From positions 15,128,001 to 15,192,000 of the forward strand of contig OZ038378.1 in the NCBI GenBank assembly GCA_964036045.1: a DNA stretch of 64,000 nt. The letters run 5' to 3'. This document shows positions 1-64,000 of the stretch, one piece after another. The notes under the pieces were generated by a model, which had not been told where the DNA came from, made no database searches, and worked only from the letters and a program-made list of their open reading frames with translations. Source of the stretch: Eutreptiella sp. 'Long Island Sound 2002' (Eukaryota; Protista; Euglenida). The position numbers and the translations under genes were made by a program. The first letter of the stretch is position 1. Each line of letters begins with the position of its first letter.

Positions 1-3000
1 AGGAACCGTTCTGTGACAGAACAGCAAAACATATGAAAGCCCAATGGCCCTGGGGGGAGTGTCGCCAAGTGACGGTGGATGGACACCACCGCAGACCAAA
101 CACTAATCGAACAAATGGTCTTGCTCAAAACAAATGCGTTTGAACACTGTTGAGCTAAGTACAAACGATTCGAGTCTGTCTAAAGAGACTGGCCTTGGAC
201 GTTTGTGACGCATGAGGCCTCCCATCAGCTGCAATATCACTCGCCTCTGACTTGTGAGCTGGTGCTCGCTAGACTTGCGACCGGACAAATGAGACAATTG
301 AAAAAATGTGGTGAAAAGGGATGAGCAGTGCACACAGTGCGTGGTGCATCCCAAACCGTGGCTCCACAACAACAGGGTGTCAACTGCGTTGGCCGAACAC
401 CTCAAAAACCATCCAAAGCCTCCTATCCCACCTTCCACACAACCCCTCATCACATGGATGCTGTCAATAGAATTCAACTCACGTTGCACCCCAAAAATCC
501 AGTAGCTTGTGGAAAAGGCCCAAAACTAGGGTTAGGGTAGTTGTTGACATAGAAACCTGTGCGCTGCGTGCAAAGTCATCCCGGATGAGTGAGGCACATG
601 CACAGCCTTTTGGCGCCGCCCTGTTGCAACCCCTTTGCTGCTCTCATGCCCAGCGCCCTATCACCACCCCAGAATGCTTTACCACAAGCTCAGCACTCAG
701 AACACACGCGGGGGAGGCATGACATTGAATGAATAAATGAATGAATGAAAAGATTGCTGAGGCAGTCGGAGCACATTTGTGCTTCTCTGGAGACCACACA
801 CAAAATGTACAGGTTGACACAGGCGGACATGCACTGGGCTGAAGAGATCCATGACTCAGGAGTGTCTTGCCACTGCTAAGTACCCGACGCAACACAAAAC
901 GCAAACTCAACAGATACTACACACGGCACACGATGTAACCCGGGGCCATGATCTCATCACAACATCTGCTCAAACTGCGAGGTCCTCAACTGGTTGCAGC
1001 AAACCAAATCGTTCACAGTGCAAGTACACTGCTGCTACGACATGGGAGGGGGGGGGGTACGGGAGGGATTTGCGCCGCGCACCCCTTTGGAGGTGATTGT
1101 CTCAGCAACAGCCGAACGATTTCCCGCCATCAGACGGAGTTCCTCTTGTAGCTCCGGACACTTCACACTTTCCACTATGCTCTTCCCCCGGCCGGGTCGC
1201 CCCCAGTTGCCCCAATAGTTGCGCCCTGCGCACGCCGCGTGCCTCCACTAGACCCTTATCTATTCGCTTCGCTATGCAACAAAACAAATGGTGCTAAAAA
1301 AATCGTCGTCTGACAGGGTCTCTGGGGCTGGCCACGTCGCGGGGGTCTCGCTGCTCCCCAGCAATCCAAGACTCGCCAGAGATGAGGGTCATCAACTTCA
1401 GGAGTGATACAGTACATGGCAGGACGAAGCCGACGCGTATTGCACTGCAGATACACCGCCTGCACCATGAGGCACCATTGACAGATGTCACATGATAAAG
1501 CAAGGTAAACAGGTGACCCCCGCCCTTGTGCAACGACTGGCAATGGTTTGCTGGATGGACAGGGGGTGACCATCAGGGTCAATTAACGGGGGAAAAGCGC
1601 CGTTTGGCCGCGTTGACTTTGGGGTCCGGAAATGCCACCAAACACTGCACCCGAGGAATGGCATGCTGGGGGCTCACAGCAGCTCAATGGTGTTGCACAA
1701 CGTCCCACTGCAGCAAAGAGACACGCGACATCAACACTCGTCACAGAGACACAAATTCACGTGCATTTGAGGAAGTCGGCACATGTGTCTGTGTCTCAAT
1801 AATCCACATGCAACTCGTACATACGACATGCGCCCTGCATGCACTGCGGGCTACTGTTAGACTTGTATGCCTGGGAAAGGCCTATGGTTATCCCAGTCCA
1901 ACACAAAGTCCCCCCCCCAAAAGGTTCTGTCGCTACAATGCGTCGCCAGCTCCCCCATGGACGATCGCGTCTCACCCATATGCCTCCACCATGGCTATTG
2001 GCCTACACCACTACGTGGAAGCGGCTGGGGCGCATGACATGACAATCTCGTTGGAACAGCGTGGACAGCGCATTGAAGCTGCATCACAGGACAGGACAAT
2101 GACGTGCAACTGGGTACTTGGGTGCTCTGACTGTAGTACTCGTCAAAAATTCTACTGCGATACATAGGGCTGTGCCCCGACCCCCGCCCTGACAAAGGCA
2201 ATTGCAGCTGCTTCAGAGGTGACTTTGCAATCACAGACATGAGAAGACGACCAGGCGTGCAGAGCTGACTCGCGATGGAGAGGGCAGTGCGGGTAGGCTA
2301 GGGCAATGTCATCCGTTTGTCCGCCGTTTCGTTGCCCATGAAACCTACAGGCACCGTACCCACTCAATATGAATGTCAAGGCTGCCGCAGCGACGCGAAG
2401 AGATCTACCCTTTAGCCTTCGCATTCCCATGCTGTATTGTTGTGTTGTGGCCTATAGGAAGCATGGTCGCTCGTTGTCAGAAGGATCTGGCTTCATCCGA
2501 CCCGAAAAAATAGCGCGGCTTTGTTGCTGCTGGTGTCACCTTTGAGTTGCACTCCATCGGCAGCGTGCCACCTCTATGTGCACCAAGACGCAACTGCGCT
2601 ACCACTTGACAAATCCATCAATGAATCGGGTGTGATGTGCATCCAGGCTGTTGTGTATCTTTTGGTATTAAGTGTAGAGCATGTCCCCCTGTTGGGAAAC
2701 CAGCCAGCGATGTTGAAATGTGCATGTGGATGAATGCAAACGAAGGTTCTATTGTTTGGTGGAATTAGCCTTTTTTACAATGGTACCTCCCCACTTGGCC
2801 CACTGCTTTGGGCTTCGTAGGGTCCCTTTGGCACACAATATCGGTCTGCAAAATGCAAGGTCCAAGAACTGGTGGTTGAAGGAGCCTGGTTGCATGGACA
2901 AGCATTGGGAGGGAAAGAGGTGGGTTAGATTCTGGGGTGTCTGTGCATGCCCAGAAGCTGCAGGAGCAATTAATTCCCCATGCGCTGAAGTACCCGGAAC

Positions 3001-3499
3001 AACATGCGGAGCAATGTTCAATTTGCATGCCGGGCCTGCTTTCAGCAGTTTGAGCGAAACAGCAACTGCGAATCGTGCAACTGCAAATAACATGGCATGG
3101 TAAGGAAGCTTTGTTGTTTTGCTTTTTTTGGCGGGGCAAGATGGTCAGGAAAGCCACCAAGGCTCCAGCTGTGCCTACCTCATGATCTTCGGTCTCTGGC
3201 ACGTCCCTGTCCCCAAGTCACAGAGCCTGCATGACCCCTTTCTGCTCTGCAGCCCCATCCACTCCTGGCCCTGCACCAACTGACCTCCATACTGCATAGT
3301 GGGTCTAGATCTCGGACTCCGGTGGGCTAATCGTGAGGATGGAGGGGGTGCATGTCCCATCGAGGCTGGATTGGCTTCATGCGGTACATGCGGTGTCCAG
3401 TGCTCTGCCTTTGTGTGAGTTGCTTGTGTTGATCGAGGTTGTTGGTGTCTCTCAGAGGTGGGGCAGGAAAAGGGCAGTTTTGTACATCACAGTCTGAGT

Positions 3500-6438
3500 C
3501 AGCTCAAAATGCACCCCTAAAAATGAAAAAAAAACAGATGAAAAACATGGCCCTGAAAAACTTGAAAAAAATGTATTTAGCAAGATTTTTGAGAGGTCTC
3601 AAAATGAAAGCGTGTAAAAATGCATTTTTGCACACCTTTTTGATGGATAAAATTCATGAACTTTGACAAACAGGGTTTCCAATGCATGGGCCTTGCGCAT
3701 GAAGTTTGGTAAGGGTGGAGATAATGATGAAAACCAAAAGGTGTTGAATTGCATCTACAAACAGAAGCATCTCATAAGATAATGCAGAGGATGCTTCTTT
3801 GGTACCACCGGTCATGTACTGTAACCTCCAAACTGCTGGACACACCTCTGCAACTCGAGGTTGGTGATTGTAGAGGTTGATTGAGTGATTGTAGTCCATC
3901 AAAAACAGTTTGGTAAATATGAAGTGTTCTTCTCATGCGCAAAGCCCCATGCAAGATAAGAAAAGGCTTTTGTAACTATGGAATTGTGTGTAGAAGGGGC
4001 AATGGCGTTGAAATACACTCATGATGTGCAGGGACCCGTGCATGGAATGTCCAAATCATGCGCAGATGTTGGTACAACAAATAAGGCACCCGTGTAATGC
4101 ACCATGCATAGAGAAGGGAAAGAGTAGCAATAGGAAGGATTAAAATCAATGGCAACACGATACCACTTATTCAAACGACTCCGTGCAGCGCTACATAGGG
4201 CAATAGAAGCATTCAAATAAATGACTATGTGCATCGGTACATTGGGCAATAGGGGGAATCCTTGCACTGTGCGTGGACTGCGCTTAAGGCGCCTCCATAG
4301 AAGCAAAGTGGAATTGAAAGTGGTGGTTTGCTGATAGTTATCATTCGGTCACAACGGTGCCCATGCGACACCATAGGACCTGAATTTTGGCAAATCAAAT
4401 GCGCACACACCGCAGTACAATCTAGAGCGCACGGGGACATTAATAATTGTTTTTTGCGAGTTAAAGACAAACGGCGAAGAAAAGTGGCTGCTTTAAACTA
4501 AAAATGCATCAAGTGACATTTTTGTTATTTGGGAAAGAGGATGCCAAGTTCACGAGTGAGTTTTGACCTCGATGACACAGAAAAGACCGCGCCGGCGGCC
4601 GAAACAGTGCCGCGGGAGAGAATCCCCCTTACGAATCAGCCAAGGACGTCTGGAATGGACTAAAAAAAGGGAACGACACAACATGCGTATTGTTTGGGCT
4701 TCTTCCCGCACATGAGAAAGAACGCAAGAACACATTGTAGCGTTCTAAAGGCCATAGATGAGGAAGGATATGGGTGGGTGTCCGTGTCAAGAGAGGAGAC
4801 TTGGCATGCACACTCCCTTTTGAGACATCACGCAACAGTGCAACGTATGAAACCTAGGTGGGTACAGTGTTCACAAGGTAGCAGGTTGTAGAGGCAACAT
4901 CTTGAGTGATGGCTTACTGCTGTACAACACACCAACACTAAAACAAAATGCCGCCGTGCGCCTCACGGCAACATGGAATGACATCCATGAGAAAAAATTG
5001 TGCCGTGGATGAACAATTGGTACAACAAGATGTCCACTTTGTATTTGGACAAGAGTGCGCTCTCACCGAATGCAACCGCCCAAATGTGTGCAAGGACTGG
5101 CACGACGGGCATGGGGGCGCATGTAAAGAGATCTGTATGAGATATGGAGGGCATTTGAAGTCTTGCTGGTTGAATATTGCCCATTGTTGCTGTATGTTGG
5201 TTACTTGGCGCGGCAATGTAATTATTCAGCCGAGGCACCAAACTCAGCTGCATGGGCCCATGAAGGTTTGCAAGTGGTCATATGCCTGCTGACACGCTAA
5301 AGGGCAAGACCGTGGGCCTCCTAAAATATGGAGAACAATTGCAACAATGCTTTTGTGTCACATGACCTTGCACAACTCGTTATCAAGTTAGGGTTTGCGA
5401 AAATTTGTTGGCGCACTTGGTTGAGAAGAAAGGGCAAAACAACGGGCCTGTTTCCATTGAGCAAGTGGATGACCTTTACCGGCTAATTACAATAGTGCGA
5501 GGTGGTAGCAAGGTCAACAAGATACCAACCAAATTTGTAAACTCTATGCGACAATGAATCACCGCATCCCTAAACTCTAACCGCATTGTGCTACCTTACA
5601 TTGAATGGGACTTGGCTCCCACTTGCACAATAGCACACAGGTGGCCCCGTCGTGTACCCTCCTTCCCCTCTTTGGCACCTAGGCCGAAGGACAACAGTCC
5701 TACTTGAGACTTCTAACTGTTAAAGCGCAGTGTCAAGAGGAAGCTCCGCGAGGACGTTTCGACAAGAAGTACAATGGAGGTGAGAAGGAAGTTGGACACC
5801 TTGCGCAATGTCACTAGAACACGGACACAATGCGCGGGGCGCCGCACATTGAAACTGAAGAGAGAAAAATATTTTCCTCACCTTTTTGATGTGCGGGGCA
5901 GTGTGCATGCATTGTACACCATTGCTCAACCCACAAGGGTTTCCAAACGAGCATGAGTGACAAACACCGAAAGGGGGTAGAAGAAAAAGACGGAGCTGCT
6001 AGGGGTGTATGTTGGCAGCCAAAAGCCTAAGGTGAAGTTGGCGACCGCCAAAAAGAAGTGAGGAGATCATTTTGGGTGAGTGGTGTTTCGCCTCTGTTTC
6101 CTCGGGGTTTATGTGCGGGCCCCACACATGAAGTTTGTTTGCATTTGCATTTTTGAGAAACAAAGAATGTGCAGTTGCGAAACACACTATGTGAGAGCAT
6201 TTCCCATTGTCCCCAAACACACTCACCACATATCATGCTGCCGAAAAGGCATAATGACCTGGTGTTTAAAACAAAACATGTAAAATTAGGGTGAAAATTT
6301 TTTTCATGTGTCAGCTTTTCATGTAAAACATGCCGAAAACCGCGTAAAATGCATTAGTTTGTCTTCTTTCTAATCATGGAGTTCGGGCACCCTCAAAAAG
6401 GTGCCAATTTTCTGTTTTTAGGGTTGCAGTTTGAGCCG
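3500..6438. mobile_element. Decayed ~2.9 kb DNA transposon with ~30-bp imperfect terminal inverted repeats
   Basis: Left end 3500 CAGCTCAAAATGCACCCCTAAAAATGAAAA versus reverse complement of the right end (6408-6438) CGGCTCAAACTGCAACCCTAAAAACAGAAAA. Both subterminal regions are A-tract rich. The interior has only broken ORFs, and no target-site duplication (TSD) was found. Confidence 0.6.
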
Positions 6439-6539
6439 CCCAACAAATTGGAATGCCAACCCCACTGCTGACCATTGCAGCACAACTGCCCCGTGGTGCC
6501 CCACCCCCATACCTTGCCGGGCACCCAGTGCCATGTGCA

Positions 6540-7736
6540 TCAGGCCCTTGGTCGAACGTGACTGTCCATCTGCGCCCTCAGAATTATGTTGGCCAAGACA
6601 TTGGGCCGGTCGCGGTCTCCCTCCCCATCCTCCTCCCTACCACCATCTGCAGCCCCGTCGCCACCATTCTCCGTGCCCCAACAGTTGCCGCCTTCCCCAT
6701 CCCCATAGCGCACAGTGGTCTCCACGCGACTTGGCAGCAGTGGGGGGGGGGGCGACGCGGGCAGTGCCCCGAGCCCCTCCTCGGTGACATGGACACTGAT
6801 GCCGCTGCTACTCCGGCTGATGGGCTGGTCCCTGAGGTTGTCCTCCCCAGGTACGAGGGAGGGGTCTGCCGGTCGCGTGTGTTCAGGTCCGACAGGCTCT
6901 ACATCGGTGCTCGGCAACAGCTCCTTGGCCTCCAACGACTCAACCACGAGGGCCTGGGACGCAACACCTTCTTTGGCACCAGCCCCCGTCTGCCCCCAGT
7001 CGGCCACGTCATCGGCACTGCCCGTGGCAGGGTCTGCCTTGGCAGCGGGCGGCGGCGCCGCGGCGGCCTGGCGCTGGACCTGGCCGGTCAACACGAGCAG
7101 GAGGCCCAGCTGCGTGCAGGCGACTGGGAGGAGCAGGGCGAAGAGGTTGCGGGTGCCCCCTACCAGGACCACCCCCCCGAGCACGGACCCAAGGCACAGG
7201 CCCACGATCCCTGTCAGGGGGGGGAGGACCTTCCCGTCCGGCTGCAGCGGGACGGGCTTGGCGTGCAGCAGCGGCGTCAGTGCCATCGCCAGGTTTTGGA
7301 GGTTCCCGGTGTCCATCGTCGTCATAATGCTCAGGCACTTGTTGGTCCACACCATCTGGAATGCCAGGGACGGGGCCAGCGGAAGAGCGCACCAGAAGTT
7401 GTCGTCACCGTCGCTGAGGGCGTAGAAGACCGCCGGGAAGGCACAGCACACACCCGCCAGGACTGACACGGCCCAGGGCCCCCACCGCGGGCACGACACG
7501 ACGGCCCACTGGCTCACCAACACGGAGGCGAAGTACAGCACGATAGGCACGATGTAATACTCAACAGGCCTGGTCTTGGCGACGTCGTCGATGTCCGCGA
7601 GACACATGCCCAGGTGGATGATATTGCCGCTCATGAAGCCCATGAACACGCCCAGGATCACCAGCGAGATCACGTCGATGTAGCCGCTGATGACACTGAA
7701 CACCAGAATGTACCCCAGTCGGTGGAGGGGCGTCAT
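6540..7736 (-). CDS. Intronless DUF1275/YoaK-family multi-pass membrane protein (~398 aa; alternative in-frame ATG at 7796)
   Basis: Open ORF with the family-like motifs SGYIDVISLVILGVFMGFMSGNIIHLG and TTMDTGNLQNL, several hydrophobic helices, and a long low-complexity C-terminal tail. A pyrimidine-rich tract with AG acceptors lies just upstream of ATG 7736. Family assigned by motif recognition only. Confidence 0.8.
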   Translation of the reverse strand: MTPLHRLGYILVFSVISGYIDVISLVILGVFMGFMSGNIIHLGMCLADIDDVAKTRPVEYYIVPIVLYFASVLVSQWAVVSCPRWGPWAVSVLAGVCCAFPAVFYALSDGDDNFWCALPLAPSLAFQMVWTNKCLSIMTTMDTGNLQNLAMALTPLLHAKPVPLQPDGKVLPPLTGIVGLCLGSVLGGVVLVGGTRNLFALLLPVACTQLGLLLVLTGQVQRQAAAAPPPAAKADPATGSADDVADWGQTGAGAKEGVASQALVVESLEAKELLPSTDVEPVGPEHTRPADPSLVPGEDNLRDQPISRSSSGISVHVTEEGLGALPASPPPPLLPSRVETTVRYGDGEGGNCWGTENGGDGAADGGREEDGEGDRDRPNVLANIILRAQMDSHVRPRA

Positions 7737-9349
7737 GGTCAGCACTACACGGGGCCCATGCCAATAAAAAAAGGTCTGCAAAACGGAAGATGCCATGGAG
7801 CACTCTCAGGATTCAAAGCGTCAAAGCGTAGGGGGAAATGTGGAAAAAATGCAAAATCAGTGCAAGAAAACATCTGGGCAGAAGATGCGATCACTTGCGA
7901 TGAGCACTGGCTGCACCAAACGACCGCACAGAAGCCCCACCGAGTACCGCCAATGTGTAGAGGAAAGGAGGCCTTGCCCAGCACTTCGGTGCAGTCGCCA
8001 CAACGGTCAATGCGAGGCCAGTGTTGGGAGACAAACCAAGTGTGGAGGGCAGATTAGGATGCTGAGGATTTCATGTCCCATTGTTCTTTGTAACACCACC
8101 AACTCTGTGAGTGAACTCCGTGCACTTTATGTGCCAAGCACAAGAACAATATGGACTTGTCCACATTGTAGGAAGTGGTTGGCAGTTGCCACCACATGAA
8201 GCCCCCATTCCTGTGAACCAAAAAAAGAGCTTGAGGGGGGGTGGCTAGGAGCCCATTTGCCCATCCCCACCTCGCTAAGCAGGGCTCTTTGGGCAGGCTG
8301 CCAAAAGAGCCCCTTTGCTGGAGGCCACCCACCCACCCGCACACATACACCGTTCAGAGAGGGCCATCTGGGCTGGTGCCCACAGGACACCTTTTTTGAC
8401 ATTTTTGGACCAATAAGGTTCAACAAAATTTTGGTGGACATCCAATTCTAAAAATGGTTTGATCCAGAAAATTGTTGGTTTGCCCAAACTGTTGAACAAT
8501 TTTTCTTAGTGTGCTCTTGGGAGAAGGATGGCAAATATTGATCCCTGGATGACTGCGATGAACTGGACGGAATCAGATGGAGAGTTCTAGATGATTGGTC
8601 CTGGTGAACGTGTGTCATGGCCGGCACATGAAGGATGCCACACGGCAATAAAAAGAAAGGAAAAGCGTGGATACTGGACAGGCACCTTGCTAGATTGCTC
8701 GAATCATAATGTGGCAGCAGGCGGAGTGTGACAGAATCAAATTCTTCGATACTCTGACCCTGGTGCGATACACTGCAGGCAAAAAGCGCACTTTTACCTG
8801 GGCCCAGCCAAAATGCCTCTCTCTAGACCCCCCCAAAGTCCCCCCCCCCCCAACGTCATTCTCTCGGCTGGTGCCTGCAACATGCGAGCACTGCTTGTAT
8901 ACAGTAAACAGACTGTGCAGCGTTGTGAACCAAAACTGCTTTGTCAGCCCTGACAATGCTGTCCTTTGGAGGCCTCTGCAGTACGCTGCAAATGTCTCGG
9001 AGAGACGGGGTGTGTGGGTTCTTGGGTCACCCATTGGCAGACGACCCGCCTCCACACAACCACACCCCACCCGGCGTGTTGTCTATCTCCATCGCATCTT
9101 GATGCATCAGTTTTGCCTTTTTCCTAGGGGGTAGGGTTTGGTGTGTCTGTTCGGGGTCGGTAAGCACAATGTACCCCAGTTAGTCCCTCCAAGGATTGGA
9201 GCGCACACACATATACGGCAGTTGACACACAGGACCCAGGAGCATATACATGAACTTGCCCGCACCGCGGACTCCGACATCAGTTTCATTCATCTGTACA
9301 CTGAGCCGGTGATCTACCTCCACGCATGCAGCAATGTGGTCCTCTAACG

Positions 9350-10150
9350 ATGTCCAATGTGGCCAAGCAAATGTATATCCCATTCCTCAAGCACATTGGC
9401 CTAGCGCAGCGCCGATCAGGCCCGTTTTTGGGTTACCCTATCCCATTTTCGTGTCTTGGCGTCTTCCCACATCAGTGAATTCACCAAACAGCCTACCATT
9501 GAGACCCTGCCCCCTTGTCATCCACCGCTTAAAGGCGGCAATCTGTTGGCGAATCGCTTCGGCCGAGGTCTTGAGCACCTCGTCAGGCGTTGCCATGAAT
9601 ACTCCATATGCCGCCGCCATGTCGTCAAGCCAAGTACAGAACTTCCATTGGAGCTTCTTTATGTGCTTCCTAGATAGGTGGGGGTCTTGGGAGGCTGGTC
9701 CCTGTTCTTGGGCTGCCGTGCGGTGACCCATGCCAGCACTTCCCAGTCGGCGTGACGCTTTGCCTTTGTGCACCACTCTACCATGTTCTGTTTTGGTGCC
9801 GCTGGCTCCTATTTGAGTTCCCACTTCAGTGGACGCGTGTGCATTCGGGCTCCGGTTTGGGTCCTCAAGGATGTGGTTGGCATCCGTGGTTCAGTCAAAG
9901 TTGGCTGAAACCTAGTGAGCCAGAGGGGTGACACCTTTGGTAGTGGGGAGTCAGGGATGAACTCCTTACGCAGTTTAGACACACCTGCGAGTGCCCTGTA
10001 TTGATAATCCCCTACTATTTCCCTTGTGAAACATTTTTCCCCAAGTGGAATGAACTGAAGCAGTGTAGTGGGGACCAGTAGCCTGACCGCAAGTGATTTG
10101 CGATGCAGCCGCAAGCCAGTTTCCAACGTAGGTGGCCCATGGGCCCCACC
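9350..10150 (-). mobile_element. Decayed coding remnant, possibly the C-terminal region of a retroelement ORF
   Basis: Protein-like segments in shifting frames: FTREIVGDYQYRALAGVSKLRKEF, MVEWCTKAKRHADWEVLAWVTARQP, HIKKLQWKFCTWLDDMAAAYGVFMATPDEVLK, and downstream CARPMC. Interrupted by stops and frameshifts; no diagnostic motif. Confidence 0.3.
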
Positions 10151-12935
10151 ACCGAGGCCATGGTTGCCAAAACGCTACCCAAGTAGTGCATGCCATTAGG
10201 CACTGCTGCACCGCGGCGCTGTGTTGGCTGCGGCACTATGCACAACACTTGTCCTTCTTGTCCCATGCAGGGGCGCATCCCCACCATGTGACTTACCCCT
10301 AGAACCATGGGAGGTAAGCGGCACATCTACGTTTCTAGTGGTTTCCAGCTCAGCCCATGTGGCCCAGTTGTGGGCTTCTACCTGTGCAGGCACAAGAACC
10401 ATGTTTGTGGCGGTGTTGGCATTAATTAGCCATGGCATATGATGTTTGCTGCCATGTGTGGGATGCGCTGCAACAGGGCGTGGTGCAAAACCCCTAGTTA
10501 GTGCACACTTTCTAGAACACCCACCTACACCGATTCATTAGTGACAAGTCAACGATTTCGGATTGCATTGAGGTTTAGTTTGCACCTGCACATTGTATTT
10601 TGCAAGGGCACTGAAATTCTGTACCTAATCTTGAGCTTTGACCACCCACGTGGTATGAAATTTCCTGTGGCCCTCACAACACTACCGGTTTTGTCACATG
10701 CTTCTTCCAGAAAGGTCCTTGTGGCACTTTTCTTTGTGTTGTGCAAGTTCACCTGACGACGGTTGGGCATGTTGCATTCAGGTGCTCTGCTCCGTTGTTT
10801 TGTGTACACCAAACGGGACATTTGGCATGTGCCGTCATGCCAAGTGGAGCCAAGGGAGGCGGGCTCCTTAGACCTTACACCTTCTCTAGCTGCATGGTGG
10901 CTTTGAAATGGACAAAGGTATTCATACACGTGGCAGTGGTCATACCTCGGCTAATTTTGGAAGAACCCTTTTTTTGGTGTATGGGCTCAGTGTGGTGGGC
11001 TAGTGCGAAGCGTGTCATACACTATTAGGGTTGGTGTGTTGGTACTTTACATGTGACAGCACCCTAGCTAGTAGAACCATGCATGACACGTGTGTTCGCC
11101 CTTGCACCCCCTTTACAGATACTTTAGCCTATGACCGGTCACCGAGGATGTGTTTTGCTTTGCTTGCTCGCAAGCCTTGAAAATGACGCATCCATGTGCT
11201 CCCTCCGCAAGTCCTGAGACAGTCCGCTGCAAAGAAATTGAAACCACCGACCCACAAGTGCATTGCATTTGGCTTCAAACTATGCCTCTTTGCCTTTTTC
11301 CCCCACATGTGTCTTTCTCATCCCGGGGTCCAACCACGAACCAATTGTGCATTTGGTTATGGAATTGCGCTTGCTGATTTAATAGTAGTGGTGCAACATG
11401 ATCTGCATGTTCCTCTTTCCCAAGACATGGGCCTTTGCTACTTTGGCTGGTGTGGCCCACGCACACTTTGTGTTCCCCGTTATTCTGCAATCACGGGTAT
11501 TTGGGCTGCTGTAGGGAAGACCTGAAGGGGACTGGGGTTCAACACTACAAGAAAGACCGAGTGGTGGTGGCAAGAGTGGCCACCATAGAGGCAGCAGGCA
11601 GCGTGGCTATGGAAGCGGGGTCAAACAAAGTGTAAAAGATATGATGCCAGGCCTACCTATGAAGAGGTTGGAATCCAAACAGTTCTCTATCCTTTTTGAG
11701 TTGCACCACTCTCGGTGAGGAAACAAAGTACCTTCGCCACACTAGACAACAGAAGAGCCCTTGCAGAATGTGCACCTTCACCATGGTGGCAAGTGTAGTC
11801 ACTAACTTAGTCCCGGCGGTGGGGAGCTAAGTGCACTAGGATGTGTGTGTGTATGGGAGGGGGGGGGGGTCAAAGGGGCCCCGGTGTGCCGTATTGCACC
11901 ACAATAGGGGGCTTCAAAATTTGGCATGCCGTGCCGTGCCATGGCTTTTAATTTTGGCCTCATTGAATGTTCTTGCAATTGCAATATTACATTTGGAAAC
12001 ACATGTTTTCTCATGATTTGTTTTGAGATTAGAGTATTTTTGCTTTTGTTTGCTGTCCTTTGAATTGCAATGTGCACTTTTGAACGTTGGGCTTGTCTGC
12101 ATGCTGCGTTGACTGATTGACTGATATGTTTTGCATGAATTTTGCTTGTGGTGGCATCGCTTCACGGGCAATCAAAGGCAATTGAAACCCTATGTTGGGC
12201 ACCATGCGGTTGTTTGTGAGTATGATGACGCTTTGTTTGTGATCGCCTTGCCTTGCATCGCTTTCCCCTAAGTCTGCCCGAGATCAAGTACATACTGTCA
12301 AACTTTGCTGTGGCTTCCTTCGTTTGCTTTGGTGCCCCTTCGTCTTGGGCATAACATTGCAATGATATTCCTCAATCTAGGTTAGACAACAGCGCTTTGG
12401 GCCCATTTTCTTGGAGTTCAAATTTCAATTAGGAAATGATCTATGAAGTATTAGGAAATGGCTTTGCTTGCTTCATCATGCGTTAGCATTTCAGGCGTTT
12501 CTTTGTGCACGAAGACTTGTTGCAAGAGCTGAATTGGGGTATAGGAAGAGTGGATTGCCACTTGATGCATGATGTGCCAAGTTTCTAATGGGTGAACTTG
12601 GCAAGGGGACGAGGGTCCTTCGGCACAGCACCGAAATCGCATGGAAACAGAACAGTTGACTCAGGTGATGGCATGTTATGCCATTTGCCATTTATCAGCT
12701 TTCCCAGCATTTTCAAGTGGTTTGCCATTAGTGTATGCAGGGGGATGGGGGCCATGATGTCAGGTTTTTGATTAACCAGCATGATCCTGACCTCATGCCA
12801 GACTTACTCAGTCTAATATTCACAGATTGTTTTGCCTTGCTGGCACTGCAGCGCAAACTAGACCGCGCCCCCTCATCCCCTTCCCTCTTCCTTCGAAATG
12901 CTCCTCTTCATCTTCACAGTCCCCGTTTTCGGCAG

Positions 12936-14806
12936 TTTGGCGTCAAAGAGAACTATCTTGACAATGCGGCATGTAATCAATTGGTGCAAGCATTGAAGGA
13001 CCACCCCTCCATCAGTCACCTCGACGTCAGCCACAACCCCATCTCGTGGAGGGGGGGCATATCTCTCCTCGAACTTGTGGATCATAATCCGTGGATCCAG
13101 CGCGTCGATGTTGAGGGCACCCACATCAAACCAGACGTCATCGGTGTGTTGGCTCGGTGTCCGTTACCCTCCCACCTCGAACCCCTTGTTCCTAACTTCA
13201 CCTGTGCTTGAGCATGTAGGTTGTACTCCAAAAAGTGTATCTGCTTGGAGAGCCTACCAGCAGTCGCAGTTCATATTGGCATATTTTGTGCACCGTTTGT
13301 CTCTCACCAACTCTCTTCCTCTCGATCAAGTCTCTAGATGTCCCTGTACATGACCGCAGAGGAGTGCAACAAACCACAATATTGGGGCTGAGAGATGTGG
13401 GGGCTTCTGTGCGGCGGTACAGGGCAGGGTGTGCTGTGGGTTTTGTCAGCACATTTTCTACTGTTACTGCATCATGTCATGACGAGCTGTTGTGTGCATA
13501 TCAGTAGCAGTTGCACGTTCTTCAAGGACCATAATGTGCAGTGGACCAACAATGCTGCCTTTTTGAAAACAGTCTCAACAATCATCAGAGTCCTGACTCC
13601 ACTTCATCCAATCCCCCACCCATTATCCTCCCCACAGCGCCCCAGACGCTGCAAACACAATGTAAACCAGAGGCCTACGGCTACTTGTTCCTCCTGACCC
13701 AAAACGCGGTGCAGTCGGAGGGCGCCTGCCATTGGGATTGCGTTCCTTCAGCTCCAGTCATCCCTTGGAGGCAGGCTCAAAACATGTCGAACATGGAACC
13801 GGTGAGGGGGGAAAGATGTAGTAGCTTTGCAGGTCACTGCAACTGATAGTCCTGCTTGGGTTGCGCCATTCATATTTTGCCATGGGCGGCGGGTCCTGTT
13901 GCTGGAAACATCGCGCATGACATGCGATGCCCCCACATGCCAAGGGCTGTGTGTCAGTCCCAGACCTCCCTCACCTCGATCTGTCCACAGCGGGTGTACA
14001 TCCGTCGGCATTCAGCGGCCTGCGCCAGGGGCAGTGGAGCACCGTCTGGCACGGCCCTGAAGGGCCCTTTCCAAATCACCCAAAATTGGCACAGGGGGAA
14101 AGCGTCAAGGAGAATGGGAGGGCTTGGTCTAGCAGCAGACCGCCCCGAATACCCCCCCGCCCCAAGAAAGATATGCGATGGCTGCCTGCGTACGTGTGTG
14201 TGTGTGTGTGTGTGTGTGTGTCAAGGCCAACAGTCCACTCATTGCGAGGCCTGCAATATGCGATGTGCAGGCGTGCGGCAGTATGCCTTACGAGCCTTCC
14301 CAAAAGCAGGATGACCTGAATCTATTGCTGGTGGGCTGGGCCCCGCTCCTCCTTCGGCCATGCAAGTGTCGGCCTGGAGCCGGGCAATTTCAAGGCAAAA
14401 GCTTCAAGTACCAAGCAACGAACCCGCAGGAGGGGGTGGAGGCAGAGTTGTTGATGGACCAGGCCATCCCGAGGATCGTTGTGCAACTTCCTTTCGTCGG
14501 GCAGTGCCCGATGTGTTGCCGGGGTCTCGCTCCTCCTGATGCTGAAAATGACCAGCACGATCCAACTGGAGGGCGGGTGGCATTGTTTGGTGGTCGTCAC
14601 CTTAAAGCATCCGCTGCGCTGATTGGGCGCAGGAGGAGGGGCGGGGGAATTTTTACTCAAGACTGCACCGCACCCACCATCACCGATGGCAAAATACGCG
14701 CAGAAGTGCAGGTGTGCAGACCTCATGAGGAGGGCCGCGCAGCACCGGACCTGGCGTCAAGCCAAGGCCTTGCCCCAATGCCAATCCATGACGGAATGCA
14801 GAGGTA
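12936..14806 (+). pseudogene. Degenerate multi-exon gene fragment with a leucine-rich-repeat exon
   Basis: Exon 12936-13143 (cag|TTT ... ATC G|gtgtgt) encodes FGVKENYLDNAACNQLVQALKDHPSISHLDVSHNPISWRGGISLLELVDHNPWIQRVDVEGT, an RNI-like LRR. Further exon-like blocks at about 13637-13801 and about 14300-14806 do not join it cleanly in phase. Confidence 0.5.
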
Positions 14807-15425
14807 ATGTTGTGCTCCCTCCCGCCCTCCCTCCTGCGGTGTCCCTCATTCAACCACACCCTCCCCCCATCCCTTCGTCCGTACCGGCCACACCCCCTTC
14901 AACTCTCCCCCTTCGTTGGCAGCCCGCGCCCCCCCTCCCTCCCGCGCCCCCTCCTGTGGCGAGACTGTTCAGCACGTGCGTAGACAAGGGCAGCGGAACG
15001 CACCCAACCCCTGGGCAGGCGCTACCCCGAGGACGACGTAGTGGCGACGCAGCACACCACCAACGGTGGGCCACAGTACGGCCCAACCAGACGCTGTCGC
15101 ACGGCTGCGCCGCTGAGCCAAAAAATACCAGTCTAAGCAACCCCCCTCCGCCCCCCACCTCTGCGCCCTCCCCAGAATCTCTTTCCCTCTCCACGTCATC
15201 CCCTACCTCTTCCCCGCCTCTGCGCCTCCCATCTATCCATCCCAGCGTGCGGCAGCGGAACCGACTGAGCAAGGAGCCCCACGCCATGTGCCACTCAGTA
15301 ACATTCGCCCCGTCAACACATACAACTCGGCAGGATCTGGGTGCGGGGAAGTGCCAGTGGGACCCAGCCGCGCATGAAAGGCTGCACAGAGGATGACAGC
15401 GCATGCTCTAGGGGGGTGGGGGGGC

Positions 15426-18400
15426 TCATGAGGCCGTGCCAGACCCATCCCCGGGCTCTCCCCCCGCCACGTCGACCATGTTCGCCCCAGCCATGCCCCG
15501 CATCGCCAACGTGCGGATGTACGTCTGGAAGGCCTGCGCTGTCCAGCCAAAACTGCGGCTCGTGGTCCGCGCGGAGGCCATGAAGCCCGCGTTCAGCAGC
15601 CGGAGCTCGATGCCGGACGTGTGGTGGAAGCCCCTGCGGATTGCGGGTGTGGGGCTGAGGTTGCGGGTGGCGGAGGCAGAAGCGGAATGCCCGCGCGTGC
15701 TGGACGGTCAGGAGCAGGAGCCGCTCCCGGACACCCGCAAAAGCAGGAGTGCCTGGTCCACGTGGACGAGTCAATGGAACTTCACCTTTTTCGGCTTTTT
15801 CGGCTTTTTCGGGGGGGTTGTAGGCATCGACCAGCGCCAAGCACGTGAACCCATTGCAGTACAATACAGTATCAATTGATATTTTGATTGCGATTAATTA
15901 TGTCACAATGAGGTCCAGTACCACAAGCTTTGGGACAGAAAAGCCCTTTTATAGCAAGCATCAATGGAGCGGTGTACGTACACTGCAAACATCGCACATG
16001 ACAGCAACGCTAAGTCAGATGGCTGCAAATCGGCTTCAAGCATGCCACTTTTTGTAAAAAAGTTACGACTATCTCTGGGCACCAGCGATCCCTCGGTGTT
16101 TATAGACTTGCCACTGGCAGTGAAGGTCCGCGAATTGGGCAGAAAAACTCCCTCCCATCGGGATGCACCCTTTGCGTCGCCGTATAGACCCCGCTGACTG
16201 GACGTAACTATTGTGCTGAAGTTTGAATTTCACCTTCTTTACCAGCTCGTTATTTGTCAAAAACCAAAATTTTCCTGAGTTGGCTTGTCCTGCTCTATCC
16301 AACCTTTTCGACTCTCGGTGTATACTCCAGACAATCTCTTGACTGCGCCATTGGCGCCTTTTGGCGACCCATTCGGTGCTTTGGGCAAGGTGAGAGGCAA
16401 CCTGGGAGGGGGGGGGCATGGTTGAGTTGGTCCTTGCAATCCAACTCTGCAAGGTACGTACACTGAAAACTATCCAGCCAATAGAACCAATCCGCCACTC
16501 TGTTGACTGAATGTACCAAGAATTTTGCAAAGATTTCTTCAGCTAGCAGGCGCAGGAGTGCTGTGGTGGTTCTCGCAGCAACTTTCAGCTCCCTTTTCGG
16601 TAGGAGGGGTTGGGGGAGGGCGGCGATGGGTCTCCACAGCCATTGAGCCTTCAACAGGCTTTTCGCCTTTCCTATAACATACAAGGTGGCGAGGCGTCAA
16701 TCCGGATTATCGACCCAGCCATTGGCATGTATGGCACTGCGGACTCTCGCAGCCACTGCCTCTGGCGTATCGGTGCACTTGTTGTACCCCTCTTTTTCAA
16801 AAATTCCTCGAGTACCCCCCACATCCAGTGTTTACAAACCCCCCACATGACCCCTACACCCTTGTCTACTACACGGACATATTGTGACTCACATATGTGC
16901 TGCGCTGTCAAGCGGGCGTCACGGAGTGTGGCTCCTGTCTTGCACCGGAGGGAGTGGGGAAGCATACGAAGTATGTATGGCAGCTCCGCAGAGATTTGCT
17001 CTGCCACTGCCGCCAGGTCTTTGATTAACTGAGACCGGACTTTCCCACCAGGAAGGGGCAGGGGATCGTTGGGTCGCGCAAGAGACCCATCTTTCAGGGG
17101 GGGACTTCACTGGGACCAGGACTAGGCGCCCGTTGACTCTAAGCTCTGTACCATCCTGGCCCCCCGCAGATGAACATGTATAGGGGGTTGGGGGGGGGGG
17201 GGTAGGGGAGAGATCGAATGATCGGTTGCACTTATCAAATATACGCTTGATTGTTTGGGGGTTGGACCGTACTACACGCATTGCCTTTAACAATGCCTGC
17301 TTTTCTCATGCAAGGATCTTGCAGTTCTGTACCATTTTACGGACAACCCTGTGGATAGCTACATTTTGGGAGGGGTTGAGATTTGGGACTGTGATGGTTC
17401 CCAGCAGGTAGACGGGAATATATAATCTGGAGGCAAGGTCACGTAACTCTGTTTGCAAAAAACGTACCCGAGGGTAATCGTCTATTTGGCGGGCATCCTT
17501 AATTCCTTGTAGGGCCACCAGGACTCGTTGGTTAAGCCATCCTCTAGATTTCGATCCCTCACCACTGGTGCTTATTCCGGGGCCACGTCGTTGTAGGCCC
17601 ATCGGTGGAAAATCCACCACCAGTGTCGCTCTCTGACACTGGCCAGCCACTCATCTTGAACCCACTGTAGGGGCAAGATGCCCCACCCTGACAGTTTTGA
17701 ATTCTGCATATGCTTGTGTAGGGAGGCACAATCCACATCCGCCAGGCTGTCTATCATATGTCTACGTAACCTACTCACCAGTGCTACTGTAGTGACGCCG
17801 ACATACACGACTTGCAACCAAACACTGTAGACTAGTATACTGCATATTGGGGAGGGGTAACAAACGTCAGCCAATGGTGCACATGGCTCAACCTGCGCGC
17901 CATTGCCAGAGGGGGATGGATATGGAAGGGGAGGTATTGGGTTCGTGCTTGAAGTAGTTTAGCCCACCGTCCCACATTGTTATTCTCCAGCGCTGTCTGC
18001 ATCTGCATGGTGAGTGCTCTGAGGACAAGGGGGGCGTGGGGTATTGGTTCCAATACCAAACAACTATGTCCTACTTCAGTCAACATGAGGTGTATTCGTT
18101 GTATCTGTATTTCATCACACTCTTTGATCGCTTGGGGGGTGGTAAGGAGGTGCCAGGCTTCTGATGCTTGCCACCAACCCAGGGATTGCATGTGGAGTGA
18201 GGTGAGCAGGTTTGGAACCTCAGCTGCTGGGGCCCAAAGCCATAGGAAATGAACTTGGGGAGGTGGGAGAGGCAGGTGGGGATGTATGTCAAACCAGGTT
18301 CCAATACCATGGGGGGGCTTTGGAACTGAGACTGAGATTGAAGGGGGGTACAGGACACCGTTGGCATCGGGACGACTTGGAGGGCACAACTTGACATATT

Positions 18401-21400
18401 ATTGGACCATCGCTTGTCTGCCACTTGACGCTCATGCCTTTGCTCTCTACAGTGGCTTAACACATTAATACGATGCACCGTATTGGTTGCAGTATCCCCT
18501 ATGTGGGTAAGTTATAGATTGTAGTCGTTCTGCAGGTGGATTTTGTCAACACCGTTGGAGGTGGCTTGGAGCACGTGTTTAGCCAACCCCATTTTTTTTG
18601 AAATGTATTGCAAACTCAGCATGTGTGGTATCACTGCATCTTGGAAATGAGGGGGTGGGTTTCTATCATTGTCGCGCTGTACGGTGCACCGTAACGCTGG
18701 ACGAAACCCCCCCTCCTCCTCTACGGGCTTGTTGAAGACCCTGAGTGGTGTCTTGGCCCCTCGCAGGATGGCTACGATGCCACTCCTCTTGTTTTCCCAC
18801 ATGGGACCGCAAGCCAATTGGCTCACTGTAGCACTGAATTCCATCCCCCCGTGTTTGTTCATCCACTGTTGAAGATGAGCATCCATATGTGAGGACCAGA
18901 CATCCATCAATACTGAGGTAGCATCATCTGTCCACGGGTCTTCGGACGCTGGTGGTAGGGATAACCAAGTGAGAGGGGCTGGCGGCAGGAGGGAACCGAA
19001 GGCCGGGGTCCCCGGCGATTGGGGCGCTGACTCCGCGGACACCGACTACCCTAGACCATCAACATTCACCGCAGAATGAGCACTAGACACAGAGGCTGAT
19101 CGACGGGCCACATTGCGTTTTGCTGTTGTAGCTACTGCTCCAACGGCATCCAACTCTGACGCCGTTTTGGAGGTTCCGGTAGACCTAGTCTGAGGCATAT
19201 CAAAGTTGAGGCCTGCAGGCCGAGGCTTGAATCCTGTCGCTTCCATTTTTGAGACATAGGCATCAAAAGTTGCCTGAGGAATGCACTGGCGGGCACGGAC
19301 TTCCGTTTCTGTGAACCGAGACGCTACAAACGCATCGAACCGGTTGAGACACACACACACACACACACACACGTGGTATGTGCATGGTCACATTCAGAAA
19401 TGATTGCAAATTGACACTTGGCGCAAAGAGTCAATTGGACAAAGTGCACTTGGAGTCGCTAGGGAATTGCCGAGTGATACCAGGGGGGGCGGGCGGGCTT
19501 GGATTGGCCTTCCTAGGAGTTCAAGCGACCCACCCACACACCAATTGCTCCATCTAGACCTATCCACCCCAAAAACCCATGGGGGGGGGAGGGGTCACAG
19601 AGCTTGGTCTACATATATACGGCCAACCTTGCCTCTAGACAAAAAAACCCTTATAAAGAATGAAGACCCTCCAGCTGCAGTACGGAGGAGGGACGTCATG
19701 CCACACACAACCCACCCACCCCACCTAGCCGACACCCCCCCCATCCCTAGGGGGCTGGGTTGGTGCCCGCAATACTCTTAAAGGGGAAATCAGACACCCT
19801 GCCCCCCAGTCGGGTATCGACCGGCCACGAAGCGAGGGTGTCGTCCATACGTTCCTCGTGGTGGGCATCACAACAGGAGGCGGGGGTTGCCTGGTGTGGT
19901 CGAAGGTGAAAGCGGCAAAATTTGGCGGTGGCGACAGTCCGCACCCACTTCCACATACTCGACACAAGTCCATAGCGCAGCAAACGCCAAAACCGCATAC
20001 CGCGAAAAACCTGAGTACTTTGCGGACTCGGCGTCCCATCGTTGAGATCGCTGCAGGGTGCTGTACAGAACCGGCAGGTGTGTTGCCCCCTGTTGCCCCC
20101 ATTTCTTCACCTTTGGAAAAACTTGCATGACTCAATGGGGGGGGGGGGGAAAGTGGCCCGACTGATGGTTGTTTTAGCACTCGACTTACAGAGTTCACCA
20201 TGCAGTAGACCGAGGTAGAGGGAAGATTCCAGAGCATATCTGGTGCAGATACGAGCTGTACGGCGAGGGTGGACTGGAGATGGGGCCACTGGGATAACCC
20301 CCTCAACGCCACACCAACTATTCCAAGAGAACACACGCCACATCACAGTCGACCCACAAATGTTTTGGTGCCAATTCTTGTATACACGGCACAATTTGGC
20401 GAGGGGTTTGAACACCAAAACTGCACCACCCGCCCCTCGGGATGCGCTTGAAGGGAAGGGAGGGGAGAGGCACGCCTGTCCCTTCAGGGTGCCGGTCACT
20501 TCCGTTCCATCTCTTTCAACTGCCCCTGACTGACCTTCAACCATTTCATAACCGTTAGCACTTGCAAGACAGCCGCCTTCACAACCGCCAGTGACCGCTT
20601 TTGTTTGAGCTCTGGAAACAACCCTCCAGTGTCTCGCCCCCTCAAGCGGATCCCTGCCCCCCCCCCCCCCCGATGCCAGCTCAGGTTGCGGTCATTTGTG
20701 GGGAGGGAATCAAAGGGATGGGGAGGGGCTGGCAGGCGCGGTCTTGCGGATGCGAGCGGAACGCTTGTCCCACTGCTCATAGTGGCAACTGCTCCCAGCC
20801 CCCCGGCGTGCACTTACGCGCACACAACACCCTAAAAAAGAAGGGCAAGCCAGACCAGCAGAGCGCCACTTTGTCGTGGGTTTGCAACGCCTCCTCGGTT
20901 TTGTGCAGCAGGAGGTCCTCCCGTGCGTTGCTGATCGCTGCCTCGGAGCCCCACTGCTGCAAATCGGCCATGAACACGTCCGCCGGGATCACTTTGTCGG
21001 GCAAGAGGCATTTCAGGATGGGCTTCCAGTACTTTTCTTGCGTGGCGAGCTCCAGCTGCATTGCGATATCCAGGGGCACCCCATAATCGCGTATTTCCTG
21101 TTCGATGGCGCCGGGAGGCCAATATGTGCCGGTGATGATCTTCTGAACTATCTTCTTCCCAATCTCGCGATCCTGTGTCACCAGCGTAGATACGAGGCAG
21201 ACCCCAAGAAACAATGACGATTGCTTTCTTTCAAATGCACCACCTCTCAACTGGCAAATGTATGCAGTTCCCATCGTGTATGGTATGTGTGTGTGTGCGT
21301 GTGTGGGTGTAGGAGTGTGGGTGTGGGTGTGGGTGTGGGTGTGGGTGTGTGTTGGAGTGGGTGTGGGTGTGGGTGACGCCCAAGACAAATTCAGAACATG

Positions 21401-23003
21401 CTCAAACTCCGAGATTCAAACCTACTCTGCTACACAGAGCTCGAAAAGGAGGAATAAAACTGTTTCAGTAATGGGGCTAAACTGCTGCAACAGTCGGCTG
21501 GTTAGCTGCGGGGTTTCCGCATTCTACCTGGTTGGCCACGTAATGCTCGCAGGGGAGCAGCCTTCCTGATCCGGTGCTTTGCAACCTAGGCCAAGATATC
21601 GTGTGGGCCACTAAAGCATAATGCCTCCGAAAGACTGTTGCCGAGACTCCGAAGCTGTGAATCAGTGTGCTCAGGGTCCTGCAAGAATTGTGTGTGTGTG
21701 TGTGTGTGTGCGTGATGAATATGAACACCTTTACTGTGGAATTGTTGCATTTGATTGCAATCTTCTTCCTTTGCCTTTGCACTCTTTGACTCTTCTCTAA
21801 ATTCTGTTTGTCTATCTCTTTGCTTTTAGATCAGTGGGCCTGTTCAACTTCATCTATTTCCGGAATACCTGATTGACAATCAATTGAACCATGCTTTGTG
21901 TGCAACTTGCAATACCAGATGTGAGCACTTAAAGGAGGGTGTGAGAAAGCCAGTTCAAATTGTAACAGAATGTTTGGTAATTCAGTGTCCTGAATTGTAT
22001 TCACTTTTGCTTTGAGCCGCTGAACGCCTATCACGCTACTTTTTGAAGGTTACAGAATGCTTTTCTGTTGAGACTCGACCCTGCTTACATTGCTGCTTTG
22101 TGAGTACGTGCGTGTGCAAAGGCGAATGATTGCAATCACGCTCTGCAAGGTCCATCTCCTGAACCCGACATTAAAGGAAAATACAGCAAGCACGGCAAAC
22201 AACAGCACACATAGGGAGGTGTCAGGAGACAATACTGAGGTCCTCTCTTCGGGCAAACGTAAACACATCCACACACACGATTGACATGGGTCAAATAGGC
22301 AGGCAACACGAAGCACAGCACTACTCGGTCCACAAATCTCGTCAGGCTAAGAGCGCCAGTAGAAGATGGTGCCAAAGAAGTGCATGGGTTGGCTAGGTGC
22401 CTTTCTGTAGCGCAGCGGGCGCGCAGCAGCAGATGCGGGGAGTGACACAGGGCGGTCCACATTTTGTGTCCACCCCCGACAAGTGACAATTTGATTTGCA
22501 CAGGCACAGACTAAGGTCTGAATGAATCCCAGGCCCCCTGGCCTCTCTGCCCCACAGCCGTACCCCGGTCCACTGCCCAAAGAGGCGTCCACACACCCGC
22601 ACGTCAAGTGGACAAACAGAGCAGCAAAGCGGTTGTCTGACTGTATTTTGCCTCTTCAGGCCGCAGAAGTACAAAACAGGGTTTACCACTGGTTTGGAAT
22701 ACTAGTTTTTTTTAGGTTTGGAAATATTTGCAAATTCCTCGTAAATATTGGGAAATATTCAGAATGGTGAAAAAACATTTTTCTGCCCTTCCTAAAGGCT
22801 TACGGATACTTGCTGCCCCTTCCTGGCGCCGTTTGGATGCAGTCATATGTTTGAGGCTTTCTTTGCTTTGATGGTTGTTTCCGATGGTTCGAAAATATTC
22901 GGATTATTTGGGAGTAGCAGCTCTAGCTGTGGTTCAGAAATATTCGGAAATATTCAGAAATAGTGGGAAACCCCGTACAAAAGTGTTGCGCAACTACCCC
23001 CGG

Positions 23004-23034
<31 letters not shown>

Positions 23035-23041
23035 ACACGCA

Positions 23042-23073
<32 letters not shown>

Positions 23074-26000
23074 CACACACAGGCACAGGCACATGGTCGA
23101 AAAAGACTCCATTTCCCATGGCCTACGCCATGGGTCAGTGTGATCATGCTCGGAGTGGACCTCCCTGTGGCAACCCCTGTCCGTGGTTGTTGGTGTGCCT
23201 ACGGCCCTGGTCTACTGATCATTAATGTGTGTGATGGCTTGCCGCTAATAGCCTCTGATTTTCTGCCCTCCCCGCGTGTTTCCCCTTCTATTCGTGCTTG
23301 GAGATTGCCAGTTCCCCCAGTTGTGCAGACCACAAACCTGGCACTCCTGGAGATCCGATCAAGGCATTACAAAGACACAATGAATCTCATTCCCACGGTT
23401 CCTCACTCCCTGAATACCTCTTCCAGCTGCTTGAGCTGCCGCATCTCCAAGTCATACTGTGCCTGATCGTCCATGACTCCCTCCACGAGCACAGCCGTGA
23501 TGTCCGCGTTATGCAGTTCCTCGATGACACTGTCGTAGAAGGGCTGGGAAGCTACATGCTTCATGGGGATGACCACCACCTGTGCATGGGGCGGGGCGGA
23601 CCTTATCAGCTGAAAAGAAGGCTCCTCCGGCTGCCATATAGCCACTGAGCAAATGATAAATGCGACATGGGGCCTCACTCGGCTGGAGGGTGTTTCTGCA
23701 AAGCGTGACGCCATGCTATGTGGCATCAAAATCAGCCAGTGGAAAAATAGGGGGGGTTCACACCTTTAGTGCTTTAGTGGGGTACCCGTACTTTCGAGTA
23801 TGAACTCCTCTGGGCTACCCTGAAGGCACTGTACGTCATGTTTGTCCAATTGCATCCCACTACACCAGGGGGAGATGCGGCAACGACTACATCCCCTTCA
23901 CGGCTTTCCACTTGCTGTACCCCTCTGACGTGGCTAAAAAAACAAGGTCATTGATGAGATCCATCAGAAGGCCGACAAGCACTTCCAAGAGGCCCCCAAG
24001 GCCTTGGCCGAAGCAGGAGATGAAGGAAATGCCGAGGAAGCCGCAGAGGCCACAGAGCGGAGGTCCAAAAAGGCCACGAGTGCCATCAAGCTTCTGAAAA
24101 CGATGAAGCCGTTGGGGGCGCAGGCGCTGAGCAGGGCGTTCCAAAAGGAGACGAATGCGACAACAACCATTGGAAGGGTGGCACCCAGGGAGGGTGCTTT
24201 GACAGGAATATGCACCCGGCATAAAGACCAGCCCCACCAAGAAGCACACAGGAGGGGCGCGTTCCTACCTGACGTAATGTGAACCGCCGATCCGCCCCCA
24301 CCCCCCCGACACCTATGGACACCCTCCCCCCCCAGACCGCATGACGGTCCCCCCAAACATTGGGAGGATTGGTCGCCAAATGATGCACACCTGACCATTC
24401 CACGACAACTCCATTGTGACTGGAGGAAAAATTTTCTTCGGCGCCCTCAGCGCTGCAGACTTTTGGGGCAAGTGGGCAAAGTTTTGCACTGCGTGCGCAC
24501 TGCATGCACATCGCAGCGCAACTCCCCAATGCCACCTCTGTATTATATTCTTGTTGGGCCTCCGTCAAATTGTCCGTCTTGTCCCCGAGCTTGTCCGTCT
24601 TCTGCCCAATATAAAATACAGCACTGTGCAAGCGGCCCTTGTAAGCGCGTGATTATCTACTTGATAATCAAAGAATTGTCTGTGTGTTCGCGAAGGACCA
24701 CGTGGGAGTCCTTAACCCCAACTTGAGGGGCCACGCTGAAGCGTGGGAGTCATTATCCCTAACCGTCATCCAACCCTCACGAGCCCTCACCCATACTGTC
24801 CATACTGTCACAGTACATGATGCAGGGTGAATGCAGGAGCATGATTGGTGTAGGAGTTGGGTAAGACACAAATTCTTGTGTCCATCTCACGTCTTCGCGC
24901 AATTTTTGGGAGTCCTGGTGAAAATTGCTGACTGTTGCGTTGATTCTACTCAATTCTACCCAAATGGCGAGTGGGTGAAAATGGGTACAAAGAGGTGAAA
25001 ATAGGTGAAAATGGATAACAATTTAAATACGCTGTATCCCGAATGGACAAGAAGCCTAAACCCCCCTATTATGGAACAACAAACCTCCGCAAAAGGGCTG
25101 AAACTAGGGTTCGGGTAGTTACCGACATACAAAACTTTGCACTGTGTGCACGGTATTCCCATGCGTGCATTCTTGGTGAACCCTCCCCCTGTCCACAGGG
25201 GCGGGGGGGGGGGGGTAGAAACCTGGTCAATGAAAAAAGGGGGGGGGGGTTGCATGACCCGCATGGCTTCATCTTCCACAGAATCCCCCCCCACCGCCGC
25301 GCCCCACGCGGGTGTACCAGCCCTTTGCCTCAGACCCACGTCAGCCAGGGCAGAAGATCATGTGGTCAAAGGCCTCATCATATTCTTGTGCTTACCCTTG
25401 CCTTCTTCCACTGGTGTTGCATGTCGTTGTTTGGGCATGCAATTTGGAGCAGCTTCTCCAAATGCTCTTCCTTTATCACTGTAATGGTTTGGCAGTTGCA
25501 TTACCGGCTTGTGGCCCACAAATCAGCATTTTTGCACGTCACCTTTTGATCCGGCTGGGCGCATGGCCCTCCAACTGCATAGCAACTTCTGCAGCACTGT
25601 GTGGGTCCTTGATGTTCATGATGCTGGCACGCTTCACGTTTGGCTGTTTGCATGACAGTGCAATTCGGAGAGTGCTCACCACCACCACATTTGACGTGGG
25701 AAATGGAACGCAGGGGCAGGGGGATGCAGGGCCACCGAGTGTTACCCATCGGTGATGTGCAGCATACTCAGGCATTGCCTTTTTGGGGGGGGCGATAAAG
25801 GTGGCTTGGCACTGCGGTCCGTGGGGGGATGGGCAGGGTTATATTTTACGGATTGGAACTCTACAGACCGGGCACCGAGCCCCACGGGGCGCCGGATACC
25901 AGCACCGTGTGGAAACACCAGGGGGGGGGCAGGGGGGGGGGTTCAGTGAGTTCCGGACCCCAAAGCCCACGGCGCATGCAGGGCGGTCCAGAGGGGGGGG

Positions 26001-26533
26001 GGTTTGTTTCAGGTTTGGGGGGCATTTTTGAATTCCCCCATTTCATTCTGAGCATTTGAAGACACACAAGTCGGGGGGTTTACGGTCCACCACAAATGGG
26101 GGGGAAACTGGGGGGGGACTGGGGGAACATGGGGAAAACAATTCTGCGCCTCGGTCCACAAAGGCCGAAACAGCTTTCCAGGTGTGGGGCCCAAGTCGGT
26201 TGTTGCCCATTGGTCACCGCTGGTGTGGATTGGGGGGTCCCTGAGGGGGGAGAGTCCGTCGCGACACGTAACACCCCCCCCCCCCCCCCTCTGGCCGCCG
26301 CATGGAGGCCTCGCTGATGAGCACTGTGTGGAAACCTGCTTCTTGTCCTTGTGGCGCGTGAAGTTGCGCTGTACAGACCCGATGTCCACCACCAAGTTCT
26401 GCCACTTCATCAACTTGATGTCGTTCTCGCTGTACTCCTGCTGCGAGTAGGGGCGTGCCCGCCATCGCGCGCTGGGCAGCCAGCGCTGTGCGACACACTG
26501 CAGGCACCTGCGGGGCATGCCGCTGCCGTTCAT
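15426..26533 (-). CDS. TraB/GumN(TIKI)-like protein, 294 aa, 4 exons, probable mitochondrial presequence
   Basis: Exons 26336-26533, 23418-23579, 20856-21172 and 15426-15633 total 885 nt; all introns are GT-AG and phase-consistent. Junctions read KDKKQ|VVVIPMKHVASQPFYDSV, QLEE|DREIG and VALCW|GFHHTSGIELRLLNAGF. Motifs IPMxH, VLVEG, NARED and WGxxH. The N-terminus is Arg-rich (MPRRCLQCVAQRWLPSARWRAR). Acceptor ttgttctcag lies 4 nt before the ATG. Confidence 0.8.
15950..19345 (-). mobile_element. Decayed, 3'-truncated Penelope-like reverse-transcriptase element in intron 3 of the TraB-like gene
   Basis: Successive frameshifted segments: LYVIGKAK...WRPIAALP (RPI motif), YLAELDCKDQLNHAPP (RT motif A-like) and LQHNSYVQSAGSIRRRKGCIPMGGSFSAQFADL (motif B, ~16120-16200). 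Ends before the catalytic YxDD-type motif. About 2.6 kb of broken coding sequence upstream, bounded by (CA)n at about 19346-19372. Confidence 0.6.
21290..21375 (+). repeat. (GGGTGT)n hexamer repeat
   Basis: gtgtgggtgtgggtgtgggtgtgggtgtggg... read directly from the sequence. Confidence 0.9.
22677..22974. mobile_element. hAT-type MITE (~298 bp) with 8-bp target-site duplication
   Basis: Starts CAGGGTTTACCACT and ends AGTGGGAAACCCC. GTACAAAA is duplicated exactly at 22669-22676 and 22975-22982. The GAAATATT(C) motif repeats internally. Confidence 0.8.
23870..24282 (+). pseudogene. Frameshifted gene fragment antisense within intron 1 of the TraB-like gene
   Basis: Reads CGNDYIPFTAFHLLYPSDVAKK, then a 1-nt shift in an A7 run, then KVIDEIHQKADKHFQEAPKALAEAGDEGNAEEAAEATERRSKKATSAIKLLKTMK, with clearly coding-like codon usage. 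Confidence 0.5.
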
Positions 26534-27410
26534 TGAGCTGAGAACAACAGAAGCACGAATAGGGCTGCTCCCACACACAATGAGGGCACCGCCCGTACAG
26601 GGCAAGGGTATGGGCCAGGGCATGGGCATGGGCCGCTTCGGTGTGGCGCATCCCGTAAAAACAACCTTTGGGCTACATAGTGCCATGTAGCGCGGAGTGT
26701 TCAAGCCATTTCCGGGGAATTGAGCATGTGCTGGAAGTACGGGACGGTTGACCGCCACCACCTGCGGCACCGGGACAGGGCGAGTGCGTGATGCCCAGCA
26801 CCGGGAACGGTTGGCCCCGCACCGGGACCAACGGGGCATGGTCCCGAACATAAAGGCAGCCCATCACAGCACCAGCGGACAAATCCTCAGCGCGCTGGTT
26901 CCAGAAATTCCATTTTCATTTTGTTTTCCCGGGGCCTGGGTGTTGGTCCTGGTAGGATTTCGGGGGCCCCGTGAATTGACTTCTTGGGGTGGGGTGGGTG
27001 GGGGGGGGGGTCCGGCTAAGGGGCTCCATTGACCACCCCCACCGCACTTAAAAAACCCAGGCCACCCAGGAGAGCCATGACCAATTTTAAGGCTCCATCT
27101 GCCCCAAGATCTCTTCCCTTCCAAGGAGCCTGGCGCACGCCCCCCCATGCACTGCCAAACCGCCGAAGCCGCTACCCCCTCACCATGAACGCCATGAACA
27201 TGACACAGCTCAAGGCCGGGAACAGTGTCAGAGCGCTGCGGACGATCTGGAGCATGTGAAGGGTCCAGAGCCACCCCGGGAACAGCCGGGACAGTTGGGC
27301 CGCACGTCCGCACTGCGTGGCACAGCGCCATACCAGGATGTGGGCGGCAAGGTCCTGCAGCAGATCAAGCACCAGCCCTGCGATGAGGAACTGCAGGGAG
27401 AGGAGGCCTT
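24536..27410 (-). pseudogene. Set of orphan AG/GT-bounded exons from an unrelated gene, interleaved with the 5' end of the TraB-like gene
   Basis: Exons 27184-27410 (hydrophobic: GLLSLQFLIAGLVLDLLQDLAAHILVW...CVMFMAFM), 25543-25643 (PNVKRASIMNIKDPHSAAEVAMQLEG), 25396-25478 (IKEEHLEKLLQIACPNNDMQHQWKKAR) and 24536-24601 (KTDKLGDKTDNLTEAQQEYNTE). They join in phase except for one extra base at the 25543 junction. Confidence 0.5.
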
Positions 27411-27649
27411 CTGGGGACAGGGTAGGCCTATGTGTCTCCTCTGTCCCCTGCTCGCATCGTGGCGGCGGGGGTCTCTCACCTCACTACTTACATACACGGG
27501 GTGGATGTGATGCCTATGGCAAAAATGAGACTCATCCTCATCAGAGCTCTCAGAGTCATAGAGGTTGTGAGACGGTGGCCGCTTGCCTCCACTAGTGAGC
27601 CCCCCCCCCCCACCCAGAGAGGCCCCTGCCCAGCGCACTGCTACCAAGT

Positions 27650-28900
27650 AAGCTTTTTGTGTTTCTTTGAGTTTACATAGTACCCCTGGGTTTGCCTCTT
27701 GGTCAAGGGTGATGACCCGCTGGACGTCCGCACCAGGTGGCGCGCGGTCCGAGGCCTCGTTCCTTGGCTTCCTTGGGGGCAGTGCGAACTCGGTGCGTGT
27801 TCATGGGACTCGATGCCAGCCAGTGCTGTGATGAGGGACAACAGTTCTTTGTCGTATCTCTCTAGGGTACTCAGCGATATGCACAATAATGCATGATACA
27901 AATATCTAGGGATGAGAAGGGCGTTGATGACTAATGTTTGTTCATAGGCGTTCCATGGGAGCATGCCGTAGGCAGCGATGTCGTGCAGTAATTGTTGTTG
28001 TGTGATGTCTGCGGCGGCTATGCTTTTAGCGGGATGAGTGGCCTAGGTACTGGAACACTGGTGGTCCACAGTGCATGGTTTCCTCTCCCCAGCGTATCGG
28101 TTCAGTGGTGAGCCCCCTATCTCGATGGTATAGTTCTGTTTTATCCTACTTAAAGCGTTGGCAACCCTTTCCATTTCTTCCAAGGCATGTTCCATTTTGT
28201 GGCCGGTACTGATGCGCACTAAGATGTCGGCCATGTACACAGATAGATCTATTGCAGGGAGTTATTGTTGCAGCTCGCGGATGAGCACATCATAGTATAG
28301 AATGAACAGGTGCGGGACAAGGGGTGTCCCTCTTTGATGCCTTTGGTTGTGCATATCCAGATCTTCTTGCCGTGTGGGTACTGTAAGCTATTGTGGCACT
28401 ATACATCTGCTATTGTGTGCATGACAAGTTGTGGTGCTCCCATGCCTCGAGCAAATACGTGAACATGGATCGGGGAACGGAGGGGAAGGCCTTTGGAACA
28501 TCCAACAACGCAACGAAGCCTCCTTTCTCATGCAGTGTGTCCCTCAGTCGGGAGGCCAGCTGGGTTGTTGTTTCCCCCTTGATCCCTCCGTGCTATTGCT
28601 GGGATATTTGTGCTGATGTGCGTGCGTGGTTGCGTGCCAACACCACAAGGAAGTAGGATGTTGCACGACCAAAGAATCGTAAGAGCAGGGGTCCCAGTGC
28701 AGTGGGCCTCCAGCGAACAAGAAGGGCCGAACAAATCAACGTAGCCATGCAAGAGGCACAGCACAGAGGAGAATTGCTGCAGATAGCGATCCACTTGCCC
28801 CCCCCCCCTTTCCCGTAAGCGGCTGCACGTGACGGTTCCTTTGCACCCCTGATTACTAGACAAGAGACAAGCGACACAAAACAAGAGAATGAACACGAAG
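27650..28900 (-). mobile_element. Degenerate non-LTR (LINE) reverse-transcriptase fragment
   Basis: RT motifs in order: DVPKAFPSVP (~28470; DxxKAFDSV), GIKEG-(shift)-PLVPHLFILYYDVLIREL (~28320), YMADILV (~28235; YADD-like), then LVINALLIPRYLYHAL. Multiple stops and frameshifts. Confidence 0.75.
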
Positions 28901-29249
28901 GCACGTGAACCACAAAGTGACCAGGAAGCTGCCTGCAGGTATGCATGTCAGGTCTACTGAGCAACTGGCTCGGTGTGCCACTTTTTCTAACGCAAGTATT
29001 TCACCTTAAAGAGCTGCACATGCTCAACAGGGGCCACAGGAATGGGCTCTCCAGTCTGAACCTTGGAAATTGACAACAACACCAGGTAAGTACGTGAGTT
29101 GGCAGTTTGTGTCACATGGTGGTGTGGCCTCACGAAGTGATGCATCGTCGTATGGTACTAAACGATGTGGAAGGCATTTGAGTCCCGGGACTAGCCACCT
29201 AGCCATCCACTGGGCGGGACAATATGCCTGCACCATGTGGGATAATGCA

Positions 29250-30741
29250 GGTTAGGGTTAGGGTTGGGGTCACCGAGCTGGTGGAACCCGTCTTGGTTTT
29301 ATAACCCTCTTTCGTGTCCAGGGTGGACATACCAGGTTTAGCAAGCAACAAGCAATAGCAGCATGCAGCAAGCAACAAGCGAGCAGGCGCGAAATGGGCA
29401 AAAATCACAACTCTGTTGTGGTACTTTGGATTTCGCTGAAATTTTGGTGGATGGTATATATGGGGATGAGGGACAATCACACAAATCTGTAGCAAGAAAC
29501 TCAAAGTGGCGGCCACGAACAGGGGTCGCAAGTGGCGGACCCAGGGTTCAAAATCTGTCAAAAATGGCCAAAAAGGCCCTTTTTTGGCCATTTTGGGGGG
29601 GCTAGAATGTCCATGGAGGGAACCATTTGTGTTGGAACCAACCTAGGTGGTGAACAAACACCTTTGATCAGCGCTTGATGGGCTTTGCCCTCGAGTAGTC
29701 GAGCCTACGACCTCTTTTAGAGCCCAAAATACTGCAAAATCATCCTTGAAAAGCACCCTTTTTGCAAACTTTTTCGAGTTCCACGTTCTTGTGATGTGCC
29801 AAACTGCCATGGATTGCGCTGGGCACCCTTGTGGTGATAAACAATCATGAAGAGGATCACTTGCAAGCCGCTTCCACACTATCAACACCCTTCGATGCCC
29901 CATTGGCACCACTAGCGTGCATAGTGTGCATGCTAGGGTAGGGTTACGGGGGGTCAGCGGTGGATATAGAAGGTGGTCAAAAATGATTTTTTTCAAAGTT
30001 GTTCCTAGACCACTTGGGTTGCTCATACAAGTGATTTAAGGCTATTTTACCCCACTTTTGACTTACACAGGCCCATGCAAGTTCCCAAAAACTCTTGAAA
30101 TGGGCAATTTAGGGGCTGACATTGTAGTATAGGGGGGTCCACGGGGAACGCGGGAATTCGGGTGCCTAGCATGCCCATGGAGGGGGCTATTTGCATTGGA
30201 ACCAACTTAGATGATGAACACACACATTTGACTGGTGTCTAGTGCGTTTTGCACCCAAGTAGTGGGCTCAACGACCATTTTTTGAACCCAAAATACTACA
30301 AAATTAGCGTTGAAAAGCACCTATTTTGCCTACTTCTTCAAATTCCACCTTCTTGCGATGTGTTTGACTGCAATGGATTGCATGGGGCACCTCTGCGGTG
30401 ATAAATTGTGATGACACTTGTAACCTATTTTCACGCTGTCAACACCATTTGAAGCCCCATTGGGAGCACGTCACATTGTAGTAAAGCAGGGCCCGGTGGG
30501 AATGCGGGGGGGAGGGGGGGTTGGACCGAAAAGAGGGCAAAAAAATTGTCGAAAACAAGGTGTCCAAAAATGACCCCAAATCATTTGGGATGCTCAAATC
30601 GTTGGTTTGTAGCCATTTTCAGCTACCTTTCAGCCATTTCCCCCCTTGCTGGGCCCATTTTTGTAGTGTACCCCATGTTCCCTCCCCACCAGCTCGGTCC
30701 CAATATTTAGTCTTGATAAGGGGTAGGGTTAGGGTTAGGGT
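29250..30741. repeat. ~1.5 kb segment bracketed by short TTAGGG tracts, containing a diverged ~310-bp direct repeat
   Basis: GTTAGGGTTAGGGTTGGGG at 29251-29269 and GGGTAGGGTTAGGGTTAGGG at 30721-30740. Segment ~29605-29925 aligns by eye with ~30167-30470 (e.g. ttggaaccaac(c/t)tag, cccaaaatact(g/a)caaaat, ttgaaaagcacc). Confidence 0.7.
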
Positions 30742-30807
30742 CACATGGTTCCTACTAACCAGCTTTTTTGGCCGTGCCCTAGGATGTTCGCACCCCTAGG
30801 GGGCTAG

Positions 30808-31917
30808 GAAACGGCGATCACATCCAAAAATGCCTACATCGTGGGTATGGTATGGGCCGTCACATTCGTGGTACTCTCCGCGCGCACCCTAGCTGCCTCC
30901 CTTGCCATGTGCCTGCCCATTGTTGTTGTAGCCTTCTTGGCGGTGTGTGCCTCCCTTGGCATGCCCCGTACGTTCTTGGGGATCGCTAGCACGCGGACCG
31001 CTGGCCCCCGCTTCATGCGGTGGTTCGCGGCGCCGCAGCCCTTGCCGTGTGAGACACCCCGCTTCCTATTGGTCACCCATCCCGTGGCGCACTATGCGGA
31101 AAGGCTGCGGTGGTGTCTAGACTTGGCGAGGGTGCCATACGCCGAGGCCAACGTGGCCGGGCTCCTGCCGGCGCTGCTTCGCGGGTGGACAGTGCCGCGG
31201 CTTGTGGAGCGGGCAGCCAACTCCATCACCGGGAACTCGGAGGAGGCGCGCATGTACGTGGCAGCGGTGCATGTCCTGATGGTTGCTGGGGAGCTGAGGG
31301 CATTCGCGGACTGGCTGCTTGAACGGACCCCGACGGCCATTGAGTGGGAGTTGAGGCTGGGCCGACTGGGGCACGCGATCCAGGGGTTTGTGTACTACTA
31401 CATGTTTGGCGCCGGGAGCGATGGGAAGCACCATGGGGCCCACCACCTCCGGCTTTGGGGCGTGGGGGAGCCTCGCGTGTTGTGGCTCCATCAGCGGCTC
31501 CTGAAGCTCTTCCACCCGCTCATTACATTGCTCATGCGCAAGGCCACCCTGTCACTCGATAACCACGAACTGGCCCGGACCAGGCGAACCGAGATCGAAG
31601 AGATTTTGGACGTAGCTGACACGGCGTTGGCCACTAGCACATGCCCACATCTTTTGGGCAGCCACATGTCTTACATTGACGTCACGTCCTGCTCGTTGGT
31701 TGGGTTGCTACTGGTGCCAACGGTGATGCTACAGCCCGCAGCGGAGTCGCACGGGAAGTGGGCCAACGGCCGGTTTGCCTCGTATGTGCGTGCCACCGAT
31801 GGGGAATTGGCGACGTTTCCGGTGCTGCTAGAGTTTGAGAAGGCCATTTTGAAGCGCCCCATGGGCCGGTATGTGCGGTACATGTATTCAAATTTCCGAT
31901 CGCCGCCACCACTGTAA
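30808..31917 (+). CDS. Intronless glutathione S-transferase-like ORF with hydrophobic N-terminus (terminal exon, retrocopy or young pseudogene)
   Basis: Open for ~369 codons after TAG at 30805-30807. N-domain-like VTHPVAHYAERLRWCLDLARVPY and C-domain-like HLLGSHMSYIDVTSCSL. The canonical SHYCEK-type motif is altered to AHYAER. First in-frame ATG at 30847. Confidence 0.65.
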   Translation, partial: ETAITSKNAYIVGMVWAVTFVVLSARTLAASLAMCLPIVVVAFLAVCASLGMPRTFLGIASTRTAGPRFMRWFAAPQPLPCETPRFLLVTHPVAHYAERLRWCLDLARVPYAEANVAGLLPALLRGWTVPRLVERAANSITGNSEEARMYVAAVHVLMVAGELRAFADWLLERTPTAIEWELRLGRLGHAIQGFVYYYMFGAGSDGKHHGAHHLRLWGVGEPRVLWLHQRLLKLFHPLITLLMRKATLSLDNHELARTRRTEIEEILDVADTALATSTCPHLLGSHMSYIDVTSCSLVGLLLVPTVMLQPAAESHGKWANGRFASYVRATDGELATFPVLLEFEKAILKRPMGRYVRYMYSNFRSPPPL

Positions 31918-34340
31918 CCCTGGCTCACCCCCCCACACACACACCTGTGAGGAAGAGCACTCGGGGAGGTGTCAGGCGCAACACGCAATGTGCCACAGCC
32001 ACAAGCCTCGGAGTACGCTGGTTCCTTACGTTCTTGGGATGGCTTTGTCAAACAAGTTCAGTCTTCCGGAGGCTCCGTCCACACTGCTTGTCTGCCAGCC
32101 GCGGATGTCTGCCAAGATGCTGCGCGACGCGACCACTGTTAGTCATTCGCTGCCATGGGGGCGGGGAACACTGTGCCCCCCTCCTCCCATTCCTCTGAAG
32201 GGAAGTGATATTGCTCACAGCCTTGCCGCCCCTCGGTATCAACTCCATTTGTCAGTGTTGTCCTCCATGACAATCCACACAGTCCGAGTCAGCCCTGACA
32301 ACAACTTGAAGGTCACATCTTGGCTCCCGTTTGTCAAGTACAAAACGGGATTCTACAAATCACGTTCATGATCCATTTCTCCGTGAATAGCGGTACTTTT
32401 GGGTACAACAACGCTGCGCAAATGTCCTACGCCACACAAAGCCACGCAACAAGCCTTATTACAAGAATGTGTGTGGCACAAGGGGCCATCTTCCTATCAA
32501 CAGACGGCTGGTACTTGTACGGATCCACAATCACTTTGTGTAATGCACAATTTCAACAATGTGCCCACACCAACATCTGTTGCTTGCACCATGTCAGCCC
32601 TTGGCCCTCTGCCCTTTTGCCGACTGCCCTCTGTTCTAGGACCTCTACCTAAAACACGCCCCCACCCTTCCTCAAAAGGAACCACTGCAGGGAGAGTCCT
32701 GTGAACGAAGAACAAATTTCCATCCCATTCCTGAAGCACCGGGATTGAGACTTCCCTTGGAGCTACATTCATCAGTACCGCCTAGGCCCAACACACCTGC
32801 TTCGATGACACCAGGGCATAGAGGCTGAGGATGTCAACACACATTCAAAGAACAGGATTTGATGTGACACTGCAACGTGTTGCTGTGAGCACACCCAGCC
32901 CCTCTTTCCCACTACAGCCGGTGGCACTGACGTACTTGCGTGAGTGACTGCTTTTCACGGGCCTTGTGGCACAAGCCATCCGATACCTCTTCTTATTCGC
33001 TCTCGGTCATGAGCAGGGGAAGCTGTGTGCTTGAAGGGAAGGGAGGTTGCGCTCCCCTTTGCAGGAGAAACTCACTTCAGCCCAATTTTGCGCCACCCGA
33101 AATTGCCCTCCAACCGCCTTTGCAAGCACCAGTATCCACTTGTCCAATTGCTCCTGAGACACCCCTTTGGCCTCCATCCACCTCAAGCACATCACTGGGG
33201 CATGGCGGGTTGAGGCATGACAGTAAAAAAGAACGCTAGTGCCTCACGCACTTATACAATTCAAAATGTAAAGAACCCTCCACAAAGGGCTGATGCTGAG
33301 CAATACCGCATGTGGGCTACTCCCTGTGCCTCGGGCCTGAATGTGCTGCCGTTGCTTTCCTTGGGATTTCTTGTTACATGCACTTCTGGGGAGATATGCT
33401 AGTGTGGCACTGGTGCCTTGTGTCAGATGTTTGGCAGGGGGTGATGGCAAGGGCATCAGGGGAAGCTGGTGCATACACCCGGTATGACCGGAAGCGCCCA
33501 TTTCAAGTCAGGCGCGTGCCATCGGAATGCAATAAAACCATGCACGGGACCCCGCTTGTCCGCTGCTTGCTTTTGCTACATTTGTTCCACAGAAAGGAGT
33601 TTGGGGGTCTTGCGGTTTGGCGGTCTCCATGGCCGCACGGGTGATGCACTTTGGTAACTGTTCTCTAGTGTGGATGCCCATCTCAGCCGGTACTTCAATG
33701 ATGACTCAAGACATCTTGGGCTTCTAAGGGCTCCCCTCCTTGTCCCTGGCCATTCGTTCCTTGCCTTTGGCACGTGTCACAATTTTTTATTCGGGCAGTG
33801 TACTTCCATGATGTTGGTTATCCATTTTGGCAACCATCACTGGCGAGCATTGTTTGTGCTCCTCATGTTGCTAGTCAACCAGATTCCATTTGAGCACCGG
33901 GAAACCGTTGCCTTGTATGATAGTGGTGACCCACGGGTAGCATATGCGGAACGCCGGCCTAAACACGGTTTCCATGCGGTAGGTGTGTAGGGATTCATCA
34001 TCTCGTCTCTGTGCTTTGTACCCGCCCCCTTTGTCTAGTAAGCAGGGGGGGGGGGGGCGTCACTTTCCATTTTCCAAATTTTCTGTTTAGAAGGTTGGAT
34101 ATTGAGGTTCTCCTGGGTGTAGGGCAAATTGCTTTTTTGTTTGTGGTCATGAGGAGTGTGCTCCACGTTGTTTCCACCATCTGCCGGCGATGAGTACAAA
34201 AACCACCCTTCGCGCCACGGCTCCATTGCTTTACCCGTGCCGGAGGTACCCAAAATGTCCGTGGGGGCTATATGCTTCACCTCCTCCGGTAGCAATGGCG
34301 GTTGTTGGGTGGTTCTTGCGTCTCCCCGCCTTTTTCTTTA

Positions 34341-34503
34341 AAAAAGGGTTTTTTTTCCCCATACGCGACTTACGCCAAAAAAAAAGTTTACGCGACTTAC
34401 ACCAAAAAACATAAATTTCTGTCGAAGAAAAAAACGCGACTTGCGCCAAAAAAGAAAGGTTACGCAACTTACGCAAAAAAAAATAAAAAAAGCGACTTAC
34501 ACT
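34341..34503 (+). repeat. Five copies of (T)ACGCGACTTACGC separated by A-tracts
   Basis: Copies near 34342, 34389, 34435, 34460 and 34491, each followed by runs of A. Confidence 0.85.
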
Positions 34504-36743
34504 TATTTCCGCAATGGAGCTACGCTTTCCTCTGTGTTTGCTGGTTGGACATAGCACTGTTGTTGGTGCATTCCTGTGAATTTCTTGCATGGATTGCACT
34601 GCAATGTACCCTGTACCCTGTACCCTGTATCATGCAGACCGCTTAATTTTTCGCAATTTCAACCATGAATGTCGATGATATTGACCTGGTGACCTCTGGG
34701 ATGGTACTTGCACCGCCCCTTTTGAGGTGACTGTCCGAAGTCCAAGTGTGACCAAATACACGGTCCGTGACCCAGCCCCAAAATTTCTCCATATTTTTGG
34801 GATCAGTGCACTGAGATAGTTTGACCGAAGCAATTTTGAAACCCACTATTCAACACTGACTTCGGGTGACCAGCAAAAATGTTGCACTTCAGCATCGTCT
34901 AAAATTGTTGCGTTGTAGACGTGCAATGAGAGCAAGGGGGTGAAATTCCGTCTCTGAGAAGCTGGGGGTCTCTCCACCCTTAAACATACCTCGACTAATA
35001 CAACTCATAATATTGGTCTCACCAGAAAGTACATTTTGCTGGTGAGCCTGCACTGCATGTGTACTACGTGCACGTACTGCAAGTGCCTTATTCATGACCA
35101 ACTCCTCTTTATCCGCTTTGAGAATGCCACTGTTTTGGATAGGATTTCATATTTCGTTTCCCAATAGATGATCGATGGTACCGTGATTCCCTTTGGCCAC
35201 TGCCTCAGAGAACGTTGTCCTACTGTGGACACGTTGAGTGCGTTGGTGAGTTCCACCAAGTATGGAGCACAGTGAGATATCTGTGCCCGTATTGATGTGG
35301 AATATCCTCCTCGTCGTACATGTCTGTGAGCTTTTCATGTAAAGGGGACATAATCGCGCTTTATCCCACAGCCCCGGCAAGAAATAAGAGACTGTGGCAA
35401 GAGTGGCAAATATCTCCCTTATGAGTCGCGATTGTTGCTGAACAACCTGCATGGGTTTCTGCCGTTTTTTAATTGTCATGTGGCCCCTCATTCCTGCTCC
35501 AGCACCCGCACACAGTGCATACGGTGTGCAGACCTGCCCTCTGCCAATCTACGTAATTGATCCGTACGACTGACGTGTTCTGCGTGATTCATGAGCAACA
35601 TTTGAGCGCTGCCTTGAGGACCACCAAAACGTCAAAAAGTATGGTTTCACAAATTGCGGACCAAATGTCATTTTACATTATTGTCGCTCCCTTGATACTG
35701 GTCCATTGGGAACATCAATCGAAATGCACGCGATCAGAGCACAGGGAGGCATTTGTATTTCTGCTGACAGACTTCGCGCGGGCAGTGGGCATAAAGGGCC
35801 CACAGCATTACCCACACAAAATTCCATAACCCGTCAACCCCTTTACGACAAGCTGCACACGACCCCAGCCAGGGTACTTGCCAAATGCTTGATTGCATCC
35901 ACCAATTCTCATGTGACTTCATGATAGCGTAAGGACTGCTGCCGCAGGTACGAATGACAGCAAAACCAACCCTATGAAACGCATTTTTATTCACCGGTGC
36001 ATGATCATCACGATAGCACCCAGAACTAGCACGTGCACCTTTTCTTGAAAAAGCGAGCCATACATGGTCGCCAGGTCAGATATGTGGGTTCCTGATCCCT
36101 CCACTCTCCATCACAGCTCCCCGTTGAACACCTTGTCAAACGAAAAATCCCTGCCTGAATGAAATGCCTGATAGACTACGGAAATATATATATATAATCT
36201 TGGTTCCTAGAAAAACTAAAACGTCGCCAAGGAATCTGACCTTGTTTATTCCACAGCTGAAGCATGGTGGAGATGCTGCTGGTGCTAGTGCATACACCCA
36301 TGCGACTGTGCATTGCTCATATGCCGACTGAATCGGTGCGCTTCTGTGCCAGTAGGCAAGTGTGTGGTCAGGACCCAAGGAGCAGCGGCATCACGACTGC
36401 ATAGACAGCATCACAGTGCCAAAACTGCATCAAAAGAATCACAACTGCGCAAGGGCAGCGCATCACTACTGAGGGCTTTCATGCTGTGACAGCCGACATT
36501 CCGTCCCCAAGGCATGCAGAACGGCACGACACGCACGAAGCGTATGATGCTATGCAGGACTCTGGTGTCCACAGACCGTTGGCGTATACAACGCATGTTG
36601 CTGAGGAGAACACCTTCCAACCTGTACTCACTGGGATGGTGCAGGGGTGATGCGGGTTCTCAATGTGACATGAAGTAAGGAGGCATTTGCATGCATGCAT
36701 GCATGCAGGCATATGCAAACAGGCATCTCATCTGCCCGCAAGA

Positions 36744-39700
36744 TTACTTCTTCGGGGTGTACATGTAGAAGGAGTAGATGCAGTTCCGCCGGAGGGTGGC
36801 CATCATATCCCTGAACAACTCAAAGCCCTCAAACTTGAACTCGGTCAATGGGTCCTGCATGCGAAAGCGTTGTTGCAATCGCGGCTGAGAGCAGGCAGTT
36901 GTTTTGCACAAGACTTATTGGCAACTGAAAGCAAATGGTCCCCAGTTTTATGGCACTCAGCTGATGCTGCCCGTCACCAGCACTACCGGCAGAGATCACT
37001 CATAAACTTCATGTCAGTATTTCACGCTGTGTTGTGGGAGCCGAGCCATACCACATTCCAAAAATCAATGGACTAACCCAGGGGGGTGGCCTGTTCGAAT
37101 ATTGACACCCAGCGGTGTTCAAGAACTTTTGGGGTCCAGAGGGGGGGATGGGTCAGTTGGTTGGTTGGTTGTAAGACACGGCTATGGCAGCTGGCAGCTG
37201 CCCCCCACGCGGGGACCTTGCCAAGCGGACCTATGCCACGTCCAAGGAAGGAAGTTTGCGCGCCTCTACTTCCCCCTGACTGCTGTCCTCACAGCGGGTC
37301 CAGGGGGTGGCGCACCTCTTGAGCCCAGTGCGACTTTCTGGGCGCCCATACTGGGCCCCACTCCACTCCCACATCTGGGCACCATCCTGGCGCCCCTCTG
37401 ACTGCCTGCCGGGAAGGGGGACCACCTTGTACTGGGTTACCGGCTGGGCCCCAGCTCGCCTTCACCTCGTGACCTCAAAGATTCAAAAAGCTGCCCGCGG
37501 CAGCAGCAAAAGCTCACGTACGGCGTGCTCCTTGTGCGCTGCGCTCCTCTGTTGCAGCTCCACGACTGCTTTTCCCGGGCATCGAATGTAGGTCCGCGCC
37601 ACTCACAACCTGGGCGCTGACCACTCGGTCACGGTCTCCGTCCCACCATCGCTGTCCTGCCGGGCCGGGCAGTGGCTTGGGGGCCCGCTCCAGATGGATG
37701 CCTGCATGCCTTAGTCCTCAGTGGGAATCCAACCCGGGTCAGCGCTGCTCTAGACTTGGGCGCTAGCCACTCGGTTACGGTCTCCTTCCCACTTACGCTG
37801 ACATGCCGGGGGCCTATGGATTAGCCCCCAACAGTCCTTTCGGGCCGGGCAATGGCGTGGGGCCTGCTACAGATGGCCCCCTGCTCCACCACTTGCCTCT
37901 CCGCCATCTCCTTCGCCGGCGCTCGCTGGTGCCCTCCGCGCACAGTGGCGCCCCTTGCGCACAGCGGCGCCCTGCAACAGAGGAACCAACACACACCTTT
38001 GGAGCGTGCACTGGCGTGGCACCGGTGGCTCGCCTTGGTGGCCGAGGCACAAAGCCGGCGTACAGAGCGCCACCCCCAGCACCCCACTAGGGAGCCTCCC
38101 CATGTGTTGCTGAGAGAGAGAGTGTGCCACCTGCCGGGTACCAGGCGGGCCCCGGTTCCTGCTTTCTCCTTATCCTTCTTCTGTCTCCTCCTCGTCCACT
38201 GCTCCTGGCCCTTGCGCGGCTATGTAGGAGGGCGGGCCGTCCCTTCCGCTACCATCCTAAGGGTTTTTGTATTGGTGCCAGGTCACCAGGGGGGGATGGG
38301 GGGCTGGTGGTGGTGGGGGGGGTCGGTGGGCACCCCAACATACACAACTCAAAATGATCCGCATGACGCGCTGATCAGTTTGAACATACACAAGTGGGTA
38401 AATTTTTTTTGAAAAAAATCTTTTTCCACCATCAGCTCAGGGCTCCCAGCAGCCAAGGTCGGACTCAAAGGTCGGGTCGGGGGCCAAAATTTCTTTTCAT
38501 ATTTTTCACCTATTTTTGAATTCGACAAAAATCTGAGCATTTGAAGTATAAATACATTGGGTCAAACAGTTTTTTCACCCCCTCCGAAAGGCCGAAAAAA
38601 AAAATTCGGCGCCTACGGCGCCACCAATTTCCCCCAAAATCTCAAATTGCAGAAAGGTGGGTTCGAGAACTTTTGGGGGTCTGGAGGGAGGTGATCTGGA
38701 TGCAAACTGGCCACTCCCCTTGGGACCAACCCCTAACTAACGTGCACCAACATGCATAAGCAGCTGTGAACATCACTTATGCACAGCGTGTCAGCCCTTT
38801 GACATCTTGGGGACGTAAGAGGGGGGCCGACTGGGTTGGCCAAGACCGGATTCTGCGACTCTGGCTTTCAAGCACCGCAAGCAGCAGGAGGCCGCGACCT
38901 GCAGCGGCCTCCTGCAGTCTGTTCGTGTGTCTGACACTTGCCATCATCCAGGATCATTTGGATTCCCGAGTGAAAACGAGCACCCAAAGAGATGAATGGT
39001 GTTGGACCCCTGGGGGACTACACACACATTTTTCGCGCCTCGTGGTGGCCGTTTCTTGGGGTCAAACCTTAATTGCGTAGGGCGTGGTCTGCTGGACTGG
39101 AGTGGTGCCAAAGCGATGCGCAAAGGCAGGTCCTGGTTTGCGTGCATGCACTGCCGGGACACACGTCTGGAGGTACGTCAAACCGCCGCAAGACACCTTC
39201 CGGGAATGGGGTGGATCACACCGGACCCAAACAACCGTGGGGGGGGGGGGGGGCACACAACGGAGATCCCCCAGCCACTGGATCCCACTTCAGCACAGGC
39301 CTTGGGGCGTAGGTTTGATGTGGTAACGGACGAATGCATGGTACAGACCCTCTGAGCGTAGCCACGCAGCCCAATAGCAGTCTGTAAGAACTTCATCGCC
39401 TGCAAGTGCTCCTTCCACAACCGGTCAGTTTGTGACAGTAAGAAGTACGATTGCACCTGCAGGGAAGAGAACACCGTGTCAAACGCAGTAAAAAAGGACC
39501 CCCCTACACACACACTTCGTTCATTTAGACCAGCACTTTTCTGACATGTGCGGAAGCAAGCTCAATATTGGACATCCCTCCCCCAAATCACGACCACTAT
39601 TGCCAATACAAATGACTGCAATATAGTCCATTCATGGTGTTCAAGGCCCTCTAGAGTGCAATCTTAAGACATCAGGACTAACAACACAAAAGCAGTAAGT

Positions 39701-41596
39701 GCGTTGGGAGGGGGGGTCTTCACCGCGTCTGTCTTGGACAGGGAAAGCGGTCCGATGAGGGGCGGCCTGTGTTGAGGGCCCCCACTCATGCAACATGCCA
39801 GAACTGTCCAAACTATTCCATTCAAACATTCAGAAGACTGTGCTTGTTTGGTGTAAAGTATTCCGCGTGTCTGCGTAAATGCTTGAAACGAAATTAAATA
39901 CGGTGTTGGGCAGGACAAGTATTGGCTGAAGGCTCCTTGCACTCCGAGGCAATGGAGTCAAAGCTGATACTTTGTTAAACCTGGGGGGCACTGCGGAACA
40001 CCAAAAACCCCCAAATGCACGACTACTACTTCCGACACACTTCAGTTGTTGCGGCAAACCCATGAGACCAGATCATACGACATCATACAACGAGCGTAGC
40101 ACGCAGCCGCGCGTCATGCGCAAAGCATGCGCCATTAAGCTCTCGGCAGCAGGTCCGGACCAGACACTATTAGGGCCATTGATAAGCCCGAGTGTGCACC
40201 GAGGTGCAGTGCGCGGATCGCGAGCAGTATAGCGTGCGGCGCGGATGTGCCTCTGGCGGTGGGCACGGTGGGCAAGCAGCGGGCAGTGCACAGCGGGCAG
40301 TGTGCGGGTGAGCAGCGCGGTGTACAACGTGCAGCGCTGCGCCAAACTTGCAAATGCCGTACGATGCGCAGTGCCAAGAGCGCGGTTTGCGGCCACGACA
40401 AATCCCTGGGGCGAGGCGCGCGGGGGGGGGGGGGGGCTCCAAAAGCTGTCCCCATAACGCAGGCGCCAGGCACGGGATGTCCCACCGCAGCGTGTGGTAT
40501 GGCGCACGCCGGCAACGGGAGGGCCTCCGTCCCGTCGCCTCGCTCCAAGGGCACGGGCAGGCACGGCGGTGGCCGCGCCGGGGCAGGAAACCACCGCCGC
40601 CGCGCTGGGCCGGGGAGGGTGGCCCCAGCCGGGTGTCCCTCGACCACCGTAGCAGGCCGCATGCCCACGCCGCCTCGCCCCCCGCACAATGAGCAGCCTG
40701 CACACCTCATCGATGTGGGTGTCGGACACCTGCCGGTTCGCTTCTGCCCTGGCCTCGTAGGCCTCCAAGGCACGCTTCTTCAGATATTCCCGCAGTTTCT
40801 GACAGTGACACGCCACGGCCCAATGCCCTGGGGGGGGGGGCACCGGCGAGGGACAACGGCAAAATTCCAGGCCCGGAACGTGCCAATGGGCTGCTGTGGC
40901 TGGGGAGGGGGTCCCGTTCTGTGCCTCTGCTGTGTACTATAGTGACCACCTTCACATGGATCACATGGATCATTCCTGCCCCTCCCACCCAACCCCGACA
41001 GACGCATACGGCCCCGGCCCCCGGTGTTCATTGGACATGGCTGTTCGGTCTGTTGTCAGGGCACGGGCACGGCTTCACGGTGCTCCCAGAGGGTCAGAAG
41101 GTGCCTGAGTGTGCATCACATCCTGCCTGCATCTCTCTTATCCCTCATTGAACGGGGACACGTCGGGGCCACAGCCCGGCAACGGCCGATGCTGAGCTAC
41201 GGACTACACAAAGTCGTTGAATAAGGCCATGGTGCCGTGTTGTGATCTCGCACCTACGCGACGGAGACTTTACCACAGCATCCCTCTCCCCCTTCGTGTC
41301 TGGAAAAATGGGATCGAACGCGGGTAAAACGGGAGCAACATGAGGTAACCTGGGATGAAAATGGAGAATAAAGGGATGAGACGGGGTGGAAGTGGAGGCA
41401 AGACACGGAGAATATCTCTCCGCTAGTCAGCTTGTGTGACCCGGTGCTGGTGATACGGACATTCAAGGGGGCAGGACCACAGCGAAGTGGCCCCTCGGCT
41501 TCCAAAGGTGGAAGGCGTGGAGTGCGGATAACTACGAACAATAATGGCGGACCAAAATCACGCCTGTATCGCCTTGCACCGCCTTTCCTGGCCCCC

Positions 41597-41648
<52 letters not shown>

Positions 41649-43097
41649 GACAACGTGGCTTTTCATGCGGAGCATGCCAGGGGTGATGATGCAGATGGCA
41701 CGAGGCGCTGTTCTGTCAGACACAGATGCCACGAAACTGCAGCGGTTGCGATCATCCGCATCAGGTGGGGCTACACAGACACACTTGCGCGCGCCCGCAC
41801 ACACACACACACACACAGCACAGCACAGCATACACCTCATAATCTCCTTTGCACTCCTGGTCCAAGAGGTCACCGGTCAGATCCTCCAGCAGGACGCAGT
41901 ACTGCCTCACTTTGGCTGCCAGTGGTTCCAGGAGGGGCTGCCATTCGGCCACTGGAGTGCCTGCAAATTCGACAGCAAATACATGTGTTGTCGCGCTACT
42001 GTGGCAGATGGACTAAAAGAACCTGAGAAGCCCACCAAGTACCGCTGACTTAGCAAAAACCTTGGCAAAGCGGACAGCCCTATGAGCAAATTTGTGAAAT
42101 ACCCACTTCCATCCACCCCTCACATGCGGATCACAAAAACTTCTGCGTGCCGAAATGGGGTGTCTCGTATGACAGTGGAAAAGTGGAAATGCGGTAAGAA
42201 TGCCATAGCCCAACCTTGGAGACGGCACAATAGGACACACAGGGGTTCCAGGAATAGGAGACTGTGAAACCGGGTTGAGGGGTCACATGGGGAACCAAAA
42301 GGTTGCCCTCCTTGCCCCCCTCAGCCCCCGAACCCATGTCATGTAACCCGCAAAAACCAGTGTATGTATGGAAATGTTTTGCATATTCCATCTGCTAGCC
42401 GACTTATTCCGAAGGCTGCACGACACGGCGTGGGGTACGGCGGCGGCGGGGGGTTTGGCACAAGGCCTCGGTATCTGATTGTTTGCCTTTGGCGGCGCCT
42501 ATTGGCCTCTCGCCACTGCTCATTCTGACCCTCAGTGGGCCCGAACGTGTTTTGGTTGTGTCAACGGAGCCCCTGGATGACTTGTCCTGTTTGACTACTC
42601 CAGAGTCGGCTGTCCCGGAGACGGGCTGTTGCCTGTGCCGTTGACCAGGTGCATCCAGATGCACACTCCGAGTCCATGCTGGGTTTGCCGACTCCAGCAC
42701 TGACTTGGGGCGGCGGGGGGGGGGGGGGGTACAGTCTTGGGTGGGAGAATGTTAGCCTTCAGATTCCCCCCTTCCGTGTGGGGCAAGGGACAACAGAGTC
42801 CTTCCCATAACCCCCGTTCCCCCTCCGAGGGGGCATCAACAGAAGCCCACACAAACGGCCCTTAGGGTCTGGAGCAGGCCCGTCACTAGTGTCCGGTAGG
42901 GGTGCTGAGTCAGCCTACCATATGCCACTTAATCCTCGCCCCCCGCCCCCCCCCTATTACCCCCCGAGGGGTCATAGGATTCTGGAATGAGCCATTCTTT
43001 CGCTCGCTTCGCGCCTGTTATCGCTCTTTATCATTTAAGGCTCGCCTTGCCCCACGGGGCAAAACGAGCCCCGGAGGGGGGGTGATAAGTGGGGTAA

Positions 43098-43153
<56 letters not shown>

Positions 43154-46100
43154 GGGGGGTCCAGTAATGCCCGTTCCTTTTACAGCCAGAATTCAGCAGT
43201 CATCAGCTGCGTCCCATCCCGTGTGCGACGCAGGAAGTCCCGTGTGTGACGCTTTGGGCACATACCGGAATCCTGGGGCGAGTAACTCACAGGGACAAAC
43301 AGACGATGGCCTGGCTGTAAGCCCCCCGGCCCCCCCGCTGTCTCCCCTCCCTTCCCCTTCGTCTTCCCTCTCCACTGTGCACGCCGCAGCCCTCTCTCAC
43401 CCAGATATCCACCCAAGCGCGGACTGCCCTTTGTTAAGGGCCTGGTCTCCCCCCCCCCCCTGTGTGACATTCCGTCTGGTTGTTGCTCCTTTACGGGGCC
43501 CTGGACGGTCACCCGTTCTTCCCTTCGCATGTTGCGTCAGGTCGCTGCTTTCTGTCGGCCGCTGCGGCCGCTGCTCCTGCTGGTGTCGTTTCCGCGTTCG
43601 CGGAGCCCAGTAGTTGGCGTGTTGGGACTGTGCTGAATGTGGCATGGTGTGCCGTTTGCGTGTCAGCGGCGCCCAATAATTGGCGTATTGAGGATGTGAT
43701 GGTTGTTGCCGGGGTCGTTTGACTGTTTTTGCTGTCCACACACCTCTGTCCACAGGCCGTCCATAGCCTGCCTCGCTGTGTTTCTGTGCGGCCCAGGTGC
43801 CCTGTTCCTCCACGCGCTGTCCGGGCTGTCCACCATATGTCCTTTTCCCCCTCACGGCTGGTCTGCCCCTGATGGGCTCCCGCTTCTGTTGCGCAAACAG
43901 CCCATCTGGGCTGTGGGAGACACCCCCCACCTGATGCCGGTTGAGCAGGGGTTGCCCTGGCACCCGGTAGCGACGGGGTTGGCTGGCCAAGCCATCCCCT
44001 TTGTTGTCGCTGCCTCCCATGCGCACGCTCCACCATTTGCTCCATTCTGGTTCCCTGTTCCTGCCGTTCTGGTAGCCTCTCCTGCCTTGCTGTGCCCCTC
44101 CTCCTTGTCTGGTGTGCCCGCCCTTGTCCCCCTTGGTGTGGCTCCCGCGTTTTGTGTGTCTGTGTTGCTCCTCCCCCTGTCTGGTGGCGCTGCTGGGTGG
44201 CCCTCCCCCCCCCTTCCACCAATGGTGCTTTAGGGTGCACCATTGCCCCCTCCCCGCAACCGTTTATGGGACCCCCCCCACCAACACTCGTACACCAGCT
44301 GCGCAGTCTGGCTCTCGGGTAGACAGACCCTCCGTCCGAGTACAAAACCTCCCTGCCCACCCCGGCAAAGGGCCGCACATGTCCGTAACGTTCGGCTCCG
44401 CCTGTTTGCTTTCATCAGTGATCTCTCTGCTTCGGCTGCTGAGCTTCGGGGGAAACAGATTATATATGTGGGGCCCAAGGGGCTTCCCTCGCTTCCCGAG
44501 AAACACTCCATTTGCAAAACCTTGAAGTAAAACTTCAAGTGGCATGACAGCGGGCCCCCCTGCGGCCACAACCGCGCGGGAGGGGGGGGTGCCGGCCACC
44601 CATGCTCCCACCCAGACGCCTCCCCCCATTGCAAATAGCTCCTGATGGCCGCAGCCTGCCCCAACCCTCCCCCGTACGGCAGGGCGTTGGCGACCTGGGG
44701 GGATGTTGGCCTCCAGGATGTCATCCATGGTTTTTGTCGCATAGTCCTGGTACGTGGCCTCCAGGGAAGCAGCCTTGAGGGCCTGCTGGCGCGATTTGTA
44801 GATGGCTGAGCGCTGTGTGTTCAACACCTGACACCGTGAGGACAGCAGAAGGGACAACATGAGACGAGATGTAGTGTTGAGGGAAGACGAATCCAGAGAG
44901 TGACAGTCACCGGTGATCGCAACCGCCCGATCGGACGGCCCTTGCCTCTTGGCAACGATGATGCAAATCTCCTCCGACAACACTGCCACCAGCCACGCAC
45001 TTGGGTAGGCCACTGGGGTTCCTTGACGCGTTGAGTTACCGGGGCTAAATTCTCGTGTGGCTGCGGATTCTCGTCTATGGCTGATCACGCAGGGCCCTGC
45101 CCCGCCCCTGTCCCCTGCTGCGCAGCCACGGGGCCATCCTCCCACCACACTGCCCCCTGCAGCCCTTGGCCTGCGTCGCACTCTTACCTCTTTCCCTCTG
45201 CGCCCGGGCCGCGCACTGCCGCATTGCATCTGCCAGGAGCAGTGCAGACACACGGACCTGCTGCCCGTCTGCACAACAGGAGTCCATCTGCGGTACATCC
45301 ATTGCCCATTGCCCGAGGCCGGGCGCACCCGTGCGTCTCTTGGGACGTGCTACATGAATTGGTACACCTGATGCGCGCTGCTGTTTGCTCTGCCGGGCCG
45401 TCAACGAGACCCCGACCCACCACCGGATCATTCTGGAGGCAATGTTTCGGGGCTGAAAGATGTTCAAAACAGTTTCGCGTGGGCTGCTTTGTGGCACAAT
45501 GTCCTTGCGTCATCGGCCTTGCGACCGCTCTCTTACTCTGTGTTCCAGTCGGCGGTTGTGAGGTCTGCTGCTTCGACATGGCGAGCAGCGGCAACGGCTG
45601 TGTGTCGTGGTCCTTTTGATGTGTTTCATACCCTGACCCACCCCTTTCCCAGCCTTTGTTTGGGTACTTGGTGGTGCACCGATCAACGGCGGCCTCAAGC
45701 CATGTGGGCTCGAAGGACCGCACGCTGCATGATGCTGAGTACACGGCGCCATCTGATAGACATCCGCCAGACCATTTGCTCGGTCGATGTCCACTTTGCG
45801 GATGCTGCTGCCCCTCCCCCCCCCCCTTTGAGGACTCCACCCCAGCATCCTCCTGCTGCGCCCGCCAGTCGCACTACCGCCGTCTGTATTGGTGCTGGGC
45901 AGCTAGTGTGTGGCGCAGCGCACAGCCATTTTCCTACCCAGACCACCACAAGTGCCATCCCACGGCGCAGTCGCCAGGCATGCCTATGCAAAGGTGTTGC
46001 GTGAGATACCAAAGACCAAAGAGGAGGCCTGGGAAGGCTGCCTATGAACGAGGGTGCAGGCGCGGGCACAAAGCCAGGCCTTCATGAAGCAGGGGCTGAA

Positions 46101-49100
46101 AGCGTGGGCCACGCTCAAGGCAATACGCACCTCATCACACTTGACACAGGGCACACACCTGATCATATTCAAAGAGGTTCTTTCGGATATCAAAGAAGTA
46201 GGACTCCACTTTCTTCTGTACCTGCACCACAATACGTTCCAGGTGCCCTTCCTGTGCCCGGTCCATGCCTCTCCGTACGCCCTTTGAAGGCCTCCTGCAT
46301 GCCCTCCGAAATGCTGTTGGAGGTGTTCCGGGGCACGGGACTGATTTCCACTGCCCTTGTACGACTCCCCCGCGCACGACGGGGCAAAGGGTAGCCCGCC
46401 TGTCCTCGTTTTTCCGCCGCTTTTCCCCGGTCCTTCCTCGTTCCCATGCCCCCCGTTTGCCCATCTGCCGTGTTCCCCCGGTCTTCCTCATCTTCGCTCG
46501 TGTACATCGTTTTGGGACCCTTGATGTGCTGGGGGTAATGCACCGGTCCTGTGTACGTCTTGGGCCTCGTCCTCTGTGCGCCTCGTCCCGTGTGTGCCCT
46601 GGAAAGTGCACAGGCCCCAAACGCTCTACATCCCACAGGCCAACGCAGACGGACGTCACGCAACCGTCCGGGGCGTTTTAGGGTGGTGCTCTGGCATATC
46701 CTCTGAGCAACAAGCGAAGGGAAGAACGGATGACTGTCCAGGGCCCCGTAAAGCAACAACAACCAGACGGAATGTCACACAGGGGGGCTGGATGGCATTG
46801 AGTGATGGGGGTAGGGCTGAGGTTGAAGGCCTTGTCACGGGATATGGCCGATTCACATCCGGACGTACTACTACGGTCGGGTCACTGCTTCCTGTCGGCC
46901 ACTGCGGCCGGTGCTCCTGCTGGTGTCGTTTCCGCGTTCGCGGAGCCCAGTGGCTGGTGTGCTGGGGCTGTGCTGGATGTGGCAGGATGAGCCCCCCCCC
47001 CCCCCCGAAACAACCCCTTGGGTCCCTCAGTAGAACTGCCCAACTCACGCAGCACTTGCAATCCTTACAACTTGAGAAGGGCACAGCATGTGACCCAATG
47101 CTGCTTTGGGCTTTGGTCTCTCAATAACATCACCAACAAGCCATACCTCCTTCCCCTCCTTCGCTCCTTCCCGATCACAAGACGCAACAGACGCAGAGGC
47201 AGGGCAGTGCAAATCCGTGCCAGGAGCTGTGGGACAGGTGAACGATCCCCATCCCCATGTACGACAGGAACTCAACCTCCCGCTCCACAATGCACACCCT
47301 TTGGGACGTGTGGCTGCGATGCCCCAATCCGGTGTGGCGGGGAGGCGGTAAGGCGCTAGGGGTGAGGTGGGTGCTGCGTATCCCTGGCTGTCCCTTCCCC
47401 AGGCAATACTTGAATGGGGCCCCCACACCCGTTCTGGGTGACAGTTCATTCCGCGTCAACCGCTTGCAACCATCTTCTTTCTGTACGCCCTCATCCCCCA
47501 AGGCCTTTCCAGTCACTTCACACCCTAAAGCCCATCCCTCTTGCTGTGCCCTACCCCATACATTGTCCAAAGCGTTGGTCAGCATCTGGGACTCAATGGG
47601 CAGGTCCTCGATCTGGAACATGTTCATCATGTTTTGGATCTGGTCACCCCCGAACACGCGGAACAAATTGTCCTCGAGGCTGAGGAAGAACCGGGTGCTG
47701 CCCGGATCCCCCTGCCGCCCACTGCGGCCGCGCAGCTGATTGTCGATGCGGCGGGACTCGTGGCGCTCAGTGCCGATCACATGCAGCCCACCCAACTTCA
47801 GGACCTCCGCCTTGTCAGCGTCGGTCTCAACCTGCAACACAAAAGCCCCATTCTCAACTCCTTGGGTGTACCCACAACAGCGTTCGAAATCGGCCCCAAC
47901 ACCCATGAAATGGAACGGAATGAAACGCAACGGAACGGAGTGGAATGGAACGGAATGGAACGGATGGAACAGGCATGACAGGCGTTCGTGGATTTTACAC
48001 GGGCCTGTCCACATAAGAACGACAACGCCTTGACAGTCCGAACACGACTTTATTCACTGGGTCCGCAAAAAGTCAACAAATCGGAGCAGAGACTCGGAGC
48101 GAATCGGGGGACTCAGGCCCGGAATTGAACAGGGGGGATCACCTTGTACTCCTTCACCATGGCATTGTAAGCATCGCGCAGGGCTTGAAGGATTTCGTCA
48201 TCCAGTGGGGCCTTCTCACAGGCCCGGGCCAACTTTTCATCCGCATCCAATTCCTCAAGCATCAGCCTGCCATTGCCCGTCCAGACCTTGAACGCCAAGT
48301 CCACAGAGTCTTGCAACAGCAGTTTGGTCTTGTCAGAGAGTTCCACAGGGAACAGTGTGTCTTTCGGCTTATACTTCTCATGAGGCCCAACGCAACGAGG
48401 CATGAGAAGCTGAAGTGCAACAGTTGATGAGGCGGTGCGTGCTACTGGACGCAAAAAGACGAGCAGCAGTACCAAGAGCAGCAGTATCATCAGTAGCCTG
48501 AGCAGCTGCAGCTGCTGGCCATCACCAGAGCACAACCAGCAGCACAAGCACCACAACCACCACCAGTGGCAGAGACAGCAGCACTAGCAGCCACAGCCGA
48601 GCAGCAGCAGCACTAGCAGCATTACCACAACCACACAACCATTAACACCACCACCACCACCACCATCATCACCACCACCACCGTCCCCGCCACCACCAAA
48701 ACGGTCAGCACCAGGAGCCTAGCAGCAGGACTGACGGGTTGGGGAAATCAGGCCTGGGGAACTCAGGGGATCGATTCTGTGGGCTGCAAGGCACAACACA
48801 TGGGGACTGCACCGAGCGCATCTTGAGCCGCGCCATGAATTCCGGGTTGCCGCCGAGCAGAATGTCGGTCCCACGCCCGGCCATGTTGGTGGAGATGGTA
48901 ACGGCCCCGACCCGCCCGCTCTGGGCAACGATCTCACTCTCCCGCTCCACGTTCTCTGGTTTTGCGTTCAGGGTTTCATGGGTGATGCCAATTTGGTCCA
49001 GGCGCTGGGACAGCTCCTCACTCTGCTCGACGCTCGTGGTACCTGTGGTTTGCGAGAAGAATTGAGAACAATTGAGGAGGGCGCATGCCCAACGAGGCCC

Positions 49101-52100
49101 AACACTCTCATGATCGATTGAGGAGGGGACAGGCCATCGCTTGGTGCCTTTCCCCGGGGGCTAATATGCAGCGAACACATGTCATGGGGCACTGCTGCTT
49201 GTCATGCAGCAACCTTTTGTAACTTGCAAGGACCAAGGGCACTGGGTGCTGGGTGGTGTCATGCCCTTGCCCCGCTGAAGCTCAGCTCCGCCGACCACAA
49301 CAAAGCTCTGCGGTGCGGCACTGGGTCTTGATTGCACAACTTGGCAGACAGACCATCTTTGGCACCCACTGGACCAAATGCAAAGGTGACAACGGCCGGC
49401 GGCACCCGGTGGCTGACAGCAGTTGGGGGCTGGCTGGCCAGTAATTTGCAGGTACCTGCTGGCGATTGACGTGATAGCACCGGCAGGTGGCATCACATGA
49501 CCATTGGCAGGCTGCCAAAAGATGTAGCTCCGCCCTACCTCACAAAAAGAATTGCAAAATCTGACCAATAGCTTGGTGATCCTAACCCTAGAGCACCAAC
49601 CGCAGGCTTGTGCCGCGGTTCATGGTGTTCTGGGACAGGGGTGTTGTGCGGGGTGTTGCAGAGAATGATTTGGGGGGCGCGGGGGGCTGAGACGGGGAGG
49701 TTGCTGGGCAGGTCGTTGGGGTCGTGTGCAGTGGTTGGTGTTGGGCTGTCTGTTGTGAAGTGTTGACTCGGGTGCGTTGTTGTTGTTGTTTTTGGGTTGC
49801 GGTGTTGGGTGGTGTGTGTGAAGGGACTGGGGGGGGGAGGGGGGTTAGGCAGGTGAAATTGGGGCTGGGGGGCGGGGGTCTCCTACCCCGGGACACTTGT
49901 CATCCACACCATCACCAGCTGCCCCCAGCAGTCCTGCCGGGTCCCTATCGCAGCTTTCCGAGACCCGCAACCGCCGAGATCCCTTTGCCATGGTCGATGC
50001 CGCGGGCCCTATCATCGAGCCCTTCCAGGGCCCCAAACAGAAAAACACGCTCAGGTGCAGGGCTGTCCTTGATGCCCCCAAAAAACAAGAGCGTGCCAGA
50101 CTCCGGTACGTCTGGGCCTCAGCAGAGAACCGGAGGACCAGTGACTGCCCTCCTCCCGCACCACCAACGCAGTCCGGTCGGGCTATCGCCCGTTTTCAGT
50201 TCGAGATCCAGAGATCGTCGGTGACCTGAACGCCCGAGTCCCCTTGACCCCCAAGCGGCTTTGCCCCGCCATGTGTCGGCGTCGTCCTGCAGGGGGCTTC
50301 TGTCGCTCACCTTCCGGCCCTCTCCCCGTGCATTCAGCATGTGGACTCTCGACTGCCATCCTTAATCGTCCTGAAAATGTGGCGGGACTGGGCGGCAGGT
50401 CCCAGACCCCGAGATGTCGGGGATTTGCGGTTCAGAGGACCACCAGTCCTCCACTGAGCCGCACTGAGGCACGGTCAGTGAGTCAGCGCTGGGCCGACAT
50501 GCGGTGGACTGGTGGCCATTGGCCATGCGCCCAGGGCCAGTTCTGCATTTGAGGCACCCAGTCCCCACAGTCTGTTTACTCCGCCACCCCCCCCCCCCAA
50601 AAAAAACCTGATCAGCAGGACACAACGCCAAATATTACCACAGTTCTCATGATGAGAATGGAAAAGCCCCCCCCCCCGTTCCTAGGCCCAGCCCGGGGAC
50701 CCCCCCCCTCAGTACACCGCCCCTCACTGCTGCAGGGCCGCGGCAGTGAGGGGAATCTTCTCTACAGGCACAGGACGTACCCACAAGAATGGGCCGGCCC
50801 CTCCGATTGTACGACTTGATCTCCTTCACCACCGCATCCCACTTGCCCTTCTCCCGCGAAAACACAACATCCGACGAGTCTTTGCGCTGATCCGGTCTGT
50901 TGGGTGGCACCACGGCGACGTTGAGGCCATAAATGTCTTTGAACTCCCCTTTCTGTGGATGCGAGGGACGGGGCTCAACGCACACAGGCGCGGGTACATA
51001 TCCACATCCGTATCCACATCCATGTGCGCATGCACGTGCACATCAACATCCACATCCTCGATGAACGAAAGCGGGCCACACGAAAGACATGGCACTGAAA
51101 ACTTTGCTGGGGAGCCTGCAGTGAAGGCATGCATTGTTGTGGGTGAGGATTATGGAGAGTAGAACAACGGGGGTACCTCGGTCTCAGCGGTGCCCGTCAT
51201 CCCTGCGAGCTTGTCGAAGCCTCGGAAAAAGCTCTGGTACGTGACACTGGCAATCGTCACTGTCTCTGGGGCCAGAGTGCGAGAGGGGATTGGGGAGGTA
51301 TGAGGCTGCGGGCGAGGTAAGAGGGGGTGAAAGCACGATGCAAATGGGTGAATGAGCAATTGCCAAATTTGCAGTCTCCTCCAACGAATGAGGGAGCACA
51401 CAGGGTATTAGTTGCATTCCCAAGGAGGGAGCACGTGCACACATACCATTTACAACGCTCATGCATACCTCTCCCCCCCCGTGCTCCCGCAAACCACAAA
51501 CTCTCTCTGGGTCCGTTGATGGCGTCGGCAACATGTCTGCACCTCTTTCCGGGGGGTGGAAGCAGGGTAGCCAACAGACCCCCTGAAGGGGAGCTTCCAC
51601 ACTGATAACAGCGATGCGCTTGAGAGTCGCCGACCAGAGCCCGGATCTCAGCTGTAGTCAATAGCCCACTGCACGCAGCCCACAATCTGCAGCTCATAGA
51701 CCACCGCGCTCGACCTCACGTGCACAGGCCGCCAGTTGTCAATATCTGGAGCCCCCAAAATCTGAGAGGGGGGGCTCAGCAAAGGGGCTGAGTTGACAGG
51801 GCTATTGATCAGTGGCCAGCAAATCTGGCGCAACAGGCGCCAAGTCTGTTTTTAGATTTTGTGCTTCACAACAGCCGAATTTTGAGCCAAAGAATTTTTA
51901 ATTGGATCCCAAGTCCACATTAAACCGCCTGAAAAGGCTCGTGTTGCGTGATTCTGCGCACAAAAACGACCGCCGTTGTGCCCCGGACGCCAGGACTTCG
52001 TTTCCCAATGAAAGGGGTGGTGGTCAGGGCGGGAACCATAAAAGGAGTTGCGTGGGCACACGGAGAACAAACCGTTCTGCACAACCAACCCCTCCTTCGC

Positions 52101-55100
52101 TTCGATTGCCTGATGCAGCCCCTCGCCCCAGCGGCGACCGGGCATTGTGCGGCCTGTGAACTCATCGACGATGACGATATCCCCTTTGGACACAATGTAG
52201 TTCACATCCTTGATCTGAGCGATGGATGGGGCACCCACTGTACCAAGTCTCCCGAACACATCCGATGTTATGAGTGTGTGCGTGTGTGCGTGTGTACGTG
52301 TGCGCGTGTGTGCGTGTGTGCGTGTGCGCGCGTGTATGTGTGTGTGCGTGTGAGAGTGTGGGAGTGTGCGTGTTTTGCCTGAGCTCGTGCAAGCGTGAAA
52401 GGAAGTCGTTGGTGCGACGCAACGCGTGGGATGGGGCTCGAGGCACCACTGTTCGTAATTGAGGGCCAGTGTTCGTCCCCTTCATTTGGCAGAGAGCACA
52501 CAGCGTTAGGGGCGGTCCCCAAGCTGTGTGGCCCACTACGTTGGGTACGAACGTTATTTTTTATGTTGCTCCTTGTTGTGAGTATTGGTCCTGGACCCAG
52601 CAACGACCCTTCCAAGCTGACCCAGCCCACTTAGCATGCCTCCGGGCATCAGTGTTGAAAAGCACCTTCCGAACCTCACGATCCTGGTAATAATTAAGGC
52701 CGGGGCCTCTGCGCAGGGCCGTGGACGCCATGGGTGATGCTGCAAAGACTAGCAGTGGCACTTTCCTTCCACTCTCACCCAAACCACCCATCCAGAGAGA
52801 CAGAAACGACCACATGACACTGGACATCGGTTGCCACACGGCACCCAACCAGCCGTTATGGAACATCCCTGGGGAAACTCCAGAAAGCATCGGGCAATGG
52901 TCTGACGGAGGACCTGGAGCTCCTTGGCGCGGATGGCATTTAGGATGTATGTGGCCCACTGATCCCGGGGGTCGTACAGGTCATTCACACTGTAGACACA
53001 GCAATCCAGGGCGTCGTAGGTTTGCACCTTCGCACATCTCGCAAAAACGCATGGACAGGTTTGTAGTTGAATTGAGAGCACGAGTGCTCAAACAATCATT
53101 GTTTTTTCAAGGATGTGCCATTATGTAAACGCAGATGCTGATATCTAACAGGTCGCCTTTAAAACCTCCTAAAAGGTGTCTTCTCGATTCTTTTTTTTTT
53201 TTTTTTGAAATAGGGCACCCTTGCTCCTGTTTTGGATGCACATTTCGCACAGACCCCAGTGACTTGTCACGTCCAATATGCTCTTCTACAGCCATAGAAG
53301 GGAAAGAGTACTCCGTAGCGCGCCGCTTGCAGTGTCCCACAATGGTCCCAAGAAGCATCAAAAAGATGTTACTGCATCCAAGGCAGACATTCTTGATATT
53401 GAACAATGGCGGTGAATGGGGGGGGGGGGGGGGCAGTGGAAGCGGGGGGGGGCTGGGATAAGCATTCCAACGCCACGTTGAGAGACCTGGGCTGCCTCAT
53501 CCACAACCGACAACATCCACCACACTCTGCTTCGGTCTCAACGGTCGCGACGGGATAAAAAAGGCAGGCATCCCAGAAATGCAGTGCATTTCACTCGCCG
53601 GGAAAGCACATTTCCAGCATGTATACCGTTTGAGAAATTCAAGAAGTATGCCGCAAAATTTTGAAAAAATCAGCAGCGGAAATGCAATCTCCTGAATGGT
53701 TCTGCCCTTCCAGAACGCTCGCATTTCACGCTACGTATTCCCAACATCTCCCAACAATCGCGCTACAGGTTCCTGTATCCCCCTGTCAGCCCCGACAGAG
53801 GGATACGGTTTAGAGAAACAAGCCGTTTCCTATTTCAGAAGGTGTAGAATTGCCTCTGCAAAAAGCAGCGTGTGGAAGCGGGAGCTGAAAAAGACGTTGC
53901 ATGGGGCATAGGGCCCACGATGAATTGTGCAGGAAGGGCGCACAGGAGGCTCCACAGACACTGAGAAAGCAGCTGAACATCTGCTGATACTGTGCTGCTG
54001 CTGCTGATGGTTAGTTCTCTTGATGCTGCCCCAGATCTCTCCTTGTCCCTGCCCCAGTGCGGCTTCGAGAACAAAGGGAGCGACCCGACCCTTTGGCAGT
54101 GCAGTGAGGACAAGAGGGGGTCATACCCAAGGACCTCCTCCACGGTATCAAAGCCCTCTTCCGTCAACTGCACAGTCTTGCCCTTCTCTTGAAAAGTGTA
54201 ATGCACATCTGGTGACAATGCATCCGCCAACTTGGCAGCCTTGCGATATCTAAACACACCATCAAAAGGCAGTGGAAGACCTCATGCGTACGGCACCGTG
54301 TGGGGACAGCCTTTGTACAGATAGAACGTCTTTGGGCGGTTTGCACTGCGACTGTACGATTGGCATTTCGCTGTGACCGCCGCCTCGTTTCTTTGCACAC
54401 AGTGAAGTGTCAAGACACCAGCTCATATTGGGCAGTGTGTAAAGATGTAATGAGTGGAAAGATCCATAAGTGAAAAAAGTGCCGGATCCGGGAATACTAC
54501 ATGTTGCTTCGGGCTGTCAGGGAGCAGCACGCGGTATGCATTGGGCTGCCTGAGACCAAGCAGTTCGAGGCAGGAGGAATATGGAGCTTTAGTCTGCAGA
54601 ATGGTTCCGGTGGGGTCGGGAACTAGAACATCGAGGACAGGGTGAAACCGCCGCACCTGTCGGTTGGGGCCTCCGCCGGTCCACTGATGATGAGAGGGGT
54701 GCGGGCCTCGTCAATCAGAATGCTGTCGACTTCATCAACGATGCAGAAATGGAAGCCGCGCTATGAGTGACGAATTGCAGTGGAGTCGGTGCAGAGCAAG
54801 GGGTTCTGTGCTGTGACAGGGCGGCGGGATGCACTACCGAGGCACAGATGTAGCAGTGTGTGGGATGGAAAGGAAGGATGTGGGATGCGAGGGGATGTGA
54901 TAGACGCAAAGCAGGGGCCTGGGATGCCATACGCCGATGCGACGTAAGGGAGGGGCGGCGGCTGTAATGGCGCCGCAAAAGAAGGGGAGGGACCAATGCT
55001 TTGTGTCATACGATGTGTCATACATATGAGGCAGGGACCATGCAAACCCAAAATCAGGAAGCTTGCGGTGAAATGGGCATGTGATGAGATGCCAGCGTCT

Positions 55101-58100
55101 GAGAAGCGAAGACAAAATTGGGCTGCAATGCTTTCCAAAGATCCACATTTTTCCGGCAGCCAGTGTACATCTCACGGCAGATTTCAGCATGAAAACATGC
55201 CTTCTCCATAAGCACCCAGACTGCAATGCAACCTCAAGCAAACTCTGTCGCTAAAACGCAACGGCATCAACGTAAAGCAAGTGGTACTGCAGTGCGGGGG
55301 AGCCATGGCTTTTATGCGACCTGCTTTGTTGAGCAACATGGTCTGTCGGGGGAGAGGGGACGGGGGGGGGGGGGAATGCATTTTGCATGATGGACTTGTG
55401 GGTTCCACAGAAATTGCCGGAGACAAAAGAGACAGGGGATATGCGCCTGGGCCGAAATGAAGAGGAGGGGCTGGCAGGCCCCTGGAAATCCTGGGTACTC
55501 AATGTATGGGGCTGTTGCTGGAAACGTTCCGCGGAACGCGGAGGGTTTCCGCGGAAAAGGGGGGGGGGGGGGGGCAAGAAGAACAGACCAATCAATGCAT
55601 GCGGTGCAATGCATTTGTCCAGTATCTTTGCAGGGACACCTCCAGCAGTGCAGCCCATGGGCTGCTGGGCGTATGTGGGATTAGCTGCACTTTTCCAGGG
55701 CACGCAAAAGGGCATGCGAGATAACCCTATCCTCTCCGAACAACGACGTGCTCGTACGTCTCCCTGTTCGCTTGCCACACGAGAAGGGGGATGCTTGTCA
55801 ATGGTCAATGCGAGGGGAAGGGGCACGGGGGCTGGGGGGGGCACTGAGAGGTGGCATAGTCCCACTGTTCTACTCTACCGTCACTGTTCTGCCGCTTGGG
55901 GTCCAATGGTCTGGAACGTCACCTGCACCAACTCATTGGTCCGAATGGCCAAATTGTCCCGGAGGTAATCAAACCCAATCTCACTGTTGGTCACGTAGGT
56001 GATGTCCATATCGTAGGCTCTTTTGCGGAGGTCAGGGTCCATGGCAGCCTGAATCAGACCAACTGTCAACCCCAAAAAACGGTGGACCTGCAACGCAGGA
56101 CAATGGAGGGGCAGCTGGTAATGCAGATCCCGGACGGTGGTGAGGGTCATTCACTCGCCTGCTGCATACAGCACGACATCAAGAAAGTGCGGCGGGTGAC
56201 GAAGCCGCACAACACAAGGGGTTGACGAAGCGCACGGGAGGGGGGGGGGGCACAGGGGGAGGAGGGGACACACGTGGCGTGCGCACGGGTCAATTTGCGC
56301 CCTGGGCGAGATACTCACAACCAAGGGTTGTGGGGCTTTTCATTGTTGTTTCGAATCAATGTATGCAGGAATGGAAGAACACGCCCTGCCTCTCTCCCGG
56401 TCCATCAAGGAAAAGTGGTTCGAAACTGTCATGGAGTACAATGGCATCTTTCACTTGGCTTCTGCATGCCCATGTTCGCAACAAAGGGCATGCCCAATCC
56501 AAAATCGTAACACAACTTCACCATACCACAAAGCCCTTTCTTTCATCACCGAACCCCACCTACTCGCTCACACTTGATCCTGGGCTACCCACGAGCCCCA
56601 GACGCGTCAAGAAGTGGATTGCCATGCATGTGCACCCCGACTCAACACGAGGTGGGCAGTTGTTTTGCTTCAAGTGCCGGGCAGGCCTCATCCTCTCGCT
56701 AAGCCTAAGGCCCGGTCACAATGCCAACCAATAGCTGGAAAACAGGTGCATTTGTTCGGATTTCCCGTTTTGTGGGGCACGGTAAATTTTCTCACACCCG
56801 GCCCTCCATCGGTGATTCGAGAACCACCGAAACCCCATCCCACATCACCGTTCCACATCGGATACAAAGTCATCCACCAACACCTGGGAGTTCAGCTCCA
56901 TGTCTCTGCGAGCCAAGTAGTCATTCACCGTGACGACATGCACGCCCTTGCCCTCCAAGGCGTTTAGGTATGCAGGCAAGAGGGACACCAAGGTCTTGCC
57001 CTCTCCTGTCCGCATCTCCGCAACCTGCCCCTCATGCAAGATCATTCCTCCGACGAGTTGTACGTCATACGGCCTCAGTCCCAAGATGCGGAATGTTGCC
57101 TCACGCACCACTGCAAATGCCTCCACGAGAATGTCATCGAGGGTCTGGCCCTTCGCCAAACGTGCCTTAAACTGAGATGCAAGCACGGCAATGAAGAAAC
57201 GATGCAATGTCCGGAGCCAGGAACAAGACAAGGCCATAAGTGGACGGCGAAACTTATCAAGACGGAAGAAGGACAAGCAAAACATCAGATTGGCCGGGTA
57301 GCGTCGGTCCTTATCGGGCCGGGGCTCAAAAATCCAAAGGTCATTGAGCAAGAGGGAGTAGCTTCCTTGTAGAAGTAGGAGCTCGAAAGCCTCCTTGGAC
57401 GTCCCCTTCCATAAAAACAAAATGTCGATCGGTCCTTCCAAACAACGACCCGCAATATCCAGTTTGGTTGGGCAAATGAGGGGCACTATTCTAGCCCCTC
57501 AAGGGCTAGGGCTCCTCAAGGGCTAGGGCCCCTCAAGGGCTTGGGGTTCAAAGGTCAACAACTTCGAACCCGGCCCCACTCCACGCCAACGACGACCGCA
57601 CCCGGCCCCATGGGCACGATAGCGAGTCGTTGTTGCCCCAGACAGCATAGAAAGACGAAGGGGGCTAGGCGATGCGATCCGTCGCGGAGCGGGGTTGTGG
57701 AACCCCCCCCCTCCCCCACCAAATGGTCCGGATCATGGATTGGACATGGAGGTGGAACCCCCCCCCCCCCTTCCTACCATCTGAATGGATCAAACCCTCA
57801 AAAACCCTCAAAAAAGCCGCGGTGCGCCGCACATCCTGCCGGTACTTCAAATACACATATTCAAGCACATGCCCGCTTTGGGAACAATATAATTTGCTCC
57901 GCCCGCGGCTTGCACCCAATCAGATGGTACTTCAAAATCTTCCAAATTGCATGGAAGAAGGTGAACCTCCCAAACAGCATTGGGCACATCACTCACAATT
58001 AGTGCTAAAGTAAAGTGCAAAAATGCAAAGGGGTTGGCAAAAGACATCAAATAGGCAGTGAGCAAATTTTTGATTGGTGACAAAATTCTTCATGCAAAAG

Positions 58101-58669
58101 AATGTTCTTCGTTTGCAACCAAATAACAAAATCAAGTTAGTGAGAAAGTCGTCGTTGGACGACAAAAGTTCTTGATGTAGCTTGGGGCACAAAGCTGCAA
58201 AGTAAACAAATTCAAAACAACAAAGTCACAACAAGGTTATTGATCCACAATTTGAAACAAACTAAATTCTTGATCCCAAAAAGATGCTATAACGAACAAA
58301 GCAGTTGATCCGAAAAAATAAGGAGACAAAGCCAATGTTATTCTGACTATGTACACCACCAATTAGCAAACATAGAGTAGACATGGATCGACGCATTGAA
58401 AATGGATCGCCATGGATCGGGGTTGTGGACAACCCCCCCCCCCCCACCACCAAACGGTCCGGATCATGGATGGCGGTCGATGAAACCCCCCCCCCCCTCC
58501 TACTCCCGAAAAGTACGCACCTCTTCGGTTTTGGCCGCCAGTTGCTCATCAGATAGGGCTTTCATCTTCGGCTCCAACTTGTTGATAGCGTCCACACGGC
58601 CTTGGTATTGCTTCCGGGTAGCCTCGGCCGGGTTGTTGAAGGCACCAAGGATATTGTCAAGCCCAAACA
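36744..58669 (-). CDS. secA: Plastid (thylakoid) preprotein translocase subunit SecA, 18 core exons, ~902 aa mature region
   Basis: Exons 58521-58669, 56884-57171, 55923-56087, 54657-54760, 54127-54249, 52914-52989, 52073-52214, 51177-51265, 50781-50952, 48813-49042, 48143-48409, 47562-47831, 46159-46221, 44695-44827, 41836-41960, 40706-40798, 39349-39456, 36744-36854. All introns GT-AG and phase-consistent. Motifs: [97 protein letters not shown]|[10 protein letters not shown]. No C-terminal SEC-C zinc knuckle. Confidence 0.97.
37574..37785 (-). mobile_element. Tandem pair of tRNA-derived (SINE-like) Pol III heads in the last secA intron
   Basis: Unit 1 starts 37785 (A-box TAACCGAGTGG, B-box GGTTGGATTCCC). 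Unit 2 starts 37639 (TGACCGAGTGG, CATTCGATGCCC). A-B spacing ~31-33 nt, period 146 nt. Does not fold into a complete cloverleaf. Confidence 0.6.
42953..43101. mobile_element. Small MITE (~149 bp) with a perfect 11-bp TIR
   Basis: CCTATTACCCC at 42953-42963 and GGGGTAATAGG at 43091-43101, between a poly-C run and a (GT)n tract. Confidence 0.6.
43455..43760. repeat. Interspersed repeat copy (second, rearranged copy at ~46705-46990)
   Basis: 43530-43650 matches ~46875-46985 directly (ctcctgctggtgtcgtttccgcgttcgcggagcccagt). 43460-43530 matches ~46712-46782 in reverse complement. Confidence 0.85.
46705..46990. repeat. Internally inverted copy of the 43455-43760 repeat
   Basis: The two halves are in opposite orientation relative to the 43.5 kb copy and are separated by ~85 nt of unrelated sequence. 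Confidence 0.8.
47908..47970 (+). repeat. (GGAAY)n pentamer microsatellite
   Basis: aaatggaacggaatgaaacgcaacggaacggagtggaatggaacggaatggaac. Confidence 0.85.
48460..48730 (+). repeat. Compound degenerate (CAG)n/(CAC)n triplet repeat in a secA intron
   Basis: gagcagcagtaccaagagcagcagtatcatcag...accaccaccaccaccatcatcaccaccaccacc. Confidence 0.85.
57491..57544 (+). repeat. Three tandem 17-bp units GC(C/T)CCTCAAGGGCT(A/T)GG, hairpin-forming
   Basis: Units at 57494, 57511 and 57528. The first, with its flank, is the palindrome CTAGCCC-CTCAA-GGGCTAG. Confidence 0.85.
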
Positions 58670-58895
58670 CTGCAAAAAGATGTTACTCCCACTACTCCGC
58701 TTGACCCACGCCGAAGCCAATGTGCAACTACTTGTGCCGCAAAGAAGCCCTCCAAAATGTTTGCATGCGCACGTAATCCAACCACCCCATGCCTCTCACG
58801 ATCTTTAGTTGGCCGATTGTCAACCACCTCGAACCCCTCGCCATGAGTCGTAAGCCCTCGCCATCTCCACCCACCCAAGAATCCACCCACCATAC

Positions 58896-60182
58896 CTGCA
58901 CTTAGACTAGTCATTGAAGGATGTTGATCCATCTGTGGCAACAGGGTGCCGGACGGGTGTGGGTTTGGTACTCCGCGTCTTGGGCCAAGTGGAGACATGG
59001 TGGTAGGTTGTGTTCCCACGGTTCTGAGCGAGATCGGGGGTTTATCGAGAAGGAGCGGAAATTGAGGGTCGGTGCCACATGTTGGCTAACACAAATATGT
59101 CACTAAATGGTTTGGAGCCATCCCAAAGTCGAGGACGCCATGGCGATCAACATCACGAAATGGCAAAACAATCGGTGCTTACCTTGATAGCGGCGTGGTG
59201 AATGTCATCATTGAACTTGGCAAATTGGCTCCTAAGAGGGAAAGCAATTGCGAGTTCCGAGGGGAGAGGGGGGGGCTAGGGGACGCCTGGACTGCGAGTG
59301 ATGAGTTGCGGCCGGGCGAAGATTGCAGGACGCAAGCGAAAATCAACACAAACCTCTTCCCAAGGAGAAGATGCCACAACACAAGATGGCGAGGGCGGAG
59401 ACGAAAAGAGTCGCAAAGCCGAGCTGTGACGGCTTTTGATGATGATAAGGGTTGATTGGATTCTAAAAGGAATGAGAGGTGTCCTTGACTCGTCCGCTAC
59501 CCGGAGGGAGACACCCTTACGCGACCTAAATTCCCATATGAATAGCGGCCCCGAAGCGCTTTTCATGGAGAAGAACGCTTCTCTGTTGCGTTGAGAATTG
59601 TAGTACTAGTGCTGCATTGCAAGCATCCCTCCGCAAGTGCAATTTCCGCGTTACTTCATGAGGTCGCAAAGGGATACTGCATAAGGCCAGTGCAATTAAA
59701 ACGTCATCATACCCTAGATTTGTGTGCAACAATGGGATGTGAACGGTTTCGCTAGAAACACAACACCTGCTCCATCCCGTAGTAATCATGTCTTCGCCAT
59801 GGTGACCCACGAACCGCTGCCATCGCCACCCGACAAGGCTTCCTAAAATAGAGGCACGGGTTGCCATGGGGAAATGGCGGGAGGCGGTGTCGACAAACCC
59901 CCCACGCTTGCCACGGGAGGCCCCACAAATGACAAAACACAAGTTAGGGGGATCTCGATGGTGAGTGTATTTTAAGGCGGAGCACGTCAACAGGCAAAGA
60001 AAGACGAGCGAAAAAATTAGACACTCACAAATCTTCACTTGTGTTATTGCTTGCGCTCCGGGCCCCTTCCTACCTACTTCGCTTCAAGTCAAGCTTACGA
60101 TTCGCAATGTTGGGGAATCCGCAGAATCTTTGGGGACATCAGGCACCACTCACTCCCTCGCGTGGTAGTTGTCAGCCTCCAT
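58896..60182 (-). CDS. secA: Probable N-terminal plastid-targeting presequence exons of secA
   Basis: Phase-consistent GT-AG exons 58896-58932 (MDQHPSMTSLSA), 59183-59231 (SQFAKFNDDIHHAAIK) and one ending at 59767 (...GSLVGWRWQRFVGHHGEDMITTGWS). That frame stays open upstream through CLIFSLVFLCLLTCSAL to ~60085. Candidate first exon 60154-60182 (MEADNYHAR|gtgagt). The 5'-most structure is uncertain. Confidence 0.55.
60009..60034 (-). other. Genomic relic of the euglenid spliced-leader sequence
   Basis: Minus strand AGATTTGTGAGTGTCTAATTTTTTCG versus the Euglena SL as I recall it, ACTTTCTGAGTGTCTATTTTTTTTCG. Exact TGAGTGTCTA core plus T-run and terminal CG. It is followed by CTCG, not GT, so it is not an SL RNA gene. 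Confidence 0.75.
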
Positions 60183-60299
60183 TGATTCCCGAGCGAGAAC
60201 CAAGCATACTGTGGTCCCCAGTACGTGCAAGCAATGCACCAATTGTAAATACTGTACTGTACATCATTTCTAGGGTGTTTTTATGCTGCAAGTGAGTGA

Positions 60300-63200
60300 G
60301 TTAAAATGAAAATGTTGTGGTGGTCCTCACCGAGCGTGGGCGAGAGCGACGTGCATGTGATTCGCGGATTCGCGCTCAATTATTAATATGCCGAAAATTG
60401 TAGGCTCGGTTTGCTTCACCGAAAGTTGAGCACCCTGCTCCTGGTATTTCTGAAGAAAAATTTCTTTGTTGACCTTGCCTTGTGGACCCTTAGAGCATAC
60501 ACCCTCTGATCCATTGAAGGCAGGATGCCAAGGCAACAAAGATCACAGTTGGATAATATTGCAATTCCCGTCCATGTCTTGGGGTGGAATGGGTGCCCAC
60601 CGTCCCGGACCGCTTGCAACCAAAAGAAATTTTTCGTGCCACTTAAAAGTGTTTGTACGCAAAAATTCCCTCCCTCCGTCCCTCCTTCCAGCAACCACCG
60701 TGAAGAGCATTCATTCAATGTAGTGAATTCTTTCACATCTTGTGTCGAAGCATACATGAATGGATATTTTCCCATCTTGTTGTGGCGTGCCTTTGTTACA
60801 TACGTGCACACAAGAAAAACATGAGATGAAATAAATAGTTGCATCAACCATGATTGGTTATTATTGGCTCCTTGAAAGGACAAGTGGTAGAATTCATGCA
60901 ACGTTCGATGATTTGTACGCTCGGTATGCACCTTGTTGGCTTCCATTGGCGGAGGTCAACACGAGTGTGTTGCATTTTCATGTTGAGATCTAGACATGGC
61001 GTGGTTGATTGGAATTTCGCAACGACCGCAAGCTCGCTTGACATCGTTAATGTTGTGATCAAAAATAGTCGCCGCTTCTTACACTCTCGCAACACGTGCG
61101 ACACCCCTGCTACGCACAACATTCCGCGTGTGCATGTGCATACGACTTTGAGCGTACCAAACACGAGCGCCCGGTGAAACCCGCGTGCACTACCACATGC
61201 ACTTCATGTACATAGCCCTTTTGATGCCCCTCTCCTCACTTCGAACTTTGCTTCATTGTCGCACACATCGATCATTGACCATGCTGGCTTCCACCACAAG
61301 TAGTTTGATACATCCTTGCCACCGTGTACTCGGCGGAGCACCAAGGAAATGAGTGATGTTCCATGGCATGTTAGATTGTTCACCGAAAGCCAAAAGTTGG
61401 CCCCCACTAGACGATCGTGTGCAGCCCCAAACAAGCCCCAAATAGGAAAGAATACGTGTCCTATTGATGCCGCAATGTGAATCGTCACTTCAACTAAACT
61501 TTCAAAGCAAAGCCTATGAATATGAAGCTAATTCATCGAACGCTAGCGGTTGAGATACCCTTTTTTGCCAAAACTTGTTTCCAACAAACTCCCAAAGGTC
61601 TATTTCGAGGCACTTGGGTGCTCGTATCACACACGGACACACACATGGAATACAACATGGGCCCGGCAACGTGCCAAATTGTGTGCAAGTTGGTGGGGCT
61701 TCGGAGTCTTTGTGGAAGTGATCCAAAGCATGGCTGGTCCGCCGATCACTTGCACGAACCCCCTGGAACACCGAACGTTTCCGATTACCACGGTGAAACC
61801 CCTCCCCCAAATCCCCCACTCCGTCCTACTCACATGACCTAGGTTTTCAAGCCCAAACCCGGAGTATCGGCTGGCGTCTACATACGTAACACATGAGACT
61901 CCCAATGTGTTCTTTGCGCGATCCTCTTGTCATTGGGCATTCCTTGGCCAAGAAATGCTAGGGTGAGGCCCATGGTCATGGAAAAAATGCGGCAAATAAT
62001 GCAAGCAATCCAAAAATATTCATCAAGAGATGAAACGCATGCGACCGACGGGAGACAAATGCATCATGCAAACGCCGATGGGTGCAATAGTAGATAGGTG
62101 CAAACGTACACACGCAATTCACGTGAATTGCTACCTCATTGATCCAAATTCGCGACCGTCCAGAAAAGTATGCCGACAAAACAAATAAAGTTGTTGTGAA
62201 GTCTCCACACCAACGCAATCAAGGCGACACGTAGTTATGAGCTGGTGGAAGATGAGTTTGAGGTCGAAGAGGAGACGGTTTGTTTCCTTCGCACATTTCG
62301 TCTCTCATAAAGTGCATGCCACATTGCAACAACAGGTGATTAAGTTTTTTAGAAGCCTCGCGCACGCACACCCGCACCAAATCCACAAATTTGTCAAAAT
62401 TTGCGAACACTTGCGCACTATACGAACCGTGATAGCATAGACACTCTTGAATCCCCTGTTGCTTGCTGATGCCGCGCAACAACCGACCCACAAAGCCTCC
62501 TTGCGAAAAAAGGCGTGCAAAGAGCACTCGCCAAAAGGACTAAACAAGGAAACTTCGTGGGAGCCGTGATAGATGTGGCTTGAGAGTGCACATATTGCCA
62601 CCCGTTCTGAGTTGGCATGATCACAATGGGCCCCCGTAGAACCGGAATAGCACGGCGCTCGTCGAGTGCCCCACGTCCCTCGAAGGTCACTCTCCAATGG
62701 GGCAAATATGAGCAAAAGGAATGCATGGCGGTTTGTGTAGCCGCGTGTCCCAATATGCACATGTAGGCACACACACGAGAACACACAACGGAAAGGCGAA
62801 AGGACGGTGTTATTCCTTGCAGTTCAGCTTGGGTTTGCATGTTGCTTGTCGTTGTCTCGCTTGCCGTGCCAATCACTTTGCTGCCTTCTTTGGCGGCATT
62901 CCTCTCGTAGAATGTTCACGTGCGCGATGCATAGCTGTTGTGCCTTGTGTCGTGCAGCGCAAGCCGAATTGTGTGGTGCATGGAACGGGGGTCCTCAAAC
63001 CAAGTCGAATTGCTTCATGTTTGTCGTGTGTATCGCACAACTGTTATGTATTGCATTATGTACATTATAATGCAATGTACATGATTAATGTTACAACTCA
63101 GTGTAGCAATAGCAACCGCCGCAAAAGCAACCACAGCGGTGCACGAGTAACAGCAACAACAACAATAAGAAGTGTGGTAGCTTTTGTTGCAGATCAATTT

Positions 63201-63600
63201 AAAGATCCAAATCTCTTGGTCACATTTAGCGGCAAAGGGCTGGGTTTTCCTTTTCTCATGCCAATGGCAACAAGAAGTAAAACTGTGCACATGTAGCAAA
63301 CCTTTTCATCGGCGCATCAAACCATGAGTGCACACAATAATTGCGACAAATTCTCATAGATGCCTGCTGCCTCCATTTGATACCAATTCATACAAGGCCA
63401 ATAGCTATTAGTTTAGCATACACCCACAATCCCCAACAATCAGGGAAATGTGTATAGGCAAATTTTCTTGGATTCAAACTTTGATTGAGAAAGTCTACCA
63501 ACACATTTCCCGTATGTTGAGTCTTTGCGTCACACCACCACCACATCCAAGCGCACGATGCACTAGCATGGCAGTGTTTAGGGTGATGGTGAGGGATGGT
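60300..63600 (-). mobile_element. Heavily decayed AT-richer coding remnant, probable transposon
   Basis: Many short interrupted ORFs with protein-like composition (e.g. IFDHNINDVKRACGRC, GDFTTTLFVLSAYFSGRSRIW) and no splice pattern. Family not recognised. Confidence 0.3.
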
Positions 63601-63795
63601 TATTCCCTCATCTCAGGGAGGGAATAATTGCATTTCGCTAGTCTGCACATGCACAAAGGAGTGTCTTATCGGGTCTTGTGGCAGAAGGAGTTGCATTCTG
63701 CCCTTTCTGTGTACTAGCTGCTCCCCGTTTGCCTCCAGCTGCTCTTCGCCCATTGCCCTACGGTGGGGCGTGCACGAGGTGTCGCGTGTGGTCAG

Positions 63796-64000
63796 TGCCC
63801 ATTAAGGCCTCTCAAAACGTGAGTGCACGGGAGGTGCCCCGGGACAACGGTCCCCGCAAGCCCTCGGGGCTGCACAGATCGTTGCAGGACCTGAGGAATG
63901 TCCTGGAGACCGCGGAGCAAGCCGTCTCTCAGGAACGTATCGCATCGCAGCGCGTCCCGCGCCCGCAAGCCATGCGCCTGAGTCTAGAGGTGGAGGAGGA
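63796..64000 (+). CDS. Partial exon of an unidentified gene running off the window
   Basis: After ggtcag| the frame reads PIKASQNVSAREVPRDNGPRKPSGLHRSLQDLRNVLETAEQAVSQERIASQRVPRPQAMRLSLEVEE, with GC3-rich codons and no stop. Confidence 0.4.

Follow-up and report, generated by a model that had tools for sequence, protein, structure and literature searches.

The 26-nt string found on the minus strand at positions 60009–60034 of the window (the whole 64-kb stretch of DNA analyzed) is very probably the 5′ end of an insertion of 85 nt (60034–59950) that derives from RNA, and not a trace of the history of secA, the gene that follows it on the same strand. An initial annotation of this region had proposed that an SL-capped cDNA was integrated at this location, that secA or its targeting module had passed through an RNA intermediate and later regained ~21 introns, and that the spliced leader (SL) may have been exapted as codons of the signal peptide. 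Integration of an SL-capped, reverse-transcribed RNA at this place is upheld by our results, since the SL is joined at the AG acceptor of a dispersed repeat. The proposal that the integrated RNA was that of secA or of the targeting module is not supported; what is attached to the relic is the terminal 59 nt of the repeat. The features that were located in the window, together with the sites of the four independent SL-plus-tail insertions, are collected in Table 1.

Table 1. Location of the SL relic, the repeat tail and the 5′ portion of secA, and sites of the SL-plus-tail insertions (positions are those of the window unless a contig is named).
Feature	Positions	Strand	Evidence
SL relic (worn genomic copy of the 26-nt euglenid SL)	60009..60034	-	Unique in the window; canonical SL from SL-RNA genes
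Last ~59 nt of the dispersed repeat, constant 3′ end CCATCGAGATC, SL-joined at an internal AG acceptor	59950..60008	-	Genome matches; 30-copy alignment
Native secA upstream sequence (outron), from the insertion to the trans-splice acceptor	59845..59949	-	Unique in the genome; 3′ portion aligns with the upstream region of the C19 paralog
AG acceptor for the true SL on the secA mRNA	59843..59844	-	X2 and X5 contigs; end of the X3 contig
secA exon 1, 19-nt 5′ UTR and ATG 59823, encodes MAAVRGSPWRRHDYYGMEQ	59767..59842	-	RNA pieces; joint 59462/59767; paralog homology
secA exon 2, hydrophobic signal-peptide core FATLFVSALAILCCGIF	59353..59462	-	RNA joints; paralog homology; hydropathy
secA exon 3, presequence	59183..59230	-	RNA joints 59230/59353 and 59023/59183; continuous ORF
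secA exon 4, transit-peptide-like region	58896..59023	-	RNA joints; paralog homology
secA exon 5, start of the SecA homology	58521..58669	-	RNA joints 58669/58896 and 57171/58521; ORF; paralog match
secA exon 6, SecA motor domain, TIGR00963 ~20-121	56882..57171	-	Family search; RNA joint; 5′ splice site after GAACTCCCAG common to the paralog
Independent SL-plus-tail insertions	Window; C24:6.73 Mb; C12:4.25 Mb; C12:23.95-24.21 Mb with C1048		

The spliced-leader relic and the repeat tail

The minus strand from 60034 to 60009 is AGATTTGTGAGTGTCTAATTTTTTCG, in the same orientation as secA and with no GT after it, as the initial annotation had it; the letters that follow are CTCG. The SL of the species, taken from the SL-RNA genes of the same genome, is ACTTTCTGAGTGTCTATTTTTTTTCG, after which the SL-RNA continues with GTATATACTCGCTCC; the euglenid SL given in the annotation was the correct one. 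When compared to this canonical SL, the relic retains the TGAGTGTCTA core, the T-run and the CG, and differs from it by three changes within bases 1–6, a single T>A change and the loss of one T. The 19-mer SL core, with up to three mismatches allowed, is found once in the 64-kb window, while 0.02 occurrences are expected from shuffled sequences. A scan of the whole genome (2.28 Gb in 2,317 contigs) returned 5,218 matches to the canonical core pattern and none to the reversed control, and together with the expectation per window these figures show that such matches do not occur at background frequency. The 26-mer was thus confirmed as a degraded copy of the species' own SL, beyond chance.

Tessier et al. 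reportedly described in 1991 the Euglena SL-RNA genes as consisting of a 26-nt SL exon and an intron part. The relic shares with the exon of such genes the core, the T-run and the CG, but it lacks the GT donor and the intron (GTATATACTCGCTCC), and the repeat tail stands in their place. Genuine SL-RNA gene copies in this genome run from TTTTCG into GTATATACTCGCTCCT, whereas the relic continues with CTCGTCTTTC. It is very improbable that the relic is not derived from RNA, that is, that it is a chance string or a fragment of an SL-RNA gene that was moved at the DNA level. SL-RNA genes are indeed many and dispersed, as 763 of the 5,218 SL cores carry the SL-RNA intron motif downstream and one such gene is located inside an intron of a second secA gene on contig C19. 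However, a chance origin is at odds with the shuffled sequences and the reversed control, and a gene fragment with the lack of both GT and SL-RNA intron sequence after the relic. In addition, the relic is fused precisely at the AG acceptor of its partner sequence, as happens in seven other copies.

The partner sequence was identified by searching the genome with positions 59843–60120. Only the 53–59 nt right after the relic (60008–59950) recur, at dozens of loci with 87–94% identity, and the remainder of the query is unique in the genome. The tail in the window is ~88% identical to the family consensus (the range within the family is 85–95%) and lacks 6 nt (CATATG) that are present in the family. 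An Rfam scan of positions 59700–60300 returned sub-threshold noise alone, indicating that the repeat tail corresponds to no known small RNA. Thirty copies of the repeat were aligned with their flanks. All share a fixed 3′ end at relative position 0 to +3, CACTCACCATCGAGA(TC), that in some copies is followed by (GA)n, and their points of 5′ truncation are spread from -56 to beyond -900. A fixed 3′ end combined with variable 5′ truncation is the pattern that target-primed retroposition would leave.

The alignment also revealed where the SL is attached. Longer copies of the repeat have a pyrimidine tract and an AG (tgttaatgtgtttAG) directly before CTCGCATATGTC, so that they read ...tgtgtttAG and then CTCGCATATG, while the SL-joined copies read ...TTTTCG and then CTCGCATATG. 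The window, the loci L044 and L059/L072 and a cluster of copies on contig C12 show ...TTTTTCG/CT(C/T)GCATATG at the exact acceptor point. In total, the SL, ending in ...TTTTTCG, meets the repeat at this very base in eight copies, that of the window and seven others. Comparison of the flanks reduced these copies to four independent events with no flank homology among them, with the copies at C12:23.95–24.21 Mb and on C1048 being one insertion that was amplified five-fold by segmental duplication. A copy of the C12 cluster is bracketed by the 11-nt direct repeat CTGAGAACACA. Only RNA trans-splicing makes a junction in which the SL is joined at an internal AG acceptor and, therefore, the SL-joined units can be understood as reverse-transcribed copies of trans-spliced repeat transcripts.

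The same junction could in principle have been produced within the locus. In that pathway the AG of a repeat located upstream of secA was used to trans-splice the secA mRNA, and a cDNA including SL, tail, 5′ UTR and exon 1 onward converted the 5′ end of the locus. The relic has the orientation of secA and lies just 166 nt from the present acceptor, the sequence from the tail to the acceptor is unique in the genome with no other source locus known, and no target-site duplication of the kind left by a simple insertion is detectable, which also speaks against the insertion proposed here; around the window insertion only a 9-nt inverted match, AACACAAGT / ACTTGTGTT, was found. Nonetheless, we consider this recycling in situ unlikely. 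The SL-plus-tail unit, delimited by the same two boundaries, is also found at three further independent loci that have unrelated downstream DNA, and this recurrence means that a free-standing unit of 85–90 nt explains all the observations. Furthermore, intron 1 is intact and starts just 184 nt past the repeat tail, which requires that the conversion tract stopped within that span, and no RNA contig uses the upstream acceptor today. Present-day use of the repeat's acceptor would be recognized as SL joined to CTCGCATATG or CTTGCATATG.

The 5′ end of the secA message

RNA-derived contigs were placed on positions 56800–60400 to define the 5′ end of the secA mRNA. Two of the RNA runs, X2 and X5, carry the organism label of the DNA runs that contain 99% of the locus, and a further two are estuary metatranscriptomes, including X3. 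Two DNA runs with a second organism label, X10 and X11, contain 75% and 21% of the locus words. The contigs showed joints at 59767/59462, 59353/59230, 59183/59023, 58896/58669 and 58521/57171, all of them with GT..AG on the gene strand. The removal of five GT-AG introns is jointly shown by runs X2, X5, X3 and X1, and the joint 59462/59767 agrees with the end of the presequence exon at 59767 as given in the initial annotation. One metatranscriptome contig is unspliced from 59767 to 59913.

The contigs from X2 and X5 run past 59848 into the letters of the SL (reverse complement TTTCTGAGTGTCTATTTC). The lone mismatch within the piece 59848–59843 consists of the SL ...TTTTCG over the genomic ...TTTTAG, and the X3 contig stops at the identical point with the identical single mismatch. 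The mismatch and the SL letters present in the contigs place the addition of the SL at the AG 59844/59843 and the start of the mRNA body at 59842, where it begins with GAAGCCTTGTCGG. Scripted translation of the joined exons produced an uninterrupted open reading frame from ATG 59823 through MAAVRGSPWRRHDYYGMEQ into the SecA motor domain, with the five introns located within the first 164 codons. The ORF at 58670–58500 already encodes the SecA N-terminus, and matches to TIGR00963 placed the SecA-homologous exons from ~57180 down to ~39350 on the minus strand. For a euglenid plastid secA, these data provide a model of the 5′ portion of the gene in which the SL site, the start codon and five introns are verified by RNA.

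Ahead of the SecA homology, the presequence spans ~113 residues, in which a single hydrophobic core (residues 35–51) precedes an S/T/P-rich stretch. The hydropathy maximum of the spliced model coincides with the core and belongs to exon 2. Euglenid plastid-targeting presequences were reportedly described by Durnford and Gray in 2006 as a signal peptide followed by a transit-peptide-like region. The secA presequence resembles them in having a signal peptide core and an S/T/P-rich stretch; it is made up of exons 1–4, which are homologous to the paralog, and nothing in it comes from the relic.

The relic is found 166 nt upstream of the SL acceptor AG, in the outron that is discarded. None of the contigs of the secA locus placed on 56800–60400 covers the relic; this RNA evidence consists of assembled contigs and leaves room for rare isoforms trans-spliced further upstream. 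One contig overlaps positions 59952–59998, and its 4 mismatches and foreign flanks indicate that it derives from another copy of the repeat. The frame that reads KICECLIFS in the initial annotation is open through the relic (KICECLIFSLVFLCLL), but it differs from the coding frame, and no ATG is found in it from the stop upstream as far as the relic. Read in the frame of ATG 59823, the relic gives ...DL*VSNFF, where the asterisk is a TGA, and there is an extra TAA between the relic and the ATG. The ATG at 60182, previously taken as the start codon, initiates MEADNYHARE and is followed by a TGA after 10 codons.

These results demonstrated that the relic is not part of the secA mRNA or of the signal peptide and that it is cut away with the outron. 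The idea that the SL was exapted as signal-peptide codons is refuted on three independent grounds: the content of the mRNA, as the RNA contigs have the SL added at 59843/59842 and the relic is left outside the mature secA mRNA; the reading frame, as there is a TGA in the true frame; and homology, as it is exon 2 that carries the true hydrophobic core, homologous to that of the paralog. If the relic is part of an insertion as we propose, no N-terminal secA peptides matching LIFSLVFLCLLTCSAL would be expected.

The secA paralog and the age of the insertion

A second nuclear secA gene was found on contig C19. Its first exon includes the ATG, a hydrophobic core, an S/T/P-rich stretch and the SecA N-terminus, all without an intron. 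The peptide encoded by exon 1 of the secA gene in the window is 63% identical to the first 19 residues of the paralog, exon 2 (QKPSQLGFATLFVSALAILCCGIFSLGRG) aligns with the C19 signal peptide, and exon 4 aligns with the C19 transit-like region. At least three introns are found at exactly equal positions in both genes with both splice sites matching. The common splice sites are after GAACTCCCAG/GT and ag/GTCCACCG; ag/(G/A)TA(C/T)CGCAAG; and ATTCTTGTGG/GT and cag/G(C/T)AC. Such exact coincidence of splice sites implies that these introns were already present in the common ancestor of the two copies. The exons of both copies are 82–91% identical and the introns are unalignable. The DNA located upstream of the two genes shows no similarity beyond ~60–80 nt before the ATG, and in this upstream alignment no counterpart of the relic was found ahead of the C19 start codon. 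The two copies also differ in intron content. The gene in the window has at least 10 introns that are absent from the C19 copy, and the C19 gene has one private intron, in which a copy of an SL-RNA gene lies in the same orientation.

The SL-plus-tail unit is still ~88–94% like its family and the flanks of the secA copies can no longer be aligned, which indicates that the insertion took place long after the duplication. Judged from these comparisons, the insertion is much younger than the structure of secA and cannot be a trace of the origin of the gene or of its exon 1. The gene itself does not have the properties of a retrogene: it is a repeat tail, and not the secA 5′ UTR, that adjoins the relic, and secA is rich in introns, with positions common to C19. 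It is an old intron-bearing nuclear gene and was not retroposed.

The passage of secA or its targeting module through RNA, as put forward in the initial annotation, does not agree with intron positions that are exactly those of the C19 paralog. Retroposition from an SL-capped mRNA, followed by the regain of ~21 introns and with the SL coding for hydrophobic signal residues, is in our opinion extremely improbable. This pathway draws on a genuine relic that is co-oriented with secA, on a frame across the relic that is open and hydrophobic, and on the abundance of SL-tagged retrocopies in the genome. Against it, the relic lies outside the mature mRNA, there is no ATG before the relic in the open frame, and translation from ATG 60182 stops. 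Moreover, the coding frame has the TGA in the relic and the exon 2 signal peptide is homologous to that of the paralog. The introns shared with C19 predate the young insertion, and the SL is attached to a repeat tail.

The donor repeat and SL-tagged copies in the genome

Copies of the repeat that extend several kb upstream contain an open frame of 451 amino acids that runs to the 3′ end. Strings that are similar to reverse transcriptase motifs, ELDVKEMFPRL, RQKRGVAIGGLCSAQLAELYC and YRFRDNIVG, were identified by eye in an alignment (A2) as common to five related proteins predicted in the same genome. A frame located upstream in another copy of the repeat (L085:4880–5398) produced a GIY-YIG match with E=0.0014, below the Pfam cut-off, and the language-model neighbors of the repeat protein are clusters with HTH_animal/RVT_1/GIY-YIG (scores 0.86–0.95), a Penelope-like combination. 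Pfam searches with nine ORF pieces and five family proteins returned nothing above the cut-off and no reverse transcriptase, and searches of the PDB sequences with the single protein and with a profile returned no match. A word-based protein search matched solely unnamed relatives from the same genome. The AlphaFold2 model of the repeat protein, based on a five-sequence alignment, had a pLDDT of 33 and was unusable. No similarity was detected between the donor repeat and the Penelope-like copy L092.

Craig et al. are said to have described, in 2021, Penelope-like elements of the Naiad/Chlamys type with an N-terminal GIY-YIG. The donor resembles 5′-truncated non-LTR or Penelope-like copies in its fixed 3′ end, its variable 5′ truncation and the (GA)n found in some copies, and it resembles the elements themselves in having an ORF that runs to the 3′ end with reverse transcriptase-like motifs and a weak GIY-YIG signature upstream. 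It differs from them in that profile searches detect no reverse transcriptase in it, and membership is putative. In addition, the 5′ end of the SL-joined copies is set by trans-splicing at an internal acceptor and not by incomplete reverse transcription. The donor repeat is probably a non-LTR retroelement and possibly a Penelope-like one, an assignment that we infer from these features.

The pathway that may have led to the insertion starts with a transcript of the repeat that would be trans-spliced at the internal pyrimidine-tract/AG acceptor, ~64 nt from the 3′ end of the element. The product would be a mini-RNA composed of the SL and the element tail. With the 3′ end of the element still present, this mini-RNA could be reverse-transcribed and inserted upstream of secA, presumably by the element's own reverse transcriptase. 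The one member of the repeat family found to be expressed, in an X1 contig, is unspliced. The recurrent unit of SL and 64-nt tail points to the portion of the donor RNA that may suffice for copying. A more general proposal is that trans-splicing acts in euglenids as a generator of SINE-like mini-retroposons made of SL and tail, with the reverse transcriptase still recognizing SL-capped tail RNAs, as could have occurred at the at least four independent sites; we give this proposal an even chance of being correct. If it is true, the ~64-nt tail would be the smallest 3′ module by which the element is recognized, and the mini-retroposons would form part of a large-scale recycling of SL-capped RNAs in this euglenid, of which no description was found in the literature searched.

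SL copies without the SL-RNA intron number ~4,400 in the 2.28-Gb genome, a density of about one per 0.5 Mb. Among 30 SL loci that were sampled, approximately two thirds were fused to other sequences, including recurrent families. By a rough estimate, a handful of relics would be found by chance within a few hundred bases upstream of genes and in the sense orientation. At this density, the proximity of the relic to secA needs no special explanation. There is nothing unusual about the origin of the relic, which belongs to a population of thousands of SL-tagged retrocopies and lies passively in the secA outron. For secA this finding is deflationary, as it removes SL codons as a route to plastid-targeting signals, and it serves as a warning that an SL relic located beside a gene is no proof that the gene was retroposed.

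Slamovits and Keeling reportedly described in 2008 relict spliced leaders and mRNA recycling in dinoflagellates. As in those organisms, the genomic copy of a leader that is added in trans marks DNA that was once a trans-spliced RNA and was then reverse-transcribed. Unlike in them, the RNA that was recycled here is the 3′ tail of a repeat and not the neighboring gene. Dinoflagellate relics are typically found inside mRNAs behind a new SL, whereas the relic described here is in the outron and absent from the mature mRNA.

The literature searched, with incomplete coverage, contained no report of SL relics or retroposition in euglenids; only dinoflagellate and Paulinella papers were found, among them those dealing with relict SLs and mRNA recycling in dinoflagellates (PMC3229502, PMC5585692, PMC6616646). 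A preprint from 2026 deals with Euglena retrotransposons but not with SL relics. The clean junction described here, of a kind that arises only in RNA, shows that SL-capped RNAs were reverse-transcribed and reintegrated in a euglenid, as in dinoflagellates. The novelty is modest and resides in the mechanism of the SL-plus-3′-tail mini-retrocopies and in the euglenid host. A further likeness to dinoflagellates is that tandem relics also exist in this genome, where one locus (L011) has three SLs in tandem.

Introns of the two nuclear secA copies

The second nuclear secA, located on contig C19, was compared with the secA of the window (see the table below for the regions used). At least three intron positions are exactly common to both genes, but at least 10 introns of the window copy, including all four presequence introns, are missing from the C19 copy. 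This difference would reflect either a massive intron gain in the copy on C1, the contig that includes the window, or a cDNA-mediated loss of introns in the C19 copy. Conversely, one intron (L031 1661->1038) is found in the C19 copy only, and a spliced leader (SL) RNA gene copy falls within it. The location of this copy raises the question of whether the private intron could have been created by insertion of an SL-RNA gene unit.

An uninterrupted bacterial-type secA was also found in the assembly, on the small contig C773, and SecA-like genes are present on two more small contigs, C861 and C1115. These three contigs are probably bacterial contaminants or associates.

Coordinates of the secA and SL features
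Feature	Location	Strand	Remarks
C19 secA paralog	L031 (G000:C19:20495000-20504000) with L087-L090		Compared with window 46000-59900
SL-RNA gene copy	L031:1172-1200	-	SL then GTATAACTTCGC...; co-oriented with C19 secA
Bacterial-type secA	G000:C773:1695-4012	+	Uninterrupted; 868 bits, exceeds family cut-off
Tandem SL, three copies	L011 (G000:C1:1041249-1044268), around position 1500	-	Full; full with one change; 5'-truncated

Transcripts of the window secA

Spliced secA mRNA matching window 56800-59913 at 99-100% identity was detected in the estuary metatranscriptome runs X1, X3 and X4. Judged by this identity, the window organism or a very close strain was active in the samples sequenced. Since one RNA contig from these runs (59767-59913) is unspliced through the trans-splice site, the secA outron is transcribed. 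In the secA mRNA contigs of two other RNA runs, X2 and X5, both from one study, the SL reads ...GTCTATTTCTTTTCG (window 59848 and beyond), with a C within the T-run that reflects either a variant form of the SL or a misassembled homopolymer.

SL copies in the genome

The insertion composed of an SL and a repeat tail upstream of the window secA is flanked by a 9-nt inverted match, AACACAAGT / ACTTGTGTT (window 60037-60045 and 59936-59944, minus strand), which may be due to chance. Across the whole genome, the SL-RNA intron motif follows only 763 of the 5,218 SL cores. Several of the SL-tagged sequences among the sample loci L001-L030 fall into recurrent families, namely L012/13/15/18, L019/20/26/30 and L010/25. 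The three tandem SL copies of L011 are followed by unique sequence, and their arrangement is the one that in dinoflagellates is interpreted as the product of successive cycles of trans-splicing and retroposition.
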